The notes under the pieces: model-generated | The model's database searches: none | Seen by the model: only the letters and a program-made list of their open reading frames with translations | What the model was told of the DNA's origin: nothing | Made by a program: the position numbers and the translations under genes | DNA from: an uncultured Bacilli bacterium | Lineage (GTDB): Bacteria; Bacillota_I; Bacilli_A; RFN20; CAG-826 | DNA: 64,000 bases | Assembly: GCA_934699525.1 (NCBI GenBank) | Contig: CAKUWP010000001.1 | Span: 61,140-125,139, forward strand | Direction of reading: 5' to 3' | Part shown: positions 1-64,000 of the stretch, in pieces | How positions within the stretch are numbered: position 1 is the first letter of the stretch | Layout of the letters: every line of letters starts with the position of its first letter

Positions 1-729
1 CTTGAAACTCTTGATTCTGATGTGGACGTTAAAGCGTTTTGTCTCCCAACATTTGACGATTTATTTAACGAAAAACAATTCTCTTCCTGTCTGGATCATA
101 GTTTTGGCCAAATCACCGTCCACGACATTCGAAAACTTCCCGTTTTACTGGCAAAAATGAACCCTTATTACGTGGAAGGTTTGGCCTCAAAACTGGTTTA
201 TTTGGACTCTCCACGTCCCGAATCGATTTGTTTTATCGACCATACGGAAGCCTTTTTCAACGCTATTTTTCAGGCTAAAGGTTTTACTTTTTTGCAGGCA
301 CTACGGAATCTTGCTCACAGCGAATTAGATAAAATCCGTCATGGTGGGCCGTCTCGTCAGGCTACTTTCGAACAATTTGGCTACGATCCCAAGGCAGCCT
401 TGCATGCGCTGCGGTATGCTTCGATTTTCTTTGCTATGCAAATTCCCTTCCTCGATCCGGAATCATCCGCCTACGAGCTTTATGTTGACGCGATTCGCCT
501 AAAATCCGCCTCGCAAAGACAAAGACTAATGGACGTAAAACTAGGGAAAGAAAATTGCGATGCCCTTGAACAAGAAATCAAGGAAGCAATCGCGTTAATG
601 GATTCCTTTTTAGCCCAGCATAGACGCATCGAAAAAGGGCCTTTAGACTGCATGGAGACATTAAAAAAAGAGATTCGAGACTGGGTCGAACCTCTTATTG
701 TTTGTCCGCAAAATATTAAAGACGAATAG
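1..729 (+). CDS. hypothetical protein, 5' end outside window; C-terminal region tentatively RlaP/YcgL-like nucleotidyltransferase family
   Basis: Frame is open from nt 1 (no in-frame stop before the Met at 22) to TAG 727-729; motif GYDPKAALHALRYAS recalled as typical of PF10127-type NTases (memory-based, weak). Confidence 0.4.
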   Translation, partial: LETLDSDVDVKAFCLPTFDDLFNEKQFSSCLDHSFGQITVHDIRKLPVLLAKMNPYYVEGLASKLVYLDSPRPESICFIDHTEAFFNAIFQAKGFTFLQALRNLAHSELDKIRHGGPSRQATFEQFGYDPKAALHALRYASIFFAMQIPFLDPESSAYELYVDAIRLKSASQRQRLMDVKLGKENCDALEQEIKEAIALMDSFLAQHRRIEKGPLDCMETLKKEIRDWVEPLIVCPQNIKDE

Positions 730-2008
730 CGTTCGCTTCCATGTGTAATGGAGTGGAGTAATAAGTTTTGATAAAGCGCGCCATCGCCTCTATGTCATGG
801 GTTCCGCAGAATTCATTGGAACTATGCATGGCTAATTGAGCAATGCCGATATCGGCGCCAGCAAAGCTAATTTCGCCGTTGCTGATATTGCCTAAAGTCG
901 ATCCGCCCGGCATATCGCTACGATTGGTATATTCGCTAAAGGGGACCCCAGCGATGCTAGCGATTTCTTTAGCTAAACTGCAAGAGAATGCATCCGTCAT
1001 GTATTTTTGACGTGCGTTGTGCTTGATAACAATGCCTCCATTCAGGCGGACATCCGTTGTAGCATCGCTAGTTTCTGGGAAATTGGGGTGATTCGTGTGA
1101 GCGTTATCCACCGACATCATAAACCCATTGGCTGCTCCGATTTCTACACCCTCTTTTTCCTCAAATAAAGTCGAGGAAATGCGGTGTAAAACATCACGAA
1201 GGAACGTGGAATTCGCTCCTTGACGGGTCAAAGACCCGACCTCTTCGTTGTCGAAAGCACAATAAACGTCGATGGAATCAGTGCAATCGGCTTCGATGAA
1301 GCCTAATAGGCAGGAATAGGTCGAAGCCAAGTCATCTAAGCGAGGGCTAGAAACAAATTCACCATTTAATCCAACAAGGCGAGGTTCATCACGGTTATAA
1401 AGGAAAAGGTCGTGGGAAAGAATCTCATCCTGCGTTTTTAATTCTTCTTGAAGGAAGGAGTCAAAAGAGAATGCCCCGTCTTGGCATTCGCCTAAAATCG
1501 GAAGCATTTTGGTGGGGTTAAACGAAGTATTTTCATTCGCATTCCGATCAAAATGGATGCAAAGGGAAGGGATTTGAAGAAGGTCCCGTTGAATCGCCAA
1601 AAACCGCGATTCGATTCCTTGCTCCGTTTTCACCATCACGCGCCCCGCCATCGATAACGGGCGATCCATCCACGTAGACATCAGCATTCCACCATAAGGT
1701 TCGATGTTTAGACGAATCAGGTTTTTGAAAATTTCAACGGGTTGGGGTTTGATTTTAAAAGTCGGCGAATCCGTGTGAACAGCCGTGACTTTGAAAGAAA
1801 GACGCGGAGAAGACGGGATTTTAAAGGCAATGAGGGAGGAGTCGTTTCTACGAACGAAATAATTCTTTCCTTTCTTTAAATCAAACGGGGTTTTCTCGTC
1901 GATTTCCTCAAATCCATTCTCTAACAATTCGTTAGCCAAATTGTCCACGACATGAAAGGGGCTATAGGATTCCCCTAACATGGATAAAATTTTGATGATG
2001 TGTTCCAT
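716..2008 (-). CDS. M18-family aminopeptidase (aspartyl aminopeptidase-like)
   Basis: 430-aa product starting MEHIIKIL with GGAGAAAA RBS upstream; HTDSP and other M18 signatures; the longer ORF-track start at 2065 lacks an RBS. Confidence 0.8.
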   Translation of the reverse strand: MEHIIKILSMLGESYSPFHVVDNLANELLENGFEEIDEKTPFDLKKGKNYFVRRNDSSLIAFKIPSSPRLSFKVTAVHTDSPTFKIKPQPVEIFKNLIRLNIEPYGGMLMSTWMDRPLSMAGRVMVKTEQGIESRFLAIQRDLLQIPSLCIHFDRNANENTSFNPTKMLPILGECQDGAFSFDSFLQEELKTQDEILSHDLFLYNRDEPRLVGLNGEFVSSPRLDDLASTYSCLLGFIEADCTDSIDVYCAFDNEEVGSLTRQGANSTFLRDVLHRISSTLFEEKEGVEIGAANGFMMSVDNAHTNHPNFPETSDATTDVRLNGGIVIKHNARQKYMTDAFSCSLAKEIASIAGVPFSEYTNRSDMPGGSTLGNISNGEISFAGADIGIAQLAMHSSNEFCGTHDIEAMARFIKTYYSTPLHMEANAIRL

Positions 2009-2018
2009 GGTTTTCTCC

Positions 2019-2447
2019 TTAGTTTTCTTTTTCGTAAAGAAGTCTAGCATCCTCCACGGCCTCATAAAGGGCGGAGAGCCAAACTTTGTCTTTCATCATA
2101 TCGTCCACACATTGATCGTAACTACGGTCAAAGGCATCCGGATCACACAAATAGCAAAAATGGGTATACACGTTATGCGCGTATTCATTTCTGGTTTTGG
2201 TAATCAAGAACAAATACCCATAGTCCCTTTCGGTGAAAAAGGTGTTTTTTCGGCTTTGGTCCAGGGCTTTCATCGCCGTAATGACCTGGCCAAGCGTCAT
2301 CCTCTCTTCATCGATTCGAAGACGGTTCAACGAATAATCGCCTTGCTGCATATGCGCGTAGATGCGCTTGACGTTCTCCTCAACGCATTGGCAATACATC
2401 AGGATTTCGCCCACATTTTGATGGAATTGTTCTAACGTGATTTTCAT
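2019..2447 (-). CDS. hypothetical small protein with HEPN-like Rx4HxxY motif
   Basis: 142-aa ORF from MKITLEQF preceded by AAAGGAGGA; motif RNEYAHNVY near C-terminus; only 10 nt from the downstream aminopeptidase start (likely co-transcribed). Confidence 0.55.
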   Translation of the reverse strand: MKITLEQFHQNVGEILMYCQCVEENVKRIYAHMQQGDYSLNRLRIDEERMTLGQVITAMKALDQSRKNTFFTERDYGYLFLITKTRNEYAHNVYTHFCYLCDPDAFDRSYDQCVDDMMKDKVWLSALYEAVEDARLLYEKEN

Positions 2448-2505
2448 ACCGAGTGAATTGTATCCTCCTTTTGCCTTAAAATAAGTAGCCAAGTGAGGAA
2501 TCTTT

Positions 2506-3273
2506 ATGAAATTTGTCTCCTTCAACGTCAACGGCATCCGTGCCATCTTAAATAAAGGGTTTCCGGAAGCGTTTGCTTCTTTCGATGCCGACGTCGTGTT
2601 TTTGGAAGAATCCAAATATAGCGAAACCGATCATTCTTCTTTCCCTTTTTCTCCAGAAGGTTACCAAACCTATTGGACCGTTTCTAAACTAAGAAAAGGA
2701 TATTCTGGGGTCACCGCGTTCACCCGCATCCCTCCTCTATCCGTCCATTATGGATTAAAAGAAGGGAAATATGACGAGGAAGGGCGTGTCATCACCTTGG
2801 AATTTGAGGAATTTTATTTTGTCGGAGCCTATGTTCCCAATTCGGGAGAGGGTCTAAAACGTCTGGATTTCCGTCTTCAATATGAAAAAGATCTGCTCGA
2901 ATACCTCGGCGAATTGTCCGCAAAAAAACCGATTGTCTATACGGGAGACCTAAACGTCGCCCACCAAGAAATCGACATCAAAAACCCGAAAGCGAACATC
3001 CACAATGCTGGGTTCACCCAAGAAGAAAGAGATGCGTTCACCCATCTTTTAAGCCAAGGATACACGGATACCTTCCGCTACCTTCACCCCGATGAAGTCA
3101 AATATTCTTGGTGGAGTTATCGTTTCCACGCGAGAGAAAATAACGCCGGCTGGCGCATCGATTATTTTGTTGTCAGCAACGAAATCGCATCCAAAGTCCA
3201 AAAAAGTGAAATCCTCAATGACGTCTTCGGAAGTGATCATTGCCCCATCCTTTTAGAAGCGGATTTACACTGA
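2506..3273 (+). CDS. xth: exodeoxyribonuclease III (ExoIII/Xth family AP endonuclease)
   Basis: MKFVSFNVNGIRA N-terminus, YWSYR/GSDHCP C-terminal motifs typical of ExoIII; GTGAGGAA RBS. Confidence 0.9.
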   Translation: MKFVSFNVNGIRAILNKGFPEAFASFDADVVFLEESKYSETDHSSFPFSPEGYQTYWTVSKLRKGYSGVTAFTRIPPLSVHYGLKEGKYDEEGRVITLEFEEFYFVGAYVPNSGEGLKRLDFRLQYEKDLLEYLGELSAKKPIVYTGDLNVAHQEIDIKNPKANIHNAGFTQEERDAFTHLLSQGYTDTFRYLHPDEVKYSWWSYRFHARENNAGWRIDYFVVSNEIASKVQKSEILNDVFGSDHCPILLEADLH

Positions 3274-3321
3274 TTTTAAAACGCCGCCCATCTTCCCTTG
3301 CACTTGTTTTGGGATTAAAAT

Positions 3322-4797
3322 ATGGGTTGCTTTTTTATGGATTACATCACCATCAACGAAAAACGATTCGGTTCCTCGATTCTCCAACGCGGGAAGAGAT
3401 ATTTTGAAGATGGCTTGGTGACTATCCGTCAAAAAATCGATACCACCTATTTTGCCGTTGTCCATGGAACGGAAGACTATCACGTCCATCTTGCCTTAAA
3501 TGACCTTGGCAGAGTTTCATCCATGTCCTGTAACTGCCCTTATGCCCAAGGCGGCCATTACTGCAAACACGAAGCCGCCTTGCTTTTTGCCATCCAAGAG
3601 CAGGCAGACCAAGAGAATTTTAAAGCCCATCAACGCCTCCAAGCCACCGATTCCAACCATGCTTTTTCCGACTTTTCGAAAGCCCTAGAAACCATGGTTC
3701 GTTTCAATCCCAAAACCTATTTGGCCAATGCTTCGATTCTATTGAAGGTTTATGGCCCCAAGATGAGCCACGAAGAATATCAGGACGCCAAAGAAAAAAT
3801 CATCGCGGAAAGCCATTTCCACGGAGGGTATTCGTTAGTCGTTGAGCTCGCGGATGCATCGCACGACTATTTAAAAGAAGAAAAGGACGAGGGGCGTCTA
3901 GCTTTCGCCATGCGTCTTTATAAAGCTCTGCCGAGTTTCAGTTCCAAGGCCATCTTCCTGCTAAGACTTTATCGCGACCAAGAATTAAAAGCCTATCTCC
4001 CATCCATGGCCAAAGCCCATTGCTTTCCGGGAAAAGAATTTGATGAACTCGTCGATTGGGCGAAAGAAAACGAAAACATCTTTGATATTTTCGACGAAGA
4101 TGCGTTGATGGAAACGGCACGTTTCTCCATTTTGGGGCCGCAATCCAAAAGCAAATTCCTCGAATCCTGCATGAAAGGGGGATATGACGCCCCACTAATG
4201 GAAGCTTTATCTCATCCAAACGGAGCCATTCGCCCTGAAGTCATCCAGTCCTTGCAAAAGTACCTCCAAAAATCAGGGAATCGAAAAGCCTATATCGCTT
4301 TAATGGTTCAGCAGATTCAGCATCGGTCCGTCCCTTTTTCTAACGTCCTGGATTTTTACAAGAGTTTAACTCCCGCCGAGCAGGCGGAGCAAAACCTCTT
4401 TTTAAGGAAAGCCTTCTATTACACGAATTACGAAACAGACGTCGCCTTGCTCACAAGTTCGGATTCCTTTACGACGCAAAAATTCCTTTCTCTGCATTTA
4501 GAAACGATCGCTGCCTGCATAGACAATCTCAAAAACCGCGGGGAGCGTTACTTCTTAAAGCCCCTCATTCGAAGACTCGATAAGGGTTTAAAGGAAATCG
4601 ACCGTTACGATTGTGAAGAAAGCGTCTTTCTTGCTTTTATGCAGATTATCCAAGGATTTTCGGAATATCCCGAAGTCGAGAAATACCTTCGTAACGACCA
4701 AGTCATTGCCAAAAGCCTCGAAGGGTCCAAGATTCGCAAAGCCTATTTGGAGGCCTGCTTGACTCGCCCTTCCGGCATAGCATTAAGGAGGTTTTAA
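3322..4797 (+). CDS. SWIM zinc-finger domain protein (YwqB-like partner of SNF2 helicase)
   Basis: CxC...CxH motif (SMSCNCPYAQGGHYCKHEAA) typical of SWIM fingers; ends 1 nt before the SNF2 gene; start uncertain (ATG 3322 or 3337, no clear SD). Confidence 0.7.
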   Translation: MGCFFMDYITINEKRFGSSILQRGKRYFEDGLVTIRQKIDTTYFAVVHGTEDYHVHLALNDLGRVSSMSCNCPYAQGGHYCKHEAALLFAIQEQADQENFKAHQRLQATDSNHAFSDFSKALETMVRFNPKTYLANASILLKVYGPKMSHEEYQDAKEKIIAESHFHGGYSLVVELADASHDYLKEEKDEGRLAFAMRLYKALPSFSSKAIFLLRLYRDQELKAYLPSMAKAHCFPGKEFDELVDWAKENENIFDIFDEDALMETARFSILGPQSKSKFLESCMKGGYDAPLMEALSHPNGAIRPEVIQSLQKYLQKSGNRKAYIALMVQQIQHRSVPFSNVLDFYKSLTPAEQAEQNLFLRKAFYYTNYETDVALLTSSDSFTTQKFLSLHLETIAACIDNLKNRGERYFLKPLIRRLDKGLKEIDRYDCEESVFLAFMQIIQGFSEYPEVEKYLRNDQVIAKSLEGSKIRKAYLEACLTRPSGIALRRF

Positions 4798-4798
4798 G

Positions 4799-7700
4799 AT
4801 GTATTTATCTAAAATTTCCTCTTCGCAACTTCAATCTTGGAAAGACTCCCTTGTTGGAACAAGCGGAGAATCCACCTTAACGCATCTTCAAAACGGGGAA
4901 TACACCCTTTATTTTCGGATTGTTTCCAGCAATGAAAGCATCACCTATGAAGCTTATTCTCCGAATTATCCCCTCATTGGTCTGAACATAGGACCCGATC
5001 TCCTTTTGCATGAAGCCTACATCCGAAGGGAATATACCGAATACGATCGAAATGCCCTCGCTTATTTCATCGCGACAAAAGAAAAAAGCGAGGACGAAGA
5101 GACTTTACGTGCCCGTTATGGGTCCGACTTCGATACCTTAGACCGTCTATCCTCCTTTAATAAGCAAGAACGCGAAGATTACCTAGCCAACAAAGCCGAC
5201 TTCCAAGACCTATTGAAAGATCTTCAAAGCGATTCCATGGGGGACGTATGTCATTTAAAGCCTCAATTGAGCTTTGATTTAACTTCTCCCAAAGGAAGAA
5301 CGGCTCCCCAAATCATCCCCGTAATTGTTGGAGAAGGAAGACACTTAACTCGTTCCATCCCCGCCTTTTTGGCTCAGGTTCACCGCGGATCCTCCATTCA
5401 CGATGGCCGAGGAAATTACCTTTCCCTCGATATCGATTCCTTTTCTCCGCAAGATCAACGGATCATCTTCTTTTTGTCTCAACATTTTTCGCCCGATTCC
5501 TATTATCCCGATATCACGCTAGAAGTATTCGTCGGTCTATTGCTTCTATGCAAAGGCAAAACCGTCAATCTTGACGACGAGCTTTATGAGGTGGATAACG
5601 AAGTCCGAAAAATCGAAATCGAAGCTGACGATGAAGGAAAACTTCAATTAGGCGGACTAGTCTCCCCCAATTCCTTGTTCCTTTATAAAACCAACGCCAT
5701 TCAACCCATCAAAGCAACCAAAAAGATTCTTCTTTATGCGTTCGCCTCTTTAAAATCGAGTCGGGTCGCTCAATTCATTTTGGCTCACCCCTCGTTCCCT
5801 TATCAGGATCTTCAGGATCAAATCGGCGCGGATTTATTGCCCTTAATGAAGCAAAATGACATCCACGTCTCCCCTGTTTTCCAAGAAAAGTCCAATCAAG
5901 TCCGTACCTACATCGCCTATTATTTGGATTACGAGGAAGGGAGCGAGAACGCGAAGCCGTCCCTAGAAATGCGAACCGAATTCAAGTCCAGAGGCCAAAC
6001 GATTTCCTTGCAGGATTACTTAAATTCCCCTCGTAACGTCTACGATAAATTCCGCGTGTGTTTAGCAGACCTTGGCTTATCCGAATCGGGAACCGTCCAA
6101 GGGGATGAGGCGATTGGAGCCATTTTAGACCGCGATTTGTCCCCGTTAAGCGAATTTGCTTCCCTTTATCTTTCGGATAATATCGCCAATATCACCGTGA
6201 ACCACCAGAAATCTGGAATTCGTTTACGAACCGAAAGTGGATTAGACTGGTTTGATGTCTCCTTTTCTTCCGATTCCTTAACCCCCGAAGAGGTCAACTT
6301 GATTCTTAATGCCTACCGGAAGAAGAAAAAATACGTCCGCGTAGGGAATAATTATTATGCGACCGACGAGGAAAGCCTCTCGAAAGCGATTGAGCAATTT
6401 TCTCCTAGCGAGGAGGGACTTACTACCGAGCATCTTCCTCTATATAAAGCCCTTAACCTCCGCCTCGACGACGGGTTAAGCGTTGAAATCGACGATCGGC
6501 TGGAAGACCTCTTCGATTCCTTACTCCATTTCCAATCCGCAGAATTGCCTTTATCCTCCTCCCTAGAATCCGCTTTACGACCCTATCAAAAAGATGGGGT
6601 CCGTTGGTTATGGACGTTAGCAAGCAATGGGCTCGGCGGCATTTTGGCCGATGACATGGGCTTAGGAAAGTCTCTGGAAATGATTGCTTTCTTATCCTTA
6701 TTAAAGGAAAAGGAAAATATCCTGATCATTTCCCCCAAATCGTTAATCTATAACTGGAAAAACGAATTCGAAAAATGGGATTCTTCCCGTCAAGTAGAAG
6801 TCGTGGAAGGCAATAAATCTAGCCGAAAAAAGACCATCGAAAGAATGAAAGAGGCGGGACAGGGGGTCTTTGTCGTCTCCTATGACTCCCTCCGTAACGA
6901 TGAGGAACTCTACCAAGATATCCTTTTCTCTACCATCGTTCTCGACGAGGCCCAATATATCGCCAACGCGACCGCCTTAAAAACCAAAGCCGTCAAATCC
7001 CTTCATGCGAAGCATCGATTTGTCTTAACCGGTACCCCCATTCAAAACTCCTACATGGATCTATGGTCCATCATGGATTTCTTGATGCCCGGGTATTTAG
7101 ACGGCTACAAAGATTTCCATTTGATGTATAGCTCGCTTGCCGATAATAACCAAGCCCAAATCCATCGTCTAGAAACCCAAATCGCTCCGTTCTTGCTTCG
7201 GAGAACCAAGGAGGAGGTTTTAAAAGACCTCCCGCCAAAAACGGAAGAAATCACCGTGGTTCAAATGGATGATGCCGAAGCCAAACTCTATGAGGCTTAT
7301 TTTACAAACGCCAAAATGACTTTGAAGGATCAAAAAGACAACGGGAGGAGCCGCGTGGCCATCCTCGCTGAGCTCACCCGTCTCCGTCAACTTTGCGTGG
7401 ATCCAAGCGTTTTCGTCTCCAACTATAAAAACTTATCCGCGAAATTAACCCAAACGATTGCCATGGTCAAGGAAGCGATCGCCAGCGGGCACAAAGTTTT
7501 GATTTTCTCCAGTTTCGTCGCGGTTTTAAAACATCTGCAAGACGAGCTTGCCAAATTAAAAATCTCTTCTTCCTTAATTTATGGGGACACCCCTGCCAAA
7601 GAAAGGCTATCTTTAGCGGATCATTTCAATACAAGCGAAGACGAAAAAGTCATGTTAGTCTCCTTAAAAGCCGGTGGAACTGGGCTAAACCTCGTGGGGG

Positions 7701-7945
7701 CGGATATCGTCATCCACCTAGACCCGTGGTGGAACATCGCCGCGGAAAATCAAGCGAGCGACCGTGCCCACCGCATCGGACAAACCCGCCCTGTAACTGT
7801 CTGGAAACTTGTGGCCAAAGGCACGATTGAAGAGAAAATCATCAAACTTCAGACTTTGAAGCGGTCCCTTTCTTCCATCATCCGCGTCGCGGACGAGGAA
7901 GGTTCTTCCTTAACCCAAGAAGACATCGCCTATTTGCTTTCTTAA
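4799..7945 (+). CDS. SNF2/HepA-family helicase with ~580-aa N-terminal domain of unknown function
   Basis: AGGAGG RBS; helicase motifs LRPYQKDGVRWL, DEAQYIAN, LTGTPIQNS, HRIGQTRPVTVWKL. Confidence 0.9.
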   Translation: MYLSKISSSQLQSWKDSLVGTSGESTLTHLQNGEYTLYFRIVSSNESITYEAYSPNYPLIGLNIGPDLLLHEAYIRREYTEYDRNALAYFIATKEKSEDEETLRARYGSDFDTLDRLSSFNKQEREDYLANKADFQDLLKDLQSDSMGDVCHLKPQLSFDLTSPKGRTAPQIIPVIVGEGRHLTRSIPAFLAQVHRGSSIHDGRGNYLSLDIDSFSPQDQRIIFFLSQHFSPDSYYPDITLEVFVGLLLLCKGKTVNLDDELYEVDNEVRKIEIEADDEGKLQLGGLVSPNSLFLYKTNAIQPIKATKKILLYAFASLKSSRVAQFILAHPSFPYQDLQDQIGADLLPLMKQNDIHVSPVFQEKSNQVRTYIAYYLDYEEGSENAKPSLEMRTEFKSRGQTISLQDYLNSPRNVYDKFRVCLADLGLSESGTVQGDEAIGAILDRDLSPLSEFASLYLSDNIANITVNHQKSGIRLRTESGLDWFDVSFSSDSLTPEEVNLILNAYRKKKKYVRVGNNYYATDEESLSKAIEQFSPSEEGLTTEHLPLYKALNLRLDDGLSVEIDDRLEDLFDSLLHFQSAELPLSSSLESALRPYQKDGVRWLWTLASNGLGGILADDMGLGKSLEMIAFLSLLKEKENILIISPKSLIYNWKNEFEKWDSSRQVEVVEGNKSSRKKTIERMKEAGQGVFVVSYDSLRNDEELYQDILFSTIVLDEAQYIANATALKTKAVKSLHAKHRFVLTGTPIQNSYMDLWSIMDFLMPGYLDGYKDFHLMYSSLADNNQAQIHRLETQIAPFLLRRTKEEVLKDLPPKTEEITVVQMDDAEAKLYEAYFTNAKMTLKDQKDNGRSRVAILAELTRLRQLCVDPSVFVSNYKNLSAKLTQTIAMVKEAIASGHKVLIFSSFVAVLKHLQDELAKLKISSSLIYGDTPAKERLSLADHFNTSEDEKVMLVSLKAGGTGLNLVGADIVIHLDPWWNIAAENQASDRAHRIGQTRPVTVWKLVAKGTIEEKIIKLQTLKRSLSSIIRVADEEGSSLTQEDIAYLLS

Positions 7946-8016
7946 ATCCCATTTTCTAGGTCCTATGGGGATGTTCAAACGCCCTTTCATGGGTCAAAGG
8001 CTTTTAGAAGCCTCGG

Positions 8017-8562
8017 TTAATCTTCGTTTGGCGAGAGTTTGCGAATCGCCCGTAGTAAAGGGATGTTGATGATTGAAATCACCGTTGCCGAGACTAGCCC
8101 ACTTAACGCACGCATGGCTAGCAATGGAATCGTCGCAGCCCAAGAATAGCCGAGAATCAAGGCGTCTAAGGTTTGCACGCCGGCATTTGCGGCCGTGACA
8201 AAAAGGGCCGCCAACAAATTGGCGATAAAATACCATACGTAATGGCGGTCGAGATTTTCGCCTTTTTTCCGAAACGGCAAGGCAAATAGACCCACGATCA
8301 ACGCGCGAAAGGCCGCAGGCAACATCCATAATGGGGTTGTCGGCCCAATGCCGTAGCTGGACGTCATCTGAATCAGGAATTCTCCTAATATAGCAACGAT
8401 GAGCCCATCTCCTAGACCAAAATAACAGGTGGCAAAAATGACCGCCAAGCCAGAGAAAGCGATATGAATCGGCTCTACTTTGATGGTCAATTTGGCCAAG
8501 ACGAAGAAAATGCCGACGAGCATCCCATCAATACACATTCGGCGAACTTTAGAATTTCCCAT
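8017..8562 (-). CDS. folT: ECF transporter S component, folate-family (FolT-like)
   Basis: Multi-TM 181-aa protein, AAGGAG RBS before ATG at 8562; preceded by THF riboswitch, which fits a folate-specific S component. Confidence 0.65.
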   Translation of the reverse strand: MGNSKVRRMCIDGMLVGIFFVLAKLTIKVEPIHIAFSGLAVIFATCYFGLGDGLIVAILGEFLIQMTSSYGIGPTTPLWMLPAAFRALIVGLFALPFRKKGENLDRHYVWYFIANLLAALFVTAANAGVQTLDALILGYSWAATIPLLAMRALSGLVSATVISIINIPLLRAIRKLSPNED

Positions 8563-8609
8563 ACTCCAATACTCCTTCGGGTACAGGAGGTTCTTCACAT
8601 AACAAAAAA

Positions 8610-8730
8610 TAGATTTGTCCCAAGCGGCTGCGTGACACCACCGCGGAAGGGAACCCTTCCTTCGTCCTTTGGCAACCTCCCATCCAAAGGCACTTGACGC
8701 GATATCACTACTCTTGGCCTGTGAAGCTTT
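8610..8730 (-). promoter_or_regulatory. THF (tetrahydrofolate) riboswitch, folT motif
   Basis: Minus-strand sequence contains AGAGTAG, GCGTCAAGTG and GGATGGGAG blocks matching the recalled THF riboswitch consensus (AGAGUAG...CGCGUUAAGUG...GGGAUG) in the correct order; internal palindrome GGAAGGGTTCCCTTCC; sits in the 5' leader of the ECF S-component gene. Confidence 0.7.
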
Positions 8731-8776
8731 GATTCTTCAAAGCAACTAATAGTCTAGTGGGCTTCTTCTATTTAGG

Positions 8777-9415
8777 CTAGCCCAAAATCAAGCTCGAATC
8801 GCAAAGGGCGGGATAAACGAGGCGGAAAATGTCCGAGCAAATCTTTTTCCGCTCGATTTGAAGCTCATTGCGGTAAGCGTAATAAATTAAATTGGCGATG
8901 CCCCCGCTGTAGAAATTGATGAGGACGACTTCATCTAGCGTTTTTCCTAATAAGAAAGGATATTCAGCCACCATGTGCTCCATGGCTTGGCGGGTAAAAA
9001 TTGAAAAGTCGCGGAAGAAAGTACCACTGATATCGTTTTTCGCCATTTTTCCCATAGGCAAAGGCATGTCGTCGAGGAAGAAATCGACAATCTCCTTAAT
9101 GACTTTCTTGAAGAATTCTCGTTTCCGTAAAGGATAGGGCTTATAGGACTTTAAAAGAGGGTTGATCCGTTCTTTGATTTTCAATAAATAACGGGTGAAC
9201 ACGAATTGGAGCAATTCATTCTTATCCTGGAAATTGTTGTAGAAAGTATTTTTGGAAATTAGAGCTTGATCCGTGATGTCTTTGACCGACAAATCATCAA
9301 AATTCCTCTCGTTTAAAAGAGTCTCCAAGGCGTCGGCGAGGTCCCGCTTCGTTCGATATACGCGTGCGTCCTCTTTTTTAATCAGTGCCGTATTATCCAC
9401 CACAATTTCTGCCAT
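8777..9415 (-). CDS. TetR/AcrR-family transcriptional regulator
   Basis: N-terminal HTH signature (RTKRDLADALETLLNERNFDDLSVKDITDQALISKNTFYNNF); divergent from ABC transporter genes. Confidence 0.8.
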   Translation of the reverse strand: MAEIVVDNTALIKKEDARVYRTKRDLADALETLLNERNFDDLSVKDITDQALISKNTFYNNFQDKNELLQFVFTRYLLKIKERINPLLKSYKPYPLRKREFFKKVIKEIVDFFLDDMPLPMGKMAKNDISGTFFRDFSIFTRQAMEHMVAEYPFLLGKTLDEVVLINFYSGGIANLIYYAYRNELQIERKKICSDIFRLVYPALCDSSLILG

Positions 9416-9531
9416 AAATCTTTTTCTCTTTTTTCATCGTTTTTGGGCTTGCCATATCCCACAAACCCGACTATATTAACACGTGGAAAGTTTTTGGGCA
9501 ACAGTCCAATATCTTCCAAGGAGGCAAAAAA

Positions 9532-10461
9532 ATGGAACCCGTCATTGAAATTAAAAATCTAACCAAAGATTATGGCCAGGGACGTGGCGTTTTCGATGTT
9601 TCCTTTTCCGTGAATAAAGGCGAATGCTTTGGTTTTTTAGGGCCAAACGGTGCCGGAAAAAGCACGACAATCCGCCACTTAATGGGCTTCAGCGTCCCCG
9701 ATTCGGGCGAGACTTTGATTAACGGGGTCAACTCCCTTCGCGACCGTGACATCACGATGCAAGGGGTCTCTTATATCCCGGGCGAAGTCGCGCTTCCCTT
9801 GGCTTTGAAAGGAAGCGATGTCATCGAAGAACAAGCCAAATTAAAAGGGTTAACCAGTCATGTTTTCCTCGACTGGCTCATCCAAGAATTCGAACTCGAC
9901 CCTTCCTTAACCTGCAAGGAAATGAGTCTAGGCATGAAAAGAAAAATGGCGATTGTCTGCGCCTTCATGAATGACCCCGACGTCATCATCATGGACGAGC
10001 CTTCTAGCGGTCTCGACCCCGAGATGCAGGAAAAGTTCATCCAGCTCATCCGTTTGGAGAAAAAACGGGGCAAAACCATTCTTCTTTCCTCCCATATCTT
10101 TGGAGAGGTGGACTCCTGCTGCGACCGAATCGCCGTCATCAAGGACGGAAAAATTGTCTCTTTGTTTGTTGCGAATGACTTAAAGCACAAAACCGAAAAG
10201 CGTTATCGGTTCTTCTACGCCACGTTAGAAGACGCCGAGAAAGCAAAGAAAACCCTGCTTTCGAAAGGGATCGATGCTCGAAATAGCCCCTCGATTCCTT
10301 CTTGCCTCCATTGCACGGTGGAGGAAACGAATACCGATTTCTTCTTGGCCAGCCTTCCCCAAAAGGGACTAATGGATATGGCGGAGAAGAAAGAAACCTT
10401 GGAAGATTATTTCATGAGCTTCTATAAAGAAGACAAAACCTATGGAGGTGTGAATCAATGA
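9532..10461 (+). CDS. ABC transporter ATP-binding protein
   Basis: Walker A GPNGAGKST, signature LSLGMKRK, Walker B IIMDEP; AAGGAGG RBS. Confidence 0.9.
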   Translation: MEPVIEIKNLTKDYGQGRGVFDVSFSVNKGECFGFLGPNGAGKSTTIRHLMGFSVPDSGETLINGVNSLRDRDITMQGVSYIPGEVALPLALKGSDVIEEQAKLKGLTSHVFLDWLIQEFELDPSLTCKEMSLGMKRKMAIVCAFMNDPDVIIMDEPSSGLDPEMQEKFIQLIRLEKKRGKTILLSSHIFGEVDSCCDRIAVIKDGKIVSLFVANDLKHKTEKRYRFFYATLEDAEKAKKTLLSKGIDARNSPSIPSCLHCTVEETNTDFFLASLPQKGLMDMAEKKETLEDYFMSFYKEDKTYGGVNQ

Positions 10462-11393
10462 CGGACAACAAACCCCTCGTGATCGACATCGACCACGTAA
10501 CCAAAGACTATGGCCAAAATCGTGGCAATTTCGACATCAACCTTCAGGTTCATGATGGAGAATGCGTAGGAATCGTTGGAGAAAACGGAGCTGGGAAAAC
10601 CACTCTTCTCCGTCAAATCATGGGATTTATCCATAGCGATTCCGGGCGCGTCAAAATCTATCACTTCGACGCCTATTTGGATGCGGCGGACACCAAGTGC
10701 TATATTGGATATATCCCAGGGGAAATCAATTTCCCCGATGTCCCTACCGGCATCGACTTCCTTCATCAATATGGCTATAGCCTTGGGATGAAACCCCAAG
10801 ACTTCGGCTACGCAGACTCGATCATCAGCAGAATGCAGCTCGATATCCGCGCCTATCCACGCCGAATGAGCAAGGGCATGAAGCAAAAAACCGCCATTGT
10901 GGCTTCCATGATGCGCAAGCCACCGATTCTGTTGATGGATGAACCTTCTACGGGCCTTGATCCCTTGATGCGCGAAGAGTTATTAACCCTCATTCAGGAG
11001 CAAAAAGACCGGGGAGCCACGATGATCATGACCTCGAATTCCATTGACGAACTCGAACGCGTCTCCGACCGCGTGGTCTTGATGACGCAGGGGAGAATCG
11101 TGGATAGTGCCAATGTCTCCGACATCAAAAACCGCCCAGAACGCGATTTCAAAATCGAATTCACCAACGACAAGGATTACGAACGTTTCTTGCCTTTAAG
11201 AAACGACATCGTCCGCATCCAACCCCAATTCAATCAAGTCACGGTCCGCGTGGAGAAAAAAGCACTCCCCGAACTTCTGAATCAACTCAAGAAATTCGAC
11301 GTCAAGTTCTTCACCGAAGTCCCGTATAACCTCACCGTTTATTTCGATGAACGCCGCAGGGCAAGACAAAAGGAGGAAGTCCGCCATGGATGA
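10458..11393 (+). CDS. ABC transporter ATP-binding protein (second ATPase)
   Basis: Walker A GENGAGKTT, MSKGMKQK, LLMDEP; ATGA start/stop overlap with upstream gene. Confidence 0.9.
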   Translation: MTDNKPLVIDIDHVTKDYGQNRGNFDINLQVHDGECVGIVGENGAGKTTLLRQIMGFIHSDSGRVKIYHFDAYLDAADTKCYIGYIPGEINFPDVPTGIDFLHQYGYSLGMKPQDFGYADSIISRMQLDIRAYPRRMSKGMKQKTAIVASMMRKPPILLMDEPSTGLDPLMREELLTLIQEQKDRGATMIMTSNSIDELERVSDRVVLMTQGRIVDSANVSDIKNRPERDFKIEFTNDKDYERFLPLRNDIVRIQPQFNQVTVRVEKKALPELLNQLKKFDVKFFTEVPYNLTVYFDERRRARQKEEVRHG

Positions 11394-14166
11394 AAACGAG
11401 CAAAGCAAGAAACCCAAAAAAGGGAAAAAACGCGAAGTAATCAAAGTTCTCGTCAAGCCCAAGGATATGGATCCCAAGGTCATCGCCGAGAAAAAGCGAA
11501 TCCAGGAAGAAAAGGAAAAGGCCATCGCCGAGCAGTTCGCTTTGCTTTCTTCTCGCCTCGATAACATCGAAGCCAAGGAGAACAAAAAAGAAGAACCCAC
11601 GAAAGAAATGACGGAAGCTCAACCCGTTCCAGAGCCCGCCAAGCCGGAAACAAAGCCGGAGAGGGAAGAAAAACCGCAAGAAAATCCACCTAAAAAAGAA
11701 GAAAAGGAGGAAAAGAAAATGGAAAAACAGAAAGAAAAAACCACGCCAACGGCCCAAGAAGAGACCGTGATGGCGCTTCCCCCGGAATTAGAGGGGATGA
11801 AGCCCGCTGCCAATAAAAAACGCAGCCACCGCCTTTTTAGCGCTCCTTTATTCAAGGAATCCCTGAAGTCCAATCGTTTGGGATTAAGCGTCGTCAGTGC
11901 AGGCAATGCTTTAATTATGATCATCATCGTCGGCATCCTTTCGACTTTGAATATCAATAGCTCCGCCAAGGCACTGAAGAACCTTTTCAACAACGCGGAT
12001 ACCGAATCCACGGTGAAAAGCGGAGCTATCAGCTTCTACAGCGCTTTTGCCAATTCCGCCGAAGCGGAGGAAGGCTATATCGCTGGAGACAAGATGGCAC
12101 AGGCTTTAGTAGGCCAGGCCATTGACCTCGTGAACGATTCCTCGCTTCAAACGCAATTGGCGACCTTAAAAATCACCTATGATATCGCCTATCGCAGCGC
12201 CAGCGGAGAAGCCGATGCCAAGGCGATTGCCGCCAAAACCACCGTCATGTCGCTAGCGAATACCGCTTTAGAAAATGACGATGCGAAGACGCCGCAGGAA
12301 AAAGAAGTCGCCAAACGCCTCATCTCGGCTTATTTCGACCGTTATGGCCAAGCGAAAAAGACCGGAGAATCGCTTACTAGTCAAGAAATCCTCATCCAAG
12401 TCATCCCGGCCACGATGAGCAAAGTAGCCGCGGAGACCTATAAACTCGATGCGGACGATGAGAAAAATGTTCTTGCCGTGTTTCAAGATACCTTCTCCAC
12501 TTGCTTTGGTTCTTCTAGCGCCGCTCCCAGTGCAGAAACCAAACAAATCGCTTGCCAAGATGCTTCCTTCCGTCTTCTCCCCCTATTCGCTGGGGATGGA
12601 AGCGAGGGGGAATTCGCCAAGCAGGCGACGGAGCGCCTTTATACCGTTTATACAAGCGGCGTTAAAGGGAATAATGGCCAGATTGATGTCGAAGCCAGCA
12701 AGAAAGCTTATCTTGCCGATTCCTCGATTATGCGTGAAAACCTTGGAGACGAGGTTCAAACCTATGTTCTTTCTGGCTTAGAAGAATTTGCTTATTATAA
12801 CTATCTTCCCAGCTTCACCGTCGACTACAAGACTTCCGATTTAGGCTACCCCATCACTTATGTTGGCACTGGAGTTTACGGAGACGATGGCAAAGAAATC
12901 AAGAAAGCCATCGAAATCAAAGTCTATAATCCCGACGTCTACATCAAAATCGACGGGGGCATGGGCGCGAAAAGCAGCCTCGTCGAGAAGATGCACAAGG
13001 ATCTTCTAACCGGCGAAAACTATAGTGAAGAAGAAATCGCAGATGCCAAAAAGGAAGCAGACGAACAAATGAGCCTTCTCAAAAAGGAACTTGCTGCCTT
13101 CATGAAGGAATTCGAAGTTCGCGATGAAAACGATAGCAACGCCTATTTTGACGGGGAAAATGTCTTGACCTCGCCCCTTCAAGATCGTGCGATCGGCCTT
13201 GTTTGCAAAACGGCGGAAAAAACGCTTATCGATACCTTCAACGAAGAGAATAAAACCCACATCACTTCCATTGATCAAATCACCGCGGAAAATAGCTCGA
13301 TGACGGGTCAAGAAATGATGGATGCGGTTCGCGGATACGCTTCTAGCGGTATCGCTTCTTACCAAACTCACCTGAAGGAATACGCAAACTCCAGTTACAC
13401 CCAAGAGGAACGGATCCTCATCGCCACGGTGAAATCCAGCCAAGGCGTCATCGATCAACTCCCGGGCGCCGTTGGGGATTCCTTGACCGAAATGGGCCAT
13501 ATGAATACCTATGGCATCATGGTCGGCGCGGTCAGCTTTGGCATCGCCACCTTGTTGATTCCGATGGTTTATACGATTTTAACCGCGAATAGCCTCGTGG
13601 CCGCGAAAGTCGAATCGGGTTCCTTAGCCTTCACCTTGTCTACGCCAACCCGTCGTGCTTCCTTCATCTACACCGAAATGATGTATCTTCTCTTCACGGA
13701 AGTCGTCATGGGGGTGTCCTTGTTCCTAGGAACGTTAGTAGCCCGCGAAATTGGCATCGCCTGCGGGTCGCAGGATCTTGTGGAATCCCTGCCGATTAAC
13801 GATATCGCCCTTTATGCCCTTGGCAACTTCGGCGTCACTGTAGCGATCTCTGGCATCAATTTCCTTGCCTCCTGCTGGTTCAATAAAGGCGGACAGGCCA
13901 TTGGAGCCGGCGGAGGCGTCACCATCGCCTTCTTCATCTTCTCAATCCTCGGATTATTCGGAACCGAGGCCATCCCCGGCACCGTCCGCATCAGTGCGAT
14001 GTCCTTCTTTAATTACATTACCGTTGATTCCTGCTTCGACGCGATGGCCGTCATGGATGCCGACTACGTGACTTATGCATGGAAACTCGGCATTACGTTG
14101 ATTATCGCCGCGATTACCTATGGAGTGGGCTTTGTCCGCTTCACCAAAAAGGACTTGCCACTTTAA
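11386..14166 (+). CDS. ABC-2-type permease with K/E-rich disordered N-terminus and large extracytoplasmic domain (YhgE/Pip-like architecture)
   Basis: AGGAGG RBS before ATG 11386; ~125 aa of K/E/P-rich low complexity, one TM (LSVVSAGNALIMIIIVGILSTL), ~500-aa middle domain, C-terminal multi-TM bundle. Confidence 0.7.
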   Translation: MDENEQSKKPKKGKKREVIKVLVKPKDMDPKVIAEKKRIQEEKEKAIAEQFALLSSRLDNIEAKENKKEEPTKEMTEAQPVPEPAKPETKPEREEKPQENPPKKEEKEEKKMEKQKEKTTPTAQEETVMALPPELEGMKPAANKKRSHRLFSAPLFKESLKSNRLGLSVVSAGNALIMIIIVGILSTLNINSSAKALKNLFNNADTESTVKSGAISFYSAFANSAEAEEGYIAGDKMAQALVGQAIDLVNDSSLQTQLATLKITYDIAYRSASGEADAKAIAAKTTVMSLANTALENDDAKTPQEKEVAKRLISAYFDRYGQAKKTGESLTSQEILIQVIPATMSKVAAETYKLDADDEKNVLAVFQDTFSTCFGSSSAAPSAETKQIACQDASFRLLPLFAGDGSEGEFAKQATERLYTVYTSGVKGNNGQIDVEASKKAYLADSSIMRENLGDEVQTYVLSGLEEFAYYNYLPSFTVDYKTSDLGYPITYVGTGVYGDDGKEIKKAIEIKVYNPDVYIKIDGGMGAKSSLVEKMHKDLLTGENYSEEEIADAKKEADEQMSLLKKELAAFMKEFEVRDENDSNAYFDGENVLTSPLQDRAIGLVCKTAEKTLIDTFNEENKTHITSIDQITAENSSMTGQEMMDAVRGYASSGIASYQTHLKEYANSSYTQEERILIATVKSSQGVIDQLPGAVGDSLTEMGHMNTYGIMVGAVSFGIATLLIPMVYTILTANSLVAAKVESGSLAFTLSTPTRRASFIYTEMMYLLFTEVVMGVSLFLGTLVAREIGIACGSQDLVESLPINDIALYALGNFGVTVAISGINFLASCWFNKGGQAIGAGGGVTIAFFIFSILGLFGTEAIPGTVRISAMSFFNYITVDSCFDAMAVMDADYVTYAWKLGITLIIAAITYGVGFVRFTKKDLPL

Positions 14167-14181
14167 TCCCAAAACTCAGAG

Positions 14182-14210
14182 CCGCAGCCTAAAGAGGTTG
14201 TGGTTTTTTT
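14182..14210 (+). terminator. Rho-independent terminator after ABC permease gene
   Basis: CCGCAGCC-taaaga-GGTTGTGG stem (two G:U pairs) followed by TTTTTTT. Confidence 0.6.
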
Positions 14211-14270
14211 AATGGACAAAAAAAGAAAAGGCGATTGACCTAAGCCAACCACCCTAGAAGCAACAAAGCG

Positions 14271-14846
14271 TTAATTCTTGGAAGAGTCTTCCGAAGAGGG
14301 GGTCTCTTCTTTCTTTTCTTCCGTAACGGAATGTTCTTCGCTAGCTTCCTGGGTTTCGGTCTTTTTCTTTTCTTCTTCCTCTTCTTCTATCGCGGCCTCA
14401 ATGACCAAGGGAAGAGGTTTATACCAATGGTAAATAGCTTGGAAAACATAAACGGCCGCGTAATAACAAAGGGCGATGCCGATGGCAAGGCGGAAAGCCA
14501 AAATGGCCGTGGAAGCACCTTCTCCGCTAACGCTCACCCAGCCAAAGGCAAAAGCGAGGATATCAAATACCAACACACATAAAGCCATCGGGGCGACCAT
14601 GGCTTTATCGAGCAAGCAATTCTTTGCCCGTCTTTTTGGACTAACAAGGGTCCAAATAAAATCAATGATGAGCCAAATTCCACCCGCCAAGGTCACGATG
14701 GAAAAAGCCCATCGTTTCCAATCGGCAACAGAAATCGTCCCCGTGAGGAACAAAATCCCAAGGACGGCAAAGAGAATGGAGAAGAGGCCCAATTCTCCAG
14801 AATAGAGCATTTTGCTCTTCGTTAGGGCATCGCGTTTCTTTTTCAT
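14271..14846 (-). CDS. hypothetical membrane protein (4 predicted TM helices, acidic C-terminal tail)
   Basis: Hydrophobic segments and an E/K-rich tail; no recognisable family. Confidence 0.55.
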   Translation of the reverse strand: MKKKRDALTKSKMLYSGELGLFSILFAVLGILFLTGTISVADWKRWAFSIVTLAGGIWLIIDFIWTLVSPKRRAKNCLLDKAMVAPMALCVLVFDILAFAFGWVSVSGEGASTAILAFRLAIGIALCYYAAVYVFQAIYHWYKPLPLVIEAAIEEEEEEKKKTETQEASEEHSVTEEKKEETPSSEDSSKN

Positions 14847-14903
14847 GCGTAAAGGATAGAAGCCAAAAGAAAAAAAGAAAAGATATACGCCTTCGTTTGT
14901 CTT

Positions 14904-15143
14904 TTATTTCTTGTCTTCTTCCCTATCGTTATCTTTTGAATTCTTTTTCGTCACTTCATAGAGAATCAAACTGCCATAAGCGGCGATTTCGACAAAAATA
15001 ACTAAGGGAAAATAGTAATTTGTGAAATGTTCCCCTTCGACTTCGCGGCACACCTGCCACAGAATAAGACCCCAAACCAAAAATACGAAAAACCAAACAA
15101 TCGATTTTTTCAAAATGCATCCTCCTTTTATGTTGGGCCTCAA
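14904..15143 (-). CDS. hypothetical small membrane protein (2 TM)
   Basis: Hydrophobic 70-80 aa ORF; AAAGGAGG sits 6 nt before an internal TTG (15110), so the true start may be there. Confidence 0.4.
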   Translation of the reverse strand: MRPNIKGGCILKKSIVWFFVFLVWGLILWQVCREVEGEHFTNYYFPLVIFVEIAAYGSLILYEVTKKNSKDNDREEDKK

Positions 15144-15292
15144 GCAACGAAGCCTAACGTCTACCTCTAGATTTTAACGCTTGCGGAAAAAAGCGACGAT
15201 GATTTTTTCCAAGGCCTTGTTCTTAATAAAAAAGAAGCCCTCTAGTTTCATAACCCAAGGGCTTCTGGAGTGAGCAAGGATAAGACAGGCAA

Positions 15293-15853
15293 TCAACGGA
15301 ATTTCAATCCGAGGGAGAAGGCTTTGCCGAGTTTTTCTCCGACTTTGTAATATTCCCGTTTCGACTGGTCAAAGAGAATGCCGTCCGCCTTGGAAAGGTC
15401 AAAATGACCCTGTTCATCTAAAGTAGAAGGATCCGCGCTGACGCGAACGATTTTGCCATATACCATCCCCGTCTCTTCATCGACATGGTCCAGTTTGCAT
15501 TCCAGACAAAGGGGGAATTCTTCGATGACGGGCGCATCCACGAGTTCGGCTTTGCTCGCATGCAGCCCCGTCTTTTCGAATTTATGGGGCTCGTCGTTGC
15601 CGCTGACGATTCCAAAATAGTCGGCTTCTGCAACAAATTTGGAAGTAGGAAGCGAAACCGTGAAGGCTTTCGTGCGGTTGAAATTGATGCAGGTACGATG
15701 TGTTGGGGTTAACGAAATGCCGAGCAAATCGTAATCCACGGCACACCCCCAAGCGGCATTCATCACGTCGACGCTTCCGTCTTCGTTATAAGTCGCTAAC
15801 ATCAAAACGGGTTGGGGATAGATAATCGGTTCAATTTTGATTTCTTTTTTCAT
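15293..15853 (-). CDS. flavin reductase-like (FMN-binding split-barrel) family protein
   Basis: 186-aa product with overall similarity to flavin reductase domain proteins (LMLATYNEDGSVDVMNAAWG). Confidence 0.65.
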   Translation of the reverse strand: MKKEIKIEPIIYPQPVLMLATYNEDGSVDVMNAAWGCAVDYDLLGISLTPTHRTCINFNRTKAFTVSLPTSKFVAEADYFGIVSGNDEPHKFEKTGLHASKAELVDAPVIEEFPLCLECKLDHVDEETGMVYGKIVRVSADPSTLDEQGHFDLSKADGILFDQSKREYYKVGEKLGKAFSLGLKFR

Positions 15854-15902
15854 GGGGATACCTCGACTTTGATTGTAGGGGAAATCTTTTAATCCTCAAG
15901 GG

Positions 15903-18737
15903 CTATTCCGTTCTTAAGGCAACAACGGGATCTTGTCTAGCCGCCGCACGGGAGGGCACAAGTCCCGCAATGACCGTCAGGAGAATCGATACCCCAAGAA
16001 TAATCAGCGCGGTCCACCACTGCAAATCCAAAATCATGCCAAGTTCGAATTTCACCCCAAGAGTCAAATCCAGGATGATTTCGAGGATATAGGTAACAAC
16101 AAGACCGAAGATGCCACTAGCAAATCCGATCATAAAGGTTTCGGCGTTAAAGAGATGGGAGACATCGTTCTTTCGTCCTCCAAGAGAACGGATGACCCCG
16201 ATTTCTTTGATGCGTTCCATGACGGAGACATAGGTGATGATGCCAATCATCACCGTGGAGACGACAAGGCTTAATGCCGTGAAAATAATCAAAGCAATCG
16301 TGACGATATTGATGACCCCATTGATGAGTCCAATGATGACTTCAAGGTTATCCGTGTATTTGGTTTCATGACGGTCGGCAAGGCTCAATACTTTGCCGCT
16401 AGAAAGGGTTATATCCCCTTCTTCATTCCATTTGGACAGATAATCCGTCACCAAATATTTGGTTTTGAAACTATGAGGGTAGATATCGATTTGGCCGGCG
16501 ATATCATTGCCGCCCACCGCTCTTAAACTAAGCATCGATAATTTCTTGATGGTTATGCCGGTAGAGGCCGAGCTTCCGGCGCTTCCCGAGGAGCTATTGC
16601 CCGACATCATGGCCATCAAGGAACTCGATACATCTTGGGCGCCAATTAATCCAACGCCTTGAAGGGTTTCCCCTTGGTAACCAAGCTCATAGGTATAGCC
16701 AATGCCGCTAGTGATTTCCTTGTTGCCGAATTTCACGACGCTTGAAGGGAAGGAAGTCGCTCCCTCTTTGGAAGAAAGGTAGTCGGATAAGAATTTCGAA
16801 ATCTTGGATTCGAGGTTATCTTGAAGATAACGCTTAGCAAAAGCCGGGGTGAAATAAAGTCCGGAATCCATGCAGCCGTAGGTCGTAGTTTCCTTAGGCT
16901 TCAATACCCCGACCACCTTCATTTTGAGGGCAGGTTGAATGGGGGTGTTGTCCTCTTCAACGAGTTGATCTTCCGTGTAGTTATAGAAGAAGGGTTTCAA
17001 TTTATCGGGATCGAGGATTGCCGCGGCAGAATCCGCATTCGGGTCATAATTGCCCCCGTCTTCTTGCAAATTGCTATCGTAAATCGTGTTGTTAGGATAA
17101 TAGTCGTAGGTTTTTCCAAGCAGGGAATCGATAGAGATGCTTTGATGCTGCTTAAAGGCTTCTTCGTCAAAGAATTCGTTATCGGTTTCTCCCGAATAAT
17201 AATAAAGGGCGTTTAGGAAATCCTTTTGGCCGTAATATCCAAGCAAGGTCAAAATGAATTCGGTGATGCGGTTGCTATGGTTCAAAACAATCATGACCTC
17301 GTCTTCTTTTTCCGCATATTTGCCCGATACCACATCATATTGATCTAAGACATATTCTTTGTTGTCCAAGCATTGGCCAATCGCGTCGGTATAGCTATCA
17401 ATCATCGCCCCATAAGAAGCATATTTGCCGTCTTTAGCGTGTTCGATGATCGTCTGACAGGCCGAGGTAATCGCGGTGATCGAGAAACGTTCCGATTCGT
17501 CATGTCCATCGATTTGGGTATTCGTGTAAAGGTTGTTTTTCACATCAATCCCATAACTTTTCCCAATCGCCGAATAATATTCCTTGGGCATGTCGTCGAC
17601 ATAGGTTTCAAAGTCTTCCGTCATGTTATTTTCCACTTGGGTGGAACCCATGGTTTCGGCAGTGGCGATCATCGTTTTGATCATGAATTGGATGTCGATT
17701 TTGCCATCTTTATAGGCGGAGGAAACGACTTTGGTCTTCTGCATGTTCGTCATCGTGGAAACAAGACTAGAGATATCCAAGGATTTCTCGGCGACGCAGA
17801 CAGGGTTGCCGGAAAGCATATCATCTTGCATTCCCTGGATATAGCCAGTGACCCCTTGGGAGACCGCTAAAACCGCGGAGACGCCAACAATGCCAATGCT
17901 AGAAGCCACCACGATTAAGGCGGTTCGCTTAGCCTTGGAAAGCAAATTGCGCGCGGAAAGTTTCGTGGCCGTCCACCACGACATCTTGGCTTTGGCTTTT
18001 TCGAGTTCTTCCTTCGACTGAGGGATTTTATCTTCGTTTTCTTTGGCCTCGTCTTTCACGGAGAACGGATTGGTGTCCTCCACGATTTGGCCGTCTAATA
18101 ACCTTACGATACGCGTGGAATACTTTTCCGCGAGTTCGGGGTTATGGGTAACCATGATGACGAGTTTCTTCTCCGAAATCTTCTTGATGAGCTCCATGAT
18201 TTGGACGGAGGTTTCCGAATCCAGGGCACCCGTAGGTTCATCTGCGAGCAAAATATCGGGTTCATTGACCAAAGCACGAGCAATCGCGACGCGTTGGCAT
18301 TGTCCACCGGAAAGTTGATTAGCATGTTTGGTATACATCCCTTTTAGGCCAACTTGGTCTAAAGCCGCTCTCGCCCTTTTTTTCCTTTCTTCTTTCCCGA
18401 TTCCGGAAATTGTTAAAGCAAGTTCCACGTTTTCTTCGATATTTTGATGGGGGATCAAATTGTAGGATTGGAAAACAAAGCCGATTTTGTGGTTGCGGTA
18501 AACGTCCCAATCGCGGTCATTGAAATCCTTCGTGGAGATGCCATTAATGACCAAATCCCCCGAGGTGTAGTGGTCAAGGCCTCCAATGATATTTAAGGCG
18601 GTGGTTTTGCCACATCCGGAAGGGCCAAGAATAGAAACGAATTCGTTTTTGCGGAAGCAAATCGAAATGCCCTTGAGAGCTTCCACGGGGTTATCTTTGG
18701 GCGAATAGACTTTTTTGATGTCAACGAGTTTCAGCAT
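15903..18737 (-). CDS. MacB-like ABC transporter, fused ATP-binding and FtsX-type permease domains
   Basis: N-terminal ATPase (GPSGCGKTT, LSGGQCQRVAIARAL, LLADEP) followed by large periplasmic region and C-terminal 4-TM FtsX-like domain; AAAGGAGAAAAGG RBS before MLKLVD. Confidence 0.85.
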   Translation of the reverse strand: MLKLVDIKKVYSPKDNPVEALKGISICFRKNEFVSILGPSGCGKTTALNIIGGLDHYTSGDLVINGISTKDFNDRDWDVYRNHKIGFVFQSYNLIPHQNIEENVELALTISGIGKEERKKRARAALDQVGLKGMYTKHANQLSGGQCQRVAIARALVNEPDILLADEPTGALDSETSVQIMELIKKISEKKLVIMVTHNPELAEKYSTRIVRLLDGQIVEDTNPFSVKDEAKENEDKIPQSKEELEKAKAKMSWWTATKLSARNLLSKAKRTALIVVASSIGIVGVSAVLAVSQGVTGYIQGMQDDMLSGNPVCVAEKSLDISSLVSTMTNMQKTKVVSSAYKDGKIDIQFMIKTMIATAETMGSTQVENNMTEDFETYVDDMPKEYYSAIGKSYGIDVKNNLYTNTQIDGHDESERFSITAITSACQTIIEHAKDGKYASYGAMIDSYTDAIGQCLDNKEYVLDQYDVVSGKYAEKEDEVMIVLNHSNRITEFILTLLGYYGQKDFLNALYYYSGETDNEFFDEEAFKQHQSISIDSLLGKTYDYYPNNTIYDSNLQEDGGNYDPNADSAAAILDPDKLKPFFYNYTEDQLVEEDNTPIQPALKMKVVGVLKPKETTTYGCMDSGLYFTPAFAKRYLQDNLESKISKFLSDYLSSKEGATSFPSSVVKFGNKEITSGIGYTYELGYQGETLQGVGLIGAQDVSSSLMAMMSGNSSSGSAGSSASTGITIKKLSMLSLRAVGGNDIAGQIDIYPHSFKTKYLVTDYLSKWNEEGDITLSSGKVLSLADRHETKYTDNLEVIIGLINGVINIVTIALIIFTALSLVVSTVMIGIITYVSVMERIKEIGVIRSLGGRKNDVSHLFNAETFMIGFASGIFGLVVTYILEIILDLTLGVKFELGMILDLQWWTALIILGVSILLTVIAGLVPSRAAARQDPVVALRTE

Positions 18738-19167
18738 GGTCCTTTTCTCCTTTCGCGTAGGCAGCAATTTCTAACAGGGTTTGAGTAAATTCCAACATTT
18801 TTTCCTGCCCAATATGTTGGACGAGGCCTTCTATCCATTGGATTAAGCCTTTCTGGTTATTCTCCGCTTCTTCCATCCCAGACTCGGTGAATTTCGCGTA
18901 GATATGCAAGCGGTCGCCTTCTTTGGAAAAACGCTTCACGAATCCCTTGCTTTCAAAGTCGTCGAGAATCGCCGTAATTCGACTGGGGGCAACGGAGGCG
19001 TATTTGGCGAGTTCGCCTACCGTAATCCCTTCTTTTTCATGAAGGAGGGCGCTGCAAACAAGGCTAGGACCCGAGACTAAACTCGCTACGGTTCCAAGCA
19101 AATACGGGTCAGCAATCCGAAAACACTGACTAAAGATTTCTTCTGCTACTTGATGATCGGTTTTCAT
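18721..19167 (-). CDS. MarR-family transcriptional regulator
   Basis: 148-aa winged-HTH protein (VGELAKYASVAPSRITAILDDFESKGFVKR); AGGAGGAGG RBS; overlaps start of downstream ABC gene. Confidence 0.8.
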   Translation of the reverse strand: MKTDHQVAEEIFSQCFRIADPYLLGTVASLVSGPSLVCSALLHEKEGITVGELAKYASVAPSRITAILDDFESKGFVKRFSKEGDRLHIYAKFTESGMEEAENNQKGLIQWIEGLVQHIGQEKMLEFTQTLLEIAAYAKGEKDHAETR

Positions 19168-19187
19168 AAGCCTCCTCCTATTTCATT

Positions 19188-19204
19188 CCGTGAACTCTTC
19201 ACGG
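19188..19204. promoter_or_regulatory. perfect inverted repeat CCGTGAA-ctc-TTCACGG, candidate MarR operator
   Basis: Located 21 nt upstream of the MarR start codon in the promoter/leader. Confidence 0.45.
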
Positions 19205-19283
19205 GGTGAAATGTTTTACTATTCCATTAAAAAGCCAAAAGGAAAATCCCGCAAGAGGGATGCAACGTGAAAACGGTTTCAGG

Positions 19284-20402
19284 TTATTTCTTAAGAATTT
19301 CTTCGCTTAAATCCAGGGCGGCTTTAATCGCGTCGTCCATATCAAAATAACGGTATAAACCTAGGCGTCCAGCCAGATAAAAGGGCTTGGATTCCTTTTT
19401 TGTTTTTTCTACGTACAAGGAATAAAGTTTGGCGTTTTTCTCATCCAAAATGGGATAGCAGGCATTCGCCCCTTCTTTATATTCGCTTGGATATTCGTAA
19501 GTCAAATAAGTCGATGTGGTATTGGGGCATTCTGGATCAAAGTGGCGATGCTCCGTAATACGGGTATATGGAACGTCGCGATCCGTGTAATTCACCACGG
19601 CATTGGATTGAAAATCAGGCTGATTCAAACGCACAATGTCAAAACGAAGGGAACGGTACTCGAGCCTTCCCAGTTCGCACCCATAAAGTTCATCGACCAT
19701 CCCCGTGTAGATAATCGCATCTGCTAAAGCGTCCCACTTCTTTCTTTCTTTGTTATAGGGGGTAGACAAAACCACGTCGATTCCCTTTAGAAGATTTTCC
19801 ACCAAAACGGAGAAGCCCCCTTTTACCTCGGCACTATAGGTATCGGTGAAATAGTTATTGTTATAAGTAAAACGAAGGGGAAGGCGCTTAATGATGGAAG
19901 GAGATAATTCCGTGCAGGGACGGCCCCATTGCTTTTCGGTATACCCTTTTACAAGCTTTTCGTAAATGGTTCTTCCGACCAATGCGATCGCCTGTTCTTC
20001 TAAATTGGAGGGGGACGTCACGTTTTCTTTGGCTTTTTCCTCTTCGATTTTCTTTCTAGCCTCTTCTCCCGTTTTTGTTCCCCAAAGTGCATAAAAGGTA
20101 TTCATGTTGAAGGGCATGTGATACAGATCGCCTTTATAGCAGGCTAGAGGAGCATTAATAAAGGAATAGAAGGAAGCATATCGATTCACGTATTTCCAAA
20201 CCTCCTCCATCGAAGTATGAAAGATATGAGGGCCGTAATTATGAACGACAATGCCTTCGCGAAGAGAAGTGGCCACTTGTCCTCCAATTCGATCTTTTTG
20301 TTCAACGACTAATACCGAACGCCCGGCATTACTTAATTGCCTCGCCAAAACCGCGCCGCTAAGTCCAGCGCCGACAATCAAAAAATCATAATGGGATTTC
20401 AT
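19284..20402 (-). CDS. glf: UDP-galactopyranose mutase
   Basis: FAD-binding N-terminus DFLIVGAGLSGAVLA and strong overall similarity to Glf. Confidence 0.9.
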   Translation of the reverse strand: MKSHYDFLIVGAGLSGAVLARQLSNAGRSVLVVEQKDRIGGQVATSLREGIVVHNYGPHIFHTSMEEVWKYVNRYASFYSFINAPLACYKGDLYHMPFNMNTFYALWGTKTGEEARKKIEEEKAKENVTSPSNLEEQAIALVGRTIYEKLVKGYTEKQWGRPCTELSPSIIKRLPLRFTYNNNYFTDTYSAEVKGGFSVLVENLLKGIDVVLSTPYNKERKKWDALADAIIYTGMVDELYGCELGRLEYRSLRFDIVRLNQPDFQSNAVVNYTDRDVPYTRITEHRHFDPECPNTTSTYLTYEYPSEYKEGANACYPILDEKNAKLYSLYVEKTKKESKPFYLAGRLGLYRYFDMDDAIKAALDLSEEILKK

Positions 20403-20463
20403 GGGGTAATTATGCCACGGGTCAAAGACAAACCAAAATCAAAAGAGGACGATAAAACTTGCT

Positions 20464-21813
20464 TTAATCGAGGTTCGGTTTAAAGTCCTTCAGCCATCGT
20501 TTTAAAAGGAAGGCACAAAAATAAGGGAGGGTATAAACCCTTTCGCTATATCCAATGTTATTTGCGGATAATTTTATGCCAAATGCAATGTCAGGATATT
20601 TGTTCGAGGAAATCAATGTTTGCAAGGATTTCGATTTTCCTGCATTGGCCTTTGCCTCTACGGGCACCAAGTGGTCCATCGTGCGAAGGAAGAAATCTTC
20701 TTCTAACGTTCCGTCCCCTCGTTTGTAATAGTAAAGTTGATAACCGGATTTCACCAAAGCCTCCCCCACGAAATTTTCGTAAAGCGCCCCTTTATAAACG
20801 CCAAGATTTTTGTTCGCGCGCAAATCTTCTTGGGATTCGTTATCCAACAAGGAAACAAGGAGGCCGGTGTCGGCAAAATAAAGTTTGTATTTGTCGTAGA
20901 CACAATTGCCCGACAAAGGGAGTTCTGGAAAATTCAAGCAATAACAGGCGTTGACAATTCCCGCGTCCACTAGCCATTCCACACAATCGCGGTAATCACG
21001 GAAATTAGCCCCCTGTGCCACCTTAGACACTTGGAACTTCTTATTTTCTTTTGCTAATTGGGAAGGGATGCTATTAAAGACATTCAAAATGCGAGTTTGG
21101 TCTAAACCGGATGCATACTTGCGGATATCCTCTCGATAATCGGCAATCAGTTGACGCTGCAAGTCAAGCGACCCCTCGAAACTTCCTTTTTCAATATAAT
21201 TCCGTACAACAATTGGCATTCCACCCAGCACGGAATAATCCAGGAAAAGAGACTGGAGAACCGACATATCTAACGAGCTAAATGGCTTGAGGTCGCGCAT
21301 ATGCATAAGCATGTCGTTCACAAGATCTTCGTTATATCCTTTAGCCCAAAGGAATTCTTCGAAATCCATGGACAGCATTTCGTAATCGTACTTATAACCT
21401 ACACTATTGCTTTCAATTCTTTTATAGCTAACCCCAAGCAAGGAGCCGCTGCAGATAACGTCAAATCGTCCATCTTCCTTAAAGAACTTTAAGGAGGTGG
21501 CAATCTCCGGAAATTCGGTGATTTCGTCGAAAAAGATTAAAGTTTTCCCATCAATAAATTTCTTGGAAGGATCTAAAAAGGAGATATTTTTAACAATCGA
21601 GGACGCCGAGTAGCCGTCATCAATAATTCGTTTGTATTTGGCCTCGCTTACGAAATTGATTTCGATGAAACTCTCATAACCAGCGGCTTGAGCAAAATGA
21701 CGAATGGATTCCGTCTTTCCGATTTGACGGCTTCCTTTGACAATGAGGGGTAGCCGATTGGGATTCTCTCTCCACTTCATGAGAAAATCATCAATCTTGC
21801 GCTTCAAATACAT
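20464..21813 (-). CDS. AAA-family ATPase of unknown function (DUF4143-type C-terminal domain)
   Basis: P-loop KGSRQIGKTE, Walker B IFFDEI; architecture typical of the widespread orphan ATPase family; AGGAGGG RBS. Confidence 0.75.
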   Translation of the reverse strand: MYLKRKIDDFLMKWRENPNRLPLIVKGSRQIGKTESIRHFAQAAGYESFIEINFVSEAKYKRIIDDGYSASSIVKNISFLDPSKKFIDGKTLIFFDEITEFPEIATSLKFFKEDGRFDVICSGSLLGVSYKRIESNSVGYKYDYEMLSMDFEEFLWAKGYNEDLVNDMLMHMRDLKPFSSLDMSVLQSLFLDYSVLGGMPIVVRNYIEKGSFEGSLDLQRQLIADYREDIRKYASGLDQTRILNVFNSIPSQLAKENKKFQVSKVAQGANFRDYRDCVEWLVDAGIVNACYCLNFPELPLSGNCVYDKYKLYFADTGLLVSLLDNESQEDLRANKNLGVYKGALYENFVGEALVKSGYQLYYYKRGDGTLEEDFFLRTMDHLVPVEAKANAGKSKSLQTLISSNKYPDIAFGIKLSANNIGYSERVYTLPYFCAFLLKRWLKDFKPNLD

Positions 21814-21871
21814 TTCTCATCCCTCCTTTATTAAAAAAATAGTAATAAGAACATCCATCTTTTGCAAGGAG

Positions 21872-21955
21872 TTGCATATTTTTAGAGCCAATTAGTGTTC
21901 AAAATTGCATATTTTTAGAGCCAATCCACACCTTCGTTTGCATATTTTTAGAGCG
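21872..21955. repeat. three direct repeats of TTGCATATTTTTAGAGC(C/G) at exact 33-bp spacing (21872, 21905, 21938)
   Basis: Read directly; repeats abut a putative promoter TTGCAA-17-TACTAT (minus strand, ~21835-21868) for the AAA ATPase gene. Confidence 0.8.
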
Positions 21956-21983
21956 TATCCTGGATTAAGCCTCTTATTCCTAT

Positions 21984-22013
21984 AAACGAAAAGATGGGCG
22001 AAATGCCCATCTT
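21984..22013 (-). terminator. Rho-independent terminator after rhaA
   Basis: Perfect 9-bp stem AAGATGGGC-gaaat-GCCCATCTT followed by T-rich tract on the minus strand. Confidence 0.65.
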
Positions 22014-22030
22014 ATCGAATGTTTTTTGAA

Positions 22031-23278
22031 TTATCTTTTGGAAAGAACTTCTTCTTCGTATTGGTGAAGCGGGGTGAAGTAATCTTCTTCAAGTCCTTGG
22101 CGGGTCAAATATTCGGAATAAACCGCGTCGAAGGGAAGCATTTTCGCGTGCTCTTGGAGATAGAGGAGCTTGCTGAATTCCGCGTTGTCTTGGAGTTTCT
22201 TCATTTCTTCGTTAGGAAGCAAAGCGGCGTAGAGAAGAGCCTTCTCCATGGAACGTTCGCCGGTAATCCAAGCCACAAGGCGGTTGATGGAAGCATCGAA
22301 ATAGTCGAGTCCGATGATGACTTTGTCTTCTGCGTGGTTACGGATGATTTCCTTGGCCACTTCCTTGAGTTCATCATCGAAGATCACGACATGGTCGGAG
22401 TCCCAACGCACCGGACGGGAGACGTGGAGGGCGAGTTTATCATAGAAGCAAAGGAGAGAAGAAATCTTTTCCGAGACCACTTCGGTGGGGTGATAATGGC
22501 CCATATCCATAAGGCAGAGGATGCCTTTTTTGGCCGCATAGTTCTGGTAGAATTCGTTGGAGCCAACCGTGAAGGATTCTAGTCCAATGCCGAAGACTTT
22601 GCTTTCGACGGCGATGGTGACAAACTTACGGTCATAGCCCGGCCAATCGATGATTTCATCCAAGGATTTTTTGAGTCTTTGACGGGGGCCAAGACGATCC
22701 GCGGGAACATCCTTATATCCATCGGGGATCCAGATATTCACGAAGCAGGGCTTGCCGAAGGCTTTGCCAAGTTCGCTGGCGATTTCAAGGCTACGACGAC
22801 CGTGTTCCACCCAGAATTTGCGGGTTTCTTCGTCGGGGGAAGAAAGGGTGAGGTTATCTTTGACGCGGGGATGGCCAAAGAAAGTCGGGTTGAAGTCAAT
22901 GCCATCCAAACCGATTTTCTTCACAAAATCCACCCAGGGTTTGAAATATTTAAAGGTATAGGCATCGCGGTCCACCTTGCCTTCATCTTCGCCTAAAATC
23001 GCGTAGCAGGCGTGAAGGTTCAAACGCTTCTTACCCGGCATAAACGAGAACGATTTCTCGATATCCGCCATCAGTTCTTCCGGGGTGCGGGCACGTCCAG
23101 GGTAATTGCCGGTAGTTTGAATACCACCAGAAAGGGATTTCATTCCTTCAAAACCCAAAACGTCATCGCCTTGCCAGCAATGGACGGAGATGGGAATGTT
23201 TTTCACTTTGTTGAGCGCTTCTTCGACATCCACACCATTTTGGGCATAGATGATCTTTGCTTCTTCGAAACGGGTCAT
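22031..23278 (-). CDS. rhaA: L-rhamnose isomerase
   Basis: N-terminus ...VEEALNKVKNIPISVHCWQGDDV matches RhaA signature; 415 aa; GAAGGAGAAA RBS. Confidence 0.9.
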   Translation of the reverse strand: MTRFEEAKIIYAQNGVDVEEALNKVKNIPISVHCWQGDDVLGFEGMKSLSGGIQTTGNYPGRARTPEELMADIEKSFSFMPGKKRLNLHACYAILGEDEGKVDRDAYTFKYFKPWVDFVKKIGLDGIDFNPTFFGHPRVKDNLTLSSPDEETRKFWVEHGRRSLEIASELGKAFGKPCFVNIWIPDGYKDVPADRLGPRQRLKKSLDEIIDWPGYDRKFVTIAVESKVFGIGLESFTVGSNEFYQNYAAKKGILCLMDMGHYHPTEVVSEKISSLLCFYDKLALHVSRPVRWDSDHVVIFDDELKEVAKEIIRNHAEDKVIIGLDYFDASINRLVAWITGERSMEKALLYAALLPNEEMKKLQDNAEFSKLLYLQEHAKMLPFDAVYSEYLTRQGLEEDYFTPLHQYEEEVLSKR

Positions 23279-23406
23279 AATTTCTCCTTCAAAACGCCCT
23301 CTAAAGAGGGCTAAGGATATTGTACCTTTGACTGCTCAAAGTTGGCAACGCGTTGCTCAACTTGTGCAAGGTGGGAGGCGTTTATGACTAACTCGCGCAA
23401 AAAGGG

Positions 23407-24894
23407 TTATTTGGAATGATAGAGTTTTTTGGAGTCGTAAACCGGTTCGCAGGTCAAATCAACGCCTAGTTTACGCAGGGTATCCGCGTCCGTTTCCGAA
23501 AGGATGACGCTGCTATGGGCTTGAGCTCCGCGAAGTTTGGGGAGTTGTTTCATGACAAGATCCGCTAAGGGGTTCGTGATTGCGGAAATCGCAAGGGTCA
23601 CCAAAAGCTCGCTGATATGAAGGCGGGGGTTATGACCGTGCAAGGCATCCGTTTTTAATGCGCATACCGGTTCTAGAATCGCTGCAGGCAAAACCAAAAC
23701 GCCATCGCCAATTCCGGCAAGGGACTTTAAGGCGTTAAGAAGCATGGCTCCGGCCGGGCCCAACAAGGAACTAGTTTTGCCGGTGAAGATTGTGCCATTA
23801 TTAAGTTCAATCGCGCAGGCGGGTCTCCCCGTTTTGGCGGCACGTTCTTTCGCAGGGGCGACGCAAGCGCGTTCGTCCACTTCAATTCCGTTTGCCTTCA
23901 TGATGGAAAGAATTTTGGCTGGAACGTTTTCTTCCACTTTCCCGCGTTGAAGATCCACCAAGGAACGAAGGTAACGACGGATGATTTCCTGACGGGCCGC
24001 TTCTCGGCAAATTGCATCATCAGAAATGCAATATCCCGCCATGTTAACGCCCATATCCGTGGGAGATTGGTACGGGGATTTGCCAAAAATCTTGGTAAAC
24101 AAGTGATTCAAAACCGGGAAATTTTCGATATCGCGGTTGTAGTTGACCGTCGACATCCCATAGGCTTCTAAATGGTAGGGGTCGATCATGTTGACGTCGT
24201 TAAGATCCGCCGTCGCGGCTTCATAAGCCAAATTGACGGGGTGCTTTAAAGGCAAATTCCAAATCGGGAACGTCTCAAACTTGGCATAGCCCGATTTCAC
24301 GCCGCGAAGATTATCTTGGTAAAGTTGGGAAATGCAGGTCGCCATTTTTCCGCTTCCCGGTCCCGGGGCAGTCACGACAACCAACGGGCGGGTGGTTTCA
24401 ATGTAATCATTCTTCCCTAACCCATCATCGCTGACGATATGATCCACGGCAAAGGGGTAGTCAGGGATATCATAAAGGTGATAGGTCTTCACGCCTTGTT
24501 TGGCCAAGAAGCGCTCAAAGCTCTTCGCCGCTTTTTGGCCTTTGTAGCGCGTTAAGCAAACCGAGCCAACATATAAACCCGCCGCGCGAAAGGCGTCGAT
24601 CAAGCGAAGGACGTCTTGGTTATAGGTAATGCCTAAATCTTCGCGGACTTTGCCAGAAGCAATCGCCTCCGCGTTAATGGAGATGACGATTTCGGCACTT
24701 TCTTTCATCCGAAGGAGCAACTGGAGTTTGGCATCGGGCTTAAACCCCGGCAAAACGCGAGAAGCATGATAATCATCGAAGAGCTTGCCACCGAATTCGA
24801 GATAAAGTTTGCCACCAAATTGGGCAATGCGTTCCTCAATTCGGCTCGATTGCATTGCAAAATATTTTTCACAGTCAAAACCAATCTTATCCAT
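23407..24894 (-). CDS. DUF1846 (UPF0371) family protein
   Basis: ~495-aa protein beginning MDKIGFDCEKYFAMQ, characteristic of the UPF0371 family; AAGGAG RBS before this ATG. Confidence 0.7.
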   Translation of the reverse strand: MDKIGFDCEKYFAMQSSRIEERIAQFGGKLYLEFGGKLFDDYHASRVLPGFKPDAKLQLLLRMKESAEIVISINAEAIASGKVREDLGITYNQDVLRLIDAFRAAGLYVGSVCLTRYKGQKAAKSFERFLAKQGVKTYHLYDIPDYPFAVDHIVSDDGLGKNDYIETTRPLVVVTAPGPGSGKMATCISQLYQDNLRGVKSGYAKFETFPIWNLPLKHPVNLAYEAATADLNDVNMIDPYHLEAYGMSTVNYNRDIENFPVLNHLFTKIFGKSPYQSPTDMGVNMAGYCISDDAICREAARQEIIRRYLRSLVDLQRGKVEENVPAKILSIMKANGIEVDERACVAPAKERAAKTGRPACAIELNNGTIFTGKTSSLLGPAGAMLLNALKSLAGIGDGVLVLPAAILEPVCALKTDALHGHNPRLHISELLVTLAISAITNPLADLVMKQLPKLRGAQAHSSVILSETDADTLRKLGVDLTCEPVYDSKKLYHSK

Positions 24895-25000
24895 AAGCGG
24901 CTCCTTATCACTCACAGCCTTTTAGTATAAGGGTTTCGTCCCATTTTGAGGATGATAAAAATTCCTGCGCGCGAATTTTGGCCAATTTTCGAAACAAAAA

Positions 25001-26413
25001 TCAGTTATCTTCCAACGTCTTGTCATCAAACATCGCCGCATGCTGTTTCAAGAAGCTGAAGAAAAGAATCAAAGCGATTAAGAAACAAACGAAGTCGGCG
25101 ATGGGAGTGGCCCCCACAATGCCGAACATGGAGATTTCGCTGGGCAATCCGCAGAAAAAGAGAACGAACATGACAGGGATATCCAAAATGCCTTTACGGA
25201 GCAAGGCAAGCAACAAACTTCTGCCGCCTTTTCCTACAGCCTGGAAGAAGGAAATGATCGAATAGGCAACCGCGGAGAAGGGAGCACCCACGGAAAGAAT
25301 GCGCAGGAACTTCGTCCCATAGGGTAGGGCGGGGTTCGTCGGATCGTTTAAGAAGATGCGGAGCAAAGCCGTTGGGAAAATGAAATTGATGAGGAAGCAA
25401 ACGATGGCGATGGTGGCTGAGACCCCGGTAGAAAGGTAGACCGCTTTCTTCATGCGGTGATGATCCCCACTCGTCGCGTTATACCCAATTAACGGCAAGA
25501 CGCCTTGGGCCATGCCACGAACCACGCTATGGGCGACCATGTTGACCTTTTTGGCCGCGCCGATTCCCGTTTGGGCGCTTAAGCCAAAGGACGACATCAT
25601 CTTATCCAAAATCGCATAGGAGATATTCTCGCAAAGGGTCATAAGGCAAGCGGGCAAGCCTACAAGTATGATGTCCACGGGGATATGACGTTGAAACATG
25701 GCCTTGCTCGGGACAAGGGTAAAAAGGATCTTCTTTCTTTTGATGATCAAAAGTACGACGTAATAAAGAAGAGCGATGACGTTGCTTAATCCCGTGGCCA
25801 AGCCCGCGCCCAAAACGACGTTTTCTTTTCCAAGAATCACAAACATGAACAAAGGATCAAAGGCGACGTTCAGGATACCGCCTAAAACAACGCCTAAGGA
25901 AGCGTGAAAACTCATCCCGTGAGCGCGGAGCAAATGAGCCAATGTGTTATTTAAAATGGTGGGGACACCGCAGAAAACGATGCAAATATAAAGGTATTTC
26001 ACCGCATTTGCGTGAACCTCGGGATCGGTTCCACCCAGCAAATCAATAAACCCATCCGCGAAGAAAAGGCAAAGCAAGCAATAAACTGCGCCAACGACCA
26101 AAGACCCATAAATAGAAAAAGCGAAGGCATGCTTGGCTTTCTCCGGAATCCCAGCCCCAATGCTACGGGAAATCAAACTAGCAGCGCCCACGCCAAACAA
26201 ATTGGCAATCGCGCTTAAAAACATGTAGGCGGGCATGACAACTGTCACAGCCGTTAACATCGCGTTATTATTGGCGAGCCCGACGAAAAAAGTATCCGCG
26301 AGGTTATATAAAACCAAAATCAATTGGCCAAGAACGGAAGGCACGGCCAAAGAGAGGATGGCAAACCAAATCGGTTTGTTGGCAAATAAATCGCGTTCTT
26401 TGTCGTTCTTCAT
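25001..26413 (-). CDS. MATE-family efflux transporter
   Basis: 12-TM profile, N-terminal LAVPSVLGQLILVLYNLADTFFVG motif; AAAGGAGGGGG RBS before MKNDKE. Confidence 0.85.
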   Translation of the reverse strand: MKNDKERDLFANKPIWFAILSLAVPSVLGQLILVLYNLADTFFVGLANNNAMLTAVTVVMPAYMFLSAIANLFGVGAASLISRSIGAGIPEKAKHAFAFSIYGSLVVGAVYCLLCLFFADGFIDLLGGTDPEVHANAVKYLYICIVFCGVPTILNNTLAHLLRAHGMSFHASLGVVLGGILNVAFDPLFMFVILGKENVVLGAGLATGLSNVIALLYYVVLLIIKRKKILFTLVPSKAMFQRHIPVDIILVGLPACLMTLCENISYAILDKMMSSFGLSAQTGIGAAKKVNMVAHSVVRGMAQGVLPLIGYNATSGDHHRMKKAVYLSTGVSATIAIVCFLINFIFPTALLRIFLNDPTNPALPYGTKFLRILSVGAPFSAVAYSIISFFQAVGKGGRSLLLALLRKGILDIPVMFVLFFCGLPSEISMFGIVGATPIADFVCFLIALILFFSFLKQHAAMFDDKTLEDN

Positions 26414-26534
26414 GTTAAAACCCCCTCCTTTTGACATGGCTTTGACGTCACTAGGAGGTATCATAGGCAAATCCAACAAAAAGAAACTTTATTGTTTTCT
26501 AGGGTTCCATAAGTTTTTGTTATATCATAGAGTC

Positions 26535-27431
26535 ATGATCGACAATAAACTCTTAACCCTTTTATCCGTCGCGGAGAATAAAACCTACACCGCCGCGGCC
26601 AAAGCGCTCAACTTGACGCAACCCGCCATCTCCCAACACATCCGTTTGTTGGAACAAGAATATGGAATCCGGATTTTTGTTCGCGTGGGCAACGAAGCCG
26701 TTCCCACCGATGACGGGGCGATTTTGATTAAATACGCGCGCCGTATCCAATCCCTTTATGGCGACATGGAACGGAAAATCGCCGATAACAAAAAGCACGC
26801 GAAGTCGTTGGTCGTTGGAATTACCCATACTTCCGAGTCCAACATCATCCCGGAAGTCCTCGCGGATTATTCGACGATGCGCAAGGGTTCTCATATAAGC
26901 ATTATTTCTGACTCTATAAGAAACCTTTATGATAAATTATCCACTTACGAAATTGATTTAGCAGTCGTGGAAGGCAAAGTCCCTAGCCGTAAATTCTCTT
27001 CCGTTCTTTTGGATACCGATTCGCTTGTTGCCGTTATGTCCAATTCCAATCCCTTGGCGAAGAAAAAAATCCTAACGGTGGAAGACATCAAAAAAGAACG
27101 GATGATCGTCCGTTCTTCTACTTCCGGGACCAGCAGCCTTTTCTACGCGGAGCTAGAAGCCGAGCATATCGCGATCGACGACTTCAATATCATCCTTGAA
27201 ATCGACGCCGTATCCACGATTAAAGCCTTGGTCCAAAAAGACCTTGGTATTTCCGTTCTCCCTAAATCCGCTTGCTACGAGGAATTAAGAGCTCACACCT
27301 TAACGGTCCGTCCCATCGAAAACCTCAATATGATTCGCGAATTGTCTTTGGTTTTCCTCAAAGATTTTGTCGACCCCGAACTTCTTGAAGACCTAACCTC
27401 CCTTTATCACCAAAAGGCCCAAACCCTTTGA
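26535..27431 (+). CDS. LysR-family transcriptional regulator
   Basis: N-terminal HTH LLTLLSVAENKTYTAAAKALNLTQPAISQHIRLLEQEYGIRIF; divergent from MATE gene. Confidence 0.85.
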   Translation: MIDNKLLTLLSVAENKTYTAAAKALNLTQPAISQHIRLLEQEYGIRIFVRVGNEAVPTDDGAILIKYARRIQSLYGDMERKIADNKKHAKSLVVGITHTSESNIIPEVLADYSTMRKGSHISIISDSIRNLYDKLSTYEIDLAVVEGKVPSRKFSSVLLDTDSLVAVMSNSNPLAKKKILTVEDIKKERMIVRSSTSGTSSLFYAELEAEHIAIDDFNIILEIDAVSTIKALVQKDLGISVLPKSACYEELRAHTLTVRPIENLNMIRELSLVFLKDFVDPELLEDLTSLYHQKAQTL

Positions 27432-27432
27432 T

Positions 27433-30027
27433 TTAGGCGATTTTGGCGGAATATCCAGCTTCTTCTACCGCATGAACGAGCGTTTCGTCCGATACTTCTT
27501 CTTTTAAAGTGACGACGGCTTCCTTTTTAGCAAGGGACACTTCGGTTTTTTCTACGCCCTTCACCCCTTCAAGAGCTTTTTTAACGTGGGCGACGCAATG
27601 CTCGCACATCATTCCTTCGACTTGAATTCTTTTTTCCATTTTATTTTCCTCCTTCAAGTTTTGATTGTTTAATCCGTTATGGCTAAGCCATTGCTCGAGT
27701 TCTTTTTCTCTAGAAAGGTGGCGTTTCCCCTTCTTTTTCAGACGGAATGCATTGATCCGTAAAGCATTGAGACAAACCGTAGTAGAGGATAACGCCATCG
27801 CGGCCGCCCCGTACCAAGGTTTTAACTTGGCTAATCCAACCCCGGAGAAAACCCCCGCGGCAATAGGAATCATCAATAGATTATAGAAGAACGCCCAGAA
27901 GAGGTTCTCCTTGATGTTAAGCATCGTGTAACGAGATAAGTCCAGCACGTAGACCAAATCCATCAATGACCCCTTCATGAGTACGACGTCCGCCGAATCA
28001 ATCGCGATATCCGCTCCCGCTCCGATTGCAACCCCGATATCTGCTTTGGTTAAGGCGGGGGCATCGTTAATGCCATCCCCCACCATGATGACTTTTCCTT
28101 TTTCTTGGAGCTTAGAAATGAAATTCAATTTATCTTGAGGCAATAAGTCGGAAGCATAATGACGAATTCCAGCTTCCTTTGCTAATGCGTCGACGGATAA
28201 GGCGTTGTCTCCGCTTAAAATCACGGGGATATAATCGCGATTTTTTAAGGCAGCAATCGCTTCTTTGGAGTCTTCTTTGATGGGGTCTGCAAGAGAAAGA
28301 AGACCCACGTACTTCCCTCCTTTTTCAAATAACAAGGGGGTTCGCCCTTTTTGAGACTGGGCTTTGGCCGTTTCTTGAATCGAAGCATTCATCCAAGGTC
28401 GATCCAAGAAAAAGGATAGGTTGGCCCCATAGCAAATTTCTCCCTCCACCTTTCCTTGAATTCCATGTCCTGGCAAAGCAAGGAAATCCTCGATAGAAGG
28501 AATTTGGTCAATCTTCTTATTATTTCCATATTCCCTCACGGCTTTGGCAAGGGGGTGTTCGGAACGGGATTCCAAGGCGCAGGCAAGTTTTATCAATTCC
28601 TCTTCTTTAAAATTGGAGGCGGGAAGTACTTCGACGACGCTCGGTTTCCCCTGCGTAATCGTGCCCGTTTTATCTAGCACCACAAAGGAAGCCTTACCTG
28701 TTTCTTCTAACGAAGATGCATTTTTAAAGAGGATGCCGTTTTTGGCTCCTTTGCCACTTCCTACCATAATAGCAACCGGAGTGGCTAATCCTAGCGCACA
28801 CGGGCAAGCGACGACTAACACCGAAATCGCGCGGGAGAGGGCGTAGCTTAATGGGGTTTCATAGGCTAAACCCGAAACGAAATTCTTTCCAAAAAGAAGC
28901 CACCCCAAAAACGTAAGCGTGGCAATCCCTAGTACCGTCGGGACGAAAATACCCGATACCTTATCGGCAAGAAGAGAAATCTTGGTTTTGCTCGACGCGG
29001 CATTTTCTACCATATCCACGATTTGGCTTAAGGTCGTGTCTTTACCCACGCGTTTGGCTAGGCATACCAATGCTCCATATTGATTGATCGTAGACGCGGA
29101 TACAAAATCCCCTTCTTTTTTATCTACGGGCATCGCTTCTCCACTTAAGGCGGATTCATCGACGCTCGATTGCCCTTCTAAAATCGTTCCATCCGCGGGG
29201 AAAGCTTCCCCGGGGCGAACTACGAAACGATCGCCTAAAACAAGTTGATCGGCAGGAATCGTCTCTTCCTGTCCATTACGAAGAACGTGGGCCGTTTGGG
29301 GGGCGAGTTCCAACAACGAACGAATCGCATTCGTTGTTTTTCCCTTGGAATAGGATTCTAAGAACTTGCCAATGGTAATAAGGCAAGGAACCATCCCCGA
29401 AGTTTCAAAAGTGAGGTTCATCCCTGCTTTCATGACTCCATCCCAGTCCACGGGGTTGCTTCCTTGTTGAAGATAGGAAGCCATGACAAACATCATAGCC
29501 ACCCCATAGATAAAGGCGACCCCCGACCCTAAAGAAACAAGGGTATCCATGTTGGGACCCCCGTGAATCAAGCTTTTAAATCCCGAGACAAAGAAGGCGT
29601 GGTTGATTAGCATAATCGCCGCGGATAGAAGCATTTCCAGCAAACCAAGATAAAAATAATTCTCGCCGAAAACGCCTGTGTTCCACCCCATCATGGAACC
29701 CATGGCAAAATAAAACAGGGGAACAAGCAAGACGAAGCTAGCAAGAAAACGAATCAGCAATCGCTTGGTTTCTTTGTTTTCATGCCCATCCTTTTTAGGG
29801 AAAGGCACATCTTGAGAGCCGACGCGTTTAGCCCCATATCCCGCCTTTTCTACCGCTTCCACGATTTGGATATCTTCCACCCCTTCTTCTTTTTGCAGGG
29901 TCATGGAATTCGTCAAAAGGTTGACGCTCACTTCGCGGACTCCCTTTAAGGCAGAGACGGCTTTATGGACATGGGCGGAGCAGGCGGCGCAGCTCATGCC
30001 CGTGATATCAAATTTTTCTTCTTCCAT
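27433..30027 (-). CDS. copA: copper-translocating P-type ATPase with N- and C-terminal heavy-metal-associated domains
   Basis: GMSCAACSAHV (N-HMA), CPC motif VVACPCALGLATP, DKTGTIT, GDGINDAP, C-terminal GMMCEHCVAHV. Confidence 0.9.
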   Translation of the reverse strand: MEEEKFDITGMSCAACSAHVHKAVSALKGVREVSVNLLTNSMTLQKEEGVEDIQIVEAVEKAGYGAKRVGSQDVPFPKKDGHENKETKRLLIRFLASFVLLVPLFYFAMGSMMGWNTGVFGENYFYLGLLEMLLSAAIMLINHAFFVSGFKSLIHGGPNMDTLVSLGSGVAFIYGVAMMFVMASYLQQGSNPVDWDGVMKAGMNLTFETSGMVPCLITIGKFLESYSKGKTTNAIRSLLELAPQTAHVLRNGQEETIPADQLVLGDRFVVRPGEAFPADGTILEGQSSVDESALSGEAMPVDKKEGDFVSASTINQYGALVCLAKRVGKDTTLSQIVDMVENAASSKTKISLLADKVSGIFVPTVLGIATLTFLGWLLFGKNFVSGLAYETPLSYALSRAISVLVVACPCALGLATPVAIMVGSGKGAKNGILFKNASSLEETGKASFVVLDKTGTITQGKPSVVEVLPASNFKEEELIKLACALESRSEHPLAKAVREYGNNKKIDQIPSIEDFLALPGHGIQGKVEGEICYGANLSFFLDRPWMNASIQETAKAQSQKGRTPLLFEKGGKYVGLLSLADPIKEDSKEAIAALKNRDYIPVILSGDNALSVDALAKEAGIRHYASDLLPQDKLNFISKLQEKGKVIMVGDGINDAPALTKADIGVAIGAGADIAIDSADVVLMKGSLMDLVYVLDLSRYTMLNIKENLFWAFFYNLLMIPIAAGVFSGVGLAKLKPWYGAAAMALSSTTVCLNALRINAFRLKKKGKRHLSREKELEQWLSHNGLNNQNLKEENKMEKRIQVEGMMCEHCVAHVKKALEGVKGVEKTEVSLAKKEAVVTLKEEVSDETLVHAVEEAGYSAKIA

Positions 30028-30037
30028 TTAAAGACCT

Positions 30038-30334
30038 CTAGATTTTCTTGATAATTTCCATCGTCTCAGGAATCACTTCCATCTTCCCATTTTTGATGTC
30101 ATCGGCGACGCAGGAAGAAAGATGTTCTTCTAATAAGAGATAAGCGATGCTTTGAAGCGCATGTTCGGCAGCGCTCACTTGAACGAGGACGTCCCCGCAA
30201 TAACGATCCCCTTCAATCATGTCGCAGATGCCATTTAATTGGCCGGCAACGCGGTGGAGTCGGGAGATGATGGCTTTCTTGTCCTTTTCATCCCGAGGGG
30301 TGTGTTTCTTCTTATAGCAGCATTCGTGTTCCAT
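30038..30334 (-). CDS. csoR: CsoR-family copper-sensing transcriptional repressor
   Basis: 98-aa protein with CsoR/RcnR-like C...H...C residues, directly upstream of copA. Confidence 0.8.
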   Translation of the reverse strand: MEHECCYKKKHTPRDEKDKKAIISRLHRVAGQLNGICDMIEGDRYCGDVLVQVSAAEHALQSIAYLLLEEHLSSCVADDIKNGKMEVIPETMEIIKKI

Positions 30335-30433
30335 GAGCAGCTCCTTTACGCCAACAAATAATATACCCCCATAGGGTATGTTGCAAAGAGAAAAACCTCT
30401 TTTGGACTCGCCGTTATTTAGACACCCGCTTCC

Positions 30434-31048
30434 TCACTGGGAAAGTGATTCGAAAGTATCGAGAACCTCATGACACATAAAATTTTCGATACTCGGGGCA
30501 TTTCCTTTAATGGGACCCGTAATGGATAAATAAACAATATCAACGCCTTTTTTCTCGGTGACGAAATCTAGAATCGCCAATGCAGGGTCGGTCTTATTTT
30601 TGTTTAGCAAGCTCATTGGGTTAACCGTCTTCCCGCCCGTAAAACCCAAGGTGAAGGTTCCATCGGTCGCAGCAAGTAGGCAGATAACGCGACCGGACAC
30701 AAGTTTTTCCTGGACCGCGAGAATCCGATCGAAGAACGTTCCAATGTTCCGAATGTTTCTGGCTTTAAGGCGGACCGTACCCTTTTGCTGTGGCGTTGCC
30801 TCACAGTCGAAATCATCGAGAGACAAGGAACCATCAACCGCCTTAAAGAAGAATTCTTTTGGGGAAAGGCTCGTGTCGACCCCGGTCAAATGCAGGAAGT
30901 TATCCGCGTGGAATCGAATCACGTATTCGCTTCGAAAGCGGAATGCATCCGATTTCACAACAAAATCAAAACCCAAAAGGCTTTGGTAAGACTTCGCGCC
31001 AGTTAGGATAGAATCAAGGACGTTTTCTTTAAAACTCTTCGTTTCCAT
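30434..31048 (-). CDS. hypothetical protein (no family recognised)
   Basis: 204-aa ORF; start codon lies 13 bp from the IS inverted repeat; no obvious SD. Confidence 0.5.
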   Translation of the reverse strand: METKSFKENVLDSILTGAKSYQSLLGFDFVVKSDAFRFRSEYVIRFHADNFLHLTGVDTSLSPKEFFFKAVDGSLSLDDFDCEATPQQKGTVRLKARNIRNIGTFFDRILAVQEKLVSGRVICLLAATDGTFTLGFTGGKTVNPMSLLNKNKTDPALAILDFVTEKKGVDIVYLSITGPIKGNAPSIENFMCHEVLDTFESLSQ

Positions 31049-31060
31049 AGCAAGAATAAA

Positions 31061-32520
31061 AGGTCTCTAAAGTTTAGTGGGGTTTGATACCCCCTCTAAA
31101 GTTAAGTGGGGACTCACGGAAAAGACGTAAAGTTTAGTGGGGACCCCAAAAGGCGCTTTGCGGAGCGACACTTTGGCAAAGGGTCGCACGTCGTCACATA
31201 TAGAAAATGCAGCCTGGCTTGCTAATCTTTTCTTGTTTCAAAAAAGCAACAAGGAGGCTGCATGAAATATGATAGCAAATATCTCTGCGACACGCTTGGG
31301 ATCGACCCCGGCGGCGTGGAGTCGATCGAGGAGGCCCAAACGGATTCGGGGCCCGTTTACCACATCACGCTGGCGGCGAGGGCCGCGCGCTGCCCCGCCT
31401 GTGGCGGAACGCGGTGCAAAAGCAAAGGCCACACGGTAAGGAGATTAAGCCATTCCCTCTTCGTCGACCGCGACGCGACTTTCATCGTCAGGCAAAAGAG
31501 GATGAAATGCTCCGATTGCGAACGAACCTTCGTCCTCCAATCCGAGCTTTCGAGGCCGAGGGGGAGGGTAAGCAGGGCGACCGAGAGGCTGATTCTTTCG
31601 GAATTGATGGATCCCAGCGCGACCTTCAAATCCGTCGCGAGGAGGGCGAGGACGACGCCGACGACCGTCATGAACGTCTTCGATCGATACTGCTCGGCCC
31701 CGAGGAAGGCGCTCCCGAGGATTCTATGCATCGACGAATGCTACGGGAAAGGGCAATTCAACGAGCCGTATTGCCTCGTTCTCCTCGACTTCGAGACGAA
31801 AAAGGTCGTCGACGTGCTCGAGGGAAGGGATTCGGCGAGGTTTTCCAAATACCTATCCTCAATCCCGGAAAGCGAGAGGGCGTCGGTGGATTTCGTCTGC
31901 ATCGACATGTGGGAGCCCTACCTCGCCGCCGCCGAGCGTTGGCTCCCGAACGCAATCGTCTGCGTCGATTCCTTCCACGTCATGGAAAACCTCGTTCGCG
32001 CCGTGGACCGCGTCCGATGCCGCGTCATGAGGGGTTGGGCCGGCGGAAGCGACGAGCATTATCTTCTGAAGAAATTCGACCATTTGATTTATTCGACGCG
32101 CGTATCCCCACGGGGAAAGAAAATCAAAGTCGACAAATTCCACGGCTGGCGCAGCGCCTACGAGCTCAGGGAGCAGCTCCTGAGGATAGACCCGCAATTG
32201 AGGATCGCCAATTCGTTCGTCAGGGTGAACGGGCGCAGGATAAGCAACGGCCCGATCGAGGGCACGAACAACCAACTGAAGAAGGTGATGAGGGTCGCCG
32301 ACGGCGTCACTTCGTTCCCGCGCTTCCGAGCGAGGATAATGTACGTTTGCAACAAGGAGATTTCGATGTCGCCGTCGAAAAGCACCAAGGGCACGGGGAA
32401 GAAAAGGGGTAAATACAAAAAGGGGACATAGAAAATGTCCGAACCCCATCGGGATTCGGGCAGCAGTCCCCACTAAACTTTAGTTCTTTGAGGGGGTGTC
32501 CCCACTAAACTTTAGAGAGC
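31061..32520 (+). mobile_element. ISL3-family insertion sequence (~1.46 kb), high-GC relative to flanks
   Basis: Terminal inverted repeats GGTCTCTAAAGTTTAGTGGGG (31061-31081) / CCCCACTAAACTTTAGAGAGCC (32499-32520); flanking near-identical direct repeat GAATAAAA (31053-31060) / GAAATAAAA (32522-32530); sub-terminal copies of AAAGTTTAGTGGGGA motif; encodes ISL3 transposase. Confidence 0.85.
31262..32431 (+). CDS. ISL3-family transposase
   Basis: N-terminal zf-ISL3-like CPACGG...CSDCERTF, DDE core ILCIDECYGKG, DMWEPY, VCVDSFHVMEN; AAGGAGG RBS. Confidence 0.85.
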   Translation: MKYDSKYLCDTLGIDPGGVESIEEAQTDSGPVYHITLAARAARCPACGGTRCKSKGHTVRRLSHSLFVDRDATFIVRQKRMKCSDCERTFVLQSELSRPRGRVSRATERLILSELMDPSATFKSVARRARTTPTTVMNVFDRYCSAPRKALPRILCIDECYGKGQFNEPYCLVLLDFETKKVVDVLEGRDSARFSKYLSSIPESERASVDFVCIDMWEPYLAAAERWLPNAIVCVDSFHVMENLVRAVDRVRCRVMRGWAGGSDEHYLLKKFDHLIYSTRVSPRGKKIKVDKFHGWRSAYELREQLLRIDPQLRIANSFVRVNGRRISNGPIEGTNNQLKKVMRVADGVTSFPRFRARIMYVCNKEISMSPSKSTKGTGKKRGKYKKGT

Positions 32521-33048
32521 CGAAATAAAAAATGGCGTTTTTAGGTGCGCCACCACTGAGCGGACAGGTTTTAGGTCTCTGGCCCGACTGACGCAGGGGT
32601 ATTAGGTCCCTCCTGCTGGACACCATTATATTAGATGAAACAGATAGGTAAGGCAAGTACCCCTAGCCCTGTAGTGATAACCGTTAGTCGGAAACGTTTT
32701 AGGAGTTTGGGGCACCTTGCCACGCCTGTAACGCGCATTACATAACTGGTTTTTCGAGTTCAGACTCGTTTGGCAACTACGTATTCAGCGCCATTCGGGG
32801 TATCCCGCTGTACCTTCGCGTCCATTCCATCCCCTGACTAGGTAAGGCGCCCTTCCTATTCCCATTAGTTATTCGCCAGAGATTTTGTGTTTTCCACTCC
32901 CTTCGATTTTGCTTCATCTCATTTGAAATAGAACAAATGCTTCCTGCCATCCGACCACGAATAAGCACAAGAGATTGTCCCCTATTGTTTACTTGGTCTT
33001 TCCAATTATAATATTTTTATAGTTGACCCAGTAAACGGAGGGCCCTTT

Positions 33049-34089
33049 ATGGAATACGTCGAAACCGATTTGATGCTTCTTAATTCAAGGAAATACAGCT
33101 ACGAAAAAGAGGTTTCAGAGGAGCAAGAACTCACCTTTCGTTATTTTGACGAAATTTGTGAGGAAAATCAGATCCCCCACGAAAAAAGGAATCTTTGTTC
33201 CTTCCGCATGATCAATAAATTCGGCAAATACACCAATTTGGCCTTAATGATGTCGGATCAATCCCCCATCGTCGTCAAATTTGCAAAATACGATAAAAAT
33301 TTAAACTTCACGACCAAAAAGGAATATGGCGGTTCCTTGCTAAAAGTCCTAAATAACGTATTGGAGAACGCCGCCAACTATAACGATGTATCCGCGGTGA
33401 TCAGCCGCGACTCCTGGCAGCGAATCGAAACCGTTTCCTACCCTGGAGCCTCCTTGCGAGAAGGGATTTTGAATGCGTTTTGCCACAGCAACTACTTCAT
33501 CCGTTCCAACATTAAAGTCGAGTTTTTTGAGGATCGGGTTAAAATCACAAACCCCGGGGGGATCTTTCAAGCCACGTTGAAACAAATTATGGAAGGGGTG
33601 CAAACCTACCGGAATCCCGGGCTCGTTAACATTCTTAACAAACTGCATTATATTGAAAATTTCGGAACGGGGATTCCCCGTATTTTGGAAGCCTATCGCG
33701 GGGCCAAGAAACAACCTATTTTCGACCCAAGCGATAACTTCTTTCTCCTTACCCTTCCGAACTTAAACTACCGGGAAAATAAAGTTGACCCAGTAAATGA
33801 CCCAGTAAATGACCCAGTAAACATTGACTGGGCTTCGGGACATTATTTTAAAGACGATCGGCTAGGGGAAACCGAAACCTCTTTGCTTAGAACCATCTCC
33901 TCCAACCCTGGGTTGAACGCGAACAAATTATTAGAAAAAGCTAAAAAAGAAAATGAGGCAGTCACCTTGGATATCGTTAAGAACACAATTAAGCGAAAAT
34001 TAGCCCATTACGTCGAATTCAAAGGCGCCCCGAAAACAGGGGGGTATTATCTCAAAGAGAAATCGTCTTCTCAAAAATCCTGTCATTAA
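33049..34089 (+). CDS. putative transcriptional regulator with HATPase_c_4 (RecG-like C-terminal) domain and C-terminal winged HTH
   Basis: RNPGLVNILNKLHYIENFGTGIPRI motif typical of the HATPase_c_4/Schlafen-like regulator family; (DPVN)x3 linker. Confidence 0.6.
   Translation: MEYVETDLMLLNSRKYSYEKEVSEEQELTFRYFDEICEENQIPHEKRNLCSFRMINKFGKYTNLALMMSDQSPIVVKFAKYDKNLNFTTKKEYGGSLLKVLNNVLENAANYNDVSAVISRDSWQRIETVSYPGASLREGILNAFCHSNYFIRSNIKVEFFEDRVKITNPGGIFQATLKQIMEGVQTYRNPGLVNILNKLHYIENFGTGIPRILEAYRGAKKQPIFDPSDNFFLLTLPNLNYRENKVDPVNDPVNDPVNIDWASGHYFKDDRLGETETSLLRTISSNPGLNANKLLEKAKKENEAVTLDIVKNTIKRKLAHYVEFKGAPKTGGYYLKEKSSSQKSCH
33786..33821 (+). repeat. 12-bp tandem repeat (GACCCAGTAAAT)x3 encoding DPVN-DPVN-DPVN
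   Basis: Read directly; the same GACCCAGTAAAC motif also occurs at 33024-33035 in the 5' leader of the same gene. Confidence 0.9.
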
Positions 34090-34583
34090 CCAATGAAATG
34101 CACACGGTCTAGTTCAAAAGTCTCGCGTGGTTTTGGGTCATAAGCGGGATAGCCAATCGCAAAGAGGGCAAAGGCCCGCAATTCTTTGGGAGCGTCTAAC
34201 AAAGCTTCCACCGCTTTTTCGCGTTCTTCTTTTGGGGCGATGCCTAGCATGACCGATCCTAGTCCCTGGGAGGTTGCTTCTAACATCAAATTTTCGCTGG
34301 CAATTCCACAATCAATATCTTGATAAGCGGGGCAAAGGGAATCCCGACGAACCATCATGGCAATGCCAAGAGGAGCTTCCCCAATCGGTTTGGAATAGGG
34401 GCTCACTTCTCCTAGTTTCTTTAATAATTCCGAATCACGAATCACATAAAATTCCCAGGGCCTTTGATTCATCGCGCTGGGGGAAGACATCGCCGCGGCA
34501 AGGATTTCTTGAATCTTTTCTTCCTCAACGGGGCGATTTTCGTAATGACGGATCGACCGTCTTTTGGAAATGGCTTCTAGCAT
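34086..34583 (-). CDS. nitroreductase-family protein
   Basis: N-terminus MLEAISKRRSIRHY typical of nitroreductases; AAGGAGG RBS. Confidence 0.8.
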   Translation of the reverse strand: MLEAISKRRSIRHYENRPVEEEKIQEILAAAMSSPSAMNQRPWEFYVIRDSELLKKLGEVSPYSKPIGEAPLGIAMMVRRDSLCPAYQDIDCGIASENLMLEATSQGLGSVMLGIAPKEEREKAVEALLDAPKELRAFALFAIGYPAYDPKPRETFELDRVHFIG

Positions 34584-35413
34584 TAAAATTCCTCCTTGCA
34601 GAAACTCCGGAAGAAGGACGCACAATCTTCCTTCCATCTTTTGAAGCGGGGGTCATAGCAATCCGCGGGGTACATGGAGGTAATTTCTTTGGAACCATCC
34701 GATAATCCATGGGGTCCTTTGGGGTAAACGTGGAGTTCAACGGGGACTCCAACTTTAGCACAGGCCAAGGCATAGGATATTCCGTGTTCGCAGGGCACGG
34801 ATTGGTCGGTCGCGGTCAAGCAAATAAAAGCGGGAGGGTTATCTTTTTGGACGTGATTCTCTAAGGACAATTCTTTCCGAAGCTCTTCTTTTTTGCTTTC
34901 TTCGATTCCCTGCAATAAGTTATCAATCGTGCCCGCATTGGTCCTTTGACTCGTAATAACGGGATAGATTAATCCAATGCCATGAAGAATGGGGTTTAAG
35001 GAATATTCTTTCTTCCAATCTTTCGCCTTTTGGGCCAAAGTGCCTACAAGGTGTCCCCCGGCAGAAAATCCAATCGCGAAAATTTCATCAGGATTTACAA
35101 AATAGCTAGAAGCGTGCTTCTTGAGATAATCCACCGCGCAAGCAAGCTCTAAGGACTCTTCTGGATAATGGACCCCGTCGCTAACGGTTTTATAGGTTAA
35201 GACAAAAGTTTGGAACCCTAAGGCCAGGAAGGAGGCGGCCACGCTAAACCCTTCCCGCTTGCTCACCATCGCATAGGCTCCTCCCGGAACGACGATAACG
35301 GCAGGACGAACGAGAGGAGTGCTATCCCCGTCAAAACAATAAGGAAGGCAAAAAGGGGTTAATTCCCCGCCTTGCAAAAACGAATAATGAGTGGTTAAGT
35401 GAATCGGTTCCAT
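34583..35413 (-). CDS. alpha/beta-hydrolase fold esterase/lipase
   Basis: GFSAGG nucleophile elbow, HGxxD near C-terminus. Confidence 0.75.
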   Translation of the reverse strand: MEPIHLTTHYSFLQGGELTPFCLPYCFDGDSTPLVRPAVIVVPGGAYAMVSKREGFSVAASFLALGFQTFVLTYKTVSDGVHYPEESLELACAVDYLKKHASSYFVNPDEIFAIGFSAGGHLVGTLAQKAKDWKKEYSLNPILHGIGLIYPVITSQRTNAGTIDNLLQGIEESKKEELRKELSLENHVQKDNPPAFICLTATDQSVPCEHGISYALACAKVGVPVELHVYPKGPHGLSDGSKEITSMYPADCYDPRFKRWKEDCASFFRSFCKEEF

Positions 35414-35573
35414 ACACGTCCCTTCTTTCTTTACTCTATTTTATCGCAGTCTTTCAATCTCAATTCTTCTTTTTTCTTCCCATTATTTTTCTTGTTTTAT
35501 TCCGCTTACAGGCGACGCCTTGAAGAAAAAGAAAGAAAGATGGCAAAATCTAGCCATAAGCGACAACGTGAAT

Positions 35574-36218
35574 ATGATTATTTCATTTTTGGGAGATTCC
35601 ATCACGGAAGGGGTCGGTGCGACCTCTCGTGAAAATCGATTTAGCTCGGTTTTATGCCGAAAAGTCGGCGCCATCGAAGAGAATTACGGCTTAAGCGGCA
35701 CCCGCATTGCCCGTCAAAGGGTCCATTATGGCGATGTTCCGGACGAGGATTTTATTATCCGTACCCGTTGGATGGATCCTAAGGCCGACTTCGTCTTTGT
35801 TTTTGGGGGGGCGAATGACTTCGGGCATGGGGATGCTCCCATCGGCCAAAAAGGAGACGACACCCCCTTCACCTTCTATGGGGCAATGAAGCAACTTTGC
35901 GACATTCTCTTAGAAAAATACGGGAAAGATAAGGTCTGCTTTATTTTGCCAACCCCCCGTTATAGTCAGGACTTTCCGAATAATAACGGAGTCAAAACCT
36001 GGGGGAACTTTCCCGCGTTAGAAGGGTATCGCGAAGTTATGCGGGACGTTTTATCCTCCTACCACTTCGATACCTTGGAATTAAACGCGTTGCCCGATCA
36101 CCCCAAACAAGGGCCTAGCGAATTCTATAAAGATGGTCTTCATCCTAATGACAAAGGGCATGAAGCCATTGCCGATGAATTATATCGTTACCTTCAAAAG
36201 AAGGGCCTCGCCCATTAA
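35574..36218 (+). CDS. SGNH/GDSL-family hydrolase
   Basis: FLGDSITEG block I, DGLHPN block V; start could alternatively be TTG at 35520. Confidence 0.75.
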   Translation: MIISFLGDSITEGVGATSRENRFSSVLCRKVGAIEENYGLSGTRIARQRVHYGDVPDEDFIIRTRWMDPKADFVFVFGGANDFGHGDAPIGQKGDDTPFTFYGAMKQLCDILLEKYGKDKVCFILPTPRYSQDFPNNNGVKTWGNFPALEGYREVMRDVLSSYHFDTLELNALPDHPKQGPSEFYKDGLHPNDKGHEAIADELYRYLQKKGLAH

Positions 36219-36232
36219 GGAGAAATAGAGCT

Positions 36233-38245
36233 ATGAACTTTCATGAAAAGAAACCCTTCCTCCATTGTTTGCGGGCTCAAATTTACCCCGACCAATATGC
36301 GGAAGAACGCATCGCCCAAACCGCCTCGTGGTGCGAAAAATACGGCATCCAAAACGTCATCCTCTTCTTTAACGGAGAGGAATATAACGTCGGGCATATT
36401 ACCAAAGAACAGTTGCTGCCTTGGCTAGAAGTCATCAAAAAAGCCAAAAAAGAATTTGCCAAAAAAGGCATCAGCACTTCTTTGAATCCATGGTTTGAAC
36501 TCGGGCATGTTGACCGGGGACGCACCCTTCAACCGGGGCAGCATTTCCAAACCATGGTGGACCGCTTTGGAAATACCTGCACCTTAACCGCCTGCCCTTT
36601 GGATGAAGAATGGAAGTCTTATTATCTAAATTTAATGGCTTTCTATGTCCAAGAAGTCGAACCCGAAGTGCTTTGGATTGAGGATGATTTCCGCCTTCAT
36701 AACCACGATCCCCTTTCTTGGGGTGGCTGCTGGTGCCCCCATCATATGGAGGCCTTTGCCAAAGCCCTTGGAAAAAAGGAAACCCGCGAGGAATTTGTAA
36801 GCCACCTTGAAGAAAAAGACCCCAGCTCAGAAAGAAAAGTTTGGCTGGACGTTTCTTGGGAAACGATGGACGGCTTAGCCAAAGACATTGCCAAAACGGT
36901 GAAAGACCTTCATATTCCTACTTCCATTGGGCTAATGAGCAGCACGCCTTTCCAGCATGCGATGGAAGCAAGAAACTGGGTCCAGCTTCACGAAGACCTT
37001 TGCTACGACGGCCACAAAATCGATCGCTTGCATCTCCCCGCCTATCGCGAAATGGGAGCCAAATCCTATTATTTTGATTTCAACCGCATCACGATGGTGA
37101 ATCGTTCCTTCCTAGGAGACGACTGCGATATCTATCCCGAACTCGAAAACAGTTCCTATAGCGATTTTGTCAAAGACCCCAAATTCCTTTCCTTCCAACT
37201 CGAAGGGGCGTTGCCCGTCGGCATTCAGGGAATGACCTATAACATCTTCCAATGCGCGGGGAATGGTTGCCAGGAAGAACTAGGTTACGGCCCGGTCATT
37301 CAAGGGCTTAACCCTTACCTCAACGCGGTTAAAGATTTGGATTTAAAGCCCTCCAAGATGCGGGGCATTGTTTTCCCCATCGACGAAAAGACCGTCTATC
37401 ACCGTAAAAAACAGGGTTTCTTAAATCTTATCCCCGATGATTTTGATGCGATTGGATACCTCTCTTCGCTAGGGTATTCCTACGTTTGCAGCAAAGAAAA
37501 GAAATTTGAGAATCAAGTCGTCGCCCTCATCAACCAAAATGTTTATAACTTCTCCGATGAAGAGCTTCGCGATCTATTCGCCCATAACTTTATCTATTTG
37601 GATGGTGGGGCCGTATTGGCTTTGCAGGACCGGGGGTTATTATCCTTAATCCACGGCAAGGAAGCCACCTTCCGCGGCCAAGCCCATAGGTACGACTGCT
37701 TTGAAATGTTAGAACAAGGAACGCTTCATGACATGCACCATTATCGGGCTTCCAGCCAACGTCGCGCGGGAGATTACGTCAAAATCGAATACGAAGACGG
37801 AATTCAAATCCCTACAGGCCTCTATGATCCGTTCATGAAGCGGACAGGAAATGGGATTGCCATCGGAACGAACTTCTTCGTCTATCCTTACGTTTTAAAA
37901 GGAACGGAGTCCACAGACTATTTTGTGGAATTGCGTCGAAAAATGATGGAGCAGCACTTCTTATCCCACGTCTCCACCCCTCTAGTCTATGTTCATCACG
38001 ATGCCGTTTATCCTTATCTTTATCGGCAAAACGAACACACGTATGCCCTCTTTTTAAGCAATGCGAATTATAACGACTTCTCTTCCCTTGAAATTAGTCT
38101 TAAGGGAATTAGCCCCAAGAAAGTTGCAGTTTTGGACCACGATGGAAATTGGAGAGAAGCCCATTATGAATTAGAAGAAGGGACGCTTCATCTCCACGAA
38201 AAGCTTGGTTATCTTTCCACGTTAACCCTGCTTTTAGAAGAATAA
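36233..38245 (+). CDS. hypothetical 670-aa protein (possible novel glycoside-hydrolase-like enzyme)
   Basis: AAGGAGAAA RBS; no family recognised; embedded between SGNH hydrolase/esterase and ROK kinase genes. Confidence 0.6.
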   Translation: MNFHEKKPFLHCLRAQIYPDQYAEERIAQTASWCEKYGIQNVILFFNGEEYNVGHITKEQLLPWLEVIKKAKKEFAKKGISTSLNPWFELGHVDRGRTLQPGQHFQTMVDRFGNTCTLTACPLDEEWKSYYLNLMAFYVQEVEPEVLWIEDDFRLHNHDPLSWGGCWCPHHMEAFAKALGKKETREEFVSHLEEKDPSSERKVWLDVSWETMDGLAKDIAKTVKDLHIPTSIGLMSSTPFQHAMEARNWVQLHEDLCYDGHKIDRLHLPAYREMGAKSYYFDFNRITMVNRSFLGDDCDIYPELENSSYSDFVKDPKFLSFQLEGALPVGIQGMTYNIFQCAGNGCQEELGYGPVIQGLNPYLNAVKDLDLKPSKMRGIVFPIDEKTVYHRKKQGFLNLIPDDFDAIGYLSSLGYSYVCSKEKKFENQVVALINQNVYNFSDEELRDLFAHNFIYLDGGAVLALQDRGLLSLIHGKEATFRGQAHRYDCFEMLEQGTLHDMHHYRASSQRRAGDYVKIEYEDGIQIPTGLYDPFMKRTGNGIAIGTNFFVYPYVLKGTESTDYFVELRRKMMEQHFLSHVSTPLVYVHHDAVYPYLYRQNEHTYALFLSNANYNDFSSLEISLKGISPKKVAVLDHDGNWREAHYELEEGTLHLHEKLGYLSTLTLLLEE

Positions 38246-38361
38246 TCCAGTGGCCTATCCCTTGATTTGTTGCTTAAATTTGTTTCTTTTTGCTCGATTT
38301 GTTTTTCCTTCTTTTCAAGCCCATTAAAAAACCCTATGTTATAGGCAAACAGGAGCAATGC

Positions 38362-39327
38362 ATGAGAAAAGTAGCACTTGGTATTGATATCGGTGGCATG
38401 TCCATCAAATCCGCCTTTATGGATGAAGAGGGGACCATTAGTCAGAAATTTGTCCTCCCCGTCCCAAAAGGAGAAGACCAATACGTCACGATGAATCGTT
38501 TGATCGACGCTTGCAAAGTCGCGATTGCGAATTTGCCAGAAGGCGATCTCTTGGTGGGAATTGGTTGCGGCGTCCCCGGGGCTATCAATACTTTCACGGG
38601 TTTTTGCGATTATTCCAATAACCTCGGTTGGAGAAATTTACCGGTTGCTTCCTTATTAGAAAAAGCCCTCGGCTATCCCGTTAAAATCGATAACGATGCG
38701 AATGCCGCGATGCTAGGAGAAATCAAATTTGGATGCGCAAAGCGTTACCATAACGCAGTCCTCATCACCATTGGCACAGGCATTGGAGGCGGTTTATACC
38801 TCGATGACCATCTTTATGTGGGCAATCAAGGAAAAGGAGCCGAACTTGGCCACATGGTGATCGTGGATAACGGCATCCCCTGCACCTGTGGAAGAAAAGG
38901 TTGCTTAGAAAGCTATGCTTCCGCGACCGCCTTGCTTCGCATGACCAAAGAAGCGATGGAAAAACATCCCGAGTCCTTGATGTGGCGGCTTTGCCCCGAC
39001 ATGAACCAAGTCGGTGGAGCGTTGCCTTTTGAGGCGGCGAAAAAAGGAGATGCCGTCGCGCAGGAAGTCTTAGATACTTACATTCATTATTTAGGCGAAG
39101 GCTGCTTGAATTTTGCCAATATCTTCCGCCCGGAAGCGATCATCCTTGCCGGTGGCGTTTCCGAGCAAGGCGAGAATTTGCGGCGTCCTTTGGCCCAATA
39201 TCTAGAAGACCGTGGATACGGATTTGGAACGGGTTTGGTTCCGAAGGTCGATATCCTCATTTCTGAGCTGGGCGCGGACATGGGAATCTACGGGGCCGGC
39301 GCATTGGGATTCGACGTGGCTAAATAA
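38362..39327 (+). CDS. ROK-family sugar kinase (glucokinase-like)
   Basis: LGIDIGGMSIK N-terminus, ROK zinc motif CTCGRKGCLE. Confidence 0.85.
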   Translation: MRKVALGIDIGGMSIKSAFMDEEGTISQKFVLPVPKGEDQYVTMNRLIDACKVAIANLPEGDLLVGIGCGVPGAINTFTGFCDYSNNLGWRNLPVASLLEKALGYPVKIDNDANAAMLGEIKFGCAKRYHNAVLITIGTGIGGGLYLDDHLYVGNQGKGAELGHMVIVDNGIPCTCGRKGCLESYASATALLRMTKEAMEKHPESLMWRLCPDMNQVGGALPFEAAKKGDAVAQEVLDTYIHYLGEGCLNFANIFRPEAIILAGGVSEQGENLRRPLAQYLEDRGYGFGTGLVPKVDILISELGADMGIYGAGALGFDVAK

Positions 39328-39342
39328 GCTTGCTAGTTAGAA

Positions 39343-39738
39343 ATGAAAATAGCCCCGCCCCCGTTATTCCTTCTTCTAACGTTAACTACCTTATCATCTG
39401 CTTGCTCTTTCGCAGAAAAACAGGTGAGTTTGACCTTTATTCAGCACACCTTCCTTGAATCTTCATAGGAAGTAAGCGGTGGCTACTACTTTCGGGATGA
39501 TGAATTAGCCAAAACGGTTTTTGAGTACGATCGCGGTTACGAACTAACCCAGGACGATATCGAGGGGTTTGGTTGCTATTCTTTAAATTATGACGTCCCG
39601 GAATTAAACGGGGACGGGTATTTTGCTTTTACCTTTTTCACCACTTCTTTCGATCCAGAAACCGGGTATTCCTGCGATTTCTTACGGCCATGTAAGCTAA
39701 ATAACGACATGACCGTTCATTTTGCAATTTACGGGTAG
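39343..39738 (+). pseudogene. lipoprotein gene interrupted by in-frame TAG (39466-39468)
   Basis: MKIAPPPLFLLLTLTTLSSAC... signal/lipobox, then TAG, then 89 further sense codons in the same frame ending at TAG 39736. Confidence 0.5.
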
Positions 39739-39758
39739 AAAACGGCAGTTGTCTATTT

Positions 39759-40376
39759 TCATAGAGTGCCCTGTGACTTCTCGCGATAGAATAAGGCAAG
39801 CGGAACATCAAAAAATAAAGCAATTCGGTAGATCGTCTGAAACGACCCTTTGTATAAAGCTGCATCGCTGGCGTTATATTTCGATAACGTGGCTTTGCTA
39901 ATCCCCGTTAGGGAACTTAATTTTGGAATCGAGCAGTTTCTTTCTTCGCAAAGAAGCCGCAATATCGTTTTTTCTTGATCTTGCTGGTTAAAATATTCTA
40001 ATAAGGACGAGATATCCATTTCATGATAAATCGAATAAAGTTCCATCATCTTCGTTAATGGCAATTTTAAGAATAAAAGGACAAACGGCTTTCCCGTCCT
40101 CATTCGCAGTTCAAAATAAGAATAGCCACACCAATAAGCGTCATTGTATACGCCAAAGCTTTCGTCCCTATCGATTCTTTGGTTTGTAATATCGAAGAAA
40201 ATTTGCTCCAAGGATCGATTGAAATAATCATCGTATTGTCCTTTTTCCATTTTGCAAACTAGTTCGCTTCTTTCTAGAAATTTCGTAAACGCGGTAAGGT
40301 TCATTTTGTTTTGGACGGTTAAAACAAATAACCTAGAAAACAAATCCTTCACTTTTCTGATATCTAAATTACTCAT
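39759..40376 (-). CDS. hypothetical protein with C-terminal XRE-type HTH; putative antitoxin/regulator partner of the DUF3990-like gene
   Basis: HTH LSSLTGISKATLSKYN; start codon overlaps the stop of the upstream gene (ATGAGTAA). Confidence 0.6.
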   Translation of the reverse strand: MSNLDIRKVKDLFSRLFVLTVQNKMNLTAFTKFLERSELVCKMEKGQYDDYFNRSLEQIFFDITNQRIDRDESFGVYNDAYWCGYSYFELRMRTGKPFVLLFLKLPLTKMMELYSIYHEMDISSLLEYFNQQDQEKTILRLLCEERNCSIPKLSSLTGISKATLSKYNASDAALYKGSFQTIYRIALFFDVPLALFYREKSQGTL

Positions 40377-41025
40377 AATCGGCGATCAAGTCCCTCATCC
40401 TCGTTCCCTTAGAGTAGCGATCCGCGTTTAATAAATCCGCGAAGATCTTATCTGCACCGCTTTTTCTTCTGTAGTAATCTTCCTTAGAGTTTTCAAAAGC
40501 CTCTTGATAGTTTAGAAAACGAACCAAATTAAAGGCTCTTTTTGATATTAAAACGTGTTGTTTTCCAAGGTCGCCGGCCTGAAAAATCTTTTCAAGGGAT
40601 TCCAAGGTGATTTCGCTTCTAACAAAAGATTCGGGGAAACGAAAATAGCTGTCATCTGCACGATATCCAATGACAATGTCAAAACGAGAAATATCAATGA
40701 GGTGCTTTTCTTCTAGATATTTTAATTCTCTTGGAAAATTATCTCTTAAATCCGTGGATAATTCCCGGTTTTGCATGAGCAAAGCAACCCAATATAAAAC
40801 GTTGTTATAGGGTGGGATCGTTAGGTCCAATATTTTTAATCGGTCATCGCGAATGCTGTATTTATTAATATAACCGTGCCCACTTCTTTTTGCCGCCCAT
40901 TCTTTGGCAAGTTCTTTGTTCGAACAGCAATAAAATCCAAGGCCGTAATCATTGTGTGTATTGCCTTTGCCGTGTTCTGGTTTTTCAACAATAAATTCGC
41001 TTCCGTGATAGATAATTCTTTCCAT
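40369..41025 (-). CDS. DUF3990-like protein (putative toxin component)
   Basis: N-terminal IYHGSEFIVEKPEHGKGNTHNDYGLGFYC signature recalled as DUF3990; promoter TTGACA-17-AATAAT upstream. Confidence 0.6.
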   Translation of the reverse strand: MERIIYHGSEFIVEKPEHGKGNTHNDYGLGFYCCSNKELAKEWAAKRSGHGYINKYSIRDDRLKILDLTIPPYNNVLYWVALLMQNRELSTDLRDNFPRELKYLEEKHLIDISRFDIVIGYRADDSYFRFPESFVRSEITLESLEKIFQAGDLGKQHVLISKRAFNLVRFLNYQEAFENSKEDYYRRKSGADKIFADLLNADRYSKGTRMRDLIADYE

Positions 41026-41064
41026 GCCTCTATTATTATTTATGTAGGTGTTTTTGTCAATTTG

Positions 41065-41080
41065 ATATACTGCAGTATAT
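41065..41080. promoter_or_regulatory. perfect 16-bp palindrome ATATACTGCAGTATAT abutting the -35 of the DUF3990 operon promoter (candidate operator)
   Basis: Read directly; -35 TTGACA = minus strand of 41055-41060. Confidence 0.55.
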
Positions 41081-41235
41081 TATTTTCACATTTTTGCATA
41101 CACATCATCAAAAGATTAAAATGGCGAAAAGCTAAGATGAGCTCCTTTTTCACGCGATATCAAAAGGGGGCACTCTCTTTAACTCGTTGCGGCATCCCTC
41201 CCCATTCCGTTAAAATTACGAAAAGAGGTACCACC

Positions 41236-42627
41236 ATGATTGATATCGATGAAATGACGAGGCTTTTAGAAAAGCGACCTTTGGATCTTCTTGTTTATTC
41301 CTTAAAAGACGAAAGGTTCCTCCGCGAAGATGAAATGAAGAAAATGGATCTTTCAAAAGATTAAGAAGGGTTCTGTTATTTATGCGGACCCGAAACTTGT
41401 TACAAGGCCGCCCGCGGCGTATTCCGTAACAAACACCGCGACTTTTTCCCAAAAGCTCCTTCCTCTTATTCCTATAAGAAATGGTTTGAAACCATCGAAG
41501 AAAAGAACCTTGAAAACGAATGGTTTCTAGAGCTTCGTCAAGCCCTGGCGGAGAATTTTACCCAGTTCACCAAACATTATGGACTTCAAGAGACGGAAGC
41601 GCCTGTTTCTTTTTATGAAGAAATCAGGAAAGAACTCGTAACCCTGGAACAAGCTCATTATGAGAAGCGATACAGCGACATGGTTCTTTTTCACCTTCGG
41701 ACCCCTTATGACGTTGTCCCCTTTACGATTTTAGGCAACGCCGGGGACGTCTTCGGCATCAGTTTCTATCCTTGCGACGATGATGCCACCTGCTTTTTAA
41801 GAGCCCAATTAGGCGAAGCCCTACACATGGATCAGCACACCCTCTCCACTTTATCGGATATGCTTTCCTTTTATTTCGAAAAAGAAGGGGAAAATGACAT
41901 GGAAGTCACAGACAACCCCCTTGGAAACGATAACCGTTACACCTCCCTTTATGTGGCAAGCGGCTCCTTTATGAAGGTCTATCTCCCAAAATCCATCGCC
42001 ATCCGTGCCTTGGATTACTTAAAAAAAGCCAATCTCATGATGTCTATTTTCGATAAAACCAAAAGCAAAACCATCGAAGACCATCAATTCTATGATGTTT
42101 ATCTCGATATCGAACGCCCCATTCCCATGGTCTTTGAAAAAGACATCGACGAAGATGCGGATGCCGCTAACCTCTTCCCGATGATCGACCCCGAGGTCTT
42201 TTCGGAAACGAGATACCGTTACGCTACCAGCAAAGAATGGGAGATGACGATTCGTGCATTGCCCAACTATTTCTTCGATTCAGAAGATTCCGTGAAACGG
42301 GGGCATTCTGGTCTCATTTGTCTTGCCTGCGACCGCAAAACGGGGCGCATCGAAATGTATGAAATCGGGGAATGCGCCAATTTCCATCTTTTCGACGACT
42401 TAGTCCAAAGACTAGAAAAGAAATTTAAAGACATCCGGATCCCCAAGAAAATTTACGTGAATACGTATTTGGATTTTGTTTTCTTCCCACTTTTCTTCGA
42501 AAAAGACTTTTTGGACAAGAAAGTGGAGATCATTCCAACAACAAGCGATTTAGTGACCGATGAAGCCTTTGAAAAGATGTTGGAATACTTCTCCATGGCC
42601 GCCGAAGAAGACGTCCATAAGTGTTAA
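41236..42627 (+). pseudogene. hypothetical gene interrupted by in-frame TAA (41362-41364); intact part 41680-42627 is 315 aa
   Basis: ORF MIDIDEMTRLLEKRP... (AAGAGG RBS) runs 42 codons to TAA, then 105 sense codons with protein-like composition and no ATG/GTG/TTG, in frame with the 41680 ORF. Confidence 0.45.
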
Positions 42628-42631
42628 TTCC

Positions 42632-44059
42632 TTAAAAGCGAAATAAATCATCCAAGGTGATAATGTTGGTGAAAACGGAGGAATATTCGTTTTTATAAAT
42701 TCCATAGGTTGTCACCAAGGTATTCCGGATAGAGGCTTTTTTGGAAATTTTTTCTTTCACCGCGTTGGCGCGGCGATTGACCTTTAAGAAGTTTTCGTTA
42801 TCCAATTTGTATAAATCGGAATAAAACTTCATTTCGCAGAGATTGACGACGTTATCTTTTCTAGCCAAGACCATGTCAATCTGCACACCATCATCTTGGG
42901 AATAATAGGCGCTACACGTCGAGCTTACCCCCGATACCCCAAGAGCAAACTTCATTTGATCCACATGATTGAAGCAGACGCGTTCAAAAGAGAAGCCCGC
43001 CCAAGCATTCATTTTGGAATTTGAAATATTTTCGCTGAAATAGTTTTCGTTTTCGACATTGGATTGGCAGAAATTCAAATAGAAAAGGCAGAAGGGATCC
43101 ATTAATTTGTAATAAGCTTCTCGTTTGCTATATCCAAACGGCACGTATTTAACGATGAAGTCGCTGGCCAAAAGACCATTTAAATAATTCGTTAATGTTC
43201 CACCCTCCGATATTTTGGTTCTTGTGGCGATTTCCTTTTTGGTAAAGCCGACGCTATTCGCATAAAGGAGTTTCACGATTTCCTTGGCCTTCTCACTATA
43301 GGTGAATGTGGAACGGAAAAGGCGGTCGAATTCCAGCTTCAATTTGGCGTTATTTTTGAAAAAGAGGTTATCGATATTTTGCGGCAAGGAATATTGGCCT
43401 TCGACGTAATTCAAGTAATAAGGAATTCCGCCGAAAACCATATATGCCATCGTAATGTCATACCGTGAGAGGTGGATGCCTCTGTTTTTAAAGAGTTCTT
43501 CGCATTCGAACAAATCGAAAGGACCCAATTTAATTTCATAAGTAACGCGCCCATAAAGACCGCCATGGTTATTGATGAGGTTATTTTCCATCCACGAGGT
43601 CGCGCTGCCACAAACAATAATCATGAGATTGTCTTTTGCGCATCCATAGGAATTCCAAAATCCTTCCAACGCTTGGATGAAATCCGAACCCCTTGTATCC
43701 ATCCAAGGCAATTCGTCAATAAAGACAACAAGTCGTGAACCATCATCCTTTTGGGTAATGAGTCTTCTTAAAAGAAAGAATGCCTCAAGCCAATTTTTAG
43801 GGGCTTCGCATTCCTCCAGCCCATAAGCGAGAAGGTTGAGATAAAACTGGTTTAATTGTTTGGCCGTCTCTTTGCCCGAATCGCCCTCTTCTTCTGGGGC
43901 CAAACCGGCATGTTTAAAAAGAAATCGATCGGAGAAGACCTGATTAATCAGATAAGTTTTCCCGATTCTTCTTCTCCCATAGACAGCGACTAATTCCGCC
44001 TGTTTGGAACCGTATAGTTTTTCCAGTTCTTGAATTTCTTTTTTTCTGCCAATCATCAT
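42632..44059 (-). CDS. AAA+ ATPase of unknown function (DUF234-type)
   Basis: MMIGRKKEIQELEKL...VYGRRRIGKTYLI P-loop, VFIDELPW Walker B; the ORF-track N-terminal extension is a translated hairpin. Confidence 0.75.
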   Translation of the reverse strand: MMIGRKKEIQELEKLYGSKQAELVAVYGRRRIGKTYLINQVFSDRFLFKHAGLAPEEEGDSGKETAKQLNQFYLNLLAYGLEECEAPKNWLEAFFLLRRLITQKDDGSRLVVFIDELPWMDTRGSDFIQALEGFWNSYGCAKDNLMIIVCGSATSWMENNLINNHGGLYGRVTYEIKLGPFDLFECEELFKNRGIHLSRYDITMAYMVFGGIPYYLNYVEGQYSLPQNIDNLFFKNNAKLKLEFDRLFRSTFTYSEKAKEIVKLLYANSVGFTKKEIATRTKISEGGTLTNYLNGLLASDFIVKYVPFGYSKREAYYKLMDPFCLFYLNFCQSNVENENYFSENISNSKMNAWAGFSFERVCFNHVDQMKFALGVSGVSSTCSAYYSQDDGVQIDMVLARKDNVVNLCEMKFYSDLYKLDNENFLKVNRRANAVKEKISKKASIRNTLVTTYGIYKNEYSSVFTNIITLDDLFRF

Positions 44060-44067
44060 TTCCAAGC

Positions 44068-44108
44068 AATCAGCCACGAAGCAACAAAATTCCGTTTCGT
44101 GGCTGATT
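44068..44108 (-). promoter_or_regulatory. stable hairpin in the 5' leader of the DUF234 ATPase gene (copy 1 of a duplicated palindromic element)
   Basis: AATCAGCCACGAA-15 nt-TTCGTGGCTGATT, 13-bp stem, ends 8 nt before the start codon; downstream of promoter TTGACG-17-GATAAT (44123-44151, minus). Confidence 0.6.
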
Positions 44109-44231
44109 TCCTTTCTAAAGTAATTATCGCTTGAAAGCAACTTAACGTCAATATTTTGGATAATATATAGAATTTATCGTAGTAATTTTGCAAAATAGTG
44201 GTCGATTTATAAAATTTCGTTGAACTTACAA

Positions 44232-44269
44232 GAAAAAGCCACGAAGCAATAAAATTTTGTTTCGTGGCT
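44232..44269 (-). terminator. Rho-independent terminator after the secreted-protein gene (copy 2 of the palindromic element)
   Basis: AGCCACGAA-15 nt-TTCGTGGCT stem followed by TTTTT on the minus strand; sequence near-identical to hairpin 44068-44108. Confidence 0.65.
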
Positions 44270-44330
44270 GATTTGTATGCAATGAATAGATAAATGCAGA
44301 TGATTAAATACGGCAATTATCCGTGTATTT

Positions 44331-46436
44331 TCACGCTTTATTTGGATAGTCCAACGTTCCTGCTAAAAGCGATGGCATGTCCTCATCGGAGATAACGTAG
44401 ATTCCATCCGCCCGGAGATAGGAACCATGACCAAACTCCTGATTAACGCCAGGGGCCCTGTTCCCTCCCCCAATAAAGCCCATGGATGCGGTCCCGTGGC
44501 AGAACACGCAAACTTTTTGGTTCGCAGAGGAGACGAAATGGCCTTCCAGTTTTTGGTATCCGCATCCGCATCTCTTCCAATGCTGGCGATTCGTTTTCCA
44601 TTGGTAAGTGATGTTGTCATGGTGTTCGATGGGGGTGCTGCGCACTTCGATGGATACCGGCTGGAAGCGAGCATATTCCCCGTTTTTGACACGGAAATAC
44701 ACTTTCTCCCCTTCCGCCAGTTCAACATCCAAATGAGCGCCAATGGAACTATGAGAATTGTTCATCATTCCACCTATGTCCGACTGAAGCATTCCTTCAT
44801 CGGTATAGCCAATTGGGGCGGAAGCAAACGTCGCAAGTTCCAGTTGTTCATTTGAGGATTCATAAGGCAGCTCCACACAATATGTTCCCGCCTGTTCCGC
44901 CGTGAATGAGCAGAGAGCATAATCGCCTCGATAAGCATAAATGGAAGACGGGACGTCAACCTTCAACGGTTTGTCTTCGTGGGCAACGTCTGAAAAATCC
45001 GCGATAGGAGCCGTTCTAAGAGGCGTTTGTGGATCCTCTTGGAATTTAAAACCATAGAATCGACCACGCTGAAATACATTGGTCGCGATCTTACGAACGC
45101 AATCATCGGTGTGATTATCCCGTATCCAGTTGAAGTTATCAGCGAGAATATCACCTGTCACTGATGTGTCGATAACAGAACGGGGCCCTTTGGGAAGAGC
45201 TGAGTAGTCCTCTTTCCGCATTTTGTAATAAACGGGGATTTCGATAACGCGATAGCCTATTTGGTCTTCAGATTTTTCCAAAGCGCTAGCCAAATTAATA
45301 AACGTCCTTCTATACGCCTCAACAGTACTCGTCGACGTTAATAAGCGAGGCAATATAAGTTCTAAAATCGCCGCAGCAGCATCCAAGGCATAACTAGCAA
45401 TGGTGGTGATGGTGGATACAAGAGGATTAGGAATATAATTTCCCGCTATCCCTAAAAACTCCGCAGTAACCGTCAGCGTTTTTTCAGTGACGTTGAAAGC
45501 AACGGTGATTTTCTTGTTTTTTAATTCGATGTCTTGCTTTAACGTGGCAAGATAATTAATGAGATCAGCGGCAACCTTTCGAATCACAGAAATTAAATCT
45601 TCATCCCAAAGATAGTACCTAGCAAGTTCCAGGGGTTGGTCTTTGGCGTACTCATATAAGTCATCCAAATAGTACTCTGGACTTGCAATGTTTGCTTGGG
45701 AGTCGTGATGGTAAGCGATGATTGAAGGCCTTTGCAAAACCGCAGCACAGTTGTTAAAGGGAATATCGTTTAGCCACATGGCACCCGCAAGACGCTTATT
45801 AAACATGGCATCCTCCATGTTAAGGCCTTCATATCCATCCCATTGATAATCATCGGTGCTTACAGTAAGGTCATACTGGATTTTGCTTGGTTTTGCACCC
45901 GTGCTTAGATAGTCCAAACTAATGAAATAAGTTCCAGCCTTTGCAAGAAAATCAACAGTTTGAACATTGCCAACCGTATCTTCATCCGATTCGTAAATCC
46001 AAGACAATTGATGATTTAAATTTCCCAAAAATTCATAACTTGATTCATCGTTTGTTTGGAAAATTTCATAATTGTATTGTCTTACGGCGAGATGGATGGG
46101 TTGTTCCGCACTCACTCTGACGTGAACCGGAGTATCCGTCATGCATTTGATATAAAAATTATCTAGGTCACCGGAATAAGATTTACGCTCCAAGACCCCA
46201 TGGGCTTCTGATGTGTAAAGAAAAGAGGACAAATAGGAGTCAGGGGTCATGCAAACAGCAGTATCCAAGGTGTTGTTGTTTTCATAATGATCCTCGACAT
46301 GGAGTTGAGGCGTTCTCTCCGGAGGTATGAAATGTTCGCGATAAGTATTGGAGCCCGTTCCCTCATCGGCAACCGCCGTAGGGACGGACGCCATGGAAAT
46401 ACTGGCCGCTAATAACGTAGCAAAAATACCGAGCAT
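44331..46436 (-). CDS. secreted hypothetical protein (701 aa) with signal peptide and C-terminal Cys/His cluster
   Basis: MLGIFATLLAASISMASVPTAVA signal peptide; C-terminal WKRCGCGYQKLEGHFVSSANQKVCVFCHG; no family recognised. Confidence 0.65.
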   Translation of the reverse strand: MLGIFATLLAASISMASVPTAVADEGTGSNTYREHFIPPERTPQLHVEDHYENNNTLDTAVCMTPDSYLSSFLYTSEAHGVLERKSYSGDLDNFYIKCMTDTPVHVRVSAEQPIHLAVRQYNYEIFQTNDESSYEFLGNLNHQLSWIYESDEDTVGNVQTVDFLAKAGTYFISLDYLSTGAKPSKIQYDLTVSTDDYQWDGYEGLNMEDAMFNKRLAGAMWLNDIPFNNCAAVLQRPSIIAYHHDSQANIASPEYYLDDLYEYAKDQPLELARYYLWDEDLISVIRKVAADLINYLATLKQDIELKNKKITVAFNVTEKTLTVTAEFLGIAGNYIPNPLVSTITTIASYALDAAAAILELILPRLLTSTSTVEAYRRTFINLASALEKSEDQIGYRVIEIPVYYKMRKEDYSALPKGPRSVIDTSVTGDILADNFNWIRDNHTDDCVRKIATNVFQRGRFYGFKFQEDPQTPLRTAPIADFSDVAHEDKPLKVDVPSSIYAYRGDYALCSFTAEQAGTYCVELPYESSNEQLELATFASAPIGYTDEGMLQSDIGGMMNNSHSSIGAHLDVELAEGEKVYFRVKNGEYARFQPVSIEVRSTPIEHHDNITYQWKTNRQHWKRCGCGYQKLEGHFVSSANQKVCVFCHGTASMGFIGGGNRAPGVNQEFGHGSYLRADGIYVISDEDMPSLLAGTLDYPNKA

Positions 46437-46457
46437 ATTTATCTCCTTTCAATCGTT

Positions 46458-47330
46458 CTATAGTGGCAAATTATAAAAATTTGCAAACATAAATTCGGGG
46501 AAGGGATACTTTTCCAAATGGGTCCCTTTTTGAGGAACCTCGAAATCCGGTGCAACTTCAAGATAGGCAAAATCATAGGTTTCCCTTTCTCCGTCTATGA
46601 TCATCTCGTCGGCATCGTTAAGTCCTTTGCCTGAGCCTTCCCCCCGGTAACTTATATTGTGAATGTAGTTAAATTTGGAATCAAAAGAAAACAAAGTTTC
46701 CATAGAATAGGCAAACGTATATGAGTTGTTTGATCCGGCGGACTTATCGGTCATTTTCAAGACTTTATCAGAATCCGAAAAGGAATAGTTTTGCCTCTCC
46801 TTGGGGATTAAATACGATTCCGCCCAAGAGTTTCGAAAATCGATTTTTTCACAAGGCCCATATAAAATTTTTGTTTTAGGCACATCGGGTTCATAGGACA
46901 TCCACTTCGTTTGTTCGATGGAAAACTGCCCTTCTTTCACATGGATGGAGGACACCGCTTTCATCGGCATGTCATAAGAAGGATATTCTTGTTCATAATA
47001 ATAATGAGCATCCAATCCCGTTACGTATCCAAAAGGCCCGATTTGGCCAAAATCGACCCCTGCTTGCCGCCACTCGATCTGCACAGCAACCTTTTCCTCA
47101 ACGTGAAAAAAGACCGATTTCTCCTCATTGCTCGGAACAAGATAAAAAACATCGCGGGTAGCTTTCCCTTGATACCACCCATCCCTCATTCGATAGAACC
47201 CATAGGGGCTGGGCTCATTTTGAATGGTCTCCCAATAGGGCGCAGCTGAATCAAAGTGGCTTTGTTGCCCGCAGGAAGGCAGCAAAATAGAGGTTGCCAA
47301 CAATGGTATAACTTGTCTTTTTTTAACCAT
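46458..47330 (-). CDS. hypothetical lipoprotein, co-operonic with the secreted protein
   Basis: Signal peptide + lipobox LLPSC; GGAGG RBS; 21-nt gap to downstream gene. Confidence 0.65.
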   Translation of the reverse strand: MVKKRQVIPLLATSILLPSCGQQSHFDSAAPYWETIQNEPSPYGFYRMRDGWYQGKATRDVFYLVPSNEEKSVFFHVEEKVAVQIEWRQAGVDFGQIGPFGYVTGLDAHYYYEQEYPSYDMPMKAVSSIHVKEGQFSIEQTKWMSYEPDVPKTKILYGPCEKIDFRNSWAESYLIPKERQNYSFSDSDKVLKMTDKSAGSNNSYTFAYSMETLFSFDSKFNYIHNISYRGEGSGKGLNDADEMIIDGERETYDFAYLEVAPDFEVPQKGTHLEKYPFPEFMFANFYNLPL

Positions 47331-47552
47331 ATACGTCCTCCGTTGATGAGATTATTTAATTTTGAAAACCATCCATTTTTTTGCAACTAATTTTTTATGC
47401 ACAATTTTTAAAGCAAAAAACAGTCACTTCTCCCTATGCTCGCATTCTGAAATAATAGAAATTGCCGTCTTTTTAATTTATCCGTTTGAATCCAAAAGTA
47501 AAAAAATGCGACCAACACTGCCTATTTCATTTTTATCCCCGTTTAGTGAAAA

Positions 47553-47592
47553 AAATAAAATAGGAAGGCTTTATCATGCCCTCCTATTTTCA
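47553..47592 (-). terminator. Rho-independent terminator after manA
   Basis: Minus strand AATAGGAGGGC-atgataaa-GCCTTCCTATT followed by TTATTTTTTTC. Confidence 0.6.
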
Positions 47593-47617
47593 AAATATGC
47601 CGATAAGAGGCATCGCA

Positions 47618-48520
47618 TTAACGAACAAAGGTTTTAATATAGGTCACGGGTTCATCCGCTTCGATCGTTGCTTCTTTTCCAGCCGGAAGGAAGAAGGTAT
47701 CTAGGGCAGTAAAGGGGATCCCATTGAGTTTCCCTTTGCCTTCGACAAAGGTCACGGAGATAAAGGAGCCCGGTTCTGGATGAATCGATAAATCCGAAAC
47801 GCGTTCCGAGACAAAATATTCGCACTCTCCAATAATGGGGGAAGGGAAGGATAAGGGATGATAGGGATGGGTATCGATGACCTTCAAGGCTTTTTCTAGA
47901 TGCAACTGGCGGGGTTTGCCATCTTTGCCTAGACGGTGATAGTCGTATAAGCGATAGGTGAGGTTGCTATTTTGCTGAATCTCAATCAAGGTGACGCCTT
48001 TTCCAATCGCATGAATCGTTCCACTGGGAATGAAATAAGATTCCCCTGGTTGGACTTCATAGAAATTCAATAACGACATAATGGTGTCGTTATTTACCGC
48101 CTCACGAATTTCTTCTAGGCTCGTTTCTTTCTTTAATCCTACGTATAGCCCCGCGCCTTTTTCGGCATGGAGAATATGCCACATCTCCGTTTTGCCAAAA
48201 CTATTCTCGTTTTTTAAAGCATAGGCATCGCTAGGATGAACCTGAACGGAAAGGTTCCCCGCAGAATCAATGAGCTTAATGAGCACAGGGAAGAAGGGGA
48301 AACGGGAAGCCCGTTCTCCGATATCTTCTTTGGTGGCCACTTCTTTTAATGTTTTGCCCTTCTCGGGTCCCGAAGCAATGCGGCAAGGGCCATCTGGATG
48401 AAAGGAAAGTTCCCAGCATTCCGCAAGGACATCCCCTTGGATGGGTTTTCCCGCTTCTTTTAAGCGGCACCCGCCCCAAAGATAATCTTTCGTCGCCGGC
48501 ACTAATTTCACGATATCCAT
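47618..48520 (-). CDS. manA: mannose-6-phosphate isomerase, class I (short Bacillus type)
   Basis: YLWGG, VQVHPSD, GKTEMWHIL, SGTIHA, QQNSNLTYRLYDY motifs. Confidence 0.85.
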   Translation of the reverse strand: MDIVKLVPATKDYLWGGCRLKEAGKPIQGDVLAECWELSFHPDGPCRIASGPEKGKTLKEVATKEDIGERASRFPFFPVLIKLIDSAGNLSVQVHPSDAYALKNENSFGKTEMWHILHAEKGAGLYVGLKKETSLEEIREAVNNDTIMSLLNFYEVQPGESYFIPSGTIHAIGKGVTLIEIQQNSNLTYRLYDYHRLGKDGKPRQLHLEKALKVIDTHPYHPLSFPSPIIGECEYFVSERVSDLSIHPEPGSFISVTFVEGKGKLNGIPFTALDTFFLPAGKEATIEADEPVTYIKTFVR

Positions 48521-48569
48521 AATAATCTCCGTTTATCTTGTTATTATAACGTAAACGATCAAAGCAAAA

Positions 48570-49607
48570 TCAATCCGCGGTAATCGCGACTTTCATCACA
48601 TGGTCCTGGTGTTTTTCAAACAGGTCATACGCCTCTTCAATGCGACTGAAAGGAAAACGATGGGTGATTAAAGGGGTCGTATCGATTTTACCCTGTTCAA
48701 TGAGGGACAAGATTTCTGCGCAGTCGCATCCATCCACTCCGCCCGTTTTGAAGATGAGGTTCTTCCCATACATCTTCGGCAAAGGAAGAACTTGGTTCTC
48801 ATCGTAGAGGGCAACGATGGTGACAATCGCATTCGGACGGGCGCTACGCCAAGCTAATTCAAAGGTGTCCTTGGCCCCCGCCACTTCCAGCACCACATCC
48901 GCTCCGCCATGCTCGCTATGGGACTTGGTGAATTCTACGCATTCTTCGGGTAGACATACCAAAACATCGGGATAATGCCTTTTCACAAATTCGATGCGAC
49001 TTGGGTCTTTTTCACAGACGATAATCCGCTTGGGGTTCTTGAGTTTGACGCATAAAAGGGAACAAATCCCCGTGGGGCCTGCCCCGATAATAAGAACGGT
49101 ATCTTCTGAACGAATCTCCGAAATCCGCGCGGACCAAAATCCGGTCGCGAGGATATCACCCACGAATAAAGCCCGTTCATCCGATACGGAATCGGGGATT
49201 TTATTTAAACCTTGGTCCGCATAAGGGACGCGAACATATTCAGTTTGGCCCCCATCGATTCGGCACCCTAACGCCCAGCCGCCATGAGGATCCGTGCAGT
49301 TATTGACGAAGCCGTGCTGGCAGAAAAAGCATTCTCCGCAAAAGGTTTCCACGTTGACGGTGACGCGGTCTCCAGGACGAACGTTATGAACTTCTGCCCC
49401 TATGGATTCGACGATCCCCACCATTTCGTGTCCCACGGTGATTCCAGGAACCGCCCGAGGAACCGAGCCATGCTTAATATGCAAATCGCTCGTGCATATC
49501 GAACTCAGGGTCACTTTCACAATCGCGTCGCGAGGATGCTTTAATTCGGGCTTAGGCTTATCCAACAAAGCGAAGTGGTTCTTTTTGATATAGGTCATCG
49601 CTTTCAT
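48570..49607 (-). CDS. zinc-dependent medium-chain alcohol/polyol dehydrogenase
   Basis: GHEMVG zinc ligand motif, structural-zinc CGECFFCQHGFVNNC, Rossmann GAGPTG. Confidence 0.85.
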   Translation of the reverse strand: MKAMTYIKKNHFALLDKPKPELKHPRDAIVKVTLSSICTSDLHIKHGSVPRAVPGITVGHEMVGIVESIGAEVHNVRPGDRVTVNVETFCGECFFCQHGFVNNCTDPHGGWALGCRIDGGQTEYVRVPYADQGLNKIPDSVSDERALFVGDILATGFWSARISEIRSEDTVLIIGAGPTGICSLLCVKLKNPKRIIVCEKDPSRIEFVKRHYPDVLVCLPEECVEFTKSHSEHGGADVVLEVAGAKDTFELAWRSARPNAIVTIVALYDENQVLPLPKMYGKNLIFKTGGVDGCDCAEILSLIEQGKIDTTPLITHRFPFSRIEEAYDLFEKHQDHVMKVAITAD

Positions 49608-49675
49608 AATTCTTCCTCCAAGGTACTAGAAAAATAATGGGGCATTGCACCAAAAAGGCAAAGGGGCAAAAGGAA

Positions 49676-51121
49676 TTAAGCGTTGAAAGCGCTTGTGCGG
49701 ACGCCGGCGTTATCCCAGATGTAATTCGCGTATTCGGGGTGATCGACGAAGGGGTTGCGACCATATCCGGACTTGCAAAGATAGTTATTGATTTGCTTTT
49801 CCATATCCGAGACCGGATAGGTGGCATTCCATTCTAATAAGGACTTTAAGGTGCCCATCGTATGATTGGACGTAGAATCGCTGGGATTGTTGGACAATTC
49901 CAATTGGCCCATATAGGCGGTCGCGGTGTAGAGAATGATGCGGGCCGCTTCTCCTCTAGCCCCCTCATATCCGCAGGAAGCAGGATCCCATTCTCGAGAC
50001 CCCGTGCCATAGAAATTATTCCCACGAGAAGAATTCTCCGAGGTTAAAGAAGGACGAACCATGAAGGGGTCTTTTTCCGAGAGATTCCCCCCGCGGCTCT
50101 TCGGCCAGGTGTGTTCGCGGTTGCAGGAACCGACGGTCGTCGTCATCGCCCCATTTCCCGAGATGCCTTCCGTCGTGCCGGGGGCCGCGTGATAAATCGG
50201 AACAAATTTGTTGCTTCCTTGGGGATAAGCCGCAGCTTTTGCCCCAATCGAAAGGCATTCGCTATAGGTCGCGGTTTTGGTCTTATAAGCACTGATGCGC
50301 TTCTTTAATTCCCCGCGGAAAGTATTCCCATAGGTGTTGAAGTCCAGCCCTTCCCATCCGGAGTCGTCGTTAGTTCCGCTATAATCGGGATTCGGGGTCG
50401 ACGGGGAGGAGGATTGCGTTTCGTCCACCGAGATCAGAGAGGGGACATAGAAATAAACGTCGGATTTTTGGTCGTATCCGCACCAAGTTCCGAATTTGGA
50501 AGCGAATTGGAGATAGACGTTTGAAGCGGAAATCGCTTGGGCTTTGCCGTCTTGTCCCACCGTGATGTTCCAGGAGGTCGTCGCGTTTTCCGCATCGATA
50601 AGTCCGATGCTATAGTGGCCTTCGCTTACGTATCCCGATAGGTATTTGGAATTCACCGAGAAGGTATAGGAATCGCCTTTCTTGGTTAAATCAAACAAAG
50701 CAGCCTTGCCGATGTCTTTCACGTCGCCGTTGGAATTGACCGTATTCAAATCGCAGCTGAGGAAATACCAAGAATAAACCCCACCGGTTTTGTTGTTGGG
50801 CTTATTCGCGGAGGTGAAGCCCACGAGGCTTCCCCCGTCATCGGAAGCGACCATGACTTTGGTTTGGTCTTGAAGTTCGTCGATGGATTTCACGCGACGA
50901 TAACCTTGCACTTTCGTCTTGTCATCCGTGGACGTTGAGGTTTGACTGTTGTTGGAAGTTTGGCTGCCAATCGAGGTTTGGCTATCCGCTGGTTTGGTCG
51001 TGCTTGTGCTAGTTCCCGGGACAGGTTCCGTATTGCTGGAACCTTCTCCATTGCCGGTTCTGCAAGCGATAAGAGCTAGGCTAGCTAAAGCCAAGCAAAA
51101 AACGAAATTCTTCTTTTTCAT
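49676..51121 (-). CDS. extracellular endonuclease-I-family nuclease lipoprotein with S/T-rich linker
   Basis: Lipobox LIAC after MKKKNFVFCLALASLA; C-terminal NREHTWPKS, RGEAARIILYTATAY, GRNPFVDHPEYANYIW resemble the Endonuclease_1 family; start moved to the internal ATG with AAAGG RBS. Confidence 0.65.
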   Translation of the reverse strand: MKKKNFVFCLALASLALIACRTGNGEGSSNTEPVPGTSTSTTKPADSQTSIGSQTSNNSQTSTSTDDKTKVQGYRRVKSIDELQDQTKVMVASDDGGSLVGFTSANKPNNKTGGVYSWYFLSCDLNTVNSNGDVKDIGKAALFDLTKKGDSYTFSVNSKYLSGYVSEGHYSIGLIDAENATTSWNITVGQDGKAQAISASNVYLQFASKFGTWCGYDQKSDVYFYVPSLISVDETQSSSPSTPNPDYSGTNDDSGWEGLDFNTYGNTFRGELKKRISAYKTKTATYSECLSIGAKAAAYPQGSNKFVPIYHAAPGTTEGISGNGAMTTTVGSCNREHTWPKSRGGNLSEKDPFMVRPSLTSENSSRGNNFYGTGSREWDPASCGYEGARGEAARIILYTATAYMGQLELSNNPSDSTSNHTMGTLKSLLEWNATYPVSDMEKQINNYLCKSGYGRNPFVDHPEYANYIWDNAGVRTSAFNA

Positions 51122-51284
51122 AATACCTTTAACGGAGTCTTTTGTTTCATCCCCCTTATGAAAGCAAAACACTCGTCCTTTTTCACGGCCATAGTCTACC
51201 AAACTAAGCCCTATCAAACAATGTTTGTTCGGCAAGAAAGGCCAAAATAGCCTATATATTCATAGGGGAACCGAATAGACCCCC

Positions 51285-51311
51285 ACGAAAAAAGGCTGGA
51301 CGCGCCAGCCT
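51285..51311 (-). terminator. Rho-independent terminator after rhaD
   Basis: AGGCTGG-cgcgt-CCAGCCT stem followed by TTTTTC on the minus strand. Confidence 0.65.
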
Positions 51312-51331
51312 TCTCCGTTAAGTGATTATCC

Positions 51332-52153
51332 TTATTTGGTATGGATGAATTCGCGGTTGACCGTGATGCAAAATGGCTTTTCAAGAGCCAAGATGTTTTC
51401 ATCAGTCATCGTTTGACGGGCCCCGCCCATCGAAAGCACTTTGACTTCGATTTCCGCGGATTTCTCGACCGCATCCATCATGCCGAAGACGGAATCGAAG
51501 TCTTCGCCGGTGCAGAAGATACCATGATGCGCCCAAATCGCGATGTCGTACTTCTTCATCAAATTGGAGGTCGCGGTTCCGATTTCTTCTCCGCCACAAA
51601 CCATCCAGGGCAATACGCCAACGCCAGCCGGGAAAATAATCGGGCATTCGGTCATCGAGGTCCAAAGGGCCTTGGTGAAGGCTTCATCGGTCAAGGGAAG
51701 GACGAAGGTCAAGGCGATGATGTTCGCGGGGTGGCAGTGATAGACAATGCGATATTTGCCATTGGTCCGTTCTTTGACGACTTCGAGGTTCATTAAGTGG
51801 GAGGGGAGCTCCGAGGTCGGGTGCATGTTGCCCGAGAATCCCCAAAGGATGGAATAATTCTCGCCCTTTTCATCCAAGCGGATGATACCCATGTTGTGTT
51901 CGGGGTCCCGGGCCATGTTGCCCATGAATCCACCGGTGGCTTTGACCAAGAAATATTCTCCGCCAAGTTTAGAAACGTGGCAGCCCGTGGAACGGACTTC
52001 CCGTTCGAAGAATTGGTCTTTGACCATGTCCACATCGGCTTGGGTCATGCGGTAGGAAAGATTTCCTCCGTTCCGTTCATGCCATCCGCGGGAATAGCCC
52101 TCCGAGCACAAGCGAACAAAATGCTGTGCGAATTCAGCGTCCATTACTTTCAT
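51332..52153 (-). CDS. rhaD: rhamnulose-1-phosphate aldolase
   Basis: GWHERNGGNLS, ILWG, PTSELPSH, YHCHPANIIALT, LWTSMTEC, LPWMV, VKVLSMGG closely parallel E. coli RhaD; AAAGGAA RBS. Confidence 0.85.
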   Translation of the reverse strand: MKVMDAEFAQHFVRLCSEGYSRGWHERNGGNLSYRMTQADVDMVKDQFFEREVRSTGCHVSKLGGEYFLVKATGGFMGNMARDPEHNMGIIRLDEKGENYSILWGFSGNMHPTSELPSHLMNLEVVKERTNGKYRIVYHCHPANIIALTFVLPLTDEAFTKALWTSMTECPIIFPAGVGVLPWMVCGGEEIGTATSNLMKKYDIAIWAHHGIFCTGEDFDSVFGMMDAVEKSAEIEVKVLSMGGARQTMTDENILALEKPFCITVNREFIHTK

Positions 52154-52157
52154 ATTC

Positions 52158-53588
52158 TCAATTTCCTTTCGTTGCTTTTGCATAGGCCTCGAATACGGCC
52201 TTTTTATCCATCGCCCTCGGCGAATAGACATCATGTTGGGAAGAGGCGAACAAGGCCTCACGCGCCTTAGACAAAGAGGCGAATTCCTTTAAGGCGAGGA
52301 ATTGAACCATCGCGTTGCCGTAAGCCGTTGCTTCCGCTTCTCCGGTTTTCACGACTAATCCCGACAAATCGGCAATCCTTTGAAGGAGAGACGGGATATT
52401 GGTTCCTCCTCCTGTCACCACCAGGGATTCCGCTTCAAAGCCCACAAGCTTTTCGAGGTCTTGGATGCGCAGGGCATACTTGATTGCTAAGGATTCATAG
52501 ACGATATGAGCAAGGTCTCCAAGACTTAAATCCCCGTGCTTTTGATTGGTTTTATCTAGATATTCCAAGATTTTGGCTTTCATGTTTCGCGGAGAAGCAA
52601 AGGGCAAATCATCTACGTCGATATAAAGCCCATCGACCTTTGATTCGTTCGCTTGCTTTAAGATATCGCCAAAGGGAATATCGTTAAATTCATGACGGAG
52701 TTCTTGGATCATGAAGAAGCCCATGACGTTCTTCAGGAAGCAGACGTGATCGTCATACCCCATTTCATTGGTGAAATCCTTTTCAAAGGTTTCTTGGCTG
52801 ATGAACGGACGATCCAATTCAGCCCCAAGCAAGCTCCAGGTTCCGCTGGAGATATAGAAGGAACGCGGGGTTAAGGGCATCGAGGCAATGGCCGAGGCGG
52901 TGTCGTGGCTACACACGGCAATAACGGGTAATTCAGGAGCTCCTTCGAGATGAAGGGTTCCGATCCGTTCGCCGGGACGAATGAGACGGGGCATTGTTTC
53001 TTTGGTTAGGCCAGCCTTAACCAAACATCCCTCCGCATAATCGCGGGTCAAGGGGTTATAAAGAGCCCCCGTGGACAAATTGGTCACTTCATTCCTCTTT
53101 TCCCCCGTTAAGCGATAGCTCAAATAGTCCGGCATCAAGAGGAAGGAAGCCATTCTTTTCTTTTCCAAAACCAAATCATCGTAAAGTTGGAAAATCGTAT
53201 TGAAGTTGCAACGTTGGATTCCCGTTTGCTTGTAAACCTCCCAATAAGGGGTTTCTTGAAGGAAGGCTTCCATCGCTTTTTGACAACGTTCGTCGCGATA
53301 GCACATCGCCATGGCAAGGGGATTTCCTTTTTCGTCCAAGGGAACGTAGTCCACTCCCCAAGTATCGATTCCAACGCTTTGGATTTCTGGATCTTCTTGG
53401 CAGGCTTTGACGATTCCTTCTTGGATTCCCTTTAGGATTTTTTCATTGTCCCAATGATAATGGCCATCTTCAAAGACCATGTCGTTAGGAACGCGGTAAA
53501 TGGTTTCATAATGAAAACCGGCCTCACCATGACAAACCTTCAAGACACGAAGGCTGGAGGCGGAAACATCAATCGAAAGAACTTTCAT
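52158..53588 (-). CDS. rhaB: rhamnulokinase (FGGY family)
   Basis: GIDTWGVDYVPLD, LLMPDYLSYRLTG, SSGTWSLLG, LKNVMGFFMIQEL parallel E. coli RhaB. Confidence 0.85.
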   Translation of the reverse strand: MKVLSIDVSASSLRVLKVCHGEAGFHYETIYRVPNDMVFEDGHYHWDNEKILKGIQEGIVKACQEDPEIQSVGIDTWGVDYVPLDEKGNPLAMAMCYRDERCQKAMEAFLQETPYWEVYKQTGIQRCNFNTIFQLYDDLVLEKKRMASFLLMPDYLSYRLTGEKRNEVTNLSTGALYNPLTRDYAEGCLVKAGLTKETMPRLIRPGERIGTLHLEGAPELPVIAVCSHDTASAIASMPLTPRSFYISSGTWSLLGAELDRPFISQETFEKDFTNEMGYDDHVCFLKNVMGFFMIQELRHEFNDIPFGDILKQANESKVDGLYIDVDDLPFASPRNMKAKILEYLDKTNQKHGDLSLGDLAHIVYESLAIKYALRIQDLEKLVGFEAESLVVTGGGTNIPSLLQRIADLSGLVVKTGEAEATAYGNAMVQFLALKEFASLSKAREALFASSQHDVYSPRAMDKKAVFEAYAKATKGN

Positions 53589-53757
53589 GCTTTTATGATA
53601 CTAGAAAAATCAGTTCAATTTGGGGATTGTTCGCCTAAATTGGCGATGTTATGCGCGTTTTTCAGGATATTATCGTAAATGAGCAAGAAGGTTTTCACCC
53701 CTCTAGCCATCCATAGAATCGGGCTTTTTCCTTGACTTTATCGCTTATTTTATTCAT

Positions 53758-53793
53758 AAATGAGCATATATTTGCGCGCATTCATGCTCATTT
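53758..53793. promoter_or_regulatory. inverted repeat AAATGAGCAT-N16-ATGCTCATTT in the rhaB/fucI divergent region (candidate DeoR-type operator)
   Basis: Read directly; 10-bp perfect arms, spacer contains GCGCGC; TTGACT at 53732-53737 upstream and TATAAT at 53847-53852 downstream. Confidence 0.55.
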
Positions 53794-53897
53794 GGAAATA
53801 TTCACGCAACCAAATTCCCCTTGTGCTAATGAAGAAACCGCGCACGTATAATGAAGGTGTCGTTCCAAACATATTCGCTCATCAAAGGAGAAAAAGT

Positions 53898-55691
53898 ATG
53901 AAACCACGTATTGGAATTCGTCCTGTGATCGACGGGCGCTGCTATGGCGTTCGCGAATCGCTAGAAGAGCAGACCATGGCCATGGCCAAAGCCGCGAAGA
54001 AGCTCATTGAAAGCAATGTCTTCTATGGCGATGGCACCCCGGCCGAAGTCGTCATCTCGCCCTGCACAATCGGCGGAGCCGCCGAAAGCGCGAAATGCAA
54101 TGACTATTTCCACACCCAAAACGTCACGGCGACCTTAACGGTCACCCCCTGCTGGTGTTATGGAACCGAAACCATGGACCTCGACCCCCTCACGACCAAA
54201 GCCATCTGGGGATTCAACGGAACCGAACGCCCCGGCGCCGTTTATTTAGCTGCCGCGATGGCCGCCCACGTCCAGCGCGGGCTCCCGGCCTTCGCGATTT
54301 ATGGTCACGATGTCCAAACCGCGGATAAGGATGGCATCACCCCGGACGTGGAAGAAAAGATTCTCCGCTTCGCCCGTGCCGCCTTGGTCGTTGGCCAATT
54401 CAAAGAGATGTCTTACCTTGGTATTGGAACCGTCTCGATGGGAATCGGAGGTTCTTATATCGACGCGAACTACATGCAAAAGACCTTCGGGCTCCGCGCC
54501 GAATGGGTGGATGAAGTCGAAATCCTCCGCCGCATGGATTTAGGAATCTACGACCACGAAGAATATGAAAAAGCCTTGAAATGGGTCCAAGAAAAATGCC
54601 CGGAAGGCGAGGACTTCAACCGTCCTGATGTTTGGCCTTTCGCTCCTGCTTTCTCTAAAGAAGAAAAAGAAAAGCAATGGGAATTCACGATCAAGATGAC
54701 GCTTATCATCCGCGATTTAATGCTTGGTAACCCCAAACTTGCTGAAATCGGCTTCAAGGAAGAGGCCCTCGGTCATCATGCCTCATTCGCTGGATTCCAG
54801 GGACAACGTCAATGGACGGACTGGCTCCCCAATGCCGACTTCCCCGAATCGATTCTTTCGGGAACCTTCGACTGGAATGGTAAGAAAAACCCAACGATCC
54901 TTGCTACCGAGGGTGATAACTGCAATGGTCTTGGCATGGTCATGGAAAACCTTCTCACCCACGAAGCTTCTATCTTTGCCGACGTCCGCACCTATTGGTC
55001 GCCGAAAGCCTACAAAGAACGCACGGGGATGGAGGCGGAAGGCCTTGCAAAACTCGGCTTCATGCACCTCCTTAATTCCGGTGCCGCCGCATTGGATGGT
55101 AACGGCGCGTCCATTAACGAAAAAGGCGAACACTGCTGGAAACCGTGGATGAACGTTACCGACAAAGATATCGATGCGATGTTAAAAGCCACCAAATGGG
55201 AAGCGGCCAACCGCGGCTCCTTCCGGGGCGGCGGATTCTCCGCCCGCTGGGATACCTGCGCTGAAATGCCCGTCACCTTGGTCCGTATCAATTTGATCGA
55301 TGGACTGGGATATGACATGCAAATCGCCGAAGGCTCGACAATCGTCCTCCCCGAAGAAGCCAATCAAAAGATTTTGGATATCACCGACCGCAGCTGGCCA
55401 TCCACCTATTTCGTTCCGCGTCTTAACGATGCCAAACACAACTACGGTCACGCCTTCGATTCCACTTATGACGTCATGGCCCACTGGGGTGCCAACCACT
55501 GTGCCTTCGTCTATGGCCATGTTGGCAAGGATTTAATCACCTTGGCATCGATGCTACGCATCCCCGTCTCCATGCATAACGTGGACGACGCGGAGATCTT
55601 CCGCCCGCACGCTTGGAGCGCATTCGGCACGAAAGATCTCGAATCCGCGGACTATCGCGCCTGCATGCTTTACAAACAGTTATATAAATAA
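53898..55691 (+). CDS. fucI: L-fucose isomerase
   Basis: MKPRIGIRPVIDGR...VRESLEEQTM, TVTPCWCYG, WGFNGTERPGAVYLAAA, FADVRTYWSP, RIPVSMHNV closely parallel E. coli FucI; AAAGGAG RBS; the ORF-track start at 53760 lies inside the operator. Confidence 0.9.
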   Translation: MKPRIGIRPVIDGRCYGVRESLEEQTMAMAKAAKKLIESNVFYGDGTPAEVVISPCTIGGAAESAKCNDYFHTQNVTATLTVTPCWCYGTETMDLDPLTTKAIWGFNGTERPGAVYLAAAMAAHVQRGLPAFAIYGHDVQTADKDGITPDVEEKILRFARAALVVGQFKEMSYLGIGTVSMGIGGSYIDANYMQKTFGLRAEWVDEVEILRRMDLGIYDHEEYEKALKWVQEKCPEGEDFNRPDVWPFAPAFSKEEKEKQWEFTIKMTLIIRDLMLGNPKLAEIGFKEEALGHHASFAGFQGQRQWTDWLPNADFPESILSGTFDWNGKKNPTILATEGDNCNGLGMVMENLLTHEASIFADVRTYWSPKAYKERTGMEAEGLAKLGFMHLLNSGAAALDGNGASINEKGEHCWKPWMNVTDKDIDAMLKATKWEAANRGSFRGGGFSARWDTCAEMPVTLVRINLIDGLGYDMQIAEGSTIVLPEEANQKILDITDRSWPSTYFVPRLNDAKHNYGHAFDSTYDVMAHWGANHCAFVYGHVGKDLITLASMLRIPVSMHNVDDAEIFRPHAWSAFGTKDLESADYRACMLYKQLYK

Positions 55692-55771
55692 GGATAAGGG
55701 GAAAGGGCCATGAAAATGGCCTTTTCTCCCGTCCTTGATTGCTTATTTTTGAATGATTTTGGAGTTTATTT

Positions 55772-56533
55772 ATGCTTGATTTGGAAAGGAATGAGCAGAT
55801 TCTTGCCATCCTCAGAGAAAACAAGGCCTGCACGGTCTACGAATTGTCCCAGAAACTTTTCGTTTCGGAATCCACGATTCGTCGGGACTTATCCCGAATG
55901 GAACAAAAGGGCTTAGTGACTCGTACTTTCGGAGGCGCGATTTTAAAAAGCAATCCCATCATGGAGGACACCTCCTTCTTCTTGAGAGAAAAAGAAAACC
56001 TTCAGGATAAGCGGGCCCTTGTCAAAGAAGCACTCCCCTTTATCCAAAACAACATGGCCATCTTCGTGGATTCATCGACCACCTGCCTTCAAATGGCGAC
56101 GATGCTCAATGAATTTAGCGATCTGATTATCATCACCAACGGCTTGGCTTTGGCCAATGAACTCGTGACCAAGACCCGTCACCACGTAACGTTATTAGGC
56201 GGAGACATCCAGCCGGCGGCGAATAGCTGCCTGGGTTCTTACGCCGAAGCGATGGTCTCCGAGTTCCACGCGGCTTTGTGCCTCCTCTCCACTTCGGGCG
56301 CGGATGCCGAGTTCGGCTTCTCCGAGCACCGAAAGGATCAAGCGGCCTTAAAACGCTTGATGATCAAAAACGCGGACCAAACGATCGTCTTGGTGGATAA
56401 AAAGAAAATCGGTAAGAAATGCTTGGCCAAAACCGTGGGGATTGATAAGGTTCAAGCCGTCATCACTTCGGGCAAAATCCCCGACTCCTTCCGTCAAGTT
56501 GCTCCGGAAACCCAATTTATCGAGGTTGCATAA
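55772..56533 (+). CDS. DeoR/GlpR-family transcriptional regulator
   Basis: N-terminal HTH ILAILRENKACTVYELSQKLFVSESTIRRDL and C-terminal sugar-phosphate-binding domain. Confidence 0.85.
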   Translation: MLDLERNEQILAILRENKACTVYELSQKLFVSESTIRRDLSRMEQKGLVTRTFGGAILKSNPIMEDTSFFLREKENLQDKRALVKEALPFIQNNMAIFVDSSTTCLQMATMLNEFSDLIIITNGLALANELVTKTRHHVTLLGGDIQPAANSCLGSYAEAMVSEFHAALCLLSTSGADAEFGFSEHRKDQAALKRLMIKNADQTIVLVDKKKIGKKCLAKTVGIDKVQAVITSGKIPDSFRQVAPETQFIEVA

Positions 56534-56541
56534 AAATCAAA

Positions 56542-57315
56542 ATGAGTAAGAAAACCTGGGTCGCGATCGGTGACTCCTTCACCTATATTGACGAGCATTT
56601 AGACGAGACGAATTATCGTATCCAAGAAGGGTATTTAACTAAGACCCAAAAACTTCTCCCTTTCGATACCGACGTGATCCACGTCGCAATCAACGGAGGG
56701 AGAACCATCCATTTCGTTGGAATGGATTTCCCCAAAGGGGACTTCTATTCCATCCTCCTAGGAATTAACGACTGGAATTCCTGTGGGAACCCTCCTTTAG
56801 GCAAGGTGGAAGATTTTAAGGATGAAGATTCCAGAACGACGATCGGGTGCTTAGGTTGGATTGTTAGGAAAATCCGTTCGGTAGCTCCCACTGCTCCGAT
56901 TTTCATCGCTTCTCCTGTGGAACACGGTTGGTTCATTTATCAATTCGATTATCGAAACAATACCCAAGATACTGGCAAGCCCAATTCGATTGGAACCTAT
57001 TGCAGGGATTACGGCAATCTCTACCGTCATTTAGAAGACCCCAGTCACGGCATCTATTATGTAAATACCCACGATGAAGCGGGATTCACCCCGGAAAACG
57101 CAGTGAAGTTCCTCCGTCGGCAAGAAAACGGAAAAACCATCGATGTCCCTTTTGAGGTTTTTTCCAAGGAAACATTCGATCCCAATCGTTATCGAGCTTA
57201 CCCTTATCCCAAGGAAGCCGAGGGCATGACTTATGACGGCCTCCATCCAAGTGAAAAGGGCGGGGAGGCCTTAGCTAAAGTCTTTGCCAAGCGAATCAAG
57301 GAAGTGATCCGTTAA
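56542..57315 (+). CDS. SGNH/GDSL-family hydrolase
   Basis: GDSFT block I, DGLHPS block V. Confidence 0.7.
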   Translation: MSKKTWVAIGDSFTYIDEHLDETNYRIQEGYLTKTQKLLPFDTDVIHVAINGGRTIHFVGMDFPKGDFYSILLGINDWNSCGNPPLGKVEDFKDEDSRTTIGCLGWIVRKIRSVAPTAPIFIASPVEHGWFIYQFDYRNNTQDTGKPNSIGTYCRDYGNLYRHLEDPSHGIYYVNTHDEAGFTPENAVKFLRRQENGKTIDVPFEVFSKETFDPNRYRAYPYPKEAEGMTYDGLHPSEKGGEALAKVFAKRIKEVIR

Positions 57316-57431
57316 GGGAGTATAGTCATAAGAAGTTTGGACGCATTCTTTTAATGACGAAATTCTTGCCGCTATCGACGCGTGGCTGCCGAAGCAGCTA
57401 TATGAAGCGTCAATAAAAGTGAAACCGTGTT

Positions 57432-57857
57432 TTACCCTCTTTTCGTAAAAGATAAAGACGTTTGTTTGTATGCAACGTAGTAATATTCATCCAAACTTTC
57501 TACACCTCCCAACGGGGTCATGCTAACTCCGTTGTCGTCAATGTAACTAGCGGGAATCGCCTTCGTCCTTGGATTCTCATCCTTTAAATTCACCAAGTCG
57601 ACTAGAATGGACTCCCCTCCAATGCGTTCATAGAATTGAACGCTGAAATACTTATTGATAACAACGTCTTTAACCGTATTGATCTTGGGTGATGATTCGT
57701 AAGCGTTCTTGGATATTTCTTCGACTTCCAGGTAATAACCCACTTCATCTACTACCGTTTCGAATTCTCCTGCGACAAAATAATTCGTCTTATGGTTAAT
57801 AGTAAAACAGGAACCTAAAAGCAAAGGAACCCAGATTAATGATGCCATCTTCTTCAT
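57432..57857 (-). CDS. hypothetical lipoprotein
   Basis: Signal peptide + lipobox LLLGSC. Confidence 0.55.
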   Translation of the reverse strand: MKKMASLIWVPLLLGSCFTINHKTNYFVAGEFETVVDEVGYYLEVEEISKNAYESSPKINTVKDVVINKYFSVQFYERIGGESILVDLVNLKDENPRTKAIPASYIDDNGVSMTPLGGVESLDEYYYVAYKQTSLSFTKRG

Positions 57858-57998
57858 TCGTGGCCCTCCTTTTTGCTGCTACACGAAATGGATGAGGAAA
57901 GTCTTTGCACCACCAATATAGCATACGAACCATTAAAAATCACAACGAGTCAACGTCTTAATGAAAACGAAATCGAACCTCGCACCTCGCAAAGGTTA

Positions 57999-58643
57999 TT
58001 AAGGCTCTACGACTAAATAAAAAACGTTTTTAGAATGGCTGCTGGCTGAAAATATCAAATTAGCAGATCCCTCCGTATAGGTCCAAACCGTAACGTCGAA
58101 GGAATCGCAGCGTTCTACCGATTCATATTGTTGCTTTGGGAAGTGCGTTTTTCCAAACGAAAGGAAAGATGCATAGCCAGCAGAATCTATTTTCACATCG
58201 AATTGATATACGCCAGTGGGGTAATCAGCGGTGCGGTAGAAGGCATTTGCTTCTTCCGCCATCTCCTGAGCAAAAGGCAAAACGTCATTGAAGCTAAAAT
58301 AATTGATCGGTGGATCCTTTTCCAAGCAGGCCTTCACAAAACCCTCTTTCGTGGACCCCGAGTAATCGAGATAAATCGAATCGTCCGTAACGAAATTGCA
58401 ATATTTTTGGCCTCTTATCGTAGCTTCGTATCCTGAAGAAGGAAGATAGGAGCAGTTAGTCTCCCACAGGGTTTCTTCATCCCCGTAATAGGCGTACCAA
58501 TGGCTAGGATCTTCTACTGCTTTCAAACCCCTTATAGCAGCAATAGCCTCCGTCGCCGGCAAATCCACGCGATAAATAGGCCCGCTGCACCCTAGGCACG
58601 ACACCAAAATAGCAAAGCAGAAAGCAAGTGGCACCCTATGCAT
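57999..58643 (-). CDS. hypothetical lipoprotein
   Basis: Signal peptide + lipobox ILVSCLGCSG. Confidence 0.55.
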   Translation of the reverse strand: MHRVPLAFCFAILVSCLGCSGPIYRVDLPATEAIAAIRGLKAVEDPSHWYAYYGDEETLWETNCSYLPSSGYEATIRGQKYCNFVTDDSIYLDYSGSTKEGFVKACLEKDPPINYFSFNDVLPFAQEMAEEANAFYRTADYPTGVYQFDVKIDSAGYASFLSFGKTHFPKQQYESVERCDSFDVTVWTYTEGSANLIFSASSHSKNVFYLVVEP

Positions 58644-58649
58644 AAACCC

Positions 58650-60614
58650 TTAACGAAACCCTCCATTAGAAATTGCATTATTGAATCGGAAAATGAGTTC
58701 AACGATCTCGCTTATTTTCTCTCGGAACAGGGTTAGGTCTTCTGGGTTGGACCCTTCCTTTTGGTATTGAACCCCACTTTCTTTATCCGAAATCGAAACG
58801 AATTCCATAGACATGAAGAATTGAAGTTCATGGGAATAGAAGAGATTGTCGTATTGGGTATCCGTTCTAAAAATGGAAACGCCTAAATAGTTATAAGGGT
58901 CGTAATCGAATCCCAAAACATCAAGCAACGTCGGAACAAGAACATAGGGGCTCGTAATGAAGGAATAGGAGGCAGGTCCTACTTCATCCAAGCCATTCTC
59001 CTGGCAATAGGCTTTCTTTAACGTGGGGTTTGCAATAAAGTTGATGGTCTTATAACGTTCCGGCAAATAGACATCATTGTCCTCCACGTTATAAACATAG
59101 GAGCTAAGCATTTTGTCTGCTTTGCCGCTTTTATAATAGGAATCATGATCCCCATAAACGACAATGATCGTGTTCTCGTAGAGGCCTTTGTTATGGAGGG
59201 AAGCAACAATTTTTCCTAATGCGGCGTCAAAATCCATCGTCGCGCATTGGAGGTATTCAACTTGTTGCTGAATCTCAAGGGGATCATCAAGGCAGACATT
59301 CTCCCATAAGCCCGCTTTTTCGGCTTCTTTTAACCGGGCGTAATAGCCAAGGTTTTGGAATTTAGAGAAATTAGGGCAGCTAAATCCATAGGGGCCATGC
59401 ATGGAAAAAGTCGTGTAAAAGGTATAGAAAGGCTTCTCCTGAACGGGGACCATTTGATCTAAAGTCAGATCCACGAATTCGCTGTCTAGAGGATAAGAGC
59501 CATTCCAATGGTTCACGGATTCGATGACTTCGGGGTTTAAGTCATTGGCAAAATAGGTCTTTTCAAAGCCAAGGTTCGAGATTTCTTTCCCACGGTTATA
59601 GAAATTCTTGTCGTTATCGTGGAAGAAAGCGGTCGTATAGCCTTTTTCTTTTAAAAGGTTCGGCAGGGAAAAACAATCGACGACTTTACCAGATTGGATG
59701 GCGTCTTGCCTTCCCCCGATCCCTGTGATGCCGATAAATTCCGACATATTCGTCTTGTTCTTGGAGACGTTATTTGTCAAATCGATCGAATCCTGCATCA
59801 AAGCCCATAGATTCGGAGTCAAGGTCTCGTTGACAAGATAGCTGCATCCGGTCTCCACCATGATGGTGATGACATTGAAATTCTCGCATTTCCCTTGTTG
59901 AGAAGACGTTTCGTGACGGGGATTCTCTGGATCCGTTTTGCTTTCTCCTCCAAGCCCTGGATTCACGGTGGTAAGTAAATCGCTCCACCCGTAATTCAAT
60001 AAGCCGAATTCCCCAAGCGACTGCTTCTTTTGGGTTTGGGTAATAAAATTAATGGTTTCAAAGGGATTTCTTCCCGCGCCGCTAGAATCTTGGACTAGGC
60101 ACATCGAAGTGATGTTGGCCACCAAAAACAGAATGGTAAGGGCTCCCGATATCGTCGCGGGGTGCTTCACTTTTCCTTGGAGTTTATCGGGGCGGGACTT
60201 GGCGAAGAAATGCATTCCAACAAGTAGCAATGCCGCCACAGCATCAATCAAGAAGGAGAACAAGATCGATTTCCAAGGCATATAGCTCCAATTGAAGACG
60301 GCTCCCGCGGCCCCGGCCATCACAAAATAGCTAAAGGAAAAGACGTCCCCGCTGCATTCAAACATCGCGAGATTCAAGAAAACAAGAAACGAAAAAGCGA
60401 ATCCGACCACGCCGGTATAAATCCAAGAATACCGATTGGATTTAAAGAAGAAAATCGGAAGGATCAAAAGGAGGTAAAGGGATAATTCCAACCAGGGGTT
60501 TGAATAATAAAACCGCCCATAAATCATCTCGTTAAGCAAAACGTCGAAGGCAATTAAAAAGAAAAGAAGGATGAGGGCAAGGTAGATTTTCTTCACAAGC
60601 GAATATTCCTTCAT
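58650..60614 (-). CDS. LTA-synthase-family protein (membrane-anchored sulfatase-like phosphoglycerol transferase)
   Basis: 5 N-terminal TM helices followed by sulfatase-like domain (MVETGCSY..., VYGDHDSYY); GGAGGAAGG RBS. Confidence 0.75.
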   Translation of the reverse strand: MKEYSLVKKIYLALILLFFLIAFDVLLNEMIYGRFYYSNPWLELSLYLLLILPIFFFKSNRYSWIYTGVVGFAFSFLVFLNLAMFECSGDVFSFSYFVMAGAAGAVFNWSYMPWKSILFSFLIDAVAALLLVGMHFFAKSRPDKLQGKVKHPATISGALTILFLVANITSMCLVQDSSGAGRNPFETINFITQTQKKQSLGEFGLLNYGWSDLLTTVNPGLGGESKTDPENPRHETSSQQGKCENFNVITIMVETGCSYLVNETLTPNLWALMQDSIDLTNNVSKNKTNMSEFIGITGIGGRQDAIQSGKVVDCFSLPNLLKEKGYTTAFFHDNDKNFYNRGKEISNLGFEKTYFANDLNPEVIESVNHWNGSYPLDSEFVDLTLDQMVPVQEKPFYTFYTTFSMHGPYGFSCPNFSKFQNLGYYARLKEAEKAGLWENVCLDDPLEIQQQVEYLQCATMDFDAALGKIVASLHNKGLYENTIIVVYGDHDSYYKSGKADKMLSSYVYNVEDNDVYLPERYKTINFIANPTLKKAYCQENGLDEVGPASYSFITSPYVLVPTLLDVLGFDYDPYNYLGVSIFRTDTQYDNLFYSHELQFFMSMEFVSISDKESGVQYQKEGSNPEDLTLFREKISEIVELIFRFNNAISNGGFR

Positions 60615-60760
60615 GCCTTCCTCCTTTCCGCGGCCCTTATGTTAAATAACGTTTTAATTTTAACAAGATGAAATTTGAATTCTTGCTGACAAACCCCTTT
60701 GTCTGTAAAGACAAGGTAAGTTAACGAGAATTGGCTTTCTTTTTCAACCACTTCTCTTTT

Positions 60761-60799
60761 AAAAAACAAAAAAAGACGCATCCCCCGAAGGAACGCGTC
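60761..60799 (-). terminator. Rho-independent terminator after nagB
   Basis: GACGCGTTCC-ttcg-GGGATGCGTC followed by TTTTTTTGTTTTTT on the minus strand. Confidence 0.7.
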
Positions 60800-60816
60800 G
60801 AAATCGAAGACCGGTT

Positions 60817-61539
60817 TTATTTAAGAAGCGCTTGGGCGGCTTCGTCGACTTCCGCGGTCACATAGACTTCAAAATGCGGATGGTGGACGAGGGCAGTCGC
60901 CGGGAAAGAAGGATCCTCTTCTTCGCGATATAGCTTAGCAATCGCTTCGGCTTTGTCGACCCCATTGGCGATCAAGGCGATGCGACGGCTCTTCTTGATC
61001 GTTCCAATGCCCATCGTGACGGCTTGGGTCGGAACGAGGTTTTTATCGTTATGGAAGAAACGAGCATTCGCTTCGCGGGTAGAATCGGTTAAATCTACTA
61101 CGTGGGTCAACGAATGAAAATCGGTTCCCGGTTCGTTGAAGCCGATGTGGCCATTGCGTCCAATGCCGAGGAGTTGGAAATCCACTCCGCCAGCATCTTC
61201 GATTTCCTTATCGTATCCCCCAAGTTCGGAAACGCTTGGGAAGTGCGTGTTTTTCGCTTGGATATCGATTTTGGAGAAGAGATTCTCGTTCATAAAATAA
61301 CGATAGGTCTGGTCTTCGAGGGGGCAAGAGAGATATTCGTCGAGGTTGAAGCTTTGGACATCCTGAAACGAGATACCTTCCGCTTTGGCTTCTTCCGCGA
61401 TCGCTTGGTAGGTTTCTAGAGGGCTAGAACCCGTGGCCAAGCCTAAAATCGCATGCGGGTTTTCTTTGACGAGTTCCGCGAACTCGTGTCCAAGGGCTCT
61501 TCCGAGTTCTTCCTTGGTTTCAAAAATGAAGATTTTCAT
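60817..61539 (-). CDS. nagB: glucosamine-6-phosphate deaminase
   Basis: GLATGSSP, GIGRNGHIGFNEPG, TMGIGTI motifs. Confidence 0.9.
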   Translation of the reverse strand: MKIFIFETKEELGRALGHEFAELVKENPHAILGLATGSSPLETYQAIAEEAKAEGISFQDVQSFNLDEYLSCPLEDQTYRYFMNENLFSKIDIQAKNTHFPSVSELGGYDKEIEDAGGVDFQLLGIGRNGHIGFNEPGTDFHSLTHVVDLTDSTREANARFFHNDKNLVPTQAVTMGIGTIKKSRRIALIANGVDKAEAIAKLYREEEDPSFPATALVHHPHFEVYVTAEVDEAAQALLK

Positions 61540-61565
61540 GGTTTTATATTATTCCTTCCTTTGCT

Positions 61566-62723
61566 TTAGAGGGCAAACCCTTCCTTTTGATAAACGATTT
61601 TTCCGTCTCGAATGCTCATCAGGACCTTAAACGAAGAATCTAGGAGCACGCAGTCGGCTCGCTTTCCACTTTCCAGGGACCCGATTTCTTTTTCTAACCC
61701 AAGATTCTTCGCGGGGTTAAGGCTTACGAGGTTGATTAAATCAGCAAGCGTATAGCCTTTGGCTAAAGGAGCCACGTTTCGTAAGGCCTGGTCAAGGTGC
61801 AAGATACTTCCTGCAATCGTCCCATCTTCAAGCAACGCCACCCCATTGGAAACAAAAATCTTTTGAGAACCAAGATGGGCTTCCGCCCCTTCAGGGAGGT
61901 ATTTGGCCTCCGTGGAATCGGAAATCAATACAATGTCCTCCTTCTTTTTGTTTTTGAAGACGAATTCGACCGCCTCTTTGCATGAATGGTGGAGGTCGGC
62001 GATAAGTTCGGTTTTGACTCCGTCCGTCAATAAGGCTGCGCCCGTGACTCCAACATCACGATGATGGAACCGGCGTTGGGCATTGTATAAATGGGTGATG
62101 CAATGAATGCCGGAACGGAATCCTTGAATCGCTAGAGGTCCCGGGCAATCGGAATGGCCCAGTGAAGCGACGATGCCATGTTTTTTGCAATATTCGAGGA
62201 AGGCGCCATTTTCGTCCCGTTCATAGGCGAAAGTCACTTCGCGAATCGAATTCCCAGAAAGCTTCACCAAACGGTCCAATTCTTCCACATTCGGTTTTCG
62301 AATGAATTCCAAGGCCTGCGCCCCTTTAAAAGTCGGAGAGATAAAGGGTCCCTCTAGATGCACTCCGACGATGCGGGCGCCCGGAGCTTCTTTCTTTTGA
62401 TATTCCCTGACGTTTACCAACGCCTTTTCGATATTTTCCATCGATTCGGTCATCGTCGTGGCCAAAAAGGAGATCACCCCTTCTTGAACGAGGGCTTTCG
62501 ACATCGTGTCGAGGGAACTTTCTTTCCCATCCATCACATCGGCCCCGTTCGCCCCATGGATGTGCTCATCGATAAATCCAGGAGCCACGTAGATGCCTTC
62601 TGGAAGGGAAATTAATCCGTCTTCTTCACCATATCCTTGGATTTTGCCGTTTTGAAATACCAAGTTGCTTTTCTTCACGCCAGTAGGAAAAACTACCGAC
62701 GCATTTTGAAATCCTTTGATCAT
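61566..62723 (-). CDS. nagA: N-acetylglucosamine-6-phosphate deacetylase
   Basis: APGFIDEHIHG metal-binding start, overall amidohydrolase NagA similarity. Confidence 0.9.
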   Translation of the reverse strand: MIKGFQNASVVFPTGVKKSNLVFQNGKIQGYGEEDGLISLPEGIYVAPGFIDEHIHGANGADVMDGKESSLDTMSKALVQEGVISFLATTMTESMENIEKALVNVREYQKKEAPGARIVGVHLEGPFISPTFKGAQALEFIRKPNVEELDRLVKLSGNSIREVTFAYERDENGAFLEYCKKHGIVASLGHSDCPGPLAIQGFRSGIHCITHLYNAQRRFHHRDVGVTGAALLTDGVKTELIADLHHSCKEAVEFVFKNKKKEDIVLISDSTEAKYLPEGAEAHLGSQKIFVSNGVALLEDGTIAGSILHLDQALRNVAPLAKGYTLADLINLVSLNPAKNLGLEKEIGSLESGKRADCVLLDSSFKVLMSIRDGKIVYQKEGFAL

Positions 62724-63574
62724 TTGTTTTCTCCTTTTTGAACTAACATCTTCGCCCCCATGATTCCCGCATCGTTACCAAACGAAGCAAAGGCGTAGGT
62801 ATTAGGGGCTAACCCCAGTCGAGGTTCAAAGATATCCTTCGCCCCCATGATGCCTCCGCCTAAAATCAAACGATCGGGATGCAGCCCGTTTTCAACGTTT
62901 TTTAATAATAGACGTAACCAAGTTCCATATTGGTCAACGACTTCTAACGCCCTTTTGTCTTGATGACGGGCCTTATCGAACAAATCAAACGTGGAGACGT
63001 TTCGCCCATAGGCTTTAAAAGCAAGGCGTTTCAAGGAAGCGGTGTTAAGATACATCTCCGCGCATCCTCTTTTGCCGCAAGGGCATACCCGTCCCCCTTC
63101 GATTAAGGGTTTGTGGCCGTAATCGGATGCTTCATCGTGGAGGATTTTTTCCTCTTCAAGCGTGGCGCACCCTAGTCCTGTTCCAAAGGTTAGCATCGTG
63201 ATACGCTTGGCCTCGGGGAAGCGCGTCGCTTCAGCGACCAAAGCGCCTACCGCATCGTTTTCCATAACTACAGAGCAATGAAAGTCTTCCTCCAGGCGCT
63301 TTTTCACGTTCATCCCAACCAAAACGGGGATGTTATTCACTTTGACAAACGTCCCGTCTTCCCCGATATCTCCGGCGGAGACCACGCCAATCGCGTCGAT
63401 TTCCCCATAAGAATTTAGAAGACCGTTCACGCAGGAAAAGATTTGACGGTAAACCGTCGAGGCTCCCTTAAAGGCGAAAGTAGGAACCCGGTTGGTTCCC
63501 TTTAATTGGTCACCATCAAAATATCCGCCTTTGATGGCGCTTCCGCCAATATCGAGCCCGACGATGCGCATCAT
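62720..63574 (-). CDS. ROK-family sugar kinase (likely N-acetylglucosamine kinase)
   Basis: GLDIGGSAIK, CPCGKRGC zinc motif; ATGA overlap with nagA. Confidence 0.8.
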   Translation of the reverse strand: MMRIVGLDIGGSAIKGGYFDGDQLKGTNRVPTFAFKGASTVYRQIFSCVNGLLNSYGEIDAIGVVSAGDIGEDGTFVKVNNIPVLVGMNVKKRLEEDFHCSVVMENDAVGALVAEATRFPEAKRITMLTFGTGLGCATLEEEKILHDEASDYGHKPLIEGGRVCPCGKRGCAEMYLNTASLKRLAFKAYGRNVSTFDLFDKARHQDKRALEVVDQYGTWLRLLLKNVENGLHPDRLILGGGIMGAKDIFEPRLGLAPNTYAFASFGNDAGIMGAKMLVQKGENK

Positions 63575-64000
63575 TATTTTTCTAGTAGCTCCTCGATGAA
63601 TTCATCCATTTGCTTTTGTTGTCTTTCCATATCGAGAAGCAAGGCAAATTGGTCGCGGGCACGGACTAAATTGTGGCCTTCGTAAGCCGTATGGAAATAG
63701 ACGTCGCCATCCAGGTAGTCCGCCAAGAAGCGAATGCCGCATTCATAGGTCAATAACATGGAGCAATAGGGGAACAAGCGGATTTCCTTTTCCGTTAAGC
63801 TTCCCGCGGCCCCTTCCACGAACCCTTTCGCGTAGGCCTTGAACATCTCCAAGTTAAAATGAATCTTCGACGTGTCTTTTTCATCTTCCACGCAGGTATT
63901 GGCCCCAAAGCGAATGGAATCGCCAAAATCATAAAGGGCGCTGCCCGGCATGATGGTATCTAAGTCCAAAATGCAAAGGGGCTTGGAACCCGAGGGATCG
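63574..64000 (-). CDS. phosphotransferase (APH/choline-kinase-like) family protein, 5' end outside window
   Basis: ILDLDTIMPGSALYDFGDS kinase-like DFG region; ORF continues past nt 64000. Confidence 0.5.
   Translation of the reverse strand, partial: DPSGSKPLCILDLDTIMPGSALYDFGDSIRFGANTCVEDEKDTSKIHFNLEMFKAYAKGFVEGAAGSLTEKEIRLFPYCSMLLTYECGIRFLADYLDGDVYFHTAYEGHNLVRARDQFALLLDMERQQKQMDEFIEELLEK

Follow-up and report, generated by a model that had tools for sequence, protein, structure and literature searches.

A coupled DUF3990-XRE gene pair with a nested promoter dyad in an uncultured gut Bacilli bacterium is a candidate autoregulated toxin-antitoxin module

Introduction

DUF3990 is a large protein family of the ADP-ribosyltransferase (ART) clan. 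Genomes from the gut, the rumen and clostridia often encode it, and we know of no substrate, structure or phenotype for it. Its assignment to the ART clan was made in Pfam (PMC7955679), and Serratia Rhs5 carries DUF3990 as its C-terminal toxin tip (PMC4524185). PADLOC includes PDC-M42 as a phage-defence candidate, and the PDC-M42, PDC-M13 and PDC-M10 candidates came to light within loci for BREX, DISARM and type I restriction-modification (RM) (Payne et al., 10.1101/2024.01.29.577857). In metagenome-assembled genomes of the rumen, PDC-M13 ranks with the systems that PADLOC calls most often (PMC13356809). The literature that we searched held no functional study of DUF3990/PF13151, DUF3791 or PDC-M42. 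It likewise held no experimentally tested member of DUF3990 or of the partner family described below; we therefore extrapolate the toxicity of the DUF3990 protein from its fold and its genomic context.

In this report, we describe a two-gene cassette from an uncultured Bacilli bacterium, located in a stretch of 64,000 nucleotides (contig CAKUWP010000001.1, positions 61,140 to 125,139; hereafter the window, in whose numbering all coordinates are given). The cassette pairs a DUF3990 gene, here called gene A, with a downstream gene, gene B, whose product joins a domain of its own family to a helix-turn-helix (HTH). We compare it with the PADLOC candidates and with several toxin-antitoxin (TA) systems, namely Xre-RES, ParST, MbcTA, NatRT, MqsRA, HigBA and DarTG.

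Results

Gene A (40369..41025, minus strand) is an ORF of 218 aa encoding a long-form DUF3990 protein, a predicted ART-fold toxin. The initial annotation had taken its N-terminus for a DUF3990 signature, and Pfam bears this out: the protein scores 123 bits against PF13151 (cut-off 32.2; E 1.1e-35), over profile positions 2-152 of 152, which is full-length DUF3990. No sequence relative was found among solved structures, and the predicted structure contains the split beta-sheet of the ART fold. The best structural matches of the model are the ART toxins of TA systems, MbcT, ParT, Xre-RES and NatT; it is also similar to diphtheria toxin, PARPs and phage ART-PolyVal proteins, and to the Rhs ART toxins TreX, RhsP2 and TreTu. 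TA and secreted toxins, rather than Arr or Tpt1, are thus its best matches. The long form is distinguished by a helical insert (aa ~76-108) and a C-terminal extension (aa ~176-218). Identity of gene A across orders is 65-80%, a level of conservation that is high for a toxin and would fit a housekeeping-type enzyme too.

Invariant residues of the gene A family include H7-G8-S9, F31-Y32, W43 and A123-D124-D125. H7, Y32 and D124/D125 are unchanged across family members of 29-100% identity, and in the predicted structure H7 lies in strand 2-9, Y32 in strand 31-34, and D124/D125 just past strand 117-121. An arrangement reminiscent of the H-Y-E residues of ADP-ribosyltransferases had been proposed for this protein. 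In that superfamily the catalytic triad, H-Y-[E/D/Q], sits on strands beta1, beta2 and beta5. The histidine and the tyrosine of the proposal would be H7 and Y32; for the third catalytic position, D124/D125 is a likelier candidate than a glutamate. Fold and context lead us to predict that A is an NAD-using toxin enzyme.

Gene B (39759..40376, minus strand) is an ORF of 205 aa encoding a predicted antitoxin and autorepressor. Its modelled structure is all-helical (AF2 pLDDT 91.5, pTM 0.88). An N-terminal domain (39969..40376, minus strand; aa 1-136), presumed to be an A-binding or sensor domain, is followed by the XRE-type HTH that had been noticed at the outset (39801..39968, minus strand; XRE/Cro-C1-type, aa 137-192, and aa ~137-196 in the model), in which the residues about ISKATLSKYN would form the recognition helix. 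B has 193 homologues with a length of about 200 aa, and its N-domain keeps the motifs D-A-Y-W-x-G and Y-x-x-Y-H-E-M-D. The N-domain (135 aa) has no Pfam match at E<=10 and no sequence relative in the PDB; it represents a previously unnamed family, which we define here. A profile search found this domain in 231 cluster representatives, and almost every full-length protein among the matches listed has it at the N-terminus or close by.

DUF3990 had been described as the companion of a small partner, and DUF3791 was considered for this role; B proved to belong to a distinct family. Beyond the want of a Pfam match noted above, DUF3791 is absent from the 25 Pfam families most often matched by 121 B homologues (E<=1). 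Alignment of the N-domain with the Clostridium tetani DUF3791 protein gave an hhalign probability of 0.2%, which as a single-sequence comparison is a weak test. In some B proteins (L002 and L003, E 1e-12; P0241, E 4.5e-13) the C-terminal part is a NUDIX domain, a fusion that resembles the enzymatic antitoxins of DarG type, points to NAD/ADP-ribose chemistry and so narrows the likely chemistry of the pair. Gene B of the window encodes no enzymatic domain.

The two families travel together. Gene B directly follows a DUF3990 gene in nearly all of 41 close loci, and the same position, directly after a DUF3990 gene or its remnant or after an upstream ORF that overlaps it, is taken by all seven distant B representatives sampled. 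The B N-domain family is found almost only immediately 3' of long-form DUF3990 genes. The divergence of A and that of B are correlated (r = 0.91), with a mean identity of 73% for A versus 56% for B.

All the sequence features of the initial description are present, and most of them are kept in about 40 related loci. The physical coupling of the two genes is as first described: the start of B lies within the last codons and stop of A, in the 8-nt overlap ATGAGTAA (40369..40376, minus strand). A start/stop overlap is present in 38/38 loci that hold both genes, with a length of 8 nt (ATGAnTRA) in 31 of them, 14 nt in six and 11 nt in one. The promoter TTGACA-17-AATAAT, also proposed earlier, is of sigma-70 type (41032..41060, minus strand; -35 at 41055-41060, -10 at 41032-41037); it matches at 11/12 positions and is the best promoter-like site of a 2.4-kb region. 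Its geometry, including the 17-nt spacer, is common to 15 aligned loci. The end of the -10 is only 6 nt from the ATG of gene A (41023-41025), a distance that is 6 nt in 12 of the aligned loci, 7 nt in one and 8 nt in two, and the A-B transcript is therefore probably leaderless. AGAGG was considered as a ribosome-binding site for A, but only 1-2 nt separate it from the ATG, which is too close, and it is not conserved; we therefore reject it. Downstream of B, no intrinsic terminator was predicted, and non-coding DNA extends as far as a convergent ROK kinase gene. In silico, the locus has the layout of a type II TA system: two small adjacent genes, predicted to be co-transcribed and coupled in translation, a predicted DNA-binding antitoxin and a putative operator at the module's own promoter.

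That operator is larger than it first appeared. The perfect 16-bp palindrome reported earlier, ATATACTGCAGTATAT, is present at 41065..41080 (half-sites ATATAC and GTATAT about TGCA, dyad centre 41072/41073; no strand is assigned to it or to the boxes below), but it is only the inner part of a nested dyad. It occurs once within the window and stops 4 nt upstream of the -35; by chance, 0.09 matches with <=3 mismatches would be expected. Two outer boxes lie 29 bp from the dyad centre. The distal box TGTGTA (41099..41104) has the consensus TGTGTACCTAAAA in 15 loci, and the proximal box TACATA (41041..41046; family consensus TACACA) is situated within the -35/-10 spacer. In the dyad test the two boxes pair as helix 1, with 73% complementarity. 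The full element, TGTGTA-N18-ATATAC-N4-GTATAT-N18-TACAyA, spans the -35 box.

Comparison across loci agrees with the original suggestion that the palindrome is an operator: the element at the promoter is conserved and co-varies. The promoter and dyad can be aligned across 15 loci whose flanking DNA cannot. The inner part follows the pattern (G)ATATAy-N4-rTATAT(C), and 5/9 of its positions show compensatory changes. The symmetry of the dyad is reflected in 76% of cells being complementary, versus 18-54% in slid registers, and the covariation score is 0.204, versus 0.122±0.018 in shuffles, none of which (0/500) reaches that value. Further, loci with another recognition helix in B, e.g. L008, also have another operator sequence. 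To judge from its position, a protein on the proximal outer box would block RNA polymerase.

Turning to the PADLOC candidates, A matches PDC-M42A (PDLC04641; E 8.5e-37) end to end, its residues 3-203 covering positions 3-204 of the 215 in the profile, and it also matches PDC-M13 and PDC-M10. The label of candidate TA or abortive-infection system given to this pair from its sequence has therefore an independent counterpart, the listing of the A family as a phage-defence candidate. The order of DUF3990 first and partner second is common to PDC-M42 and the window. B of the window has no match to PDC-M42B at E<=1, and the link between them runs through intermediates. Partners of the same architecture from Collinsella (E 2.4e-5) and L041 (E 4.6e-5) match PDC-M42B across the N-domain, and both can be aligned with B of the window (hhalign probability 89% for Collinsella, BLASTP E 6e-9 for L041). 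The PDC-M42B profile has only 138 positions, whereas B of the window has a fused XRE HTH. PDC-M42 is listed with three families (FAM_00403>>FAM_03189>>FAM_00360) and the window has two genes; the window copy, unlike the embedded candidates, is surrounded by no BREX, DISARM or type I RM genes. We conclude that the window locus is a well-resolved example of a catalogued kind of cassette and not a new class.

The PDC-M13 cassette (DUF3791-DUF3990-small ORF), found for instance on C. tetani and C. botulinum plasmids, shares with A the DUF3990 domain and the conserved residues, and both modules have compact overlapping genes and an accessory distribution. The clostridial DUF3990 is a short form of 161 aa that lacks the helical insert and C-terminal extension of A. 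It is paired with a DUF3791 protein of 75 aa, whose gene lies upstream, and a third small ORF follows; the window partner is encoded downstream.

In the TA systems Xre-RES, ParST, MbcTA and NatRT the toxin is a RES domain with R-E-S, whereas the window has DUF3990 with H-Y-DD; gene A has no RES match in Pfam. The antitoxin gene comes first in those systems and the toxin gene first in the window, and the HTH is N-terminal in Xre and ParS but C-terminal in B. The Xre-RES/ParST antitoxins have a COG5642/DUF2384-type C-terminal domain, and their toxin-binding domain is unrelated to the B N-domain; B scores 12 bits against NCBIfam Xre_ParS_antitoxin (E 0.16; cut-off 90). MqsRA and HigBA have the toxin gene first, as here, and an antitoxin that binds the toxin through its N-terminal part, ends in an XRE HTH and represses through palindromes at its own promoter; the layout of B and of the window operator matches in both respects. 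Their toxins, however, are RNases and that of the window has a predicted ART fold, and MqsA and HigA have no homology to B beyond the HTH. DarTG combines an ART-fold toxin with an antitoxin bearing an ADP-ribose-processing type of domain, like the NUDIX-bearing B variants, although neither A nor B matches DarT (DUF4433) or a macrodomain.

The accessory character ascribed to the neighbourhood extends to the pair itself, which is not a syntenic core gene. The cassette is AT-rich (GC 37-38% versus 46% for the window). In a sister genome (L007), a clean deletion of ~1 kb has removed the promoter together with gene A and the 5' part of gene B, and in L020 and L026 gene B is present as an orphan. 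The flanks of the cassette are unrelated in other lineages, and the two-gene unit alone recurs. Other TA genes adjoin the module in L001, where a HigB-like pair is inserted locally, and in L042. The local region is variable, with a broken DUF6930-like gene and an ATPase that is present or absent. In the window, the neighbours are sugar-metabolism genes, an ATPase_2/AAA_14 ATPase and proteins of no assigned function; searched with Pfam, they yield no RM or BREX domains and no recognisable defence island, and no integrase or phage gene was recognised among ten neighbouring ORFs. The window has no tRNA genes, and no tRNA integration site, and it holds no paralogue of A or B elsewhere. B relatives were found neither in PLSDB plasmids nor in IMG/VR viral contigs; only distant DUF3990 homologues are present, in six faecal 'Bacteriophage sp.' contigs that bear no annotation. 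Neither ORF of the pair is disrupted, and purifying selection on both is clear from dozens of lineages. Acquisition of the cassette by horizontal transfer into an uncultured gut Bacilli lineage is the best reading of these sequence data.

Discussion

We consider it probable that the pair is an autoregulated module of the TA type, possibly one of abortive infection or defence, that was acquired horizontally. From fold, layout and context we infer that free A would use NAD+ for the ADP-ribosylation of an essential macromolecule, or else destroy the NAD+ itself, with growth arrest as the outcome. B would be translated by termination-reinitiation at the 8-nt overlap and thus be made whenever A is made, and its family-specific N-domain would hold A inactive. 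The XRE HTH of B would bind the nested dyad operator, with its four RTRTA-type half-sites in the order -> -> <- <-. Such an operator brackets the -35 and enters the -35/-10 spacer, and its occupation would repress the operon. Loss or titration of B, for example through proteolysis or phage infection, would then free A and de-repress the promoter, and the module might in this way serve against phage. Several observations weigh against this reading: the high conservation of A, the want of a recognisable defence island around the window copy, the failure of B to match PDC-M42B directly, the three-family listing of PDC-M42, the lack of B relatives in the plasmid and viral sets searched, and a clade, described below, with a different arrangement of promoter and dyad.

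Three other explanations deserve consideration. An unlikely one, though the most credible of the three, holds that A is a regulated, non-toxic ART-fold enzyme, that the pair is not a TA system, and that B is a one-component, ligand-sensing regulator of the operon. A could then perform Arr-like ADP-ribosylation of small molecules or antibiotics, act as a Tpt1-like RNA 2'-phosphotransferase in RNA repair, or remove or transfer an NAD-derived group. The strong conservation of A is consistent with such an enzyme, as are the metabolic neighbours in the window, the location of one distant module near RtcB and NADAR genes, and an N-domain of B that is large (135 aa), globular and packed on the HTH, as in ligand-sensing regulators. 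This account is difficult to reconcile with the structural matches of A, which are to TA and secreted toxins and not to Arr or Tpt1, and with the overlap of the genes in 38/38 loci, which suggests the stoichiometric co-production of a protein pair and not of an enzyme and its regulator. The patchy distribution, low GC and local deletion or decay of the cassette also weigh against it, as does the occurrence of DUF3990 as an Rhs toxin tip (PMC4524185) and within defence loci.

The clear purifying selection on two intact ORFs speaks against a further explanation, in which a mobile element or prophage has left behind its regulatory module, with B as a repressor like Cro or CI and A as an accessory gene, and the pair is functionless here. 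Low GC, the variable local region (including the broken DUF6930-like gene, the inconstant ATPase and the HigB-like pair of L001) and the homologues in faecal phage contigs would suit a remnant. The recurring unit, however, is two genes and not a larger element, the window has no tRNA genes, no integrase or phage gene was recognised among the ten neighbouring ORFs, and the IMG/VR search yielded no relative of B; we judge this explanation quite improbable. Slightly less probable again is a signalling pair, in which A would make a nucleotide signal from NAD, the N-domain of B would sense it and alter transcription, and the NUDIX domain fused to some B proteins would degrade it. TIR and other NADase-type defence enzymes make nucleotide signals from NAD+, and the ART/NAD-binding fold of A, the novel globular N-domain joined to an HTH and the NUDIX fusions of L002, L003 and P0241 could all be accommodated. 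Yet ART-fold signal synthases have no known precedent in the family of A, the operon is the only regulated target in sight, a separate effector gene is lacking, neighbouring genes are not conserved, and the scheme depends on one type of fusion.

The TA-type reading may also be carried further, and we do so tentatively. The long-form DUF3990 proteins and their N-domain-HTH partners could constitute a distinct, widespread family of ART-toxin systems of gut and rumen bacteria, with a new neutralizing or sensing domain, the gain of NUDIX in some members and a four-half-site operator. The NUDIX gain would then imply that the product of the toxin is a Nudix-cleavable ADP-ribose conjugate, and the nested operator and leaderless transcript could set a repression that depends on A:B stoichiometry (conditional cooperativity). 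Should A modify a new class of target by ADP-ribosylation and protect against phage, the pair would found a new ART defence family beside DarTG, CmdTAC and Xre-RES.

The locus is a compact case for the study of these proteins, being an intact 1.3-kb cassette with a precisely mapped operator and promoter. Confirmation of the proposed roles of A and B would enlarge the repertoire of TA and defence systems by a new ART toxin and a new antitoxin domain, and would show how such cassettes are regulated in Bacilli with leaderless transcripts. A further observation concerns the dyad itself. A search of 39200-41700 for known RNA elements gave as its only match a eukaryotic lncRNA family (E 0.4), which is not meaningful. 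In one clade, the promoter is located upstream of the entire dyad element, which could therefore act as RNA in that clade.

Organization and linkage of the two genes

The predicted ADP-ribosyltransferase (ART)-fold toxin A, a 218-aa ORF (40369-41025, minus strand), is followed by its partner B, the predicted antitoxin, a 205-aa ORF on the same strand (39759-40376). The two share 8 nt, ATGAGTAA. The coordinates in the initial annotation (ORFs, overlap, promoter and palindrome) all proved correct. An 8-nt overlap of the form ATGAnTRA recurs in 31 of 38 loci, the remaining seven having 11 or 14 nt. Among the 41 loci that B retrieved, the gene directly upstream of it is DUF3990 wherever the DNA suffices. 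Seven distant proteins carrying the N-terminal domain of B were sampled for their upstream gene: four follow an annotated DUF3990 gene, with overlap; one is preceded by a DUF3990 remnant; and the remaining two, whose contigs are short, overlap an upstream ORF that bears no annotation. The divergence of A tracks that of B (r = 0.91), and A is the more conserved (mean identity 73% vs 56%).

The exceptions to this pairing are informative. B is orphaned at two loci, L020 and L026. At the related locus L007, a clean deletion of ~1 kb (window ~41240 to ~40262, flanks of 85-89% nucleotide identity) takes the promoter, A in its entirety and ~38 codons from the start of B, and the residual B is frameshifted. 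A rumen contig, L041, carries two DUF3990 modules in tandem (725-2006 and 2166-3152), the first divergent (43% identity to A, 19% to B) and the second a window-type pair; this arrangement shows that paralogous modules are able to coexist.

The predicted toxin

Pfam identifies A as a full-length DUF3990 domain (PF13151, E 1.1e-35), the family that the initial annotation had named. DUF3990 is assigned by Pfam to the ADP-ribosyltransferase clan (PMC7955679), and the N-terminal H-G-S strand of A gives a sub-threshold Pfam match to ART-PolyVal. No solved structure related to A is detectable by sequence. The AlphaFold2 model of A, for which 121 homologues were used, has high confidence (pLDDT 86.8, pTM 0.84). 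Its lower-ranked fold matches include exotoxin A, the Res protein of Xre-RES, NatT, the Rhs toxins TreX, RhsP2 and TreTu, AcrF11, Tpt1 and Arr, and the nearest predicted viral structures are the ART-PolyVal domains of phage polyvalent proteins. Compared with a 161-aa clostridial form, A gains a helical insert (about aa 76-108) and a helical C-terminal extension (about aa 176-218).

The catalytic triad of ARTs is H-Y-[EDQ]. In an alignment of A with DUF3990 proteins of as low as 29% identity, the invariant residues are H7-G8-S9 in the first strand, D26, G28, F31-Y32 in the second strand, W43-A44, and G120/A123-D124-D125 just past the fifth strand. By this alignment, A has a putative H-Y-D(D) version of the triad. 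The H-G-S and aromatic parts of the H-G-S ... aromatic ... E arrangement perceived earlier are retained, and D124/D125 is a likelier third catalytic residue than a glutamate.

The partner and its family

B is predicted to be a single compact all-helical unit (pLDDT 91.5, pTM 0.88), made up of an N-domain (residues 1-136) and an XRE-type helix-turn-helix (HTH). Pfam gives nothing for residues 1-136 at E<=10; no sequence relative was found in the PDB, and there is no similarity to B's own HTH or to one DUF3791 protein. When a profile of the N-domain was run against 1.84 billion cluster representatives, 231 proteins came back at E<=0.001. The domain stands at or near the N-terminus in nearly all full-length matches listed, and most of the family have an HTH. 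Lengths cluster at ~200 aa (N-domain plus HTH), with a few of ~150 aa, and again at 290-370 aa, where an additional C-terminal domain follows the HTH. In the cluster representative P0241 and the orthologues of B at two related loci (L002, 7995-9092; L003, 5803-6900), at 63-64% identity, this domain is NUDIX (E 4.5e-13 to 1e-12). PADLOC's single-gene candidate PDC-S07 matches this region too (E 2.5e-9).

Promoter and putative operator

The best promoter-like site within the 2.4-kb region is a minus-strand TTGACA-17-AATAAT (-35 at 41055-41060, -10 at 41032-41037), which matches at 11 of 12 positions. Four nt upstream of the -35 lies the perfect 16-bp palindrome reported previously, ATATACTGCAGTATAT (41065-41080), which occurs once in the window against a chance expectation of 0.09 even at 3 mismatches. 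When the 110 nt 5' of A were aligned across 15 loci, a conserved architecture emerged, upstream of which the DNA does not align. Its elements are, in order, a distal box, TGTGTAC(C)TAAAA; an inner palindrome, (G)ATATAy-N4-rTATAT(C); AAA and then TTGACA; a 17-nt spacer holding TACACAA, the reverse complement of the distal box; and the -10 hexamer TATAnT. The gap between the -10 and the ATG is 6 nt in 12 loci, 7 nt in one and 8 nt in two, and no conserved Shine-Dalgarno sequence precedes the ATG of A in this alignment. With 6 nt between the end of the -10 hexamer and the ATG, the mRNA of A is probably leaderless. An AGAGG before the ATG was rejected as a ribosome-binding site, being too close and not conserved.

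In the window, the dyad centre falls at 41072/41073, 29 bp from each of the outer boxes (41099-41104 and 41041-41046). We scored the two nested inverted repeats as pairs, with 500 shuffles. Complementarity holds in 76% of cells in register vs 18-54% when slid by 1-3 nt, and 9 of 19 positions are altered in both arms. Covariation scores 0.204 vs 0.122+-0.018 for the shuffled sets, none of the 500 reaching it; since the sequences are kin, these statistics support the symmetry but fall short of proof. Further, a different recognition helix in B accompanies a different palindrome, as at locus L008 (ISTNSLTYYK, ATGGTA...TACCAT). Given the conserved architecture, the symmetry and this co-change, the element looks like a symmetric operator with four half-sites, flanking the -35 on both sides and reaching into the spacer, and its occupation by a protein would exclude RNA polymerase.

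In an Acholeplasmatales-like clade (L004, L006, L009, L022, L024, L027 and L034), the 100 nt upstream of the A orthologue hold a strong near-consensus TTGnnn-17-TATAAT promoter upstream of the entire dyad element, and GAAAGGA after it. There the element would sit in a 5' UTR of ~80 nt, able to form a 10-bp hairpin; once transcribed, it might serve as a roadblock site or an RNA hairpin, and regulation may differ from the window type.

Comparison with known systems and proposed mechanism

Among PADLOC profiles, A matches that of PDC-M42A (E 8.5e-37) and, more weakly, PDC-M13 and PDC-M10. These phage-defence candidates owe their status to "guilt by embedding" within BREX, DISARM and type I RM loci, and are defined as FAM_00403>>FAM_03189>>FAM_00360 (PDC-M42), FAM_00109>>FAM_00403>>FAM_00080 (PDC-M13) and FAM_00403>>FAM_01732 (PDC-M10) (10.1101/2024.01.29.577857 and its supplement). 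DUF3990 is also the C-terminal tip of the Serratia Rhs5 effector, by domain evidence only (PMC4524185). Our literature search found no functional study of DUF3990, DUF3791 or PDC-M42. The window B itself falls short of a match to PDC-M42B, but partners of the same architecture match it over the N-domain (L041, E 4.6e-5; Collinsella, E 2.4e-5), and B aligns with both (BLASTP E 6e-9 and hhalign probability 89%, respectively). PDC-M13A/B/C are the counterparts of a cassette on clostridial plasmids, DUF3791 > DUF3990 (161 aa) > small ORF. The cassette with long-form DUF3990 already stands in the catalogue as a defence candidate.

In Xre-RES, ParST and MbcTA, an ART-fold toxin is paired with an HTH antitoxin-repressor. 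These appear to be the closest characterised analogues in function, although the toxin family, gene order and antitoxin domain order of A/B all differ from theirs. The layout, toxin first and antitoxin HTH C-terminal, resembles that of MqsRA and HigBA, and the NUDIX fusion in some B orthologues recalls DarTG, whose antitoxin is an ADP-ribose-processing enzyme. Other ART toxin-antitoxin systems make the general logic of such a module a familiar one.

Every in silico test available supports the original proposal of a candidate toxin-antitoxin or abortive-infection module. In what we consider the most likely mechanism, and a reasonably probable one, A would be an NAD+-dependent ART-fold toxin kept inactive by the N-domain of its translationally coupled partner, while the HTH of B would autorepress the leaderless operon through the nested dyad operator. 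The main rival, that A is a non-toxic ART-fold enzyme controlled by a ligand-sensing regulator, strikes us as improbable. Four things give the locus its value: a defined N-domain family for B, the clue from NUDIX, a mapped operator and a clean natural deletion control.

Genomic context

Flanking genes are held in common with the window only by L007 and by L001, a same-species MAG (human-gut 'Bacilli bacterium HGM10921'). The other genome loci, from rumen and gut Bacilli, Acholeplasmatales and Solobacterium MAGs, share the pair alone, which is thus not a syntenic core gene. Collinsella aerofaciens has a more distantly related two-gene version, placed between yihA and thrB, whose proteins RefSeq names only 'DUF3990 domain-containing protein' and 'helix-turn-helix transcriptional regulator'. 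GC content is 38.4% for A and 36.9% for B, vs 46.4% for the window and 46-49% for neighbouring core genes. No relatives of B were found on plasmids or among IMG/VR viral contigs.

The gene divergent from A is intact in L001 (5750-7423, 557 aa, sub-threshold DUF6930 Pfam match) and broken in the window into a 42-codon ORF (41233-41361, plus strand; MIDIDEMTRLLEK...), which has a good Shine-Dalgarno sequence, and a 315-aa ORF apart from it (41680-42627, plus strand). Its plus-strand promoter-like hexamers, TTGTCA-16-TATATT (41054-41081), overlap the A/B operator, so B might influence this gene as well. An ATPase_2/AAA_14 (DUF234/DUF4143-type) ATPase gene (42632-44140, minus strand) is present in the window and L007 and missing from L001. 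The close neighbourhood of the pair is variable from locus to locus, and the pair itself counts as accessory. Such ATPase genes adjoin A/B-type modules in at least five unrelated contexts (window; L042-L044, L026, L033, L045), which could reflect a true association or mere shared residence in variable regions. Two further large ORFs lack Pfam matches at E<=0.001: one of 670 aa (36233-38245, plus strand; 97% identity in L001) and one of 701 aa with a signal-peptide-like N-terminus (44331-46436, minus strand; 91% identity in L001).

Between B and the convergent ROK kinase gene, 430 nt (39328-39758) contain no ORF, predicted intrinsic terminator or Rfam match. Directly after B, L001 has an insertion (8688-10066) with a HigB/RelE-like 98-aa gene and a 350-aa HTH protein bearing an HExxH (ImmA/IrrE-like) motif; the window equivalent (~39417-39755) is ~340 nt of unaligned non-coding DNA. 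This site looks like an insertion hotspot for toxin-antitoxin cassettes. Upstream of a distant DUF3990/N-domain-HTH module on another contig (L051, 1-5648) is a gene for an RtcB RNA ligase, and some 1.5 kb downstream comes a NADAR (ADP-ribose-associated) gene, a lone, anecdotal hint of a connection with RNA repair and ADP-ribose reversal.
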